Assembly (NCBI GenBank): GCA_010015805.1
Contig: ML978123.1
Coordinates: forward strand, 1,922,001 to 1,986,000
From: Rhizodiscina lignyota
Taxonomy: Eukaryota
Length of the DNA: 64,000 bases
Reading direction: 5' to 3'
Shown here: positions 1-64,000 of the stretch, one piece after another
Layout of the letters: each line of letters starts with the position of its first letter
How positions within the stretch are numbered: position 1 is the first letter of the stretch
Notes under the pieces: generated by a model
Database searches by the model: none
Seen by the model: only the letters and a program-made list of their open reading frames with translations
What the model was told of the DNA's origin: nothing
Translations under genes and position numbers: made by a program

Positions 1-1071
1 ACGCGTGTCATCGTCGCGTGGCCTGGACACGTGCGGTCGAGGAGTGCTTCTGCTCAGTCAGACAGCACATGGGATGACAATTCTTCTCCGAGACGTGTGA
101 TTAGGCCTACTCAGAATCGCATCGTGTCGAGTCCACCTGCGATGGAAGCAAGATCGATATCGCCATCGCCGACTCCCGTGAATCGCTCCAACGCGTCCGC
201 CCTAGAGACCTTCAATGCGGCTCTTGATAGCAATGAGGCTCCCAGAGACCAGCCAATCGCGATATACGAGGATTCATGTTCTGATCCAGAGGTTGCAGAG
301 GCCGACCGTCACGGAGGCGTGGAGTCGAGCCATGATCATGTGAAGAGCTCGCCTTCCAGCAGTCACTCGAGTGACGATCTCTCCGAGCATGATGAGGAGA
401 ATGATCCGATCGTGCATTCATTCGGTCCTTTCGGTGAGAACATTATTCCTCGGCTGGAGTCTTTCTCGACGTCTGCTTCTATTCCGCCCCAGCGTCGTCG
501 TGAGCCACTACAGGCAACTGGCAACTCCCCGCAGAAGCCTACGAGCACCGAAACTGCTCCCCGTCTCTCTTCACCTGGCCTTGGAGTTGGCCCCACTAGA
601 TATCCCCCGCCCAAGAGGAGTTTTGACGAGAGCCCTGTGCGCAACCACGTCATCAACCAGCTGGCCTTCTCTCGTGTTCACGCTATCCCGTTGTCGACCA
701 TCTTAGGAACCCTGCCGGCAGAACTCAAAGGTGTCGACGCGTCTTCAGCCACCTTTCACCCCAAGTCGCCGGCCGCTACCACGCTCACCAGCTCCGTGCT
801 GAAGAACATCCTTGACGGGATCCCATGCGTTGGCGAGATCACTCGAGAGGGGAAGGATGCTGCTGGAAAGCCGCTTGAGAACGAGTACTACTATGTGCCA
901 GAGATGGATGCTGACAGCATGCGTCGCGAAACTGTGGAAGGTAGTCGAGGTGGTGGGCTTCGCTCTGTTCGAAAGAACCACAAGGTATGATCATTGTTTT
1001 GGCTGTGATCAAAACATAAGCAGTTGTTAACGTTGCCGCAGCAATACTTCTGGAAGCGTCCGCGCCACTAG
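1..1071 (+). CDS. TOS4: Tos4/Plm2-like transcription regulator, 5'-partial (exons <1..984, 1042..1071)
   Basis: Frame open from base 1; C-terminal block NHVINQLAFSR...CVGEITREGKDAAGKPLENEYYY...GLRSVRKNHK|QYFWKRP is typical of Tos4/Plm2; GT-AG intron 985..1041 restores QYFWKRPRH*. Confidence 0.8.
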
Positions 1072-1710
1072 GCTGTGTTTGACTTGCTGTCACTCGCAGA
1101 ACTCGGACTGCTAACACTCGACTCGGCATACCTCGAACGGATAACACGTCTCCAACTCTGGAGCCATGGACTACTCTCACAACCCGGTTTTCTTCTTTAC
1201 CTTTACTGTACTTGTTCACTTTCTTAACACACGACGACCACCAAACATGGTGTACCTCCAGGCATGGAGTCAGGTACGGATTTGGATACGTGTATCCGCC
1301 CCTCATCTCCCTCCACCCCGTTTGATGTTATTGGTGCGCATGGCATTGGACACGGCTCCTTCACGACGATCTTGGATTTCTCAGCGTCTCTTGTTTTCCC
1401 CGCATCTGCAATTGCATAGCGCAAGGTGTCTTTGAAAAGCATTTCCCAGCACTTCTCCTGTACCCCATTATACCCTTTCCCAATCTTGGTTTACACCCTT
1501 GGTCTTTGCTGTTGTTCATCCCCTTTGGCATTTGCAAGGCGTCAGGTGCACGTACTCACTGCGGTCTTTTGTCCTTCACATCGGTTTTTAAGACGGATCT
1601 TACTTCTTCTTGGACAGGGATTTTTCGCTTTGCGACTTGTTTGAATAGAGATGCTGCGCTTAGCGCTGTCATCTCTGTTACAAAGTTCGCATACGCCCGA
1701 TTCTGTCACC

Positions 1711-1738
1711 ATAGGATATGATAGGATAGGATAGGATA
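1711..1738. repeat. (ATAGG)n pentanucleotide microsatellite
   Basis: ataggatatg ataggatagg ataggata read directly. Confidence 0.7.
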
Positions 1739-2076
1739 CGTACTGGCAGCAACGTGCGCCGAATTCGGAATAGCAAATGTTCCAACTCTCTACTACTGGT
1801 TTTCACTCGTCAGTTTGCAGGTGTTTGATGGTGCGGATGATGTGGATGGCGATCGGAGAACTCTGGCGGACTTCAATGTTCCGCGATATGTGACAGACGA
1901 CGTGAATCACTGCATCGGAAATAGTAGAGTAAAACTTGCTAGACAATGTCCATAGACAAATGTCATTTGCTGTGAAAATGTCTAGGTCCACGATTGCAAA
2001 TCAAAGTATGCCATCCACAACCATATTGATCCTGTCTTCGACCCCCATCCTCTACGCCATGAATCTCGAACACCGT

Positions 2077-2702
<626 letters not shown>

Positions 2703-3097
2703 GTTTGCGACTTCGTGACAGGTTACTCGACTGGAGTGATAGCGGGATGTTCAAGAGTTGATGTTCAAATCGCCGCGAGTGGTGCGGTCGGTGAAAAGAA
2801 TTTCCTGATTCCGTGGCAAATGCCAAGACTTTGACGCCACCAAGCCCTCGAGGTTCAATGCATGGTGAGTCAACTCTTGATGCTTCTAGAAGAATTCGAT
2901 ATACTGTTTTCCGTTCAAAATTTCAAACTAGACGTGATGCTAGCGCCACTTCCACCAGAAGAATAAGTCTTTCGCAGAAAGACCACACTAAAGAGTATCA
3001 TAGCCCGCCAGGATCGAAAGTCATTCTTCCGCCGGTAGCTCAAGACGCACGAGATTTCCGTCAGATGCTGCGCAGGATTCATACATTTACTCAAACC

Positions 3098-4887
3098 CTA
3101 CTCTACTTCTTGCTCTTTGTTCCAAGCCCGTAATTTCATCTCTGTGCGGAAGACATCTTTGATCAGCCTCTCTACGGAGATCCCAATTAACTTTGCGACT
3201 GCGTCTGCAAAGACTTTGCTATGCTCTGTGAGGTCCTCCACTCGCCTCCATTGCTTGTAATACGAGCCCGGACGGTTCACTGTCGCCCTCTCATCGAGAA
3301 TCTCCTCATCTAGTACCGCCTCTTGGACCTTCAGAGAAGTCATCGCCGCCTGCAGCTTTCCAGTAACTTCGTCACGCCCCTGTGCCTGACTAGTCCCAGC
3401 TGCAGAAGAGCGGCTTCTCGTAGTACTAGAACTGAATGCTGCTCCTGTAATTTTCCGATCGACGGGAAACATGGCGAGCATTTCCTTCCGAAATTCGGCG
3501 TCCTTTTCAAATCCGCTAATTTCATCGCTCGCCCATGTATGCCCATACCAGTCCAAGTACTGGTCCATTTCATCTCTTGACATGCTCATGATGTCCGATT
3601 CCTTGAGTGCCATCGCGTCCGCGAATCCAAAATGCTTCCTTGCGTGTTCTTTCTCTTTTTTGCCTTTTGGCTGCTGTGACATGATCGCCGCCCATTTGCT
3701 CCAGTCTACAGCTAGCGCAGCTGGCTCGTTAGTGGACCTGGGTGTCCGGGTGCTGCTATCGAATGGATAATAGAGCTTCGTTGCAATCACAATAAGTGAA
3801 GCAAGCTGATCCAGAGGGAGTTCAAGTCTCTTTGCTCGGTGTGACTGTTCCAGATGTGGAAAGGTAAACTTGTAGTCCAGCAGCCGAGAAAGCCTCGAAA
3901 CACCAACATAGACATCTAGGGGCAACGCCAATTCCTTGACGCATCTAATATTGACCATCGGGAAATTGAGAGGCGGCCATACTATTCCAGTTTTCTGTGA
4001 CATGTGCAGCGCGAGGTCGGTGATAGCGTTCTGAAGTTTATCTGGCTGGAGGATGACCTGCGGCTCCAGCGCGACTTTGTACTGAGGTGACAGGCGTACT
4101 CTCATGTCAGCTGGGATTGACTTCCAAGATGCGTGATACAACAACAACCCGTTTGCAGCCCAGGAGTAGATGTCCCCCGGTAGCACAGGCAGTCGGAGAA
4201 GCAAAGAAGCGAGGTAGCAGAAAGCCAGTGTGTCAATGAGATGTGGGAACTTCTTCGCTTTCGAGGACCTAGTCATCGGTCCCTTTTGAGGTTCTTCGGT
4301 CTCTGTTGTACTCGGATCTTCAGACTGAGAGCTGAAGAGCTGCGATTGACTCTCGCTGTCGGACGCGAGAGGCGTCTCATCTGTGCTGCCTTTGAGATGC
4401 GGAAGGCGGAGTGTCCATAGATCCTTTATGACTATCTGCGTCTCGATTAGATGGTGTATACTAGAAGTGTCCGCAGGAAGTTACCTCGATCTCGGCAGGG
4501 AAATCCTTGGAGTTTATGAGCCAGTTGCATTGTTTCCGCAGAATCAACTGGTAGCAAAGGAGATATAACTCAAAACCTGCTCGGCCCTTGATTTCTGCAA
4601 ATTCGTCAGGGACATTCACGAATCATAAAGATTGTCCTGCTGGAGCTCTTACGCCGCCCAAGCTTCTCCGTGGACGCCTCACTGGCGCTCTCAGTCCGAG
4701 ACTTGGCTCCTCGCTCTGAGGCACCATACTGGGCGTCCTCATCTTCCTCCCCATGCACTCGAATATGTGCTTGGAAGTGCCCGTTGTCACACTCGTAGAA
4801 CCCATTATCAGCTATACGGTAGTGGGTTCTGCCGCAATTCTCAAAGTCGCAGGGATCCCCTCGGATGGGATAATCCTCGCTAACCAT
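3098..4887 (-). CDS. RRN7: RNA polymerase I initiation factor Rrn7 (TAF1B) homologue, intron-containing
   Basis: N-terminal zinc ribbon (PCDFENCGRTHY...FYECDNGH) and downstream FPHLIDTLAFCYLASLLLRLPVLPGDIYSW and IVIATKLYYPFD blocks typical of fungal Rrn7. Confidence 0.8.
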
Positions 4888-5617
4888 TGCGATTGAGAGT
4901 TTAGAAGAAAGGTTGGGGGTTTTTCCGCTGCTTGTAAAATTCGCTTTCAAGTGGGCGACGTCTTCAACGGCCACTTTCTACCAACGTACGTGGAAAACTC
5001 CTGCGTTGATGTTGTTGTGGTCTCATTAATGCAAGATTGTCGCAGGCGCTTTCGTTTAACAATAAGAAAACGTTGATAGATCTCCATTGGTGGCATTTGC
5101 TCGTTATTGGAACGTGGATAGTGCTAATGGCGCCTCCGTGTAGGTGTCAACTAGTCACGAAGAGGCTCTGGGCTGTGGTTCGACATTGAAAATGCACCTA
5201 AAACATAACAAAAAAGCGTAAGTAATCGATCCTGCTGGCTTGATCAGAACCAACAGGTTTGTATTGGTGCCTTCTTGGGCGTTGACACAAGCTTGAAGAA
5301 TTTTAGAGAGTAGTATGCTGGTAAGAGACCGAGTTTATTCTAGTCTTGGCATTCCCTATAAAACATCCGCAAAAGGCTTTTGCATGGGTTACGCCCACGA
5401 CAAGATGATATATAGCTTTGGACCCAGAGGTTATCCCCAACCCAAAAGTTGTCGCTGGGGAAAACTTCCCAAGACAGCACCTATCACCCATGCCACCAAT
5501 CAAGTTCATTGCCATGCCGTGAGGAACGTTAGTCTCATATCCGTCATACCCTGTGTCAACACCCCCCATGTTTTGTCTTCGTAAAATGAGTGCTGCCTTG
5601 TGTGGAAGCTTGATGGT

Positions 5618-6362
5618 CTAACCACGAGGAGCCTCCTTGGCGTCGATGGCGGCCTCTTCGCCCATGGCAGTAAGGACGATGACGTCTAATTGCAGTGGTA
5701 AGCCATTTTGAATTGGGGGTGAAGTTATCATAAGTCCTTACTAGTGTCTTTGCCGTCCTCAGTGAAGAGCTTCTTGATCTTGTCACCAACTTCGCCATCG
5801 GGGACCTTAACATCATCCTTAGTGGAGCCATCGTCAGACATCAGGGAAAGGAATCCATCATCGGTGACATCGAGCTGTAACCCATCAGCGAAGCATGCAC
5901 TTCAATTTTCCTTGCTTATTGCCACTCACAAGCTGGTATTCCTGGCGACGGACGTTGGGAACGTCCATATTGTGGGTGGACGGGCAGAGATCTTCAAGCT
6001 TCTTCTGAGTGAAGATGTCGATGGCGACAAGATGGACCTTGGCGTGGCCGTGCTTGCCAGTCTTGGAGGTGGACATTTCGACGATCTTGCAAGGGCGGTT
6101 CTTGATCACGACGAAGCCGTTCTTCCTAAGAGCAGAGCACTGCATAGGATAAGTGGCCGAGGCACCGGCATCGGCGCTCTCGAAGGTGTGCTCATGCTGT
6201 TAAAGCATTATCAGTAAGATGTGTGCACGTTTGGGGGAGCACTTGGACGCGAAGTGCTGAAAGTGCGCGCGACACATGCAGCATGCAGTAATGGCTGAAA
6301 TGCGTGTGGGAGGGGCATCAAAAGGACTCGAGGAGACTCACCTGCGCATCGTTGTCGGCCAT
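5618..6362 (-). CDS. eIF5A: Translation factor eIF5A
   Basis: Hypusine motif [14 protein letters not shown]; start MADNDAQ at 6362; ends KEAPRG* at 5618; 3 introns. Confidence 0.97.
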
Positions 6363-6696
6363 TTTGAAGGGAGGAGTGTTGTTGACTTGCGACTAGATGC
6401 GAGGAAGAGGCGACAAGGTCGGCTGAACGAGCAGGCAAGAAATTTGAGGACGAGGGTGGACTGAGGAAGCGGTTGGTCGGGTGTGGGCAGGGCGTTCTCG
6501 AAAAAGCGAAAAGGATGGGCCACACCCCGCTGCAGTTGTCCTAATCCTCATTGGGATTTGTGGTATAGGCAGATAGTTTATCCGTGCCGGCCATATGAAG
6601 CTCAGCTGCAAGAGAGATGAGACGAGAGAGTCGGACTCGACTTCTGAACCGATTGTTCCTCTTACAAATCGAAGATGCGATAAAGCCGCTTACACC

Positions 6697-8832
6697 ATGT
6701 GGCTCGACCGCTTTTCCCAGCAATCTAGCCCATCGGGCACGCCTCCTCCCCAAGGCCGAGCATCTCCTGCACCTCGAAGACAACCTTATGGCCCTGGCCC
6801 TCTTCCCCCAAGGCCTTCCTTTGGCCCTAGATCATCGTCTCTTTCTCTCGCCTCTACTCCGTCTACCACTAGTCTCGTCGGAACGGCACGCGTCCCCAAT
6901 GGATCAGCTCTAAAGAATGAGCTCTACAGTGCTCCACCTCCTGGTCTCGACGATCCCCTTTCTGTACTTCATAATATATTGGGCGCGCCGCCCCGGAAAC
7001 CACGGAGAGTCTCCGAGCCAGAGGGCCATGTTAGCAAGCCTGCAGAGGTCATCGAAGATATTGACTTTGGTGGTGTAAGTCTGGAGGCATTTGCTGGGGA
7101 CGATCGCAATGGGAACTCCCCTGCTATAAGCTCTCGAGCGCAACCTGTACAACCTGTTGAGGAATGTATGTAAGTCGAGGTAGTTCGATGGTTTCTGCGA
7201 ACTGCATTTGACGTGCCATGCAGATGACAAGGAGAAGGATAAATTCGATGATCTCCATCGTTCCATCCTGGTGAGCTGGCTAACCCTATATCGCATTCAT
7301 ATTTGCTGACCGTATGACTGAAGGCTTGCGATGAAGTGCTCAAATCAGTTGAGACATATCTCACAGGTTTTCAAGCCGACCTTGGTGCAGTGTCCGCAGA
7401 GATCGAAACTCTACAGTCTCGTTCCATGGCGCTTAATACCAAGCTAGAGAATCGCAGAGTGGTTGAGAAGCTGCTTGGGCCCTCTGTCGAGGAGTTCAGT
7501 CTTTCGCCTGCATTAGTCCGCAAGATCTCAGAAGGTCCCATTGATGAGGGCTGGATCCGAGCTCTTGCGGATCTGGAGAAGCGTTCAAAAGTCATTAATG
7601 GGAAGAGCGATGATAGAGATATCAAAGCCGTCTCAGACCTCAAACCACTCCTCAAAGACTTGAATGACAGAGCCGTTGAGAGAATACGAGACTACATTGT
7701 CGCGCAGATCAAGGCAATACGGTCCCCCAGCATCAATGCTCAGATTATCCAGCAACAAAACCTCCTTAGATACAAGGACCTTTACGCCTTTATGGCTCGA
7801 CATCAACCTCAACTAGCTGAACAGATTGTTCAAGCTTACGTCAACACGATGCGCTGGTATTATTTGAGCAATTTCACCCGATATCACCAAGCACTTGAGA
7901 AACTCAAAATTCACATCATTGAGAAGACAGAGGTCCTAGGGTCAGTGGAAGACGCCTCTTCAAGCAGAGGTCCTCTTCGCAGCGGTGCTGCGAGACCTGG
8001 CGCACCTCCACATGATACCTTCTCTCTTGGTCGACGAAGTGACATGCTCAAAAGTCCATCTTTAGCGGCGCTACCATCGAGTGTTGCGGAGGAAGACAAG
8101 TCTGCGCATTATCTCGAGACTCCTTTCCGCGCTTTTAACCTTGCTCTGTTGGATAACGCATCGTTCGAGTATACCTTCCTGACTGGGTTCTTCACTCCTA
8201 CGCAATCGTACCACGCAATCTCCAGGACATTCAACTCTATTTTCGAACCCACATTTACATTGGGCCAAAGCCTAACCAGACAGCTTGTTGAACAGACAAA
8301 TGATGGACTAGGAATACTCCTCTGTGTACGCCTTAATCAACAGTTCGCCTTTGAACTTCAACGCCGGAAAGTGCCTGCCGTAGAAAGCTACATCAACGCA
8401 ACTAATATGCTGCTATGGCCACGTTTCCAAATAGTCATCGATGCGCACTGCGACTCCCTACGCAAAGCTACCGCATCTTTACCAAGCCGACCTGGCGTGG
8501 CGTCTGCGATCTTGAACTCTTCTGCCGCACCATCACAAAGCACCGCTCCGCATCCGTTGACGCAACGTTTTGCTACCTTTGTGGCTGGCATTCTGACACT
8601 GAGCTCGGAAACTGGTGACGATGAGCCTGTCGCAAATAGCTTGACCCGCCTCCGAAACGACTTCGAGGCCTTCTTGACCAAGATGAGCAAGGCTGTTGCA
8701 GCGGATAAGAGGAAGCAACAGAGATTTCTGGACAATAACTGGAGCTTAATTGGAACGATTTTGGAAGGAATTCCAGGACGGTTGGCAGGAGAAGTTCGCG
8801 ATCATTTCGCGGGATTGCAAGTAGAAGAGTAG
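6697..8832 (+). CDS. VPS52: GARP complex subunit Vps52/Sac2
   Basis: MWLDRFS start; LKSVETYLTGFQADLGAVSAEIETLQSRS...YVNTMRWYY...MLLWPRFQ motifs; 2 introns near 7166-7323. Confidence 0.92.
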
Positions 8833-9088
8833 TGATTCCTCGGGTTTTGCAGCGAGCGACAGCCAAGCTTAATTATGGGTCATGATAGACAAAAGAATTC
8901 TATTACTACTTTCATGAATCCTTTGGAATTGTGCTCTAATCATTCTCGATCGCTTCTTAGTGTCTCTCTCTGGTCTATGTACAGAGTATGAGAAGCAACT
9001 GTTTCTATTCCTTCTACGCACTTCCGGAAAGCTGCGCAATTTTATTTGTCTTCCGCTGCCACGTCTACAGCTAACAGCCAGAAATCAT

Positions 9089-9982
9089 TTACGCCTTGCA
9101 ATGGTGGTGCTTGCGGCACTTCTTATGATGAGAAGATCGAGTTTCAAGGTCGACCTTTTGGGTTTCAGCGGTGTTGCCGACCTTTTCTCCATTGACCGTG
9201 GTGTCCGCAGGGGAACGCGTCTCGACGTCGACTTTGCCTATCTCTGCAGTACTACCGGCCTTGGTGCTTGGGACTGTCGCATCCACTGGAGAGCGAGTCT
9301 CCACATCAACCTTTCCAGTCTGCGCGGTGTCGCCGATCTTCTCACTTGGCACATTCGCGTCCACAGGAGAGCGCGTGCTGAACGTGGAGTCTTCTGTCTG
9401 AGCAGTATCTCCGACCTTCTCTCCGTTGACGGCCACGTCAGCAGGCGAGCGTGTCTGTACATCATTCTGTACAGCCTCGGCAGCGTTCTCAACCTTCTCC
9501 TTCACAGAACTTGCGTCCAATGCCTTGCGCGTCTGCAGAGCACTCTCTACATCTCCAGCAGTGTCCTCAACCTTCTCCTCCACAGAGCTCGCGTCCAATG
9601 CCTTGCGCGTCTGTAGAGCACCCTCTACATCTTCAGCAGTGTTCTCAACCTTCTCCTCCACAGAGCTTGCGTCTAATGCCTCGCGTTCCTGAATGGTGGT
9701 GCCTCCAACGTTCGCCGTGTTGCCGACTTTACTCGCGGGGACATTGACATCCACGGGTGAGCGTTCATCAATGGCGATGTCCTTAGTGTTTGCGGTATTG
9801 CCGAGATTTAAGCTGGGGAGGGTGATGCGGAACGGAGACCGAGTGTGCATCTTGAACTTGCCGCCTTTGGGGCCATCCTCGGACAGATCAAAGGGCGATG
9901 CAGTGCGCTTGACATAATCAGGAGAGGGAGTCGGTAAGGCGAGGGCGGCCGCTGAGAATGCTAGGACAGACAAGATGTGCAT
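9089..9982 (-). CDS. Secreted tandem-repeat protein, probable Kex2-processed peptide precursor (KEP-like), 297 aa
   Basis: Signal peptide MHILSVLAFSAAALA-LP, KR at aa 25-26, nine 26-aa repeats each ending in ER/TR and starting SP/EA/KA; intronless ORF with good start context (accaccATG). Confidence 0.85.
   Translation of the reverse strand: MHILSVLAFSAAALALPTPSPDYVKRTASPFDLSEDGPKGGKFKMHTRSPFRITLPSLNLGNTANTKDIAIDERSPVDVNVPASKVGNTANVGGTTIQEREALDASSVEEKVENTAEDVEGALQTRKALDASSVEEKVEDTAGDVESALQTRKALDASSVKEKVENAAEAVQNDVQTRSPADVAVNGEKVGDTAQTEDSTFSTRSPVDANVPSEKIGDTAQTGKVDVETRSPVDATVPSTKAGSTAEIGKVDVETRSPADTTVNGEKVGNTAETQKVDLETRSSHHKKCRKHHHCKA
9137..9838 (-). repeat. 9 x 78-nt coding tandem repeat
   Basis: Units such as SPVDVNVPASKVGNTANVGGTTIQER, KALDASSVEEKVEDTAGDVESALQTR, SPADTTVNGEKVGNTAETQKVDLETR, each 26 aa. 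Confidence 0.92.
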
Positions 9983-11415
9983 GGTGGTTGTTCCTGTCGA
10001 GATGTGAGTCTGGTGCAGCTGGTCAGAATTGGACGTAGAGCATACGGTTGGTTTTTGTGAGGACTGATTAAATATTAACGGTTATAAAGATAAAGGAATG
10101 TAGTCTATAATAACAAGCGAGTGTATCGAGTGAGAATTGTAGAGGAAATAGAAGACGTGGCAGAGGAAACAGATGAAGGATGCTCCGCAGGAATGGGATG
10201 AAGAACGTAGAACAACCACGCGGAAACCTACGAACTTAAATTCAATCGAATGTTTCATGAATCGCAAATATAAATTGGGTCCATAAGAAATGACAGATTC
10301 GTGCTTGGAAAGCTTTATGTTTGTGATGTGCTGTGATGCTGCAGGAAAACACAACGACACTGGATCGCCGTGGACCATGGTGGAACTTGACCTGGGATGG
10401 AGGGACAGGAAGGGTATGTCATTTCGTAGATCTCCTACATTTGGCAGTGCTCCATCATGGAGAAGCGACTCAAGACCCACTGAGGCGCTTGCGTGATAAA
10501 CGAATATCGATAGAATCCAAAAGTTTGGGATTGGGCAGATGTCGGTAAGTCAGGGGCCCGATGTCCTTCGTGACATGCTCGAGAACTCTACCGTTGAATT
10601 CACCCTCTTAAAGATAGTTTCAACTTCGAGAACAAATGCAAATAAACATTGCTGAAGGGGAGAGAGCTTTCATCCCCATTGCATGGTAATCGGCATCTCG
10701 TTGCGCAAGTCTTCAGAAGGTTAGGGAAGGCCGGATGGGGTGGGAAGCGATTTTGTGTCCCTGACGATCACCCACATGCCAGGGGCTGGGCTTGATTGGC
10801 GTGAACGTGGTTTGCCATCCCCCTGTCCGCTTCCATCCGATCTGAATTGCGTTGTCGATCATGTTGTTGATTCATCGGCTACCGGACCAGAATATGGCTT
10901 TACGTCGCCTGCCTTCAGCCATCCACAATGATGTTTTGAAGCGGAGATACATGGGCAATGCCGCAATGCACAAGGGCGACGCCCGCAATATCTGAGACAT
11001 GACCATCCATCCTCAGAGCGCGGTCTTGATATCAATTTCTCAACGTGCTTGGCTTCAGACTATCAATCGGAGCTCTTGGCGCGCCAGACATCAGCCACCT
11101 CCATACACGTGCGAATACTTACCTTGAATCCTGGTCTCCCGCCTCGGAGACGCCTCCTGCCGCATTCCCCAGGCGGCGCCCAGTATCCACGAGGCATTCT
11201 CGTTGCAAAGCTTGTCCAAACCATGTCTCGACGGCGAGATTTGATGAGGTTGTACCTTCCGCTTATCTACTCATCGACGGATAGTGGAAAGTAAGCAATG
11301 AAGATTGACCGTGCTGGCTCCATGGTGAAATGCAAACACGTGTATATTGAACAGGCTGAGGGTATCTGTGCGGTTAAGACGCTAGAAACAATGCAGTTGA
11401 CGAGGACACCACCGC

Positions 11416-12617
11416 CTACTTGATCTTCCCAATACGCTTCTTCGCAATGTCCACTTTGCTTTGCACTCTGTCCACGTCCTGATCCACCAAGTCTGTGCTC
11501 TGGTCAGTACGATCACGAAGAATCTCACGATAAGGGAGAGATACATACCAAGCATCGTACTCTGCTCCTCTAGCTCTTGATTAATCTCGACACCCATCTC
11601 TCGCATACGCCTCACCACCTTCGCCAAATCATCCACGTCCATATCCTGCTCTTTCATAACCTGCTGTTGAAGTTGCAATACGCCTTCATTGTCCAGTTCC
11701 CTCGTACGCTCCGTCTCTTTCGCTGGGCCTCCTAGAACCCTCCCGCCTCTCCCAACTCCAGCGGCACCACCGCCAAAGAGCCCCGTCTTCGCTCCCTCCG
11801 TCGCCTGCTTGCTCTCTAGACTCTTCTCCATCGCACCCGCCAATGTACTCTTTACCGCAAGAGTATTTAGCACGCCCTCCAGCCCTTCTCTCTCCTTCCT
11901 CGCCGCACTCAGCAGGTCTCTCCGTCTCCTGATCTCTCCCTCGCCCAGCGTATTCCCACCCCAGCCATCCTCTCCTCCGCTGCTTTTACTCTGTCCCGAC
12001 AATCTCCTGAGCCCATCTTCCAGCTGGGCGATCAGCGTAGCCGCTCTTACAAGACTCTTCTTTGCACCCGCACCCGCCTCATGCTGTGTCGCGACCTCGC
12101 TGGCTCGCTCTCGACGGTTCAACGCGGTGCGGGCTTCGTGCAGTTGTGTCTTTAGTTGCGCATGCGCGTCCAACCATCCAGCCGCACTGACGATTTGGCC
12201 ACCAATACCGCCTACACCCCTGACGGATCCGAACGTCGCATTACTCCCTCCATCAGTGGCAGTGCTACTCGTCGCTCCAACGCCGAGGAAGTCGCGCCAC
12301 GCCCTACTGTTCCGCCACCGTGAATCATCTGCGTTTTCAATCTCTCTGACGTACCGCTCTAGCCCTTGTCGCCGCTCCTCTGTTAATGAGGGATTGTTGA
12401 GTGTGCTCTTGATCCATGATTTTGGAGGGAGCGGAGCCGGAGGAGCTTCGCCGGTCGTGGATATGAGGGCATGGTGGAGGGCTTCGAAGTCGGAATAGCG
12501 CTTTTGACTCGTCGATGTTCGGAGAGCACCTTTAATGGAGATGGTGTAAGAGGTATACGCCTTCCCGGTTGATGGCGATGTTGTAGTGGCGGAAGGTATG
12601 GTTATATCGAGAGGCAT
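11416..12617 (-). CDS. VAM7: PX-domain vacuolar Qc-SNARE Vam7
   Basis: N-terminal PX domain (KRYSDFEALH, PPAPLPPK, ERRQGLERY) and C-terminal SNARE motif (ETERTRELDNEGVLQLQ...EQD); terminal intron near 11490-11545 gives ...IAKKRIGKIK*. Confidence 0.9.
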
Positions 12618-13356
12618 ACTGAGAGATGGAGATGGGAAGGAGAGACGAATAAGGAGGGCCGTGGAGGTTTGTAGGTGTATTCAAACGCTCTAGTTGGTAT
12701 CGCATATGGATTTGAGGTGGTTGCTGGGGATGTACTATCCTCGAACTATGTAAAGAGCTCTGTGTTTTAAAGATTTGGATTTGAATGCTTCGATGTTGCT
12801 CAATTAAGCTGGTTCAATGGAAGTCGCTTGAGAATTCAAGTGCGGTGAGCAACAAGAGGAGTTGGCAGACTGCTTGAGTCAGGTTTGCTGGAGGCTTTGC
12901 TCGTCCCGTGCGTTGTTGCTGTTGAAGCCTGACGTCGGCGGCTGAAATCTCATTGGCCGAGCCATCATCGCGTCTGCACGTGAACTTTCTGGGGCATCGT
13001 GTTAATTTGGTATCTCCATCCAAATCATTGCTTGCTACTCAGGGAAAAGGAATATAATATGTGCACTAAACTCCTGAAAGCCGCAAAGGCTTGTTCATCT
13101 ACTTTCTGCATGCCTCCCGTTCCCAACTTAGTTTGGGATATCAAAAACGTCCACTGCTATGAGTCGGCCTTTTAAAGACCATGGTCCTGTTACCTGTTTC
13201 CTCGTAGTCTATCATGATTTGCCTAATTCAGTTTTGCCATGCCCATCCACTCCCTCATAACCTCATGATATCGCTTTCGTTACTGCGGCTGTGCTGCTGT
13301 CTTTGGACGATGCCAACGGTATACTCGCCCGGACTTGATCTCCTTCGATCGCATCG

Positions 13357-14455
13357 TCAGAAGGTTTCTTCCTCAACTTCACCCTCCATCTCCTGTGGAA
13401 TCTCGAATCCCTCCTTGCAGCTGAGTTAGCAACTCAAGGACTTTGTCAATGGTAAAGACCGGTTGGTGTTAGCTCACCTCAGTAGAGTACAGTATCGTCT
13501 GGATCTGCTTCAGGATTCCTCCTTCCTCTTTCTCCAACTCCGGCTCCGCCTCCATCTGCTGCTGAATCAACAGCTCAATATCTCTTAGCTTGCTGAAGTA
13601 GAAGTCTCTCTCCCGCTCTAGGCCTCCCACTGTCTCCCTCAACTCATCATTGAGCTTCTGCATCTGCGCATTGCCGCCTCCACTACCACCTGGAGTCCTA
13701 GTGCGCGGAGCAGCTGGTGCCGGCGCAGCGCCAGGTCGCCTCGCGCCTGCACTACCACCTGCACGAGGGGCAGGAGCAGCAGGTCCGCTCATAGAAGGCC
13801 CCCCTGACGCCTTGCGTCGCGCGAGAGCGTCATAATCGCCACCGGGATAGTACTGATCCCAATACCTCTTCGACCACTGGAGGAACTCTAGGTTGTCCTG
13901 CATCTTGCATTTTATGAGCGCCTCAACGGGGACGAGGCGGTCGACTTGATGTTTTGTGAAGGCATCTAATATCATGTGCCACGGTCAGCGTTCCATGTCC
14001 AGTGTGCGTCTGTGCGGTGAGAAGAAGGTGAAGGCGTACTTTGCAATATCTTGAAATTTTGGATGTAGGCATATTCGGTGTTGACGTTGAACTTGACCCG
14101 CGACATAGGGATATCAACTGCGACTCTCGTTAGCTCCAACGCGCCATGCGGTCTAAGGAGTCAATTCGTACGGAAGATACTATCAAAGACCTGACATAGC
14201 GCTGCCCTGTACGCGTCTTGTGAGCCTGGAGCCATATAAGGTTTTATCCCTGAGAGAGATCATTGTGGATTAGGAGCTAGTAGGACGCGTCGTACCCTGT
14301 GCCGCATTGCTCGACCTTCGTCATGTTGAGTTGGAGCAGGTTATTCAACCAGGCGAGCAGCTCCTGTCTAAATCGCAAAAGTTAGCGCTGATCTTAAGCA
14401 TGCTTCCATGTGTTTTCACAGCTACGCGATCGGGCTCTCACCTTGACTCCCCCAT
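13357..14455 (-). CDS. BIM1: Microtubule plus-end protein EB1 (Bim1/Mal3), multi-exon
   Basis: MGESR|QELLAWLN start, CH domain KCKMQDNLEFLQW, EB1 motif LERERDFYFSKLRDIE, C-terminal EEETF*. Confidence 0.95.
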
Positions 14456-15002
14456 GTTTGCTGTCACCAAGCGAAGTAGACGTGCGAAAGGGTATGTACA
14501 ACAGACCGAAAGAGGGAGTGTCGCAAGAACGTGGAAGGATCGAGTGAGGTCGCGCGAGTGATGGTTGCGGTTTCGGGGAATATTTGTTTGGAGTTGGGTG
14601 GGCTGTTTCTAATGTTGCGCGCCAAGCCACGCCCGCTCCTCCAGCGACTAAGGAGACGGGGAGGCGGCTCCGCAGTTCAGCTCGCACGAACTACTTGATG
14701 CTCAGCTGAACCTCGAACCGCGAACAAAATGCACCTAGGTATTCACAGATCAAGAAATGAAGTCGAACAATCTAAATTCTGGTATCTCGTTTAAATACAT
14801 GTACAAATGTCCTCGTCGAATATATACAACCTTCTTAGATTCCAATTGGACGGCCCATCGTTGGCACAGGTCCTTTCATTCCTTAGATACTCCTTGAGAT
14901 CCATTCTCAGGTACCATGCCAGGTTCTTTGTATCATTCTAATGAAACGCCGATAATGCTTGGGTGGAAAAGATGACAAAAGTCGAACGCCTCATACACTC
15001 AA

Positions 15003-16654
15003 TCATGGTTTAGGACGACCATTTTCCTGGCCCTGGTTGTAGTACTCCACTGGGCTTCCTCCTTCTGCCATCTGTCCATTGGAAGGACCTGACTGTGTCA
15101 TAGGAGGTGAGTCTGTGTACTTGGGTGGTTGGTCGGCCATGGCCCTTTTCCGCTTGAGCTCGCCCACGAAGGCAGCAATGATGTACGCGAGCCAGACGAT
15201 GCCTGCGACAACACCGTACGCAATTTCACCACCCTTGGTGTTGCCCGCAAGCTTAAGGCCGAGGCCGCCATTGATGATGCCGAGAGTGATGATGATACGG
15301 CCGAGCCAGACGTGGCCGTACGACCAGAACGTCCGCTGTCCATACTTCTTGAACATTTGGTGATGAATCATCCCCAGCATGGGTTGGAAGAAGATGAGCA
15401 CGAATACAATTATGCCGATAATAGGGTGGTATGAGGACAGCTGCCCTTGCATTAGTATAAAACCTCACAGAAAGTAGTGTGCAACCTACCAATTCTTCGT
15501 TCTTAGCGATGTAGATGCCCAGGCCGAAGGCGGCAATGAACATAATATAGCCGACGATTTGCATTGCAGCGTGTAGCCAGATGAGACCAGGGAAGCTAAG
15601 CACACGGATAATAATGCCACCAATAGGCAAAAAGACGACGAAGCAAAGCGCCGCGAGAATACCGTGAGCCTTGTAGAACTGTTGTGGGCGGCTACTCGAG
15701 AAGAAACCGCCTCCGCTGAAGCCGGCGCCGAGAGTTTCCGGAGTGTCATCACAAGAATCTCCATCATCGTCAGTATCTCGTTTGTAGTTACCGCTGAAGG
15801 GGCTACCAGTTGGGGCTGAGCCTCCAAACTGACTACTGAAAAACGAGGCCCAAGGAGGCTGGTTGCCATTGGTGCTACTTGCACCAGAGCTACCTGAGGT
15901 AGTGCTGGGGGAAGTACCTTTGTTCGACCCGCATTTGGTCGTGCTAGACCCTGAGCTTGATGCCACCGCGGCAAGGGGATTCGTGCTGCTTCCTCCGTTG
16001 GCTTTAGAATAGTCGAAACTGAATTGGCCCATGTTGTCGTGCTGGTCAAGATTGGCACTTTGACTGTTGGAGGCGATGGGGCTGCCGGCCTTGTACGCAA
16101 AGATCCAGTCGCCCGCGCTGCCTTTGAAGTTGGCCGAGCCGCCACTCCAGGAGTTGCAGCTTTCACCTAAGCAAGATTAGCTTGGGACGCGGCTCCGAGC
16201 ACGTATTTCCATACATCTAATGTTCGCAATCATATTACCCCCAGATACACCTGAACCGTCGAGGAGTGAAAACTTCGCAGCGCTGTTGAATAGTGGTTGT
16301 ACTTCGCCCTTTCCTAATCTGGGAGAAACGGTGACGTTTTTGCCGGTAGAGTCGGTGTACATGATGAAGATGTCCGCGCCTTTCATTTGGGATCCTTGGC
16401 CAATGCCCACCCATTGCATGCTTGTGGGGGCCTTGAGCTGGAAGTAGATGTCGCCAGTGCCCGACGAGGCCGTCGACGCGGGGATGTTGAGGCTGTAGCA
16501 AACATTGTCCTTGCACTGAGTATCGAGCGGCGATTGCGATGATTGCGCATACACAACAGAGCCTTCGAATAGTGTTAGCAGTTGCAGACTTCAATCGAAA
16601 TATCTCGAGTTGCTTACTGAGTGCCAAAAGGCCCGCTGCGATTGGTCCCTTCAT
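15003..16654 (-). CDS. DOMON (CDH-cytochrome-like) plus cytochrome b561 membrane protein
   Basis: Signal peptide MKGPIAAGLLAL; DOMON motifs WVGIGQGSQMKGADIF and SPRLG; b561 histidines in AHGIL, WLHAAMQ, YHPIIG, YGHVWLGR; 3 introns. Confidence 0.88.
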
Positions 16655-19600
16655 CGTGGGATCTGCCGCGCGTGGGCAAAGACGGCTAAAAATATACTGC
16701 GGGAAAGGGGCCGGAGGTTGAGATCGAGGTATAAACAATCACAACTTCAATATCCTTCAAGTCCAAGGAGAGTAAACAACAAGTAGTAGATGGGACAAGA
16801 AAGAAGCTGGAATATGGGCTTGAAGGTGCCTATATAAAAAGTTCACCGGGCGCGCAGTAAGCTGAAACCGAGACGGCTTTAACTTTAGAACACCGATGCG
16901 CACCGGCGCAGCAATCAGATTCATGACATCTTACTTCGCCCGAGCCAGAGACAAGCCCCTTGCACGGATTCAAGGGATGCAGGCCACAAAGGCGCACAGA
17001 AAAGCACCGCTAGACCGTGTGGGGATCCGTGGCTGTCGGTGGTCCTTTGTGGACGTGCCGGCGAGTCTTGGAAGCTAATTTGTGACATCTGCCACGCAAT
17101 CTTGGACTCGCTGAGTGCAGATTGCTGCACGCGAAGAGAGCGAGCAGGGAGTCTATCGCAGAGGTAGCGCTGGCTAATCTCTGCCATGTGCGCCGAGCCA
17201 TGGGAGAGACATTTCGTCTCCTGCCGTCAAGAGCGCGCTGCATTTGGAATGCGACCAGCCGACGTTTTCGGTGCAGGAGTCGAGGCTGAGAGGCGGTGCG
17301 CATCAGTGCACATGGCCCTGCTTCCGCTCCGCAAGCGCTAAAATCTGACACCAAACTCTTCGCGGCCAAAGCACGGGGGCGCTGATTGGGAGCCAACTCT
17401 TTGTTGTATCTTAACCATGCTGCTTTCAGAGCAGACGCGCGTACTGTACCCCCATCAGCAAATAGAAGCTGGGGAAGCCTCAGCGACCATGACGACGTCC
17501 AATCAATGCTTGGCCAACTCATCCTTGACGCTGTCCTGTAAGCAAAATTTAAGACGGCTCCTATTCGTGCAGAGGGCCCGGAGGAGAGGGACGGAAGAGA
17601 AGCAGCGGAGTGCATGCGGGCGATGCGAGAGGATATACGTACCTCCATGCCATGCGTCAAGAATAGCCTCAGGATTAACGACGTCAATGACTGACTTTCC
17701 TCGACGATCATATTTGTTTAGAGGCGATTATACAGTGATGAGCACGCGTTTCACACTGCTGATCTTTTGCCAGCAACGCGAGCGGCCGTGGTTGTGTTTG
17801 TGGAGAGTGTCTCAGAGCCGGATGCCAAGGAATTCCTTCATCCTGAACTTCCTTCGGCTCGGCTTTGCCAGACTTGCTTGGCCTCAATGCTTGAATGGGA
17901 GCTTCTATCAAAAGCGATCGACACACACGTTGTCCGAAGTCCGGCTTAAGCGCTAAGCCCGTAGAGCTACCACAATCAAACGAATGAGGCTGGGACCGGA
18001 AGCAGTAATTGCTGAGGGCGGAGGCTGATTGCACGTTCCCAACGCCGTCCAGCATGCACCCAAAACTGAGGTGCTGCTCAAGAGGTGACGCAACCTAGAG
18101 CAACGGACGAGAATCATGGCCACCAGGTTGTTCGTGGGTTTATACGTCGACCTGCCTCTTCCTCGGAAAAAGCAGTAAGTCCTACACGCGTTGCGCCGTT
18201 TTGCGAGAATGCGAGCAATGCGCTGAGACACTATCTCAAATAACCAACAAGCGAAATGCTTGTTCGCCGCTTCATCATTACCGATCCTATCCTGTGCTTG
18301 CTTCGAATATCAAGGCGTGTTATCCGTAGCCCCTTCCATTCGGCCCCTGATTCCTAGGGATCGTTTTCATCACGAGAAAATTATATCATGTCTTTCCATT
18401 GCGTGCGATTGCAGATCTCAACAGTTTCCTGAACGTGGCGGAGCGCAACTACAGTGCCTACGGATCGAAGCTCGCTCACACCGAGAGATAAATGCCCTTG
18501 AGCCGATTTTAGAAACCGCTGATCATCGTACGAGGGAGACGAGTCTCCCAAACGTCAAATGCTCCACTTCTCCATTGCCTATTCTCCACGTCGAATTTGT
18601 ATACTCGAAACCGTCGATGCAAGTCAGAAGTTGACTGCGAGGGATGCCCGCCTATCTGTTCTGCGTCTCCAATCCATTTTCAAGCGGTTAAAGTGTAATT
18701 ATGCGGAGAGACTACGCTTACTTTGCAGTGAACCTCGAACCTTTGTTCACTCTATTCTCCCGCACAAAGCGCCTGGATAAAAGTGATAGAGGGTGAAGAC
18801 GTTATTACAAATGCGACTGAAACGTGCCACGGGCAACACCGGCCTCCGATATCCTGGTTCGATTCTCATCGCAATGAACAGAGAAATTGAGGCGAGTCTA
18901 ACAGATAGTTCAAGTTCGCGGTCTCGAGGGCGACAAAAAGCTGGGTTGCTGGCTAGCTGTAACGCCCAAATTTGAGCACTAGGGCAGCTCCTACACTTTA
19001 AGGTAAGTGAGACGAACTTTGAAGGCTCACTTATACGTGCTTTAGAGTGTACTAAACAATAGTAACTTGTTGAGGACCTTGCGGTACTGTCGAAAGTGTT
19101 CAGGTTGTCGGACATCCTTATCCTATGTCGATCAGCAAAGCCATTAAGGTTCGTCGGACTACTATTCTAGTTGAAGCAAATATTCGATTTGTATCTTCGT
19201 GCATAGTTCCTTGGTGGGTCAGGATTTTGCTCTTAACATATACGATGCCACGAGTTCCTCGAGGTCTTGAATTGTAATGCACACCTAGCCAAATGAGCAA
19301 TGGCGACTACACTGAAAGGCATCCCACTGAAGCGATAGGCATGTAAAGTATACTTCACGATTAGGGATCGCAAACATAACCATCGTTATAGGAGAGGAGA
19401 GGACTCCTAATGCATTCTTTACAAATTTTGTACTCTGCTATTCCCCCTTTTCGCGTCTCTTAATTGAGCCTCCCTCAGAGCAAGAAGAAGCTTCTATAGA
19501 CCTCCCATTCCCGAAGTTCATGACCTTGACCAATGCTAACACACAATTCTCAGAACTGCATCCAAAATCGACCGGTAGTGGTGTGCCCTTCACATCAAAG

Positions 19601-21189
19601 CGTCACAGGGCCCAAAGGTCACCAGCAATCTAGTTAAACTCACCGCGATCCTACACTCAACTCATGTGCATTCGAATATTCGGTCTTCTTTGTAGTCAAT
19701 GATTTCCTTTATGGATCTGGAGTCATAGCCATCCATCAATAACCACCGACGCGTCACTTTGTGAATGCTCAACCGCCATCGACGCCGAAGCGAAAACTGC
19801 GGGACAAGCGGAAGACGAGACAAACTTCAGCAGGCGACTTGGTGAGCCGCACCACGCAGCATCTTCCTAGACCAGCAAAGATGGTTCGAAGCGATAGCAC
19901 TGACATCGAGGCAGTCGCTAATGGTTGCGATAATGGTGGCGGAAATACCGAACAAAAAATCAGCGGAATGGCAGCAGATTCATTCACACAGATCCGCATC
20001 GCTCTTCGTGCCGATTTCATACCCTCTTCACTATTCCAAGGGACATGGACTCGTACGCTACCTTTCAGATTTACACCTCGCCTTTCATGAGCACCACCTC
20101 GAGCCGATCCTATGATCAGGCGTACAGCTATTCACGATGGCGAGGATGCGGTTATGGCGGTAATCGCGCAATTTGATCTGCTGGACTGGTTTAAGCCGCA
20201 TTTCAACAGATCCGATGCACTTCCTCGCAGCATCAATCAAACTTCGATGGCTCCCCACAACATACCTCGCGCGAATCATCGACGCACAACGTATGCGACA
20301 AATTGGAGATGCAAGAGCAAGAAGTGAAATTGCGCATGATGCCATGAATGATATTCTTGAAGCGGGCGACAGAGGAGTTCCCTGGTCATTCCCTACGCGA
20401 ATCAGGCAAAGCCATATTCATTGGACAGCAGTGTCACCGACCAACAGGAGACATTTATGTCAGATGCAGATCATGATACCGAGACCGTCTAAAGCGAGGT
20501 ACGGCAAAGACGATTGTGTAGCAGATGGAGCGAAGCGGGCGAGCACATCTTCGCCGAAGCGTAGTAAGTATTCTGTGTCGTATCAGATCGAAGAGCAGCT
20601 ACGGAAGGAAACTGTAGACACATAGGAGACTTATCGAATTTGACGCCTAGCCACTGTTGATACTGAGATGAAACTAAGCTGGATGAGCGCCGAGTTCGTC
20701 AGAAAGCAGCGCTATAAAGGCAGGCATCAGTATACGTTTGAAAATTGTAAGATACAAAGGACGGCAATGCCGCCGACCATAGGAGGAAGCAAGCTGGTAG
20801 GAAACTCGTTATTCATCATCATCCTGTGCCCTGCTCCTGAATTTCCTCACGCACTTCTTGAAGGATCCCTCCTATCATATTATGACCTAAGAAGGTCTGG
20901 CGATTGATACCCTAGTAGAAGCAATCTTCCTTGAATGCGCTGTCTTCCACAGCAAGCCGGGAACCATAGTAGCCTTTATAACTGCCCGCCTCTGCTCTCC
21001 CTATTCAGCCATTTCCTCTCGGAGCTCCGGTTGTCCGAAGCCGATTTGCTCTACCTATTAAACCGCGAAATCGCGTAGGTTTGCCGCAGTGCCCCATCTC
21101 GTGAGAAATTTTGACATTGCTCAGATCAATCATTTGAAGAACCAATAGAGACGCTACATCGGCCGCCTGGACGCAGTCTCTGTAAAAGG

Positions 21190-22268
21190 CGAATCGTCGA
21201 TATGCGACGAATGCGTCAATACTGTTAAATTCGTGGATACCGACATTAAATGTTTGAGAATGATTCGGCATAAGCAAGATAAATGTGCGATCGACACCGA
21301 TCCACTGTACGGCACCCTGATAAGCGCAACTTTGCATAGAATTCTGACAGGGCCCAGGAGGAAGCCTTGCCTTCAAGGGTGTTGCTCTTCGAGCCAGGCG
21401 AGAGCATGCCCGAAAGTTCAATTCAATATTCCTCGGCGTGTGTTTGTCTAGATTGTACGGCCTTAATGAACTTAGTCTATCTTTATCGAAGACACCGTGT
21501 GTCCTCTGTGACGGGATTGTCCGACGACCATTTCGTCATTCTCGAGACCTCGGAGCGCAAAGTGGACGTGGAGGTCGACATGTCCAAGTAAATGCGGGTG
21601 TTGCTGAGCAATCCAGGTGAGAGCATGTCTGAAAGTTCAATTGAATATACTTCAACCCGAGTTTACTGATATTGCACGACTTGAACGAGCCTAAACTGTG
21701 TTAATTGAAGAGGAAACGTGCGGAGGAAGAGACTTGTCGGTACGAGTGTGGTTGAGGGCAGCGACAGCCTCGCCTTATCGGTAAATCTAGTAAGTGAAAA
21801 TGAAAATGGGAGCAGTCCGAGCCCACCGTTTGTCACCTCCAAATCGGCGAAAGCTAAGCCTTGCACATCTGCTAGATGGGGTGGTTCTCCCTTGGAGATT
21901 GAAATCTGTAGTAAGAATAGTAAAACAGTCGGAGTGCTAACGCTGCCTGGGTTGGGAGCCCTTCTTCGCGGACTCCTTATCAGGAGCACCATGGATGCCA
22001 GGTAACCATATGCCCACGGCCGTGGGAGATCTTTAGCGGAGAGTCCCCACAGCCCCTTGATGTCAAAAATTGAAGAAAGCCTGTCGGGGTCTGGTTGCAT
22101 TGCTATGTCCCATGTAGCGAATGGTCTTTTCAGGAGGCGCGATTTCGTCGATTCCCCATGACTGAACAGGCTTATGGATACAACAAGGATAACACTCCTT
22201 AGTGGGATCCGTGATGGGTTTCTTGTCGTAGAAAGTCTGAGGCTCGCTGGACGAAGGGGTTCTGGCAT
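21190..22268 (-). pseudogene. Probable decayed ORF with an in-frame internal duplication
   Basis: The 201-aa ORF frame continues through several single stops; two ~100-bp copies 219 nt apart translate as RLVQVVQYQ*TRVEVYSIELSDMLSPGLLSNT and KFIKAVQSRQTHAEEY*IELSGMLSPGSKSNT. Confidence 0.4.
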
Positions 22269-22299
22269 TTTTGGACTAAGGTAGAGTTCGGGAGCGACA

Positions 22300-22525
22300 T
22301 GAGCTGAGTATCGATTTGGTGATTACTGGAGGCCATTCAAGAGTTGTGACTTTGAAAAGTGCAGATAGCGGCCAGTTATATTGCAAACTCCGGATTGACT
22401 CAAAGCATAGAGTGTATATCCCCCTCAAGGTTGACCGGCGAAGTAGACACCGTTCAATGGCGGCGTGAGCTGAGTATCGATTTGGTCATTCCCGGGGTTC
22501 ATTGAAGAGTTAGACCCTTGAAAAG
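22300..22525. repeat. Degenerate ~60-bp direct repeat, 2 copies 166 nt apart
   Basis: Identical core gagctgagtatcgatttggt at 22301 and 22467, each followed by catt(c/g)aagagtt...ttgaaaag. Confidence 0.75.
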
Positions 22526-22635
22526 CTGTCATCACAGATCAGCTGTCAGATCCTACGAAGTAAAGCGCGGAGAAGAGCTCAGAGGATCACTTTGATTCGT
22601 GCCGGAGGCCACGCGGGGCCTCCACAAACCTATGC

Positions 22636-24636
22636 TTAAGTATCTAACAGGAATTCCGCGTAGTCATCTAGTGTGATGACTCTGAACTTCCCACCCCACT
22701 GCTGGGCCCACGCTCGCCTCTTGTACTGCGAGCTCAACAGCTCGCTCCAGCTCACCACCTCCACATTCCAGCCCTTCTTCAGGGCCCGCTCGACCATCTT
22801 CAAGAAGCCATCGGAATACTCCGCCTCTGCGGCGTCTCCGCTCGCGAGGACCATGGTACTTCCTGGGGCCTCGATATCAACGAGGCTCTCCATCATTTTG
22901 AGATGCAGGATCTCATCCACCCCCTGCTCCATCCACTTCTCTGGGGCGTGTGTGGGGCTTTCCCCGGCGGCGGTCATTCCAGATCCGCCGCCCTCGGGGC
23001 TGTTTTGCCCGCCGAAGCTCGGCGCCCTAGCCTTGTACCTCCGCTGGCGTTCTGTAAGCTCCTTGGCCTTGTAGACCCTGTCAAGGATGTTACAATCGTA
23101 GCCAATGGCCTTTGCCAGCTCGAAGGCCGGAGGAGAGGGCGCTAAGCCAGATGAGCCAGCGAGTACGCGCTTGGCGACCGGGCGGCCACGCTCAAGCAGC
23201 AGAACGAGTGAGTCGAACGAGATGTTTGTGAGTGGTGCGCGTTGGTTTGGATGGAGGCGGTTGAGCTGTGTCAGCAGCTTCTGGAAGCCTATCAAGATGT
23301 TGGAGAAATCAATGAAAACGTGGATGCCCCCGTTTGAGGCATCGGTGTGGTTGGCGCGCTGAACTGGCGATGTGAGCCATTTTTTATCCGCACCAAAGTC
23401 GCGAATGAGTTTTAGGCGCAATGCCCAGTTGCGGTCTTCGCCCTGCCGAACATGGAGCGGCTTTGAGCGTGAATTGCTTGGAGTGGTGGGTGGTAATGAC
23501 TTGGTCGGATCCGCCAATGTGGAAAGAGCCCTGGGAGGAAAAGCAGACGGCAATAGTATCTGTGTAGACGAAGCTTGATGTAGTTGTTGCGGGTACGGAG
23601 TCTGATAGCCTTGCGGCTGACACGGAATGATGTATCCTTGTAGCAGATCCTGAGTCTGATATGCCCGTGGATCAATTGAACTTGGCTGCGACAATTCCTG
23701 CTGCTGAAGCGGAGTTTCGCTTGCTGCTGGTGCGATGTATTGAGTGGGAGTTGGAAGAGACACATGGTCGTCTTCTGGCAGAACATCGTGAGGCTCTTGC
23801 CCTTTCTTGTTTGGTGATTTCGGGTGCACCTTCTTCTGATTTACCTGCGGTGAGGCATTTTCTCTCTTCTTCGAAACATTGCTCTTCAGTGCTTCTTGGA
23901 CTACGTCGTCCTGTTCCTCGAGCTGTTGTCCTCGAGTCAAGATGCGCAATGGACGCAGACCATTGTCTGTATGCTCCTTGGACACTGTGTACTTCTCATC
24001 TGTTCCAGGATGATTCTCCATGTTCGTCTTCGCCTTGCCATTCTTATCTCGCGGTCGCAGGTTGTAAAAGTGTTGCGGCTGCTCGTCTTGGATGAGGAGG
24101 TTATGTACACTTGCTTTTCTTGCTGGTGGATACACCTTGTCGCCCTCCGACTCAAAGTCGCTCGCCGTCTTCTGGCGCGGTGTAAACTGGGAGCGGTTCT
24201 TTTTGCTCCGCTTCCTCTTCTTCTGTCCCTTCGACAATTGTTGTTCGACACGAACTTTGGGATCTTGACCTTGCTCTGTGAGCTCTCCGCCCGTAAGAGA
24301 TTCGTCTCTGAATTGGACACCTTTAGAAGAAGGTAGGCGATATGCGGCGCCATCGGAAGTGTATGCATGCGGCTCCGCAGTAGTGACCAGTGTCGAAGGT
24401 AACGGGACCATTGGAGGTGGCAGGTCGTGTGGGACGCCGAGAAAGCCCCAGAGTCTTGAAAAGTCACCAAGGCCAGTTGGTGAGGCCGAGGACTTGGTCG
24501 AGGACGTTATTGGTTTTACGGCCGTCGAAGCTGTGGCGGTCTGCGTTGACGACGAGAGCTTGTGGATGAGCTCGAGAGCTTGGGAAAAATCCCAAGCCCC
24601 TGGAGGAGAAGACTCCTCGACGATTACCGAAGCCAT
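22636..24636 (-). CDS. NYN/LabA-like PIN-fold domain protein with a long disordered N-terminus
   Basis: C-terminal motifs HVFIDFSNI, EQGVDEILHLKM, VLASGDAAEAEYSDGF, GWNVEVVSW; first in-frame ATG at 24636 (MASVIVEE...WDFSQ); ORF is open to 24765. Confidence 0.8.
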   Translation of the reverse strand: MASVIVEESSPPGAWDFSQALELIHKLSSSTQTATASTAVKPITSSTKSSASPTGLGDFSRLWGFLGVPHDLPPPMVPLPSTLVTTAEPHAYTSDGAAYRLPSSKGVQFRDESLTGGELTEQGQDPKVRVEQQLSKGQKKRKRSKKNRSQFTPRQKTASDFESEGDKVYPPARKASVHNLLIQDEQPQHFYNLRPRDKNGKAKTNMENHPGTDEKYTVSKEHTDNGLRPLRILTRGQQLEEQDDVVQEALKSNVSKKRENASPQVNQKKVHPKSPNKKGQEPHDVLPEDDHVSLPTPTQYIAPAASETPLQQQELSQPSSIDPRAYQTQDLLQGYIIPCQPQGYQTPYPQQLHQASSTQILLPSAFPPRALSTLADPTKSLPPTTPSNSRSKPLHVRQGEDRNWALRLKLIRDFGADKKWLTSPVQRANHTDASNGGIHVFIDFSNILIGFQKLLTQLNRLHPNQRAPLTNISFDSLVLLLERGRPVAKRVLAGSSGLAPSPPAFELAKAIGYDCNILDRVYKAKELTERQRRYKARAPSFGGQNSPEGGGSGMTAAGESPTHAPEKWMEQGVDEILHLKMMESLVDIEAPGSTMVLASGDAAEAEYSDGFLKMVERALKKGWNVEVVSWSELLSSQYKRRAWAQQWGGKFRVITLDDYAEFLLDT

Positions 24637-25190
24637 CTGTGCTACATTGTCGCGGCGTAGGGATTGAAGGGTTGGGGTGGTAGCTTGAGCGTGCGGTTTG
24701 AAGTTGAAGTCGAGGTTGGATTCGCGTTGTAGTGGGGTATTTGAAGGGTCCAGGAACAGCGTCACTTCTTATACTGTCAGCTGCAGTGCTTGGCGCTCGC
24801 CTATGCACAGCCTCCAGCTCATAGAGTCATAGAGCTCGCGACGACCACCCCATGTGACTTTTGTTGCATAATTCCATTGAATCCAGAAGGCTTAATGCTT
24901 CATTCCAGCGCTGAACAATCGGCTGTCAAATGTGTGGTACGATACCTGGATGAGGGAGCTCATATCGACATTGTAACCCCTGTCGTCGATCTTGCCGCCT
25001 CGCGTATCTGTCAATCCGACTTCAACTTGACCTTTCCAAATTCCTCAGTTACTCTCCGACATTCCAGAGCATCCATACATGCTCATCTCTTTGATGATTC
25101 ATTCCAATGTCTCGGTAAACAATCAATCTTAGCTCTTCCCCACTCTTCCCCACTCACGCACCCTTCCCACTCCACCCCCCTCCCCGCCTT

Positions 25191-25210
25191 TCCACTCCAC
25201 TCCACTCCAC
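25191..25210. repeat. (TCCAC)4 microsatellite in the pyrimidine-rich leader of the carrier gene
   Basis: tccactccactccactccac just before the ATG at 25218. Confidence 0.7.
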
Positions 25211-25217
25211 TAGCACA

Positions 25218-26278
25218 ATGTCCGCAGACTTCTGGTCCTCCTATCTCTCCGGAGCCATAGGCATCCTCATCGGCAATCCACTCGACCTGCTGAAAACTCG
25301 CCTGCAAGCTTCCATCCAGCCTTCGCCCTCTGCCCCATCAGGCAACTTCCCAACCGCCACATCTCTCCTCCGCGGCGCTCCAGCTCCACTCCTAGGCTAC
25401 GGCGCGCTCAATTCCATCCTCTTCGTCACGTACAACCGTAGCCTCAATCTGCTGGGCGAAGCAGACTACAGTAACCCGCACAGTCTGGGGAGGGTGTGGG
25501 CTGCGGGTGCATTGGGCGGATTGGCGACATGGGTTGTTAGTGCGCCGACGGAGCTGGTGAAGTGTCGAGCGCAGGTCCTTGGCGATGGGGTTGGAGGAGG
25601 GATTGAGGGTGGAGGGAGAAGTGGGACGAATTCTTGGAGCATTGCGAAAGATATATGGAGGAGAGAAGGTGTACCGGGTTTATACTTTGGCGGCGCCGTC
25701 ACGAGTGTGAGGGATGCAGTGGGTTATGGATTCTAGTATGTGCGCTGCCTTATTTGCAAGGTGAGTCCTAGATGTTAATGCCATCGTGAAGTTTCTGGTC
25801 GTACGAGCTGTGTAAGCAAGCCTGGACGAAGCCGAACGAGACCGACCGTGATGCGGCCATCAAAGTACTCGTGTGCGGGGGAATCGCCGGCGTCATAACA
25901 TGGGCATCGATCTTTCCGCTGGGTGAGTCTGAGTGGGAACCTGATTGGTACGGTCACTGAATGTGGCCGTTTGTAGATGTGATCAAGACTAGAGTCCAAA
26001 CGCAGCCGTACCCCATGCTTGCACCCGAAGCTGTGATGGCAACAGAAGGACAAGCCCTCCTCAGACCTGATGCGGAACATCTCAAAACAGTCGCAGAGCG
26101 CAGAATAGGCGCTTTCGAAGTAGCTCGACAGGCGTACCAGAACGAAGGGGCAGCTGTCTTTTTCAGAGGCCTGGGTGTCTGCAGCGTGCGCGCATTCATT
26201 GTCAATGCCGTGCAGTGGGCTGCGTATGAGTGGATGATGCAGTTACTTAGAAAGAGCGATCAAATGCACAAAGTGTGA
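25218..26278 (+). CDS. Mitochondrial carrier (SLC25; carnitine/ornithine/basic amino acid type)
   Basis: Three PX[DE]XX[KR]X[RK] signatures: PLDLLKTR, PTELVKCR, PL|DVIKTR; RDAVGYG and RAFIVNA contact motifs; 2 introns. Confidence 0.92.
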
Positions 26279-26620
26279 TTATGAACTTTTGGTTTTGCAA
26301 TTTGGGGATCTCGAGAGTACTAGAGTTCGGGAAAGAAAAGTGATTGGAGACAACCTGAGAAAAGATTTGCAAGACCTCATGAACCGCCAGTTTGTTGCCA
26401 GTTGTTCCTGTGAACCCCCTCCGTGAATCGCAATTTTGTTGTTACAAGAAGGGTACTTTTTTGTGGGTTAATGAAAAGGGATAGGAAAGGGTGAAAAGAG
26501 GCTAGTGGTTGCAAGTCGTGTAGTAAAGGGAATACCGAGATGCTGAGAGTCGCTGAGAGGTCGTCAAGCCCGAAACTTAGAAGCAAATGGCTTGCGAAAT
26601 CCAGTGGGAGCGCAGATCCA

Positions 26621-28740
26621 TTACATGATCTGATCCTGAGTGATACCGCCTGCCGCTTCCGTATCCATTGCGTCGCCATTGCCAACGTTGGTGTACTTGA
26701 CGAAAGTCAAGCCGAGAGGACGACCACCGTACTGATAGCCTGAGAACTTGGCTAGAAGGCCATTAGTGCGTGTTCAAATCGACATTGCGCCTCACAACTT
26801 ACCAATAGCAGTCTCAGCGTCCTCCGCAGAGCTGAACTCAACCACACCGGTGCCTCGAGAGCGGCCATTTGGCTCGTACTGGATCTCAGCACGCTCAACT
26901 TTGCCGATAGTGGTGAAGAGCTCGACCAAGTCCTCGTTGCTAGTGGACCAAGGGAGCTGTTTGAAGTGAGTATCTGAACAGCTGCATCGGCATGTATCCA
27001 CTCACGTTGCGCACGTAGATGACCGGACCACGCTCACCGCCAGATGTGGCGTAATCAGTGAACGGGTTTGGCTGAGCCGGAGGAGCGTCGAAGCCGGCGC
27101 CTGGAGGGCCGCCGTGACCAGCACCAGCACCAGCACCAGCACCAGCACCACCGCTGAAGCCGCCACCGCCACCGCCATAGCCGCCGCCTCCATAGCCGCC
27201 GCGACCTCCTCCATAGCCACCTCCGCCAAAGCCACCTCGGCCACCGAATCCGCCACGGCCACCGCCGAATCCTCCACGCATGCCACCACCACCACCACCA
27301 CCATATCCGCCGCCGAATCCTCCACGGCCTCCAAAGCCACCACCACCGGGGCCACCAGAGCCAGCGAAGCGATCCTCTCTAACTTCCAGAGCGCGACCTT
27401 GCCACTCGTATCCGTTGAACTGCTGAATCGCGTTGCGGGCGTCCTCGGCGGTGTCGAATGCGACGATTCCAGAACCTTTAGGGCGACCATCGGGGGCAAC
27501 GTGAACGTCGGCGCGGATGACGGAACCTGTGATGGCTGTATGGGGTGTTAATAGGATTCGACGAGCCTTGGCGATCCTCCTATGCCATCCTTGATCAGTT
27601 TAATCAGCGAGGGGTATTGCTTACCAGCTTGACGGAACAAGTCTTTCAGATCCTGCCAGCCCACAGTGTATGGGAGCTACGAGTTATGGTCAATCCAACA
27701 CTCATTCACACCAGGGTATTCGAGGGGAGGGGAAACAAACGTTGGAGACGTAGATCTGGCGTCCTCCACCACCCGGAGCACCACCATAGCCTCCGCCTCC
27801 AAATCCACCACGGCCACCACCACCACCGCCGCCGCCGCCCATACCACCTTCGTAGCCACCGCGGGGAGCACCACCGGAAGGCTGAAAGCGTGGCTCGGCT
27901 TCACGGTCCTGCACGTAACAAGGCATCTTAATTAGCTTCTAGCCTATATTTGAACCCAAAGGTCTGTCTGGGAACACCATACCTCGCGAACGTAGACAAG
28001 TCGACCCATCAAGTTCTGGTTGCTGAGCGTGTTGACGGCGTTTTGGGCTTGTTCCCGAGTTGCATATTCCACAATGCTGTGATGTGAATAAGTTGCTGTA
28101 GCCGGCATAATGGTGAAGAAGTATAACTTACCCACATCCCTACATGACCCAGACCAGACCGGTCCCATCCGTCAATCCAAAGTCCATATAAATAACCAAG
28201 AAAAACCAAAAACCAAAACCGCATCATGTGTTGGCGCCCACCTTCGACATTCCATTTGGAAGTAATAATACGTCGGCAAACAGGACATCGCCCGCTGTGT
28301 CACACGTTAGTGTCGTGCGCTTCATTGGAATTCACACGTGAGCGTCGCAACCACCACTAACCTTGCCTCATGAAATCTTTGAGATGATGCCACTTGACAT
28401 CGTACGAGAGATTGCCGACATAGACGCGGCGGTCTTGTTGAGAAGAGTCGCGTAGAGACTGCATCATTTGCTCCTTCGCAACAGCGCGATCCTCAACGCT
28501 CCGAGCAGCCGGCGCAGGGCGACCACTACCACCGTAGTTGTTCGAGTAGCCTCCACCAGTGTTGTTCAAAGGCGAGCGAGACCGACGATCACTGCGGCGA
28601 TAGCCTTCACGAGAGCGGCTTCTTGAGCGCGGAGAGTAGGAGCGACGAGCGCGTCGGGGAGATCTTGAACGAGACCTGCGTCGAGGGGACCTGGAACGTT
28701 CGCCGCGCTGTTGTGGTTGGTAAGAGTCAACGTCAGCCAT
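26621..28740 (-). CDS. GBP2: Three-RRM SR/RGG RNA-binding protein (Gbp2/Hrb1/SnxA-like), multi-exon
   Basis: RS-rich N-terminus; RRMs [54 protein letters not shown] linkers; ends GITQDQIM*. Confidence 0.88.
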
Positions 28741-30730
28741 TGGAGAAAGGTCGGCAGAGTTTTATAGCACGATGAGTGTGTTCAAATATGATGAGGGGTG
28801 GTGAATGGAGAGTAGTTAGTGCGATGCACGTGGTGAGGTGTTGTGTTGGGTTGGGGAAGAGAGAGTGGTGTCAGAGGTGAAGGTAAGGCGCGAGGTCGGA
28901 AAGTAGGCCCGCGCCAAACGGACCGACCGCAAACCGCGCGGCTGACTTTTCACTCGCAAACTCCAGCAACATATGTGTCGAAAAATCGAAGGAAGTGGGT
29001 GTGAAGAAGCAATTGAGCGGCTTCACTCACCGGGCGGTAGGTATCTGAGTCTGTCGACAGTTCGTAAGCCACGACAGAGCACACAAACACGAGCAGGGAC
29101 TTGAGGTAAAGAAGTTCCCAAGAGCGAGCGCCAGACAACCAGCAGGGTCGCGGGGGCTAAAAGATGCAGCTATGAGAAGAGGGACCCTACCCATTACGTC
29201 TGTCAGGTGTGGAGGTCCACAGGGATGCGGCACCGTGGCAGTTTCTTTGAAAAATCGTCAGAAGCAGCAGTAGCAGCCGGTCGACCACTGGCGAAGCGCG
29301 ATCGGGCTGTCAACGGCTGGGCAGGCAGCTGAGATGCGCGCAGACTGAGAGCAAGCGGGTCTCTGGCGCTTCGAGAAGGAGTGTGGATGCAGAGACTTCG
29401 GAAAAGGTCGTCAGTTGCCTGAATTGCCTTGCCCGGAAGCAGGGCGAAGTGGATACACTGCGTTTGATGCTCCAGATTGCGCGTTCCGCAAAGTGCAGAG
29501 CTGGGAGATCGGAGGCGCCGTGTGAAGCGAGACGTCGCCTCGTGCAATGATGCGTCGACATCTGCTCCTGCGCCGCGAGCGGCCAATGGGCGGGAGGGGG
29601 GCTGCGGACGTACCTTTTTCCACGGCGAGTGCTTGGGATTTGGGACGCTGGCGACAGGCGTAGCGACGATGATGCCACGGTAGGAGTACGGCGACGGGCG
29701 CTGTCCCAAACTGCTGGGTAGTCGTTGAGCGTTCCTCAAATGTCGGGTGGTCGTCAGAAGATGGATGGGCTCCAAGCGTGAGCACGGCTGGCGCGATCCC
29801 TATCCCGGACGCGCGCAATGCACACCACGTCTCCGCTCTCGCTCGCACACCCAAGGCGAAGCCCGACCAGCCTGCCGACGCATATGCAGCAATCCCTTCC
29901 CGCGCAGGGTTGTTCACTTCAAGGTTGCTGTTGCTCCGAGCCTGCGACCGCAGTGGAGAGGAATCAGCTTCAACGCGCCTGGGTGGGCTGAGACTCAGCA
30001 AAGGCTACGGAGCGTTTCCATCAACGCCTATTTGAGCAGGCGTCTACGTGCCTACCTGCTCGGCATGCAACTAGTTTATATCCATGGCGATCCGCGAGCA
30101 AGAGATCTGTACTGGCACGTTGCGGCGTCGCTTGTCCGAATCTCACATGCTTCCCTCGTGGTCGCTCAACCCCATGCCCGGCCCTAGCACTCCTCCATGC
30201 CGCCCGCCTGAAAGGGAAGCTTTTCATATGGGACCTCTCATCCATCGTACCACGCCCTCGGTTCTCTGCCGGGCGCCATTGTCATACAGCAGCAGCATCC
30301 TCTGCCGTGAGTTCAAAAATCCTGTGCCCGGCACTATTGGCTCATGCTGGATCCTCACCTCCATCACATCGAGGCGTCTCACGAAGGAAGCTGAATGCAG
30401 GCATCCTCCAGATCTGTGGCTACTAGGGCTTGTTGACCGGTTTGCTCGGCATGTTCTTTACCCGCTGTTGCGTCGCCGTGCAGCAGGCCACATCTGAGAG
30501 ACCAGCGGTTCCTGATGCTCGCTCTCAGACTATCCGTCTTATTCGTCCTTTCGTCGTCGTCGCTGCAAAGCACTCATTCGGCCAGATTTGAGCCCTTTGA
30601 ACTCCACACCAAGTGCGACTTCCCAACCAAACAAACCCCAGCGTTGGAGATTGCGTCATCCATGCGCCCTAGGGTTCGCCGAACGCTGCGAGCTTGAGCG
30701 CCTGCTAGAGAAAAGCCAAAATACCTGCAT

Positions 30731-31502
30731 TTCGGGGTTCGTGGCGCCTGGCGCTTAAGCTGCAGGAGACAACATAGTCATCCATTGCATGAAGCTTACC
30801 TACATACAGTGCCCAGGATCCTGATGAAGCGTCGTTTACGAAGAGTTGAGGCTCTGCTGTCCAGCTTCCAACTTCCCTCGTTGCACACCCTTCGGGGCCG
30901 CGCAGGCCTCTACAATTTTCGGCGACTCTTCGAGCTCAACTGACGAACGATAGGCACCCTATTGACGTAGCAGAGGTTTGGCGAAGAATGCGGGGTTGTG
31001 AGTCCTGCGCTGCATCTGCTGCATCTGCTGTCTAGCTGATGAATGGACTCTCATGCGAGTGTCTTCATCAGCCATTCCGTTGGCTGCCGCCTACTGTTTT
31101 GGTTGTTGTTTCACTGTATCGACATCCATATCAGACCAACTGTCTCTACCCATTTGACGACATCTCGCGCGATACAAGGTGAATAAGGCACTCCAAGCCT
31201 GAGATTGCCGATAGAGCCTTGCCGAATCCTGTCCGTATATGAAATTGTAAGGGTGTTTTCATTAATTCCGTTGTTCTCTTTGGTTCCGCCTCATTGAAGT
31301 TCGGGGTGGTGGTGGAGTCTGGCCGAATATTCTTCTCATGACCAGTGCCATCGTGCTACCCGACCAAACGCGGTACACCGTGAAAGCGGGTCTACGGCAA
31401 GTAAATGCCTAGCGTGCCGTTCCGTACATGAGGGAATGCCACTTTTATACGTCGATAAAGTCGCCAGAACCTCCGGAGGTCGCTCGGGATAATAGTTCGG
31501 GG
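30731..31502 (+). promoter_or_regulatory. Four TTCGGGG motifs plus one CreA-type GCGGGG upstream of the MFS gene
   Basis: TTCGGGG at 30731, 30891, 31300, 31496; GCGGGG at 30990; TATA-like TATATAAAAG near 31625. Confidence 0.5.
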
Positions 31503-31721
31503 GCTCGGTGATGGCTCGCATATCACGATCTACCTTTACGAGAAAAAGATAGGGGAATCGGACACTTAGTGTATGTTGACCAAGCCACATGCGATCATAG
31601 TTGATATTGCTCGGCTTCAAAAGATATATAAAAGTCACGGTGGGCCTGTTCGAATTTGCCTCCATCAATTCCAAGCTCAGGCACAATTCAGGTTCGCTAA
31701 GCATCGAATTTCCTATCCACA

Positions 31722-33464
31722 ATGTCCGCCCACTCCACTCGCACTGCGTCTATTGACGACAGAGATCCAGTAGAAGAGAAAGACGAAGAAAAGGATTTGG
31801 ATGGATTCGTCCCTATCATACCAACCTCGACACGACCTGGGCCAACCGATATCGATGGCGCCGATCTTCTCAACCTTCCTTCTCGAACTCTAAGCAATGG
31901 GGCTCGACTGGATGAGTACACCGAAGAGACTGTTTCAGGTCAAATCCTGAAACGAGCTAAATCGAACAAGTCGGGAAAGATTGAAGACTATGAACTCGTT
32001 ACGTGGAAGATCGACGATCCAGAGAACCCGAAGAACTGGTCGAAGCCATACAAATGGTGGTGTACCATGGTGGTTGCTATCACTTGCTTCGTGGTGGCTT
32101 TCAACAGTGCTGTGATCACTGCTGATATTGCCGGTGTCTCCGAAACATTCCACGTCTCTGATGAAGTCTCACTACTTACCGTTACTGTGTAAGTGTATCT
32201 GGCCTCCTCCAAATGTCACAACGTAGAGGCTAACAATCTCAGGTTTGTCATCGGCTTCGGCGTTGGGCCCTTGGTCTTCGCACCACTCTCAGAAGTATTC
32301 GGTCGCCGCCCCGTTTATGCCATCACACTCCTCATCGCTGTTGTCTTCGTCATCCCCGGCGCTGTCGCAAAGAACATTGGCACACTCATAGTCACCCGTG
32401 CCATTGATGGTATTGCATTCAGCGCCCCCATGACGCTTGTTGGCGGCACTCTTGCGGATCTGTGGAAAAATGAAGAACGTGGTGTCCCTATGGCTTGCTT
32501 CTCCGCCGCGCCATTCATCGGCCCAGCCATCGGTCCACTAGTTGGTGGTTTCCTCTCTGACGCCGCCGGCTGGAGGTGGCTGTACTGGATTCAGCTCATT
32601 CTCTCCGGCATAGTCTATATCTTCATCACCTTCACCGTTCCGGAGACCTACGCCCCGACGTTGCTCGCCCGCCGCGCCAAGAAGCTCCGCAAAGAGACAG
32701 GCGACTCCAAGTACGTTACGGAGCAAGATCTCGATATGCGACCGCTGCCACAACGCATAAGCCTCTTCCTCATCAGGCCTGTGCAGCTGCTCTTCCTCGA
32801 ACCGATTGTGATGTGCATCTCGCTGTACATGTCGGTTCTCTACGGTCTTCTGTACATGTTCTTCGTCGCATATCCCATCGTTTATCAACAGGGGAAGGGC
32901 TGGAACGCAGGCGACACTGGCTTGATGTTCATCCCGATCGCGGTCGGTGTACTTTTAAGCGCTGCCTGTGCTCCTCTCGTGAACATGCACTACCTCAAGG
33001 TCTGTCAGAAGCACGGTGGTAAGCCACCAGCTGAAGCGAGATTGATTCCGATGATGGCTTCTTGCTGGTTCATTCCTGTGGGCCTCTTCATATTCGCCTG
33101 GACTTCATATCCAAAACTCTCTTACTGGGGACCGATGATGGGCGGATTTCCGGTCGGCTTCGGCTTCATCTTCTTGTACAACTCTGCAAACAACTACCTT
33201 GTCGACTCGTATCAACACCAGGCCGCATCCGCTCTCGCCGCGAAGACATGTATACGGTCTTTCTGGGGTGCTTCGACAGTCTTGTTCACCACTCAGATGT
33301 ACAATACACTTGGCTTTCAGTGGGCGAGTAGCTTGCTGGCCTTCATCGGCCTTGCTTGCTGTGCGATCCCGTACGTCTTCTACTTCAAGGGAGCAGCTAT
33401 CAGGAGGCATTCGAAATTCGCCTACAGCGGCGATGATGAAGAGACGGGGAAGACGGAGGTTTGA
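31722..33464 (+). CDS. MFS transporter, DHA1 (Tpo-like drug:H+ antiporter) family; intron 32189..32242
   Basis: [49 protein letters not shown]-like and YLVDSY motifs; about 12 hydrophobic segments. Confidence 0.93.
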
Positions 33465-34085
33465 TTGAAGGACAGGGCTCAGGAGATGTACACAATAATT
33501 TTGAGTGCTTGGAAAACTGTAGGAAGTGGTTAGATTGTAATTTTCGTTTCTGCATGGCGACGGCGTTCACGCGACTTGGTCTTGCCCCGATATTCCGAGG
33601 CATTCCTTTCGTGAACCAAGGGAGATACCAAAAAGCAATGTAGTCAAAATAATATACCCAATCAAATTACTCGATCTGTGGGCTAGACCTTTTTGAGTTG
33701 CAAGCACTGTTAGTAAGCCCAAGATTGGCGGTGATGACTCGATCAGGTCTGCAAAAATCACTCGGCTCGAGATTGCCGAGCGCCGCCTTTTCACTTCCCC
33801 AGCGTCCTCATCAGATACCGCGTTATTTCCTCTCCATACGACTTGCAGTTCTCCATTACCCCGAGATCACACCGGAGCCTATCTGTAATTGCTCTGTAGG
33901 GCTGAGGAAAATCCTCGACCGTTGTATATCAACCGCTCCGGCGCAATCTTGGCTCCCACCTCCCCGCATCAGCTTCGGCCCCGAGCAAATTCCTTCCAAC
34001 TCCAAACCTCATCCTGTGAAACTGCCCCACACCTTGAGCACAGAGACCCCTAAAAGGGACACTTAATTCATCCAGCAATCCTATT

Positions 34086-36413
34086 ATGGACGCTGACTCT
34101 ACAAATGGCCACGCCAGTGGCCAGACTGAAGAACACCATACGCCCGGCGCCGCCGGAGAGCACTCAGGCTTGGGCAATGGAGATACGCCCCCGCGTTCAG
34201 ATGTCGACGAGATCCTGAGGCGCAAGCGAAAGGCACGCGAGTACAAAGCATGCTACCCTTGCCGACAGAGGAAGGTCAAGTGCGACCAAGCTGTTCCGTG
34301 CAAGACGTGCGTTGCGCGCGAGCATCCGGAGCTTTGCACATATCATCCTCCCGCTGAGAGCCACCCGCCGGCGAAGCGGTTCAGCACTTCGTCTAATCAC
34401 GTTGGAAATGGCGCGGTGAGCTCGATCCACTATGGCGATGGCACTGTTACGTTGTCGCGTGAGGAATGGGATCGGATGTGCTCAAAGTTGAATACGGTCG
34501 AAAAGTCACTTGCGGATCTGAAGAGCTCTATGCGAGGAGGTTCTGACGGTTCGCCATTCTCAGGAGCAGATCAGTTCTCGCCAATTGGTAACCATGCCTT
34601 CCCTTCGAAGCCTGCTTCGTACACGGATGAAAAGGCTCGCCATTTTACCATGGAAGGGATCCATACGCGGAACGAACTCACTGGAGAAACTGTCCATATC
34701 GGAGGGTCCTCTGTTCCTGCGTTAGTGCTTGCTCTAGGTCGAGGTGAAAACGACCGGCCTGGAGTGCAGGAGCTCCTTGGAAAGAGCATTCTTCCCATAT
34801 TCGGATTAGATAACGAAAGTGCAACATATCCATTTGTCGACCTTTGGAGTCTTCCCCATGGATCTTTGATCAAAGTCCAGGAGCTATGCAAGACGCTCCC
34901 AAATGACTCTCAGTGCCTCAATTTCTTCAGACACTACAAGGACGTCGCACATGTCGTGTACCCCGCCATTGTGGACGTGGAGAAATTCGAACAGGATCTG
35001 CTTTTGTTCTTGATCAATCGGGCAAGCATGCAACCAAACGAAGATGGAAGCAACGGAATTACGGAGCAAAAAGTCTACGGAAAGAATATTGCTTGGGTCG
35101 GCCTTCTATTCGCAGCTCTCGCTTCCGGATGCCACATGTCTGCTCTTCCCCGCAAGGAAAGAGAACTAACTTCCCAAGTCTTCGTGTGCTGTAGTTTTGA
35201 ATGTCTCCGCGTCGCCAACTTCTTATCCCGCGCGACACTTGAGACGATTCAAACATTATTGGTTCTTGGCAATGTCATCTCGAACAACATGAATGCTGGC
35301 GTTGCATGGTCGTTACTGGGTCTTACGATCAGATTGTCACAGACAATTGGACTTCACCGGGCATGTCCTGCATCAACACCATTACCCGTCAAGATTCAGC
35401 GGAGCAAGACCTGGTGGGGTGTTGTCTGGCAAGACAGCCTCCTCTCAGTCACTTACGATCGCGCATCTGGGTCCACCTCGCCTGACCGACCTGCTTACTT
35501 CCCACCAAACACATCGTCCGGGCCTGGAAACAGGAGTTATCATGAATGCATGTATAGGCTCTGCCGACTTACTCTCGAGGTTGTGCGAGAACGGTCTGCA
35601 CCGCAAACATCAAACGAATCACTTGTCCGCATTACCGAGCACCGCCATGAAATTCAGCAGATTATGGCCGAAGCTGCCGACTATCTCAAAGATTCTAGGC
35701 GCTGTCGCTCCATTCGCGATCAGCTCGAGCACTGGGCACTTTACCTGCACGTTTCATATGTGACCTCGGAGCTCTGCAGACCTGCCATTTCTCCTTCCAC
35801 TCCAGAATACGACGTGACTCGCACTCTCCGCAAAGTCTGCATTGACAGCCTTGCCAATACCGTTGAAGCCTTCCTCGGTCTGCAGAATGTCACCCCTTTC
35901 GCGAATCGCAGTTGGGCAGCCATGCATCGCTCGCTCTCATGCGCAGTGTTACTAGGCATTCTCGGCGAACCGAGCCGCAATGAACGCGCCAGGACACTCA
36001 TTAACAAGCTCATAACGCTCATGAGCGAGGTCACCAGCACGCTGGATCCGCAGGAGCTGAGCATGCCAATCAAGAGGAGCATTGCGGCGCTCAGGAAGCT
36101 TACGCAACCGCAACAGTCCACACAATCAAATTCTGCACTAGACCCTACAATAGTTCCAAAGGACGACGATGGAAACGGTGAAATGGCTGGAGTTCAGTCA
36201 GGTGGCATAGTGGATGGTATCAACGGCCACGGTTTCAGGTTTGATGATAGTCCGCTTATGGGCATGAGTCCTTTCATTGTTGATCCGGATGAGAGTCCAT
36301 ATGCGCTTATGGACTCAATTATGTGGGGCGTAAGTAGCGTGAAGTCGATGCGGAATATACTCCTGGCTGACATTGAATAGGGCGTGCAGAGGACCCCTTC
36401 AGTGGGATCGTAA
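34086..36413 (+). CDS. Zn(II)2Cys6 transcription factor with fungal middle homology region (exons 34086..36329, 36381..36413)
   Basis: ACYPCRQRKVKCDQAVPCKTCVAREHPELC cluster; AWSLLGLTIRLSQTIGLHR...WWGVVWQDS motif; GTAAGT...CTGAC...TAG terminal intron. Confidence 0.93.
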
Positions 36414-36539
36414 GTCTACCAACTTCAAGCATGTCTATACAAAGGCTTAAGGTCTGCACAGAGTATGATCTCCCCATCGAAAAGGGCAAATATGACGGTA
36501 TACGATCGCGATCGTTAGATCCAAGCATCCTATCATTCT

Positions 36540-36914
36540 TCATGTCGGCATTTTACGCCTTTCGTTCCCACATATACCTTGGACGCACTTTGCAACCAAT
36601 CTGGACATGCTGCGGTGCCCCTATCGTGTCAGATATTAGCTTCTGATCTCATCTTGCTCGAATAATCGCCGCTTTCGCTTTCGCAGCCGTCTATGCTGCA
36701 AATCGAACCTTGCATTCCGACAAACCGGTTGGGGTCAAGTTTGAATGGCTCTGGCATACGTCTGCAATGCACCAAGCCTTGCATTGATCCTAGGCCTCAG
36801 ATGGCACTAAGCTGGGACATTCGGAGTCCAGGAGCCCTGTTGCAGGGATAGAGGGTTAGTGCTGGCCTGGGCGAAGAGTAAAAATGCTATGGCGGAGAGC
36901 ATGGTGAAGTACAT
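36540..36914 (-). pseudogene. Possible pseudogene of a small secreted Cys-containing protein
   Basis: Signal-like MYFTMLSAIAFLLFAQAST; after a frameshift and a TAG come DQCKAWCIAD, a canonical intron 36621..36759, then GHRSMSRLVAKCVQGICGN. Confidence 0.3.
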
Positions 36915-37720
36915 CGTGGTGGAGATTCTTTTATCATTTGAGAGAGTTATAATGTGTTCTGCAAGATCATGGTATTTACAGCAGGCAGGATCGCGAGTTC
37001 TTAGCCTTTGAAATTGCTGCGCGTCGATGAGAAACGTAATCAGCCGTTCATCAACAGAGGGTTGAGCGAGCGAAATGGCCATTTCAAAAGTCCAATATGA
37101 GACATCGCACATAGTGTCTGGCGTTATTGTTCCTGATCTTTGTGCTTGGGTCGGCCATACCATTGCTTTGTTCCTAATCAATCGGTCTTCAAGTGAAGTC
37201 GTCGGTTTCAGAGAGCACAACGAGTATAAGATATCTCATCTATCTAATAGGCCTAAGGGCTGACTTCTATTCTTCGTCGCTGCTTTAATGTTCGACTGTT
37301 TGAGATCATGTGTAAAGACACCTTACGTGCCAACATAGAGAACCTTTGTCTTGCTTCCTGGCGGCTTTCATTTGAGCCGTTTTTGGAATGAATATTCAGA
37401 ACAATACTGCGCGCGGAAACAACCCTCGTCTAATCTCCATCCTGATGACAACCTTCAGACACATATTCGTTAAATAAATGAAGGGATATCTTCGAAGCTC
37501 GTTGGGCTCACGTGACACGCGTGTTTTTCGTGATTCAGTGGCCGTGTTGTGAGATGGAACTCCAACCATTCACTCGACAACTGATCAAGAACGCATTCAC
37601 ATGCGAAGGGAACGCAGCCATGACTATGGCTGGAATATAACATCATACGTTCCTGGACAGCCAACTAAACGGCCGTCAACCTCTCAACCTCCCCCGACAC
37701 ATCGAACAACGATTACAAAC

Positions 37721-39886
37721 ATGACGGCTCGCAATCAACCAAGCTACGATTTCCTCACCGGAGGACCCTCCTCACCGCACCCGCCTCCTCCCTCCAATTT
37801 CCGCCAGTCTCTAAAGGCCTCCACGACCGTGAGACCCTCCGACCCTCTCAACGAAGACCTCCGCGTCCGCGTCCAAACCCTCGAGTACGAGCTCGCAACG
37901 CTCCGCGACGAACGTGCCCTCTCCCTCGCGCAGTCACAACAAGATGTCGCCACAGCAGAGCGCCAGGCAAGCAAAGAATATGACCGCGCGCAGGCAGCGG
38001 ACGCGGCGCGACGAAAGGCGGAGGGCAGGGCCGAGGCACTAGCCAAGGAACTGGGCGAGATCCAGACGCAGAGCGTGAACGAGAAGGTCGAATTGGAGCG
38101 ACGATTAAGGTTGCAAGGCGATGAGGCTAGGGGCCTGAGGGAGGAGGTGGAGGAGGCGCAGAGTGCGCTGGCAGAGGTGGAGAGGAGTAGTGGGCACAAG
38201 ATGCGCGAGATGGAGGCGCGGTACAGCACGCTCGAGGCGGCGTGCAATCAGGTCAAAGAAGATTTGGAGGTCAGGACGAATGCGCTGCAGGCCGAGAGGC
38301 AGAAGCTTGCTCAGAAGGAGGCAGATGTGGGCAGGCTAGAGGCAGAGCTACTGGCAGCAAGGGCGAGTGGAGGAGACTCAGAGACACTGGGCTTGCTCAA
38401 GCAGCAGCTGAGCGAGCAGGTGACGCACATCAGGAAGCTGGAGATGCAGAATCGCGACCAGAATGTTGAGCTGAAGGCTTTCAGGCAGCAGAAGAAGGCA
38501 GTCGAAGTGGTGGAAGAGGAGAAGAGGGTGCTGGAAACCAAGGTTAGGATGATGGACGACCTGCGAAAGGAGTTGGGCGAGGCACAGTTCAGGAAGCAGG
38601 TCTTGGAGGACGAGAGGAGCGCCTGGACATCGTATCTGGAGCGTCAGAGCGGCCAGGATAGCGGTGACGCTCTGCAATTTGACAGTCCGGAAGACCTGGC
38701 GAGAGCGTTCATGGAAGCAAGAATGGAGAACGCGGAACTGACTGGGAAGCTGGGAGCTGTGGAGCCAGAGCTGAAGATCAAGGATGAGAACATTAGGGCA
38801 CTGGAAGAGACAAAGGCCGCTTTGGCAGATGAAATCGAGAAGCTCAAAGCTTCTGCTGGGACTTCATCTGGACCCGGAGCATCAGATGGCAAGATGCGGG
38901 CAAGATTGGAGAGGCAACGAGCGCTGGCCATCAAGGAAGTCGAATACTTGAGGGCACAGCTCAAGATGTTCGAGGCAGAGGAGAGCGAATTCCAGCCCGA
39001 GCAACACGACGAGCAAAAGGCAAAACGAATCAAAGAGCTAGAGGATCTTGTCGATGAATATCGGAAGGAACTCCAAACCGCACAGGCAGATTTATCAGCG
39101 GTAGAAGATCGACTGAAAGTACCACAATCGCCTGCCGCAGGAACTAAGCGCAAGCATGACGATGAGGAGGACGAACGCTTGGGCGAGCTTACACGGAAGA
39201 ACAGAAAGTTGCAAGACGACTTTTCTAAATTATACACTCGGGCGACAAAGCTGCAATCAGAGCTCCAAGCAAAGGAGACGCAACTCGAGGCACTGAAGGC
39301 GCCAGCTCGGACACGCATCCTCGAATTACGCAACAATCCGACCGCACAGGTCCAAAGCATCCAAACGAGCACACTAGCCATCCTGAAAGAAGAGAACAGG
39401 GGACTACAGGCTCTGCTGGAAGGGAACACAGCAGGGTTGTCCGACACCGAGAAATTTGTCCCCAAAGCCTCCCTCGACGCCATCCGCGCTGAACTATCTG
39501 AGCTCACTGCCTCCCTCAAACAAGAAAAGAAGCTCGGCCAGCGCCGCAAAGAGCTCTTCGCTGCGAAGGCAAACGAATTCCGCGACGCGGTCATGTCGCT
39601 TGTTGGATGGAAGGTCAACTTTTTGCCCAACGGGCGTGTGAAGGTATCGAATATTTTCAACAACGACAAGGAGAGGGAGGAGATGGGCGAGGAGAACAGT
39701 ATTGTCTTCGATGTGGAGAAGGAGACGATGAAGGTGTCAGGAGGGCCGGAGAGCGAGTTCGCGAAGGAGATACGGCCGCTGATCGAGTTTTGGGTTGAAG
39801 GTAAGAGGGAGATTCCGTGCTTTCTCGCGGCGATGACGCTGGAGTTTTATGAGAAGAGTACGAGGGCGAGGACGGCAGCAGCTTAG
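37721..39886 (+). CDS. MAD1: Spindle assembly checkpoint protein Mad1
   Basis: Long coiled coil; RLERQRALAIKEVEYLRAQL, RILELRNNPT, EFRDAVMSLVGW, IPCFLAAMTLEFYE. Start at 37721 preferred; ORF is open from 37601. Confidence 0.92.
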   Translation: MTARNQPSYDFLTGGPSSPHPPPPSNFRQSLKASTTVRPSDPLNEDLRVRVQTLEYELATLRDERALSLAQSQQDVATAERQASKEYDRAQAADAARRKAEGRAEALAKELGEIQTQSVNEKVELERRLRLQGDEARGLREEVEEAQSALAEVERSSGHKMREMEARYSTLEAACNQVKEDLEVRTNALQAERQKLAQKEADVGRLEAELLAARASGGDSETLGLLKQQLSEQVTHIRKLEMQNRDQNVELKAFRQQKKAVEVVEEEKRVLETKVRMMDDLRKELGEAQFRKQVLEDERSAWTSYLERQSGQDSGDALQFDSPEDLARAFMEARMENAELTGKLGAVEPELKIKDENIRALEETKAALADEIEKLKASAGTSSGPGASDGKMRARLERQRALAIKEVEYLRAQLKMFEAEESEFQPEQHDEQKAKRIKELEDLVDEYRKELQTAQADLSAVEDRLKVPQSPAAGTKRKHDDEEDERLGELTRKNRKLQDDFSKLYTRATKLQSELQAKETQLEALKAPARTRILELRNNPTAQVQSIQTSTLAILKEENRGLQALLEGNTAGLSDTEKFVPKASLDAIRAELSELTASLKQEKKLGQRRKELFAAKANEFRDAVMSLVGWKVNFLPNGRVKVSNIFNNDKEREEMGEENSIVFDVEKETMKVSGGPESEFAKEIRPLIEFWVEGKREIPCFLAAMTLEFYEKSTRARTAAA

Positions 39887-40718
39887 TTTGGATAATGCCG
39901 TCCAAGGTAGCATAAAAATGTTGCGTGGTGAGGTTAACCTAGAGGAACTTCTGCGTCTTGAGACACCATTTCACAGACAAGTCAACATCACAAAGTCAGA
40001 TCTTCCGCCAGAATCAGCAGATGGTTCTTAGAAAGGAATATGATCTCATTGAAGACTTATGGTAGTGTTTATTTAACGCGCACGCACGAATGTCCAGTTC
40101 CCTCTTCCTCAAGCGCCCGCACCAGGCCGACACGTTGATGAAAAAGAAAAAGATTCTCGAGGCAAGCTCGACGGTTTGGGTTATTCAAAAATTCCTGGCC
40201 GATCACGAAGACCAACCAAAGCGGTCAAACTATAAATAGTTTTCAACTAGCAAAAACGCGAGCTCAGACGAATCTTCACTGCTACGCGTAACGCCCGTGC
40301 ACTAGGATGAAGAGAAAAGAAGAGGAAGAGGTGAGGGGGATGCGGGAAGTTTTATAGCCTCTTCGGCGGTACGTCGGGTGGCCGTGCGCTGTGTTGCCTG
40401 GCCGATGCACGGCCACTGCTGCCTTTAGGCTTTTCGACGCTGCGCACCGGGCACTGGGTCCATGCATTGTGTTCGCCTGAGATTGGTACAGCACCTGAGC
40501 ACCGACACGGAGTGCACAGTCACAAAGCTCAGTCCAGTGATTAATTTGACTCATCAACCTGGACGCCTTGACACAGTCACGATGTCTCAATTTTGATTGT
40601 TTCCGGAATGTCGACTTTATACAAAGCTCCGTGATCGGCATCGCCTAGCCAGATGCACAATATGCAAGACAAATAAGGGAATATGCTAGCAGTCAAACAG
40701 AAGACGCAATTCAATCTT

Positions 40719-42452
40719 TTACAGCATCGGTCCCAAGTTATCCGATACCTTGAATGGAGCCTCAGTCTTTGCCTTAACCTCATCGACGGTGACGCCATCG
40801 GCAACTTCAATCAGAGTCAGGCCGTCCGTGAAGTCAACGTCGAATACACACTGTGAATGGCGTCAGTATATGGCTTTTACGCAGCTAGGGGGAAAAGCTC
40901 TTACCAAATCAGTGATGATCCTCGAGACACATGCCCTTCCGGTCAACGGGAATTCGCACTGCTTCAGAATCTTTGGTCTACCCTTCTTGTCCGTATGTTC
41001 CCTGTCGACAGTTAATTGAGAGTCCACGTGTGATATTCTTTACGAATCTTACATCGTCACTACCACCTTTGTCGCAGACGGGTTGCTGACAAGATCCATG
41101 GCACCCCCAAAGCCCTTTATCTTGCCTGGCAGCATCCAATTCGCCAAGTCACCCTTGGCACTGACCTGCATAGCTCCGAGAATAGTCAAGTTAATCCTTC
41201 CAGATCGAATCATGCCAAACGATTCATCGCTGCCAAAGCACGCAGCACCGGGGAGTAGCGTCACAGTCTCCTTTCCAGCATTGATGAGATCCGGATCCTC
41301 TTGGCCCTTTTGCGGATATGGTCCCAGGCCGAGAATGCCGTTCTCCGACTGCAGTTGTACCTCTACTGAGGAATCGACAAATGTAGGTGCAAGCATAGGC
41401 ATGCCGATACCTAGATTGGCGTACATCCCGTTCTTGAACTCTTTCGCTGCTCGTTTCACAATTCTCTCCCTCTTGCTCGCAGCATCTCCGCTGCCCAATG
41501 CGCTCATCGCCTCGTTAGGATCCTTAGCATTAATCACCTTTTCGATCTTCTTCTCCTCTGTTGCTTGAATGACTCTTTTGACATAGATACCCGGTACATG
41601 CACGTGTGCAGGCTCAATTTCACCCGGCTCGACGATATGCTCCGCCTCGACAATTGTCATCTTCGCATTCCGTGCCATTGCGCCGTTGAAGTTTGCTGCC
41701 GCATATCTGAAGACAGCGTTGCCTAATCTGTCTGCTTTCCACGCCTTAATGAATGCGTAGTCGCCCTTGATCGATTCCTCCATTACGTAGCTCTTGCCAT
41801 CGAATACTTTGACGTCTCGTGGCTCGGAGTACAATTGGATCGTTCCATCCGCGTTATGCTTCAGCGGCAACTCGCCTGTCTGCACCACAGTACCAAATGC
41901 TGCTGGTGTGTAGAAGGCTGGGATACCTGCGCCGCCCGCTCTACATCTCTCTGCAAGTGTACCCTGAGGAGTCAATTCAAGCTCCACCTCCCCCTTCAGG
42001 TACATCTGCTCAAAAACCTTGTTCTCGCCAACATAACTCGCAATCATCTTCTTAATTTGTCTCGACTCTAGCAGCAATCCAAGTCCCGAGCCAACGACAC
42101 CTGCATTGTTCGAGACTGCGGTTAGTCCAGTGATGGACGGTGTTTCCTTGACTTGGTTGATGAGCGTGTCTGGCACACCGCAAAGACCGAAACCACCGCA
42201 GAGGAGAGTACTGTCGGATTTCATGTCCTTAATTGCTTCCGCTGCAGAGGGGACGATCTTGTTTATCTCAGGGCGTCGGGAGGTCGAGGAAAAGGTGCGG
42301 GCGAGGAGGAGGGTCTTGAGGAACTATTAGAACCATTGCGATCCAGGCTCAACAGATTTGGAGGTTCTTATTAGGCATTGGGGACTCACGCGAGAAGAGG
42401 AGGTTTTGCCAAACTGCGCTGCTGTGCGCACACATAGTGATATTGACGGCAT
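40719..42452 (-). CDS. SCOT: Succinyl-CoA:3-ketoacid CoA transferase, mitochondrial
   Basis: [17 protein letters not shown]...[10 protein letters not shown] and catalytic LQSENG motifs, GGAMDLV; basic/Ser-rich presequence; 3 introns. Confidence 0.95.
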
Positions 42453-44005
42453 TGTGAATGAGCTCTTAAGTCTGAGGTCGCGTATCTACAGCTCCAACTA
42501 CCAACTTTCGCGAATTAAACACAGACAAACGAAAGGAGTGGAGAGAAAATGGGATTGAAGCTGAACAATGGAAGAGAATCCTCATCAAGAGCCATTAAAG
42601 CCACAAGCTCCAGTCTCTCCGGGTTACGGCGCGTTCGCTGATGCATCGCCGTCGTCGGCAAGCGTGACGGGACTGTCAAGGAACCGGGGGACACTATCAA
42701 AAGTTAGCTTACCTTCCATTTTCGTAGACTGGCTTCTTTGCAGGGCCTCGAGGGCCACGATCAAAAATTAGGAACGTCATATCTTCAACAGCACCTTTTC
42801 AAGCAGACAAATCCAAACTACACAGGAATCTATACCTGGAGGTACTCACACTCAACACTTTCCAATGCTGAGAAAGTCGTCGAAAATAGAAAGGTATGCT
42901 AACTTTTGACAGCGCCCTCTGAAGCGGCGAATAATCGGAGCTTTTCGTCCCCACCTGGGGTCGGCTACACGACTCGGTTCATTTCCGCGCTTTCTCATGC
43001 TTGGATGAGCCTTCTTCCGCGCAATGGAAACCTGTAGATGCGGAGTGGCCATAACTCGTTCCATCCGCGCGGACTTAGATTTATGTGCCGGAATCTGGCC
43101 GTGGAGGAACGAGCGCAGCTTGTTGGACTAAGAATCTCAGCACAGTGACTTTCTATGACTGGTTCGAGTTATCCATGGCATTGGACTTGCATTCGTCTCT
43201 GCTGTGCAGAGTACGTGGTATCAGACCTGCTATTTGTTAAGATTGAACAGTGTTTGCAGTCAAGGATTCAGGGCTCAAAGTTGCCCTCTATGTCTTTCTC
43301 TCACTCAGCAGCATCACCTTTAGGACTGACCTTTTTGAGAAGACCTCTCGTTCTACATCGCTTATATCGATCACAAGACCATGAACTTTTCAGGCTACAT
43401 AACGCGCCAGTTTCAATGGTCTGGTCGTCAACCCTTGAATAATAAGCGCCACATCTTCGGCCTCCGCAAAACAGTCCGAGTCGGTGCTTCGGTCAAGAAC
43501 AATACTCCAAATTTCGAAATGGATGCCAACCCCTCGGAAGCGGTGTCAGAGCCATCAAGTTCGCTTCTTAGTTGCAAGCAGCCTTGTCTTGTGATCATCT
43601 CGTCATTTGATCTTGCTCGAGCTAATCAAATTGAGCCGGTGGGATCATGTACAGAATTTCCTGGACATGAGTGAGACAGTGTTCGAGATGCGCTGTATCC
43701 CTTCGGCCACGCGCCGGCTTTTGGCGACTGCTATATGAGACTGCACAGAGTTTTGCTATCAATTTCGCCCGAACTATTATCAACATTGACATACTCATCT
43801 TGACCAGGAGCGGCCGCAACTCCACATATTATTGACACAGATCTCAAAAAAGGCCGGTCCAATTTCATGCTTCGGAAGCTTCCGCAGATTTCTATTATTC
43901 CGGTTCAACTCTTTAAGTATGTCTGTCAATACCGTATTGTCCTTCGTCATGGCAACTTGTATTATTAAAGGTTCCACAAAAGCAGGTACAACACGACCCA
44001 TCGAA

Positions 44006-44644
44006 ATGGCAAGCACCGGGAAAGCTTTCCGCTTCCTGGATCTTCCAGCCGAGCTTCGCCTTAGAATTTACGATCTATATGAGCCGGAAGAGCGTCTCTG
44101 CTTCACCACTGCGCCGCTAGTCAAGATTGGCAATCCATGCTATGAAGCAACCAAAGCTGTTATCTGCCTCTTTCAGGTCAACAAAATCATCAGGACGGAG
44201 GCTACCCACTATTTTTTCAGCACCAGGACACTTACACTATCCATCTACGCTCTCAAAGACTTCAGTCGCGCCTTTGGCTGCTGCCCATTTTCGATCATCA
44301 AACATCTTGATATCAGACAAGTTCCGGTTCCCCTGTCTCATGAGCTGAAGCAGGAGGGGATTGTTCTGGTGGGCGCCGGGGTGCGAAAGAATCTGAAAGC
44401 TTTCCGTTTGGTATTTAGGTCCGTTAGGGTCAAAGAGATCTCTATCGAGCTGTGTCCGTCATCTCTTTACTGCGGTCCCGACGGACGTCTCGAGGATCTG
44501 ATTTGCTTTAAGAATCTGGATTTGTTCGCGCTGAACATGGACGTTGACAGAGTTTTGAGCACGGAGGAGGAAAGAAGCCAAATAGAACAGGCCGTCCGTA
44601 GATGCGAAGGAAGGATTCGAACGAACATTTTGGCCATCGAGTAG
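44006..44644 (+). CDS. Hypothetical protein with N-terminal F-box-like motif
   Basis: FRFLDLPAELRLRIY followed by LFQVNKIIRTEA...FFS, a common fungal F-box-like architecture; ATG at 44006 is in frame with the ORF. Confidence 0.7.
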   Translation: MASTGKAFRFLDLPAELRLRIYDLYEPEERLCFTTAPLVKIGNPCYEATKAVICLFQVNKIIRTEATHYFFSTRTLTLSIYALKDFSRAFGCCPFSIIKHLDIRQVPVPLSHELKQEGIVLVGAGVRKNLKAFRLVFRSVRVKEISIELCPSSLYCGPDGRLEDLICFKNLDLFALNMDVDRVLSTEEERSQIEQAVRRCEGRIRTNILAIE

Positions 44645-45420
44645 GAAATACCACACAAAGGATCAACATATCAACAAAAACCTTCCGCGGCACGTTGGAA
44701 ATATTCGCCTCTCCGGAGTCAACTGGGTTATGAAACAAGAAGTAGACGGCACCCCTACTACCCTCACTTCCGACAAATCTCATCAAACCTCATCGACACT
44801 ACATTGGATACTGAAGCATTCCAGGCTCCGTCTATGGATATAGACTTGGAGCTATTGCGGACGCAAACGGACAGGCCGCCGAACCGAGCTTCTATGCTCT
44901 CGACCCTCAACCACCATGATAATCGCATTGCGCTGCCCTGCTGAGAGCTCGCATTATCACCGGTCGGCAAGCTCGAATCACACAGCGAATGGCAAAGACG
45001 ACTCAATCGGATTGCCTTCGAGTATTAATACGTCAACTACTCTGCTGTCCCAGCATCCACCATCTCAGACCTTGAATGACCTCGCTCGATCTCCTGCTCA
45101 TATCATTAGCAGACCTCGCGAAACCGTCTCTCACTTAAACAACAATTCAGATACCGTAAGTAGAAGTGTGCGAGAATGGGAGGAAACTCCCCCTCTTCCC
45201 GAATGCATAGCCGTAGGGCAGTTCAACAATAATAGATTACTGGTCAAAGCAAATAGGACCGAGCCTACCCAATATATTCTACATGCTCATAAACAATTCA
45301 ATCATAACAGTACTCGTCAGACTACCGCTCGTCAAAACATAACATGAACTCCTAGTAATGCAATCACGAGTCGAACAACGCCCCATGATGGTCCTAACCG
45401 CCGTACACCATTACGATGAT

Positions 45421-46871
45421 TTAATAGTCGTCTTCCACATTTCCCACCAAATCCACCATATCTTCTTCTCCGCTCTCTTCGCCTGCCTTGGTGACGAACG
45501 GATGCATCAATGCCTCTTTTGCTGTTATTCTCCTTTCAGGGTTCAACTCAAAGCACCTCTCCATGAAGCTCATCGCTTCTTTCTCATCCTTGCTCAGCTC
45601 CTCTACGCGGTTCCCACGATTATCCTTCCTTGACCGATCCGTGCTCCACAAGATGATCTTCTCGAAGCTATGCCCCACGTCTGAGTAGCTTGGTATGTTT
45701 GTTTCCATGATCTGTCCGTGCAACAGCGCAGCGTCGCGCATGCGCTTGCGTCCAAATATTGCTGTGAGCTCGAGAAGGGCGTCGATGTCGTCGGCCGAGT
45801 GGAAGAAGGGAAATCGCTTCGTCAGGAAAGTCAGCAGGATGACGCCGGCGCTCCATACGTCGATTCCTGTTGTTTGCTGGCTGCACTTGAAAAGCACTTC
45901 TGGTGCACGGAAACCACGGGTTCCAGCACGGTTCGCTCGTCGGCTATTTCGCTCGTCCTGCTTCGGGTAGCTTGGAACGGCATTGGGTGCTTTGACATAG
46001 GCGCTTGCGTAGACGCTATTGGCGATTTTCGATTTCCGCTCATAGGATTCAAGCGTGCAGTCACACTGACGCCAGTCCGTGCCTTCGCGCTCAGCCAGAC
46101 CAAAGTCGACGAGCACGCCGCGACCTTGCTTCGGAGAATAGAGGAAGTTGGTGGGTTTGATGTCGCGATGTAAAATGCCGTGATGATGCACTGCAGCTAG
46201 GGCAGTAAAGAGGCTCTGGAAGTAATTCCTCATTTCGCTGACGGTCATCTCTCGGAAGTACTCGCGAAAATCGCGGTGCTGGAAGAAGGGTAGAACGGCG
46301 ATGACTTGGTCATTGTGTCTAAAGGCAGTGATGAGTGGACAGATCGAGTCGCAATCGCGTAAGTCGTGAAGGAGTTCGAGCTCATTGAAAATGCGTATTG
46401 GGCTGCTGGTGACGTAGATTTTCTTGATCGCAACAAAGCGAGGTTTTCGCGACTGCGGACGATTTCGATGTCGTGGAGAGGACCATTTTGAGTCTCGGCG
46501 TTCGTCGTAATCCCAGGTGTTCTCAAACTCGTTATATCTAAGGTCTTCCGCCTTGTATACCGTGGAGAATGTGCCTGATGTTGCTGGTTAGCGGCCATTG
46601 TAACTTCGCGTTGTGGAAGCGGATACGGACCCTCGCCGATTCGATTGATTAGTCGATATTTTCCATTGATCTCATTGAAACTTTCCTCAAACTTTGCCAT
46701 GTCCTCTGCAACGGACTCCTCCACCTCTTCATCGCTCTCGTCTGAGGCTGCACAACCGCTACTCTCGGCCAGCGGGTCGCGACTTTCGTCAAGGACCGTC
46801 TCATTTTCGTCGCTCAGCGGCTCATCCTCATGTATCTGGATTTGTTGGTGAGCCATCCGTTGTGTGCGCAT
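45421..46871 (-). CDS. CDC7: Cdc7 (DDK) protein kinase; intron 46575..46630
   Basis: RIGEG|TFSTVYKA, HRDIKPTNFL, LVDFGLA, RANRAGTRGFRAPEVLFKC. Confidence 0.95.
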
Positions 46872-46917
46872 CTTCAATTGTTCCCAATCGTCTCATTCGA
46901 TCCTCCTCTTGTCTCGT

Positions 46918-47014
46918 ACGCGTGACATTGAAGACCAGGGATGACATCGTCTGTTGAAGTTGTCGTTCCTAGCGGTGAGCTAAACCCGATTAGGCAAAAT
47001 GTACACAGACGCGT
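46918..47014. promoter_or_regulatory. Two MCB (ACGCGT) elements in the CDC7/YCS4 divergent promoter
   Basis: ACGCGT at 46918-46923 and 47009-47014 within a ~250-bp intergenic gap. Confidence 0.6.
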
Positions 47015-47121
47015 CTTCCACTTAAACAAGCAACAACATCATCGCCCACTACATCTTGCAACGCCCTCCCTTATCGTGCAGTGGCGACAAGAAACAGCTG
47101 GTTGCCTAGCTGCTCGCAATC

Positions 47122-50100
47122 ATGGACGAACGCATCAATTTCGACATCAACGACTCACTTAAGCAATACCTAAGCGACCCCGCCTCTATCTCCACACCAG
47201 AGGCTTCCTCTGAGCTTATCGACTGCGAGAATGACCCCGAATCCCTCACAGCAACATTGATCAATACTTCTCTCAACCCTGTCGTCGACTCGGTTGCGGA
47301 GAACCCAGATGCGATAACGCGCAGCTACAACTTCGACACTCTGCAGTTTCTACTCAAGTGTGCCCCAACAGTTTCATTGTCTCAAATCAACAAGTATACA
47401 ACGGAGCCTGACTGTAAACTCTTCAAACTATCTAGATCTACATCATATATACCGCCGTCTATCCTTTCAAAAATCCTCGATGTCCTTGTCTCTGGAATAT
47501 CAACAGAAGCAGACCTGGTGCATGCGGACCTCGAGGCGGACGAGCAAGACTCGATACAACACCACAAACTGCTGCTTGAAATATTTGGCTTCCTGCTGCA
47601 ATGGGCTGTTGCTGCTGTCGAGACAAAAGCTGCCGAGAAGCCTGCATCGTCTACGGGTCCGCGTGGAAGAGGAGGAAAAGGCGGGAAGAAGTCGGGAGCG
47701 AACAAAGACGGAGGTTGGGATGCCTCTGCCCAGCTGCAGACCGCACTAGATGTGATGAGCAAAGTCCTCAAATTGAAGGTGTCCAGAATATTTGTGACAA
47801 CGTCGGAGCGGGACACATTCATCAGTCTGTTCACCCGGCCAGTGTACCTAATTCTGGAGAGTGAGGCTCGTGTCAAGAATACCACGATCCGAATGCACTG
47901 CTTCCGAGTTCTGTGCATTGCAGTAAAGCATCATGGACATGCTTTCGGTAGGTCCGTTCAATCCTATTATAATAGCACACTAATTATGTGAATCAATAGG
48001 CGCACAAACATCCATCATCCAGAATCTGTCATATTTCGAGCATCTATCGGAGCCAATGGCAGAGTTCTTACAGATCCTCTCCGAGCAATATGACTATCCT
48101 CAACTAGCCGAAGAGATCTTGAGGGAACTCAGCAACAAGGAGTTCAACAGCAACGATGCACGAGGACCGAAATCCGTTTCTACTTTCGTGAGCAAGATTT
48201 CGGAACTGGCGCCTCGGCTAGTCATCAAGCAAATGGCAGCCCTTGCGAAACTACTTGATAGCGAGGTACAGTACGCCGGCCTTCAAAGTCCGATTTTATC
48301 TGATGTCTGTTCTAGTCTTATACTTTGCGGTGTTCGATTATCGAAGTTTGTGGCAACTTGATCAGCATGCTTAGCCGACAAGAAGAGAGCGAACGAAGTG
48401 AGAACCACAAGGGACAGATGAACGCTTTCTTTGATGTCCTGGAAGAACGCTTCCTCGACATCAATCCATATTGCCGTTGCCGCGCGATCCAGGTGTATGT
48501 CAAACTATGTGACTTGGAGCAGAAGCATCCAAAGCGAAGGCAGACGGCAGCAGAATTAGCCACAAGAAGTCTGGAAGACAAGAGCAGCAATGTTCGTCGA
48601 AACGCTATCAAACTACTCGGAAAACTGGTTTCGAGTCATCCATTTGCTGTCATGCACGGTGGTCAACTGTCATTCCAAGAGTGGGATGCTCGACTTCAGG
48701 CAGTCGATGCGGAAATGAACGCACTAAAACCGCCTACGGAGTTGCAAGAGAAGCGGAAAGAGGATAATACAGTCGATGACGAATTGCTTGATGACGAGAC
48801 ACAAGTCGACAGGCCGGCTTCGCCTAAGCCATTGTCTGACGAGGAGAAGATGGCTGCTTTCAAGAAAGCTCAAGAGGAAGCGGCAACAGCAGAGATGATT
48901 AACAAGCTTCAGCTCACAAAGAGATATTATACCGAGGCGATCAAATTTATCGAAGTATTGCACGAGTCCTCACCCATCGTCACACAACTTCTTTCTTCGA
49001 AGAACAAATCTGAGGTCATTGAAGCCATGGACTACTTCGTTACGCTCGATGCGTACAAAGTTGAGACCGCCCGTACAGGCATCCGCCGCATGCTGCGCTT
49101 GATATGGACGAAGGGTAACTCCGACGAAGGAAAAGGAGTGCAAACTCATCTCATTGAGTGCTACAAAGGCCTCTTCTTCGACGCACCTGACTCGTTTAAC
49201 GCCAATGACGCCGCCAACTATGTAGCCCGGAACATGATCAGTCTAACCTTCGGCGCTACCCCAGCTGAGCTTACGAGCTTGGAACAGCTGTTGAGCACAA
49301 TGATGAAGGGTGAACTGATCAATGAGCTGGTCATTCAGAAGCTGTGGCAGGTTTATGGTGTGCAGCGGAAGGAAATCTCAAAAAACCAACGAAGAGGTGC
49401 AATCATTGTGCTAGGTATGCTAGCACTGGCAGACCCTGATATTGTTGTGAAAGAGATGGAGACTTGCCTTCGCGTCGGCCTTGGTGAGCTGGGCAGAAAA
49501 GACCTAAATTTGGCAAGATATACATGTATCGCCTTACGAAGGATCAATGCGGCTGCTGGAGGCGGGAAAGGGCCAAAAGATCCAAACGCTAAGGCCGCTA
49601 CAAAGTTGCCTAACGATCACGCCGTACTCGTCAGGCTGGCAGTGATCACTGAAGTTGTCACGGACAGCAAGGACTGGTTTGGTACTGCTGAACAATCCAT
49701 CGCTGCTATCTACGCACTAGCCAAGCATCCCGATACGCTGTGTTCAGACATCATTCGCAGAAAGACAAAGGTCGTCTTTACTCAGCCCGCGCGACGAGTT
49801 TCCAAGACACTAGAGGAACATGAAACTGGGGCTAGCGAACTGCCTTCGCCGCCGCCAGAGGAGTCTGAACTTGAGCAGCAGATACAGAACCCAGCGTTCT
49901 CTCTCTCACAGCTTCTGTTCATCGTGGGCCATGTTGCAATTAAACAGATTGTACATCTCGAGTTCTGCGAGCAAGATTTCAAGCGGAGAAAAGCGGAGAA
50001 GGAAGGCAAGAGCGCAAGCACTGCAGGTGCAGAAAAAGACAAGAGTCGAGCATCTATCGCACCGAATGCAACTGAATCTCCAAAGAAGAAGAAAGGCTCA

Positions 50101-51026
50101 AAAACAAAAGAGGACAAACAGCCGGCAGAGGAACAGGATGAGCTCGACTTGATGGCTGGCACGACCGAAGACGACTTCATGGAAGCTCTTGCTCATATTA
50201 GAGAGCGCGAGTTGTTGTACGGGCCAAACTCACTACTCGCGAACTTTGGTCCATTGGTTGCTGAGGTCTGCGCGAACAACACTACCTACGCGGACCCTAC
50301 GCTACAAGCGCAAGCAGCCCTTTGCATGGCGAAGCTCATGTGCGTCAGCTCTGAGTACTGTGAGCGTAATCTAGGCCTTCTCATCACCATTCTCGAGAAA
50401 TCGTCGGATCCTGTTGTGCGTAGCAACCTAGTCGTGGCGTTAGGGGACATGGCCGTGTGCTTCAACCACCTTATCGATGAGAATACTGACTTTTTGTATC
50501 GCCGGCTGAACGATAGTGATGCAAGCGTCAAGCGCACTTGCCTCATGACTCTGACATTCCTGATTCTAGCAGGGCAAGTCAAGGTGAAGGGCCAACTGGG
50601 CGAGATGGCGAAGTGCGTGGAGGACGAGGATAAACGTATCGCGGATATGGGGAGGATGTTCTTCACCGAGCTGGCGACGAAGGACAACGCGGTATACAAC
50701 CAGTTTGTCGACATGTTTAGCGTGTTGAGTGCGGACGAAGCATTAGATGAAGATGCGTTCAAGAGGATCATGCGATTTTTGACTGGGTTTATTGAGAAGG
50801 TACGTCGACTGGGCGGAGCAAAAGTCTATCGGAGCATTATTAACTGTGGGAATAGGACAAGCATGCGAAACAACTGGCTTCGAAGCTTGCAGCGAGACTT
50901 CCGAGATGTAGTACGGAAAGGCAGTGGAATGATGTTGCATTTGCGCTTGGGCTACTCCAACATAAGGATGAGGAGGTTCAGAAAGTTATCAGTGAAGGCT
51001 TTAAACTGGTTCAGGCACAAGCATAA
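47122..51026 (+). CDS. YCS4: Condensin subunit Ycs4/Cnd1 (CAP-D2)
   Basis: CIAVKHHGH, ERFLDINPYCR, RRMLRLIWTKGNSDEG, RSNLVVALGDMAVCF, LILAGQVKVKGQLGEMAKC; 3-4 introns. Confidence 0.95.
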
Positions 51027-51329
51027 AACGGAGGTTTCGTACAAATGATACCATGAATGTGTATATTCCGAAAGTGTGTACGAATCAACATGTTCACCAT
51101 AAAAGGGCTTGTGACCATCGTTTAGTTGATGAAAGTAATGTGCCAACGTCTAAGGAGTCTACATAAGGTATGCTCCATGGGAAAATAGGGGCCCTTTCCC
51201 ACAACCGTTACGATAGCGCATCATGACTTGCAATCAATAATCATCGCCAGCTTGAATGGATGTGTAAAACCGACATCGTGTAACACCGGTCTCTTTAACA
51301 GTTCGTTAATGCAATAGACTTTCATAACA

Positions 51330-52809
51330 TTAGACTTTCACCGCCTTTGCCTTCTTCGTTATACCCTGCTCCTTCAGCGGTGCTTCCTGTGACCGCTTCT
51401 CGGCTACATCAGTTGTCGTAGAATTGCTTTCTCTCGCCTTCAGCTTTTGCTTCTTCAACCTCTCTTTCCTCTGCGCGTCCTCCGCGGCATCATCACTCTT
51501 CGATGTCTTGGTCTTCTTCGCAGGTTGCTCATCAGATGCGACATCTGGCTTTCGCTTCTTCTTGGACATGTTCTTCTCCTCAGACTCAGGCACGTCGACA
51601 TCATCCTCACCAGCAGTCAACAGCTTTCTCTTGCTACCTTTCAGCTTCTTCTTCTTGCCCTTTTCGCCTTCGGGGAGCTCCAACTTTTCGTCCAGTACGT
51701 CCTTCTCGCTCAGCCACAACTCGTTCGCCAGCCACACAGGTAGAGCCATGGTATTGGGGCCCTTGAGATGTATCGACCGCATATTCTTCCAGCCTTGCGG
51801 GATGTACTTTTCCATCATACCCTTACACACTGCCTCTACGTTCTCTGACACAGCATCCAGCTCCATCCCAGCATGTGCAACTTTAATTGCTGTGGTTGCC
51901 GAAGGACTGAGATGGAGAAGTGCGGAGTTAAGTGCACGCTCAATCTCTCGTGCGATCGTCTCTGCCGTACCAACATTAGGCGAGCCTCTCGATCCATCCT
52001 CAGCGGTCTCCCTCTTTCTCTTCTGGCCCAGCGAGTCCTTCTCTGCCTTCGTCCTTCCCTTTTTGTTGCCCGACAATTCGACAGGTATCGGCCGCTTTTC
52101 ACCGCCTTTGTAGAAGATCTTTCCGAGCGTTTGCGGGAGACTTGTAACAATGCGCTCATCTGCAAGGAAGATGTCATGTTGCGCAGCGAGCTGGCGTTTT
52201 GACTCGAACGATTTGTACTTTGCATTCAGCTTCGAGATGCCAATGACACGCGAGATAGACGGGCGTAGATGTGGCGGGAATTCGGGAGACGCAACGATGT
52301 CTTTGTATGCCCGTTGAGGATCGGCCGTTATGAGACATATCCGTGTGGGTGCGGTGGCAGTGGCCGAGAGTGTGTGCAAGGGATGCGGAAGAGTGCTGCG
52401 GCGATTGAAAGTCAGCGCAAATTCAGACTTTGCATCCATGTCGTAGAGATGCATCGCCATAATATTCTAGGACCTACATTGTGGCTGGTTTCAAGCGTTT
52501 CTTGTCGACGATGTGCTTCTTCGTTGTGACGATCATCCATATTGGCTCTTTTTCCTCCAAAGACGCATCGTCCTCACCCGAAGACTCCGAATCGGCTGGC
52601 AATAGGCTCTTCTTGTTTGAACTTGAACTCAGCTCGTTTTGGCTCTTCTTCATGTGCTTGAGGAGGGAGTCCGCCGCTCGTTGGACCTTTGCGCAAAGTC
52701 AGCCAAGTTTAGTAGTAGTATAGGATCATTGCGCTACCTGATTAAGGTCCAATTGGTACGGCGACCCTTCCGTAACTTTGGGTGTCAAGGCTTTCGAGTC
52801 GACCGCCAT
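51330..52809 (-). CDS. CIC1: Ribosomal protein L1-domain nucleolar protein (Cic1/Utp30-like)
   Basis: ICLITADPQRAYK, KYKSFESKRQL, DIFLADERI, SIHLKGPNTMALPVW; Lys-rich tail; start MAVDSK at 52809; 2 introns. Confidence 0.85.
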
Positions 52810-53875
52810 TGTGAAATGTTTGTTGCCACTGGATATGGATGTCGATAATTTGCGACTTGAAATTTTGAGACGCAGAAAAAGTGTCGCTCATGAGCCGAGG
52901 TTCTGCCGCAAAAGCCAATCATAGCCGTGGTGAGGAACAAGGGTCTTGAATATGCATGCAAGACGACTAAGACTAAGCATTGATCTCTTTCGTGAGCTCC
53001 ATAGCGTAGCGTATTTCTTCTATTCCATTTTGGGTACCTTGGTCTAGATTCAGAACTCAACATATTGTCTTCTCCATTACTATACTCCCGTATAACGTAT
53101 GTATCTTGCCTTTTCTTTCACGTCCCCTACGAATTTAGAGTAACATTCCACCGACTTTCCGCACGTTGCACTTCTTAGGGTCGTGCAAGATTCTGCGTCA
53201 TTCACGCCATCCTTACATGACGAATCAAACCGATGTGCCAGAAGTTGTGGCCAATATATAATTGTGGTGTACCGTCCAAATTTATGCCAAGAAGAGCGGA
53301 GAAGAACTTACCATGTTTTCCCTCCCATCGGTCTTTTTCCCGAGCATCCCGCCGGCAAAAGCTGGTAATGCGGACGGGGTTCTCGTAGGGCTGCATGGCT
53401 TCGAGAACATGATGCAGAGGTGAAGAAGATAAGTTATTCAAAATAGTACTAGGAAATAATGACCTTGAAGTCGTCGTATACCCGCCATGTTCCTCGCGCA
53501 CAGTATCGAAGACGAGCTCGGCAGCCGCGGAATTATCGCCACAGGGGGTCTTGGAATCCGATATCAGTTTACCGCTGCATCGTCGGCGGCCGTCCAAGCA
53601 TCCCGCGATGTACCCCCGGCATCGCGGTCAGAATGAAGTTGAACCCCGCAAAGTTACCCCCACCGTGGTCGTCTTCGCTCTCAAATAGCCCGTGTACTTC
53701 ACTACAATGGCAGGTGGCTTAATCCGAGCGGCAAGTTATCTAGAAAAGCCGAAGAGATCTTTGGAAGTATTAAGCTCGAGATGGACCCTGGCCGCGGGTC
53801 CAGCCCGAAATTGAGTTCGCTCTTAGCAGTCCCGTCTTTTGACCCATACATATTCAACGAAGACAAACATCCAAC

Positions 53876-55140
53876 ATGAGCGCAAGGTTGTTCTATGACA
53901 AAGACTGCAGTCTTGCACCCCTCGAGGGAAAGACGATTGTCTTCATCGGCTACGGGAACCAAGGTCGCGCGCAAGCTTTGAATTTGGTAAACCTCCGTGA
54001 CAGGCCCTGCTTCGATGTTAGCGCTTAACCAAGTGCAGCGTGATACAATCAAATCGGAAAAACTCTCTCCAGTGCCCAAGATCGTTATCGCGAACACGAA
54101 AGATTCGTACGCGTCGAAAGCGGATGAGGATGGCTTTGGATTCACCTCCGACTGGGCGACAGCTGCGTCGGAAGCTGATGTGCTCTTCCTTCTTGTCCCA
54201 GATCAGGTATCTTATAGAGATCTATATCCGCACTTTGCCGGTATCTAATCCGACCTAAGGTACAACCGGGGCTTTTTAACGAATCGATTGCGCCGAGTCT
54301 GAAGAAGACATGCGCTGTTGTCGTCGCCAGCGGATATAATGCCTTTTATAAGTTTCTGAATATCGCTCCTTCGAACGACGTCGTTATGGTCGCTCCTCGC
54401 ATGATTGGCACCTCGGTTCGCAGTAGATACGAGAGTGGTCAGGGCTTCCCATGCTTTGTTTCCGTGGAGCAGGACGGCACTGGGAAGGCCTGGGATGTAG
54501 CTCTGGCATTGTGCCGCGGCATTGGCGCTACAAAAGGAGGCGTGATCGAGTCGTCAGCAAAGGAAGAGACGTTGATGGATCTATTTGCTGAACAAGCGAT
54601 CTGGCCGGCTATAATCGCGACTTTCCGAGAGGCGTATTCCGCATTGAAGGCATATGGTTGTTCTGACGAGGCTCTGGTACATGAGCTGTGGCTGAGCAAG
54701 GAACCTGTATGCTCTGCAATCAGAGTGCATTGATCCATTGTTTGGACGCTGATAGTGAAATAATCGTAGGCTGAGGTGTTCGAGAAGTGTGCTGATGATG
54801 GCTTCATTCGACAACTGATACATCACAGCTCTGTTAGGTGAGAATTTTCGACATTCCATTGGCTGTCTAATCCAAGGACATACTGACATGACCCAGTCAA
54901 TATGGCCAGCTCAAGGGTAGCATGGAAGTCGACGTTGGCCCTCTAAAGAAGGAGTTTAAGAGGGTTGCTGAGGATCGTATTCTCTCGGGGGCGTTCGCAG
55001 AGGAATTCATGGGGCTCGACAAGAATGGCCCTGGTGTCGAGAAGGCATTGGAGAGCCTGTACGAGAAAGCCAACCAGACTGAACTTGCAGAGGGAGAGGT
55101 CAGAGTGAGAGAAAGGCTCGGATTGAAATCGTCAAATTAA
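53876..55140 (+). CDS. ilvC: Ketol-acid reductoisomerase-like protein, short prokaryote-type IlvC architecture (exons 53876..53986, 54039..54206, 54260..54706, 54770..54837, 54897..55140; 345 aa)
   Basis: [65 protein letters not shown]. Confidence 0.88.
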
Positions 55141-55534
55141 AACCGTATCTGAGGAGAAAACCGAGTTTTACATGCATCTAGATGTATTTGTAGAGTCGAC
55201 TGTTTGGCCATCAGCAACGCCAAACTTGACGTGATGACACAGTAAATGAAATCTCCGATGTCTCATGATGATGTTTGAACTTGCAACTTGACAAAACGAA
55301 TTTTAAACTCGAGTTTTAGGTTCTCCGAAGAGCTCGATTGGATTTTACTTGGAGATTGTTGATGAGCACATTGTCTAGACGAAGGAGGCAGTCAAATATC
55401 TTGGCGTGAAGCGGAGTGTGAGATCTTCCGACCCGACCACCCATTTTCGCAAGCGCACAATTTGGCGATGTTGGATTGACATCCTACGACTAATTCAACA
55501 ACAACATATCGACCCTTCCTCGAGACCGAGCAAG

Positions 55535-56500
55535 ATGTCGACCTTCGAACCAGTCGTATGTATTCACTGTATCTCAAGTCAGCGGCTGTAGCACACCGCT
55601 CGACGCACATATTTCGATGTCAACGGCTAACCACCTTCACCTCACAGATCGTGATCGATGGCAAGGGACATCTTCTTGGTCGTCTTGCCAGCATAGTGGC
55701 TAAGCAGCTGCTCAATGGCCAAAAGATTGTCGTTGTCCGATGCGAGGCTCTTAACATCTCTGGAGAGTTCTTCCGCGCGAAACGTACGTCGAACCTTTCC
55801 CCACAAGCCGCTAGATATTGGCGAACTACGACTCTGCACAACATTATCACCTTTGAATGATTGCTGATATAAATTGTGAAACAGTGAAGTACCAGGCGTT
55901 CCTTCGCAAGCAGACTCGCTTCAATCCTACCCGTGGTGGTCAGTTCCTCTCAATGCCCTTGCACTCCAAATAAGCACTGCCATACTGGCAGACAGCAGGG
56001 CGCTGTGTAATCGGACGAGCTCTAATGTCCTAACTAGGTCCATTCCACTTCCGTGCACCGTCCAAGATGTTCTGGCGAACCGTCCGAGGCATGATCCCGC
56101 ACAAGACTTCTCGCGGAGCCGCAGCATTGCAGCGCCTAAAGACCTTCGAGGGCATTCCCCCACCATACGATCGCAAGAAGCGCATGGTTGTCCCGCAGGC
56201 ACTGAGGGTTCTGAGGTTGAGGCCTGGTCGCAAGTACTGCACAGTTGGTAGGCTGGGCCATGAGTTTGGTTGGAAATACCAGGATGTCGTTGCCAGGTAC
56301 GTCACTACTACCATCATTAAATTAGATGTGGGAAGGAATCAGTGTGCTAATAGGAGAGCAGGCTCGAGGAGAGGAGAAAGATCAAGGGCGCGGCGTACTA
56401 CGAGCGCAAGAAGGCCGCCAGGAAGCAGCTTGCGGACGCGAAGAAGAATGTTTCCGTGGATGACAAGACGAAGAAGCAGCTCGCACAATACGGATACTAG
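55535..56500 (+). CDS. RPL16: 60S ribosomal protein L16 (uL13/L13a)
   Basis: [41 protein letters not shown]; 4 introns; ends LAQYGY*. Confidence 0.96.
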
Positions 56501-56856
56501 ACTGCAAATCGGTGAGAATTGCAGATGGCCGGAAGGTGCAGTTCTTGTTTGTCTGGATGGATGCAGAACGTGGAGGCAATGAATTCATTCACACACCGCT
56601 TGTGTATTACGGATCGACATGGCGGAGTTTGAAAACCTTTCTGATCCTTGCATCGGCTTCATAAATGCATTAAGAGGCATCAACCAATGATACCTTTACT
56701 CCTCCTTACACTGCGGTGATCATCTGATACTCCGCACACCTGAGCCACTTCCGCGACCCTTTTCTTCCCATCTCAATATGACAATAAGCCATATGTGCCG
56801 GACATGTTTGTGGTTTTTCTTCTTCTATATTAGTTCTAGCCGACGTTAGGGAGAAT

Positions 56857-56862
56857 CCGAGG
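56857..56862 (+). promoter_or_regulatory. Candidate FarA/Ctf1 fatty-acid response element CCGAGG
   Basis: CCGAGG about 250 bp upstream of the acyl-CoA synthetase ATG; a single hexamer is weak evidence. Confidence 0.35.
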
Positions 56863-57112
56863 TCGCTCGGCCTTGCGGAGCTGCTGCCGAAGTTGGACAA
56901 GCTTAGCTTCGAAGTCTCCGCAAGACTGGCATTCGGAATTCGGAAACTACATACATCTACAAAGCAGAGCTCTCTTCCCTCTCAAGACCTTTTGTAATTT
57001 CAAGAAGCATAAATATAGAGGCGTAATTGCAAGTTTCTCCTCCTTTAATACTGTTTTTGTAGTACGAGTCGCGAACTACACTTTTGGAGCTCTCCTTCGG
57101 ATTCCCCGCAAA

Positions 57113-59124
57113 ATGTCAAGTGCACGCTCCCGCCTTGCCAAACTCGCAGCTCATTTCATCCCTTCATCTTCCTCTCCAACTGTTGCAGATGCGCCAGATT
57201 CAGAATTCAAACACCACTATAACTTCCATACGCTCTCGCCGACCTTCTTCCTCCCGCGCGCAGCTGAAATCGAACCAGAGGTAAGGTCATCGAGGGCCAA
57301 ATACAGACCTCGGTTCCATGAGGGCAGTTGTAGCTGACGGAATTGCAGGCCCTCGCAATATATCATGTCACGGCGAACGGAAAGATTCTGCGGCGGTCGT
57401 ATCAGGAGGCGGCGGACCGCGCGAGGGGCCTGGCGTATTTCATAAAGAAGAAGGGCTTCAAGCGGGTGGGGATATTAGCGACCAATACACCTGCGTTCCT
57501 GGAAGCAATGTTCGGAATCGCTGCCGCGGGAGCTGTGCAGACAGGTATGTTTCAAATTCTGGTCGCGTCTTGCGCCAATGGTACATGAGCTGGATTCAAG
57601 ACGTTCACATGCTAACGGCAGGGCAGCTGTGAACTACAGACTGAAGACTGAGGACATATCATACATCCTCCAACACTCAGACTCCGATGTCATCATTGTT
57701 GATGCCGAATTCGAACCTCTCCTAGCCTCATATCGAGCAGCGCGCCCTTCGATCCCAATAATAGTAGATACCGACACAGACGCAATTGAAGGAGAACCCT
57801 GCGGACCCTTTGACGAAGCTGTCCTAGAAGGGCTAAATTACGACAAAGAAACTGGAGCGAAGGGCTGGGCTGGTCTTGAGGCGCAAGCGAGCAATGAAGA
57901 GGATGTTTTTGCTTTGGCATATACGAGTGGGACCACTGCGAGGCCGAAAGGCGTAGAGTATACACATAGGAATGCGTATCTGGCGGCGATAGGAAATGTT
58001 GTTGAGAGCGGACTAAGTTACCATACTGGGAGGTGCAAGTATTTGTGGACACTGCCAATGTTCCATGCTACTGGTAAGTGTCTCTGTCGAAACTCCATCG
58101 TCACAAGTACTAAACGCTTGCATAGGCTGGACGTTTCCCTGGGCAGTCACGGCTGCAAGAGGCACGCATTACTGCCTCCGCAAAATCGATTATCCCGAGA
58201 TATGGCGCCTTTTGAAGGACGAAGGTATAACGCATTTCAACGCCGCTCCAACCGTCAACACACTGCTGTGTAATGCCAAAGAGGCAGAGAAGTTGCCTCA
58301 GGCTGTACGAGTAACCGTCGCAGCGAGTCCTCCCTCTGCGCATCTGTTTGAGCAAATGACGGACCTGAATCTGCATCCTGTGCATGTCTACGGCATGACT
58401 GAGACGTACGGACCGATCACCAAAGGCTACCATATGCCCATCTGGGAGGAGCTGCCTCTGAAAGAGAAGTACGCACGGATGGCACGCCAAGGCCACGGCT
58501 TCATTACCAGCTTGCCGGTGAGGGTGATCAAAACGGATCTGCCAGAAGGAACGCTCGTGAATGTGGCAAAGGATGGGCAGGAGATTGGTGAGATAGTGTT
58601 CCGGGGAAACATTTGCGCCAAAGGATACTATAAGGATCCGGAGGCAACGAGAAAGCTTTTCGCTGGTGGTGTACTTCATTCAGGGGATTTGGCCGTATGG
58701 CATCCGGACGGCGCGATTCAGATCCTAGATCGAGCGAAGGACATCATTATTAGCGGTGAGTTGGCCTACTTTCTGCGGTGAAATAACTGGCATTATAAGC
58801 TAATCTCATCCAGGTGGCGAAAACATCTCTTCGGTGGCGCTGGAGTCGATGCTCGTGACTCATCCAGATGTACTAGAGGCAGCCTGCGTTGCCGTTGCTG
58901 ATTCCCATTGGGGAGAGCGACCGAAGGCGTTCATCACGGTGAAGCAAGGAAAGAAGATCACAGGCGAAGAGATTATCGACTGGGCAAAGAATAAGAGCGA
59001 TATAAGCAAGTTTATGGTCCCCCGGGAGATTGAAGTTCTGGATGAGCTACCCAAAACGAGTACAGGAAAGCTGCGAAAGAACGTGCTCAGGGAATGGGCG
59101 AAGGGAGCAGACAGGGAAAGGTGA
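57113..59124 (+). CDS. AMP-binding acyl-CoA synthetase, probably peroxisomal (PTS2)
   Basis: YTSGTTARPKGV, YGMTETYGP, HSGDLA, DRAKDIIISG|GENIS, LPKTSTGK; N-terminal RLAKLAAHF; 4 introns. Confidence 0.93.
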
Positions 59125-59997
59125 AGTAAAGAAGCTCTATCACTGTAGCATTGTAAATATTCCATACGAATACCACTATTATAGATCGATTTCGATCGCC
59201 AACGTCACGAAAAGTTCCGGAAGTGTACTGAGCCACGCGACGAAGTGAGGCTGCGGCGCGGTTGGATGTTTGATGAACGACCCAAAGGTGAGAACGTGGC
59301 TGAGATAAGCTCGCAAAAAGGCTGAGGAAGTGCAAGTCGTTGTGAAAGTCGCCACTAGCTTAATTGCGATGGTATCGCGCAATTTTGTAGAAGACTCGAG
59401 ATTGACAGCTGTCATGAATGGCAAGGCTGCAACGTTCAGGCCGCGGCGCCCGGAATTACACGGCTTCTCTCAGATAGAAAAAAGGGTCTGCTCAACATAC
59501 GAGTCCTGTGTAGAAGCAGACAGAAGGAAAAGAACCTCGATGAATGCGAGCAGTCACGACCAGAGGCCGTTCGAGAGGCAGCCCAAAACGGTGATATGAT
59601 ATCGCAGAGAAGCGGAAGGTACGCTAGTGTGGCGCTTGGCGTGGTGGTCCGTGCACCGCCAGCCCGCATGCCGTGAGCTTATAAGTTATAAGTAACCCTC
59701 CGCGTTTTTCGCGCGCGCTGTCCATAGCCATGCAACCCCAAACCGCTGTAGCATCCAGACACCACCACCTTTCATTGGCCTTCACCTTTCGCACGTGTTT
59801 ACTGGTTCTTTAGCATCGGAAGCCGGCGTTTTGAGTTTCTTTAGAAATTCTCGAGAGCAACCTCAGCTCTCCCTAATGTCGCGACGATAGACTTTGATGA
59901 ACTCAAGGCGCATGCTTGATCTTCGTTTGACCCTGAAAGCCCCCAAAAGGAACTTTGTCAGGAGCATGCGACAAGAGTTGATGCGCGTTCCTCCACC

Positions 59998-62900
59998 ATG
60001 GCTTCTCGGTAAGTTACGCGCCATTTAGCCACTGCAAACAGAGCTCGCGCTAACCTCTTTTCGGCCAGACTCGATCGCTTAGTCACGTAAGCTTCCGAGA
60101 GCATCCCTTTACCATGCAGCTCAATTCGAGTGATGGGCTCCAGGGATCCATGCTCGCCGCCACATAATTGGACTTCCGCTCACTAACTTGTATAGTCTTC
60201 TGGAGACTGGAAGCACTCAGCTTATCCGCAATACTGCTGCGGAACAGCTGGCTGATGTCCAAAAACAACATCCCGACGAACTCTTTAATCTGCTGACTCG
60301 CGTCATCCCGTATCTACGCTCCAAGACTTGGGACACGAGAACTGCCACTGCGAAAGCCATCGGTGGAATTGTCAGCAACGCAGAGAAGTTCGATCCAAAC
60401 GCAGAAGATGACCCTATCAAAACGGAGGCCAATGGTACCCATTGGGAGCCCATCAAGCAGGAGGATGGCACGCTCCCGCTTGATGAGGAGCAGCTTCAGC
60501 TCGCAACCCTCGATGTAGCATCCATTCTCGAAAAGGGCAAGCCGCTACTTGCCAGTACGGGCAAGGAGTATGATTATCAGTTCGCCGGAATGGACCCAGC
60601 TATGCGTCTCGCTCATCAGAAGAAATCGCTAACAGCGCGCCTGGGCCTTGGAGGCGAATACATGGACGAAGAGCTCCTTACGAAGGACGACTTCATCAAC
60701 CCAAAGGTTTCGACACCTATGCCAAAGCTCGACACTTCTGTCTCGCAGAGCAACGGGAATGGCATGATATCGCCGGCCGTGGCCATGTCTGCCACAACGC
60801 CAATGGAAGTGACGGCATCAACTCCAAACGATGACTCTGGGATGAGCAAAAGGCAACTCAATATGCTGAAACGCAAAAAGAAGCAGGAATTCAAGAACCA
60901 AGCCAGCAAAGTTCGAGTTGTAGACTTCTCACAGCGCAAAGGCGGACTAGCTCCTCCAGAACCGGTTCCCATCAAGACTGAGATCAAGGGAGAGGACAGC
61001 GACGATAAAAGTGACTATTTCTCTTTGGAAAGAACCAATGGCGATGATACCAGCAAAATGGTCTCTGAGTTCAAAGGCATGCCCGTCCCAGAAAAGTCTA
61101 CTTTCCAAACGGAAGCCGAAGAGCGAGGGCTTGAGTGGCCTTATGAGCGCCTCATGGAATTCCTGACCGTCGACTTGTTCGATCACGACTGGAACATCAG
61201 GCATGGTGCCGCGATGGGCATTCGTGAAGTCATTAGGGTGCATGGAGCTGGAGCTGGACGAGTCCAAGGCAAGACAAGGGCGCAGAATGACGTGCTAAAC
61301 CGCAGGTGGCTGGACGATCTCGCCTGCAGGCTTTGCTGCGTTTTTATGCTCGACCGCTTTGGAGATTACCACTTCGATACGGTTGTCGTTCCTGTCCGTG
61401 AAACCGCTGGTCAGGCTCTTGGAGCTCTTCTGCAATATCTTCCCGCGTCATCTGTCAAGGCAGTGTTCTCCATTCTTCGGGGCTTGGTAGTGCAGGACAG
61501 CCGATCGAAAGGCAAAGATGGCGATCGGCAATGGCAGCCTTCCCATGGTGGTATCCTTGGGATGCGATACCTCGTCGCTGTTCGAAACGACCTTCTCGCG
61601 CACGAACCAGAACTGCTCGACGGTGTACTTGAGGTGGTCATGCAAGCCCTTCGAGATAATGACGATGACGTGCGAGCTGTTGGCGCTGGGACCTTGATTC
61701 CTATCGCGAAAGAAATTGTGGAGTTACGGCCCGCCGTTCTCAACGACCTCATCATGATCATCTGGGATTGCTTGTCAAGCCTTAGCGATGATCTAAGTGC
61801 CAGTACTGGCTCTGTGATGGATCTCTTGGCCAAGCTCTGCGGTTTCCCTCAGGTCTTGGAGGCCATGAAAAAGAATGCGCAGATTGATCCCACATGCACT
61901 TTTGCAGAACTGGTCCCGCGACTCTATCCATTCCTCAGACATACAATTACGACTGTTCGCTCGGCTGTTCTTCGCGCTCTCCTTACATTTTTGGATATCG
62001 AAGGCGAAGGAACCAAAGGATGGATTAATGGGCGAGCCTTGAGACTCGTATTCCAGAATCTACTGGTCGAGCGAAATGAAACTGTACTCACGCTATCACT
62101 GCAAGTATGGAAAGCTCTGGTCTCTTCAATATCTGCCGACGGCCCGGAACACTTCGCACAGGAATTCGAAGCCCATATTGATCCGCTCATCGCACTCACT
62201 CTCAGCCCAATTGGCGTTTCGCGTCACCCACTGCCAATGGATGCCACATTATTCATCAAACCATCTGGCCAACCTTTCATGCCGAATGGGTCGCACTCAC
62301 ATGCTCGCCGGCAATCAACCGCCGGTGCAGAGCCGCCTAAGAAACGCCGCAAATCGGACAAAGCAAAGGAGGTCCCTACAACGACTTATGCAAGCCACAA
62401 CATTGACGGACCGATTATGGACGGAGATGTTGATCTTGTTGGTGCTGATGTTATGATCCGATCGAAGATCTTTTCTTCCAAGGCTTTGGGGGTAGCAATG
62501 AGCACTTGGCCCATTGGTTCAAGAAAATCAACCTTCGAGCCCAGGCTTCTACCACATTTGAACTCTCCCAACTCTTCGACTCAACTTACAACGGCAATGG
62601 TCATCGAGGAATATGCCAAGCTTCTTCCCTCATCGGACGACCTTGCATCAGGCCTCTCACAAGCCCTGCACCCGCTGCTAGAGACGGAACGACCTGTCTG
62701 GTATAGAGACTTGACCAACTATCTGCAGGTACTGCGTGCTCAGTGCCAGTCGCTCTTGAACACTTTCAAAGAACAAGGCCGCGTCAGGAGTCTTCCAGGC
62801 GTTGCACCCGTCGTACAAGGAGAGGAGAATGCGTCAACTTTTGCATTCGGCATTAGTGACGCTGACAAGATTCTTGGGCCGGAGTATGATAGACTTATGA

Positions 62901-64000
62901 AGTCTTTAACTCCATCACAGAGGATAGTGGCTCAGCAGGCTCTCGCCGACGCTCGTGTAGACGCCCAAACAGCGATGAAGGAAGCAAAGACTGTGAAAGA
63001 GCAACGGGATCTTCGGATAAAAGCTGCTGCTGCTGCTGCTTTAGTGGCACTGAAAAGTGTTAATGCCCAAAGACCAGGCGACATCATCAAACATGTGATG
63101 GAAAGCATAAAGAGGGAGGAAAACACAGAGCTGCAGAAACGATCAGCAGCTGCCGTGGCTGCTCTCATTGAGTACCTGGCTGCCTCTGGACGTAAGCCCC
63201 CTGTTTCGAAAGTGGTGGGCAATCTCGTCAAGTACTGCTGTATGGAGACTGCGGAAACGCCAGAGTTCCATACTTTCGCGGATATGACCACGGGCATTGT
63301 GAGTCTCAAGAAGGACGAAAATATTCGAGATCACCCCGACGCAGCGGTATTTGAGCGCGAAGCGAAAGCGGCGAGAATCACCAGACGAGGTGCGAAAGAG
63401 GCCCTCGAACAGCTTACTGTGAATTTTGGCGGGCAGTTGTTTGACCGAGTACCAAATCTTCGCACGCTGATTGAGGGACCCATACTTGAAGCCTTCTCAA
63501 CCGATGATCTCCCAGAAAAAATATACGACTCCGCCACATTCTTCGGCCAAGACGTTGTCGATGCACTCTCGACTCTCCGCGCTCTTGTTCCTAAATTCCA
63601 CCCCGATCTCAAGCCGTTCGTTCTGGAGCTTCTCCCTCTCATCGCAAAGGCACTTCAATCGAAGCTCGCTGTATTACGGTATATGGCAGCCAAGTGTTTT
63701 GCCACGATCTGCAGTGTTATGACAATCGAGGGCATCACTATGCTCGTTGAAAAGGTTTTACCTTCGATCAGTAACGCCATTGATGTGCATTGTCGACAAG
63801 GCGTTATCGAGTGCATATATCACCTTATCCATGTCATGGAAGATGGCATTCTACCTTATGTAATCTTCTTGATTGTGCCGGTACTTGGGCGAATGAGCGA
63901 CTCAGACAACGAAGTGCGTCTCATTGCGACAACGACCTTTGCCACGCTTGTCAAGCTGGTACCATTGGAAGCTGGTATTCCTGATCCGCCTGGCCTGTCT
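59998..64000 (+). CDS. MOT1: Mot1/BTAF1 TBP-associated Snf2 ATPase, 3'-partial
   Basis: MASR|LDRLVT|LLETGSTQLIRNTAAEQLADVQKQHPDELFNLL; later DRFGDY..D.VV.PVRETAGQALG, RRGAK.AL, LVKLVPLEAG.PDPPG. The long exon runs off the window, so it is missing from the ORF track. Confidence 0.95.

What the first reader, a model, noticed from the sequence alone, without database searches (positions are those of the whole stretch)
9089..9982. Secreted precursor of nine 26-residue peptides with monobasic Kex2-like and Ste13-like processing sites
Seen: signal peptide, KR, a 22-aa spacer, then nine units of exactly 26 aa. Every unit ends in ER or TR and begins with X-Pro or X-Ala (SP, EA, KA). Known: Kex2 cleaves after KR/RR and some xR sites, and Ste13 removes XA/XP dipeptides, as in alpha-factor and fungal KEPs; Ustilago Rep1 is a comparable repeat precursor. 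Inference: one gene releases a mixture of related peptides of unknown function. No DUF3328/UstYa gene is in the window, so these are probably linear peptides, not dikaritin RiPPs. KEP screens that require KR/RR between repeats would miss this gene. It sits between two housekeeping genes, VPS52 and VAM7.
Basis: partly seen in the sequence, partly recalled or inferred. Interest (0 to 1): 0.8.

Follow-up and report, generated by a model that had tools for sequence, protein, structure and literature searches.

The report
Fungal repeat-peptide precursor, non-standard cut sites
A rare fungal gene encodes a secreted protein of nine 26-residue repeats that looks built to be cut into small peptides at a known but non-standard protease signal, so the usual computer screens for such precursors would miss it; neither the cutting nor the job of the peptides has been shown.

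Summary
A 297-aa ORF (minus strand, 9089-9982) has a signal-like N-terminus, one KR and nine gap-free 26-aa units ending in ER or TR. The junctions are more than single arginines. All ten non-KR sites have a hydrophobic P4 and Thr or Glu at P2, which fits the published extended Kex2 motif. One homologous gene was found, in two frameshifted pieces on one unnamed contig. It has KR at most equivalent junctions and keeps the X-Pro/X-Ala starts, which is the best evidence for processing. Silent changes far outnumber replacements at the junctions. The genome encodes Kex2 and a Ste13/Dap2-type enzyme, and no DUF3328 gene lies within 600 kb. The protein fails the dibasic criteria of both published KEP surveys. 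It therefore works like a KEP (closest: Ustilago Rsp1/Rep1) but is a variant that those screens miss. Expression, cleavage and function are untested. Surface or matrix peptides are my best guess. The scan has noted other KEP-like genes before, in this and other genomes, but none like this sequence.

The parts
9089..9982 (-). Single-ORF gene, 297-aa repeat precursor (P0001), one copy in the genome
   Evidence: one public contig matches it without differences or gaps (possibly the source of the assembly)
9938..9982 (-). Predicted signal peptide, residues 1-15
   Evidence: hydropathy and -3/-1 rule only; the homologue has a matching N-terminus
9905..9937 (-). Pro-segment, residues 16-26: three X-Pro dipeptides and the only KR site
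   Evidence: kept in the homologue
9839..9904 (-). 22-aa segment, probably a decayed tenth unit; starts with TA-SP and ends in MHTR
   Evidence: aligns to the homologue's first full repeat with a 7-aa gap
9683..9838 (-). Units 1-2 (type A, SP start, Gly in the core), ending in IDER and IQER
9449..9682 (-). Units 3-5 (type B, EA/KA start, acidic, helix-prone); a younger triplication with two internal TR-then-Lys junctions
   Evidence: a type-B-like unit also ends the homologue
9137..9448 (-). Units 6-9 (type A) with the conserved core K-[VIA]-G-[NDS]-T-A
   Evidence: no fold in AlphaFold2
9089..9136 (-). His/Lys/Cys-rich 15-aa tail and stop codon
   Evidence: not present in the homologue's pieces
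9994..10045 (-). Possible 52-nt intron in the 5' untranslated leader (GTATGC...CAG), ending 11 nt before the ATG
   Evidence: read by eye; unverified, no RNA data
6595..8832 (+). Neighbour: VPS52 (context, convergent with the gene)
   Evidence: Pfam PF20655 and PF04129 over cut-off
11382..12617 (-). Neighbour: PX-domain gene, VAM7-like (context)
   Evidence: Pfam PF00787; the name VAM7 is recalled, not scored

Best explanation
A pre-pro-polypeptide that works like a Kex2-processed repeat protein (KEP) but uses the extended hydrophobic-x-[T/E]-Arg motif at every repeat junction. Inferred steps: (1) the signal peptide takes it into the secretory pathway; (2) Golgi Kex2 cuts after Arg at the KR and at up to ten xR sites, with the hydrophobic P4 making up for the missing basic P2; (3) a Kex1-type carboxypeptidase removes the Arg and a Ste13-type aminopeptidase removes the X-Pro/X-Ala dipeptide; (4) the products are up to nine linear, unmodified 23-aa peptides (2.27-2.52 kDa) of two kinds, six Gly-containing type A and three acidic helix-prone type B. 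The two junctions followed by Lys may be cut poorly, leaving units 3-5 as one longer helical piece. Shown: anatomy, selection, motif match, a KR homologue, and presence of Kex2 and a DPP-IV-family enzyme. Not shown: expression, cleavage, function. For function I favour hydrophilic peptides acting in bulk at the cell wall or extracellular matrix, as Rsp1/Rep1-type products are thought to (about 0.35), over receptor ligands (about 0.2). The stated confidence is for the processing.
For: P4 is M, I, L, V or F at 10 of 10 non-KR sites, P2 is T or E at 10 of 10, and P3 varies over six residues. Outram 2021 gives P4 Leu/aliphatic, P3 free, and P2 Lys then Arg, Thr, Pro, Glu, Ile. In the homologue 4 of 6 junctions read are KR, one is TR and one is TC, and all 6 are followed by X-Pro or X-Ala. 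Hydrophobic P4 occurs at 11 of 11 non-KR Arg sites but only 2 of 5 KR sites (Fisher p 0.018; sites not independent). Arg is nearly absent from unit cores (1 Arg to 15 Lys; neighbouring genes 386 to 377). Among the five type-A units 2 and 6-9, junction columns have pN 0.11 and the core 0.13, against 0.46 elsewhere, at pS about 0.73. P4' is acidic at 8 of 11 sites, in line with Bader 2008. The junction motif persists across helical and non-helical units, and type A has no predicted fold. Kex2 and a membrane-anchored DPP-IV are encoded in the genome.
Against: There is no peptide or cleavage evidence. Only 3 of 10 sites are strict LxxR and 8 of 10 fit the list L, I, V, A, P; the M and F at P4 fall outside it. 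P1' is Lys at 2 of 11 sites, and Bader 2008 found basic residues under-represented at cleaved sites and one third of predicted substrates uncut. The ESM Atlas model of the intact protein is beta-solenoid-like (TM 0.62 to a phage protein; pLDDT 0.52). The homologue is a single gene, is frameshifted, and has lost Arg at one junction. Repeats share ancestry, so the counts overstate independence. Kex1 was not searched for.
Confidence: 0.78

Rival explanations
1. An uncut (or only pro-cleaved at KR) secreted beta-solenoid or fibrous repeat protein, in which each 26-aa unit is one coil and the conserved Arg, hydrophobic residue 23 and Pro are structural.
For: Exact 26-aa period without indels despite pS about 0.7. 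The ESM Atlas model matches beta-helical folds: TM 0.62 for the whole protein and 0.79-0.84 for residues 179-282. Alternating Val in unit positions 3-7 and a Gly-Asn/Asp core.
Against: The Atlas model is low-confidence (pLDDT 0.52, pTM 0.42). AlphaFold2 gives no solenoid (pTM 0.24 and 0.11, on shallow alignments) and makes units 3-5 a helix. Homologue units vary from 24 to 29 aa, and its KR junctions lose the hydrophobic residue that a solenoid core would need. Arg is excluded from cores.
Confidence: 0.12
2. An alpha-pheromone-like or hormone precursor: the peptides are ligands for a receptor.
For: X-Pro/X-Ala follows 10 of 11 sites and is kept by substitution in the homologue (TP-SP, SA-FP). 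This is the Ste13 signature of alpha-pheromone precursors. The invariant core could be a receptor-binding motif.
Against: The units have diverged (3 to 22 of 26 identical), contain no Tyr or Trp and only 2 Phe in 234 aa, and carry only one dipeptide each rather than runs. No MF-alpha or pheromone Pfam match. That pheromones are short, aromatic and near-identical is recalled knowledge.
Confidence: 0.18
3. A dikaritin-type RiPP precursor, cyclised by DUF3328 oxidases encoded elsewhere in this DUF3328-rich genome.
For: 76 UstYa matches in the genome, so enzymes acting in trans are available.
Against: The nearest matches on the same contig are about 624 kb and 1.4 Mb away, whereas Umemura reports a mean distance of 3.09 genes (abstract). 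The units hold no Tyr, Trp or Cys to crosslink.
Confidence: 0.04
4. A decaying or unexpressed lineage-specific repeat ORF.
For: An orphan: one relative in 1.84 billion representatives, and that one frameshifted. It sits where gene order is not conserved.
Against: Intact frame over 894 nt, pN/pS 0.46 within both unit types with much stronger constraint at junction and core, a good start-codon context, and a homologue with the same N-terminus at 41% identity over 100 aa.
Confidence: 0.06

Closest known systems
Kex2-processed repeat proteins (KEPs) of Le Marquer 2019 (PMC6339444) and Umemura 2020 (PMC7329392)
   Same: Signal peptide, compact block of three or more related units, Arg-terminated junctions, Ste13-type dipeptides, unit size within the surveyed range.
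   Different: Only one KR and no RR. In-silico cutting by either survey's rule gives no set of repeat-sized fragments. The homologue, with KR at four junctions read, is much closer to the standard form.
Extended Kex2 motif (LxxR) of K2PP effector pro-domains (Outram 2020 bioRxiv 10.1101/2020.05.27.120113; PMC8528282)
   Same: Hydrophobic P4, free P3, tolerated Thr/Glu at P2, Arg at P1; Kex2 cut such pro-domains in vitro.
   Different: There the motif removes one pro-domain from a folded protein. Here it recurs ten times and delimits peptides.
Ustilago maydis Rsp1 and Rep1
   Same: Rsp1 is 260 aa with eleven hydrophilic repeats of 18 or 21 aa separated by putative Kex2 motifs. Rep1 is a Kex2-cut repeat precursor of linear wall peptides.
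   Different: Rep1 peptides are 34-55 aa, amphipathic and proven amyloid. The units here are acidic, with no significant hydrophobic moment in 9 of 9 (lowest p 0.075). No sequence comparison with Rep1 or Rsp1 was run; no named protein came up in the homology searches.
Peniophora KEP type S-1 (Umemura Table S3)
   Same: Aliphatic-x-x-Arg sites such as VEAR and LVAR stand directly before the core in some repeats, where KR stands in others (read by eye).
   Different: Those proteins keep KR after every repeat and were therefore catalogued. They form a 20-gene basidiomycete family with longer, Phe-rich units.

Membership tests
KEP (Le Marquer 2019 definition) | Signal peptide, no membrane segment | tested here: inconclusive
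   Hydropathy rule fits and no later hydrophobic stretch; SignalP/TMHMM not available
KEP (Le Marquer 2019 definition) | At least four fragments after cutting at KR/RR (or KK) | tested here: not met
   2 fragments by either rule
KEP (Umemura 2020 definition) | At least 3 tandem repeats of 8-100 aa between KR, KK, RK or RR | tested here: not met
   Fragments of 11, 101, 26, 135, 3 and 6 aa
KEP (functional sense) | Tandem related units forming most of the protein | tested here: met
   234 of 297 aa, period 26
KEP (functional sense) | Junctions fit Kex2 specificity | tested here: met
   P1 Arg, P2 K/T/E, hydrophobic P4 at 11 of 11 sites; KR at equivalent sites in the homologue
KEP (functional sense) | Actual Kex2-dependent release of peptides | not testable with these tools
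   Needs peptidomics or an in-vitro digest
Alpha-pheromone-type precursor | Ste13 X-Ala/X-Pro dipeptides after the cut | tested here: met
   10 of 11 sites, but single dipeptides rather than runs
Alpha-pheromone-type precursor | Similarity to MF-alpha or known pheromone cores | tested here: not met
   No such Pfam match; no Tyr or Trp in the units; no direct BLAST against pheromone precursors was run
Dikaritin RiPP precursor | DUF3328/UstYa gene nearby | tested here: not met
   Nearest match on the contig is over 600 kb away
Dikaritin RiPP precursor | Aromatic residue (Tyr) in the core for crosslinking | tested here: not met
   0 Tyr and 0 Trp in residues 49-282
Rep1-type repellent | Amphipathic peptides | tested here: not met
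   No significant moment at 100 or 170 degrees in 9 of 9 units
Rep1-type repellent | Amyloid-like fibrils on the wall | not testable with these tools
   Predictions disagree and are low-confidence

The most novel reading that the evidence does not exclude
This is the first-noted example of a repeat-peptide precursor whose junctions have all drifted from Lys-Arg to hydrophobic-x-[T/E]-Arg by trading one Kex2 subsite for another. It marks a hidden, possibly large class of fungal peptide precursors that the dibasic screens cannot see. Its products are two co-secreted peptide types, of which type A stacks unit on unit into a cross-beta surface coat.
Probability: 0.2. Interest if true: 0.72.

Novelty: new variant of a known kind. 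Interest (0 to 1): 0.45.

Why it matters
The published catalogues of fungal peptide precursors (1193 and 7878 KEPs) were built on dibasic sites, although Kex2 is known to accept hydrophobic-x-x-Arg. This gene and its KR-bearing homologue form a natural pair that suggests a whole precursor can switch to the extended motif. If so, the catalogues have a blind spot that one re-screen of fungal secretomes could measure. The peptides themselves belong to an undescribed and very rare family, so their biology may be narrow.

Tried and rejected
Single-sequence search of 5.8 billion proteins: 0 of 8000 candidates scored. A third search with the homologue included found only the same two pieces. P0004, the third hit, was dropped as a low-complexity 7-residue repeat without a signal peptide or xR junctions. 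The metagenome scan for relatives matched 591 stretches and confirmed none. No paralogue in the genome: protein searches hit only this locus, and of 93 matches to a junction DNA pattern only the two in this gene stood one unit apart (read by eye). Pfam and PDB sequences gave nothing over cut-off. ESM Atlas feature hits were all under 0.8, or absent. No RNA holder was listed, which says nothing about expression. Motif searches in the two KEP surveys' supplements gave 0, but a control with known KEP cores in the Umemura files also gave 0 (those tables list accessions) and the Le Marquer files had no control, so these blanks are uninformative; one search also reported that part of the supplement store gave no answer. 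A possible extra junction at the homologue's break was not counted, because the shifted frame fits both K-R-S-P and E-R-S-P. No fold search was run, because both models are low-confidence, and no complex prediction, because single units are under 30 aa and the question concerns a filament. A recalled resemblance to bacterial chaplins found no Pfam support. The Peniophora S-1 repeats were not aligned to these units, so a faint resemblance seen by eye stays untested.

Full report
Observation. The finding lies on the minus strand: one ORF of 297 aa from 9982 to 9089. Cutting after each KR, ER or TR gives 26 aa (signal and pro-segment, ending in KR), 22 aa, nine units of exactly 26 aa, and a 15-aa His/Lys/Cys-rich tail. 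The period is far above chance: lag-26 identity is 0.55 against at most 0.18 in 2000 shuffles. A public contig covers 8800-10300 with no difference or gap, but it may be the source of the assembly. The N-terminus fits a signal peptide by a hydropathy rule and there is no later hydrophobic stretch. The neighbours are VPS52 and a PX-domain gene, and the window's genes are fungal.

It is a gene under selection. The units fall into two types on one register: type A (units 1, 2, 6-9) and type B (units 3-5, a younger triplication). pN/pS is 0.46 among units 2 and 6-9 (unit 1 was left out of this group) and 0.46 among units 3-5. In type A the four junction columns have pN 0.11 and the six-residue core 0.13, against 0.46 for the other 16 columns, at pS 0.72-0.76 throughout. 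Pairs of repeats are not independent, so these figures show direction, not significance.

The junctions. All 11 sites have Arg at P1. P2 is Lys once, Thr eight times and Glu twice. P3 takes six residues. P4 is always hydrophobic but takes six identities. X-Pro or X-Ala follows 10 of 11 sites, and P4' is acidic at 8 of 11. In 11 other ORFs of the window, 1% of 383 Arg sites combine these P4, P2 and P2' features. Outram 2021 (PMC8528282, first of three parts read) gives Kex2's preference as Leu or another aliphatic at P4, a free P3, and Lys then Arg, Thr, Pro, Glu, Ile at P2. Passages of PMC6258133 and PMC6624476 report a strong LXXR preference and Kex2-dependent cutting at Met-Gly-Pro-Arg. Passages of the SnTox3 preprint report in-vitro removal of LxxR pro-domains. 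Vogt 2022 (PMC9769878, abstract, first third of Results, passages) saw KEP products ending at single arginines. Bevan 1998 and Li 2017 were not read; they are cited through these papers. Against the reading: only 3 of 10 sites are strict LxxR and 8 of 10 fit Outram's aliphatic list. Two sites have Lys at P1', and passages of Bader 2008 (PMC2515848) report basic residues under-represented at cleaved sites and a third of predicted substrates uncut.

The homologue. A profile of eight two-unit windows found P0002 among 8000 scored candidates. Read against 1.84 billion representatives it gave three hits: P0002, P0003 and a low-complexity protein that I dropped. P0002 and P0003 are each recorded on an unnamed Logan contig of 8076 bases. 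The last 18 residues of P0002 are the shifted-frame reading of the start of P0003 (at most 4 in 300 shuffles), so they are two pieces of one frameshifted gene; error or broken allele cannot be told apart. It shares the signal and pro-segment (41% over 100 aa), the core, and a final type-B-like unit. Its six junctions read KR four times, TR once and TC once, and each is followed by X-Pro or X-Ala, including substituted forms. A hydrophobic P4 stands at 11 of 11 non-KR Arg sites of the two genes but at 2 of 5 KR sites (p 0.018 if independent, which they are not). That is the trade-off expected of a protease signal and not of a structural position. Arg is also nearly absent from the cores: 1 Arg to 15 Lys in the window's units, and in the homologue's in-frame parts Arg occurs only at junctions. 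Homologue units run from 24 to 29 aa, so the exact 26 is not a family rule.

Machinery and context. The genome has one Kex2-type gene and one membrane-anchored DPP-IV of Ste13/Dap2 type. Kex1 was not searched for. It has 76 UstYa matches, but the nearest on this contig are at 2,555,441 and 513,342, against the gene at 1,931,092, and the units contain no Tyr, Trp or Cys. A scan of metagenome contigs gave 52 loci, of which 41 are clear VPS52 genes, many of them redundant and 50-68% identical. eIF5A lies beside VPS52 in 20 of 41 (counted by eye). None of the 52 shows a VAM7-like gene or a relative of the precursor; 18 of the 41 have at least 3.6 kb downstream of VPS52. The gene therefore sits at the variable edge of a conserved block. 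Close relatives were not available.

Structure. AlphaFold2 on three rows gives pLDDT 45, with a helix over residues 105-177 and nothing else. On units 7-9 with six rows it gives no fold (pTM 0.11). The ESM Atlas, which holds this exact sequence, models it as beta-solenoid-like at pLDDT 0.52. No unit has a significant hydrophobic moment (0 of 9). The predictions disagree and are weak: they fit an open, cleavable precursor but do not exclude beta-stacking of the released type-A peptides.

Mechanism. Most likely (0.78) the protein is secreted and cut by Kex2 at hydrophobic-x-[K/T/E]-Arg, then trimmed to 23-aa linear peptides of 2.27-2.52 kDa, with units 3-5 perhaps partly uncut. Every enzymatic step is inferred. 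For function, the diverged, acidic, aromatic-free units suit a bulk role at the wall or matrix better than a pheromone, but this is a guess (about 0.35).

Comparison with what is known. By the operational rules of Le Marquer 2019 (abstract, Methods pipeline, first half of Results and the STE13 section read) and Umemura 2020 (abstract, Methods, Table S3 and supplement searches) the protein is not a KEP. It works like a KEP, and architecturally it is nearest Ustilago Rsp1 (passages of PMC4617103). It differs from Rep1 (passages of PMC3133707) in lacking amphipathicity. Umemura's Table S3 already shows aliphatic-x-x-Arg sites alternating with KR before the cores of a Peniophora family, so the motif in KEPs is not new in itself. 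A precursor using it at every repeat junction was not found in print: searches returned no paper, and the listings of searches showed no title on it. The library lacks most subscription journals, and supplements I could not see may bear on this.

Verdict. A real, rare and undescribed peptide-precursor gene, and a new variant of a common kind. Its value is as a test case for a blind spot in KEP catalogues, not as a new mechanism. Interest 0.45.

Noticed in passing
G000 genome-wide: 76 UstYa/DUF3328 matches, many in pairs or small groups: the genome looks rich in dikaritin-type clusters.
   Followed up: no
window 3098-8832; loci L007, L014, L019, L022, L034, L048: The RRN7, eIF5A, VPS52 order is kept in other fungi, while the gene downstream of VPS52 differs from lineage to lineage.
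   Followed up: partly
window 9994-10045 (-): Possible 52-nt intron in the 5' leader of the precursor gene, ending 11 nt before the ATG (my notebook entry says 12; 11 is the recount).
   Followed up: no
window 9089-9136 (-): The 15-aa tail has five His, two Cys and four Lys and would be released as its own peptide; it could bind metal. It is absent from the homologue's pieces.
   Followed up: no
L023 and L025, about 1.3-2 kb downstream of VPS52: An unrelated small secreted-looking protein whose pro-segment ends in an aliphatic/Met-x-Ala-Arg site followed by X-Pro dipeptides: another likely non-dibasic Kex2 site.
   Followed up: no
window 27002-27490 (-): Gly-rich low-complexity stretch with three short tandem arrays, probably part of an RNA-binding protein.
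   Followed up: no
PMC7329392 Table S3: Peniophora KEP type S-1 repeats carry internal aliphatic-x-Ala-Arg sites in the position where sister repeats have KR, so their mature peptides are probably shorter than catalogued.
   Followed up: no
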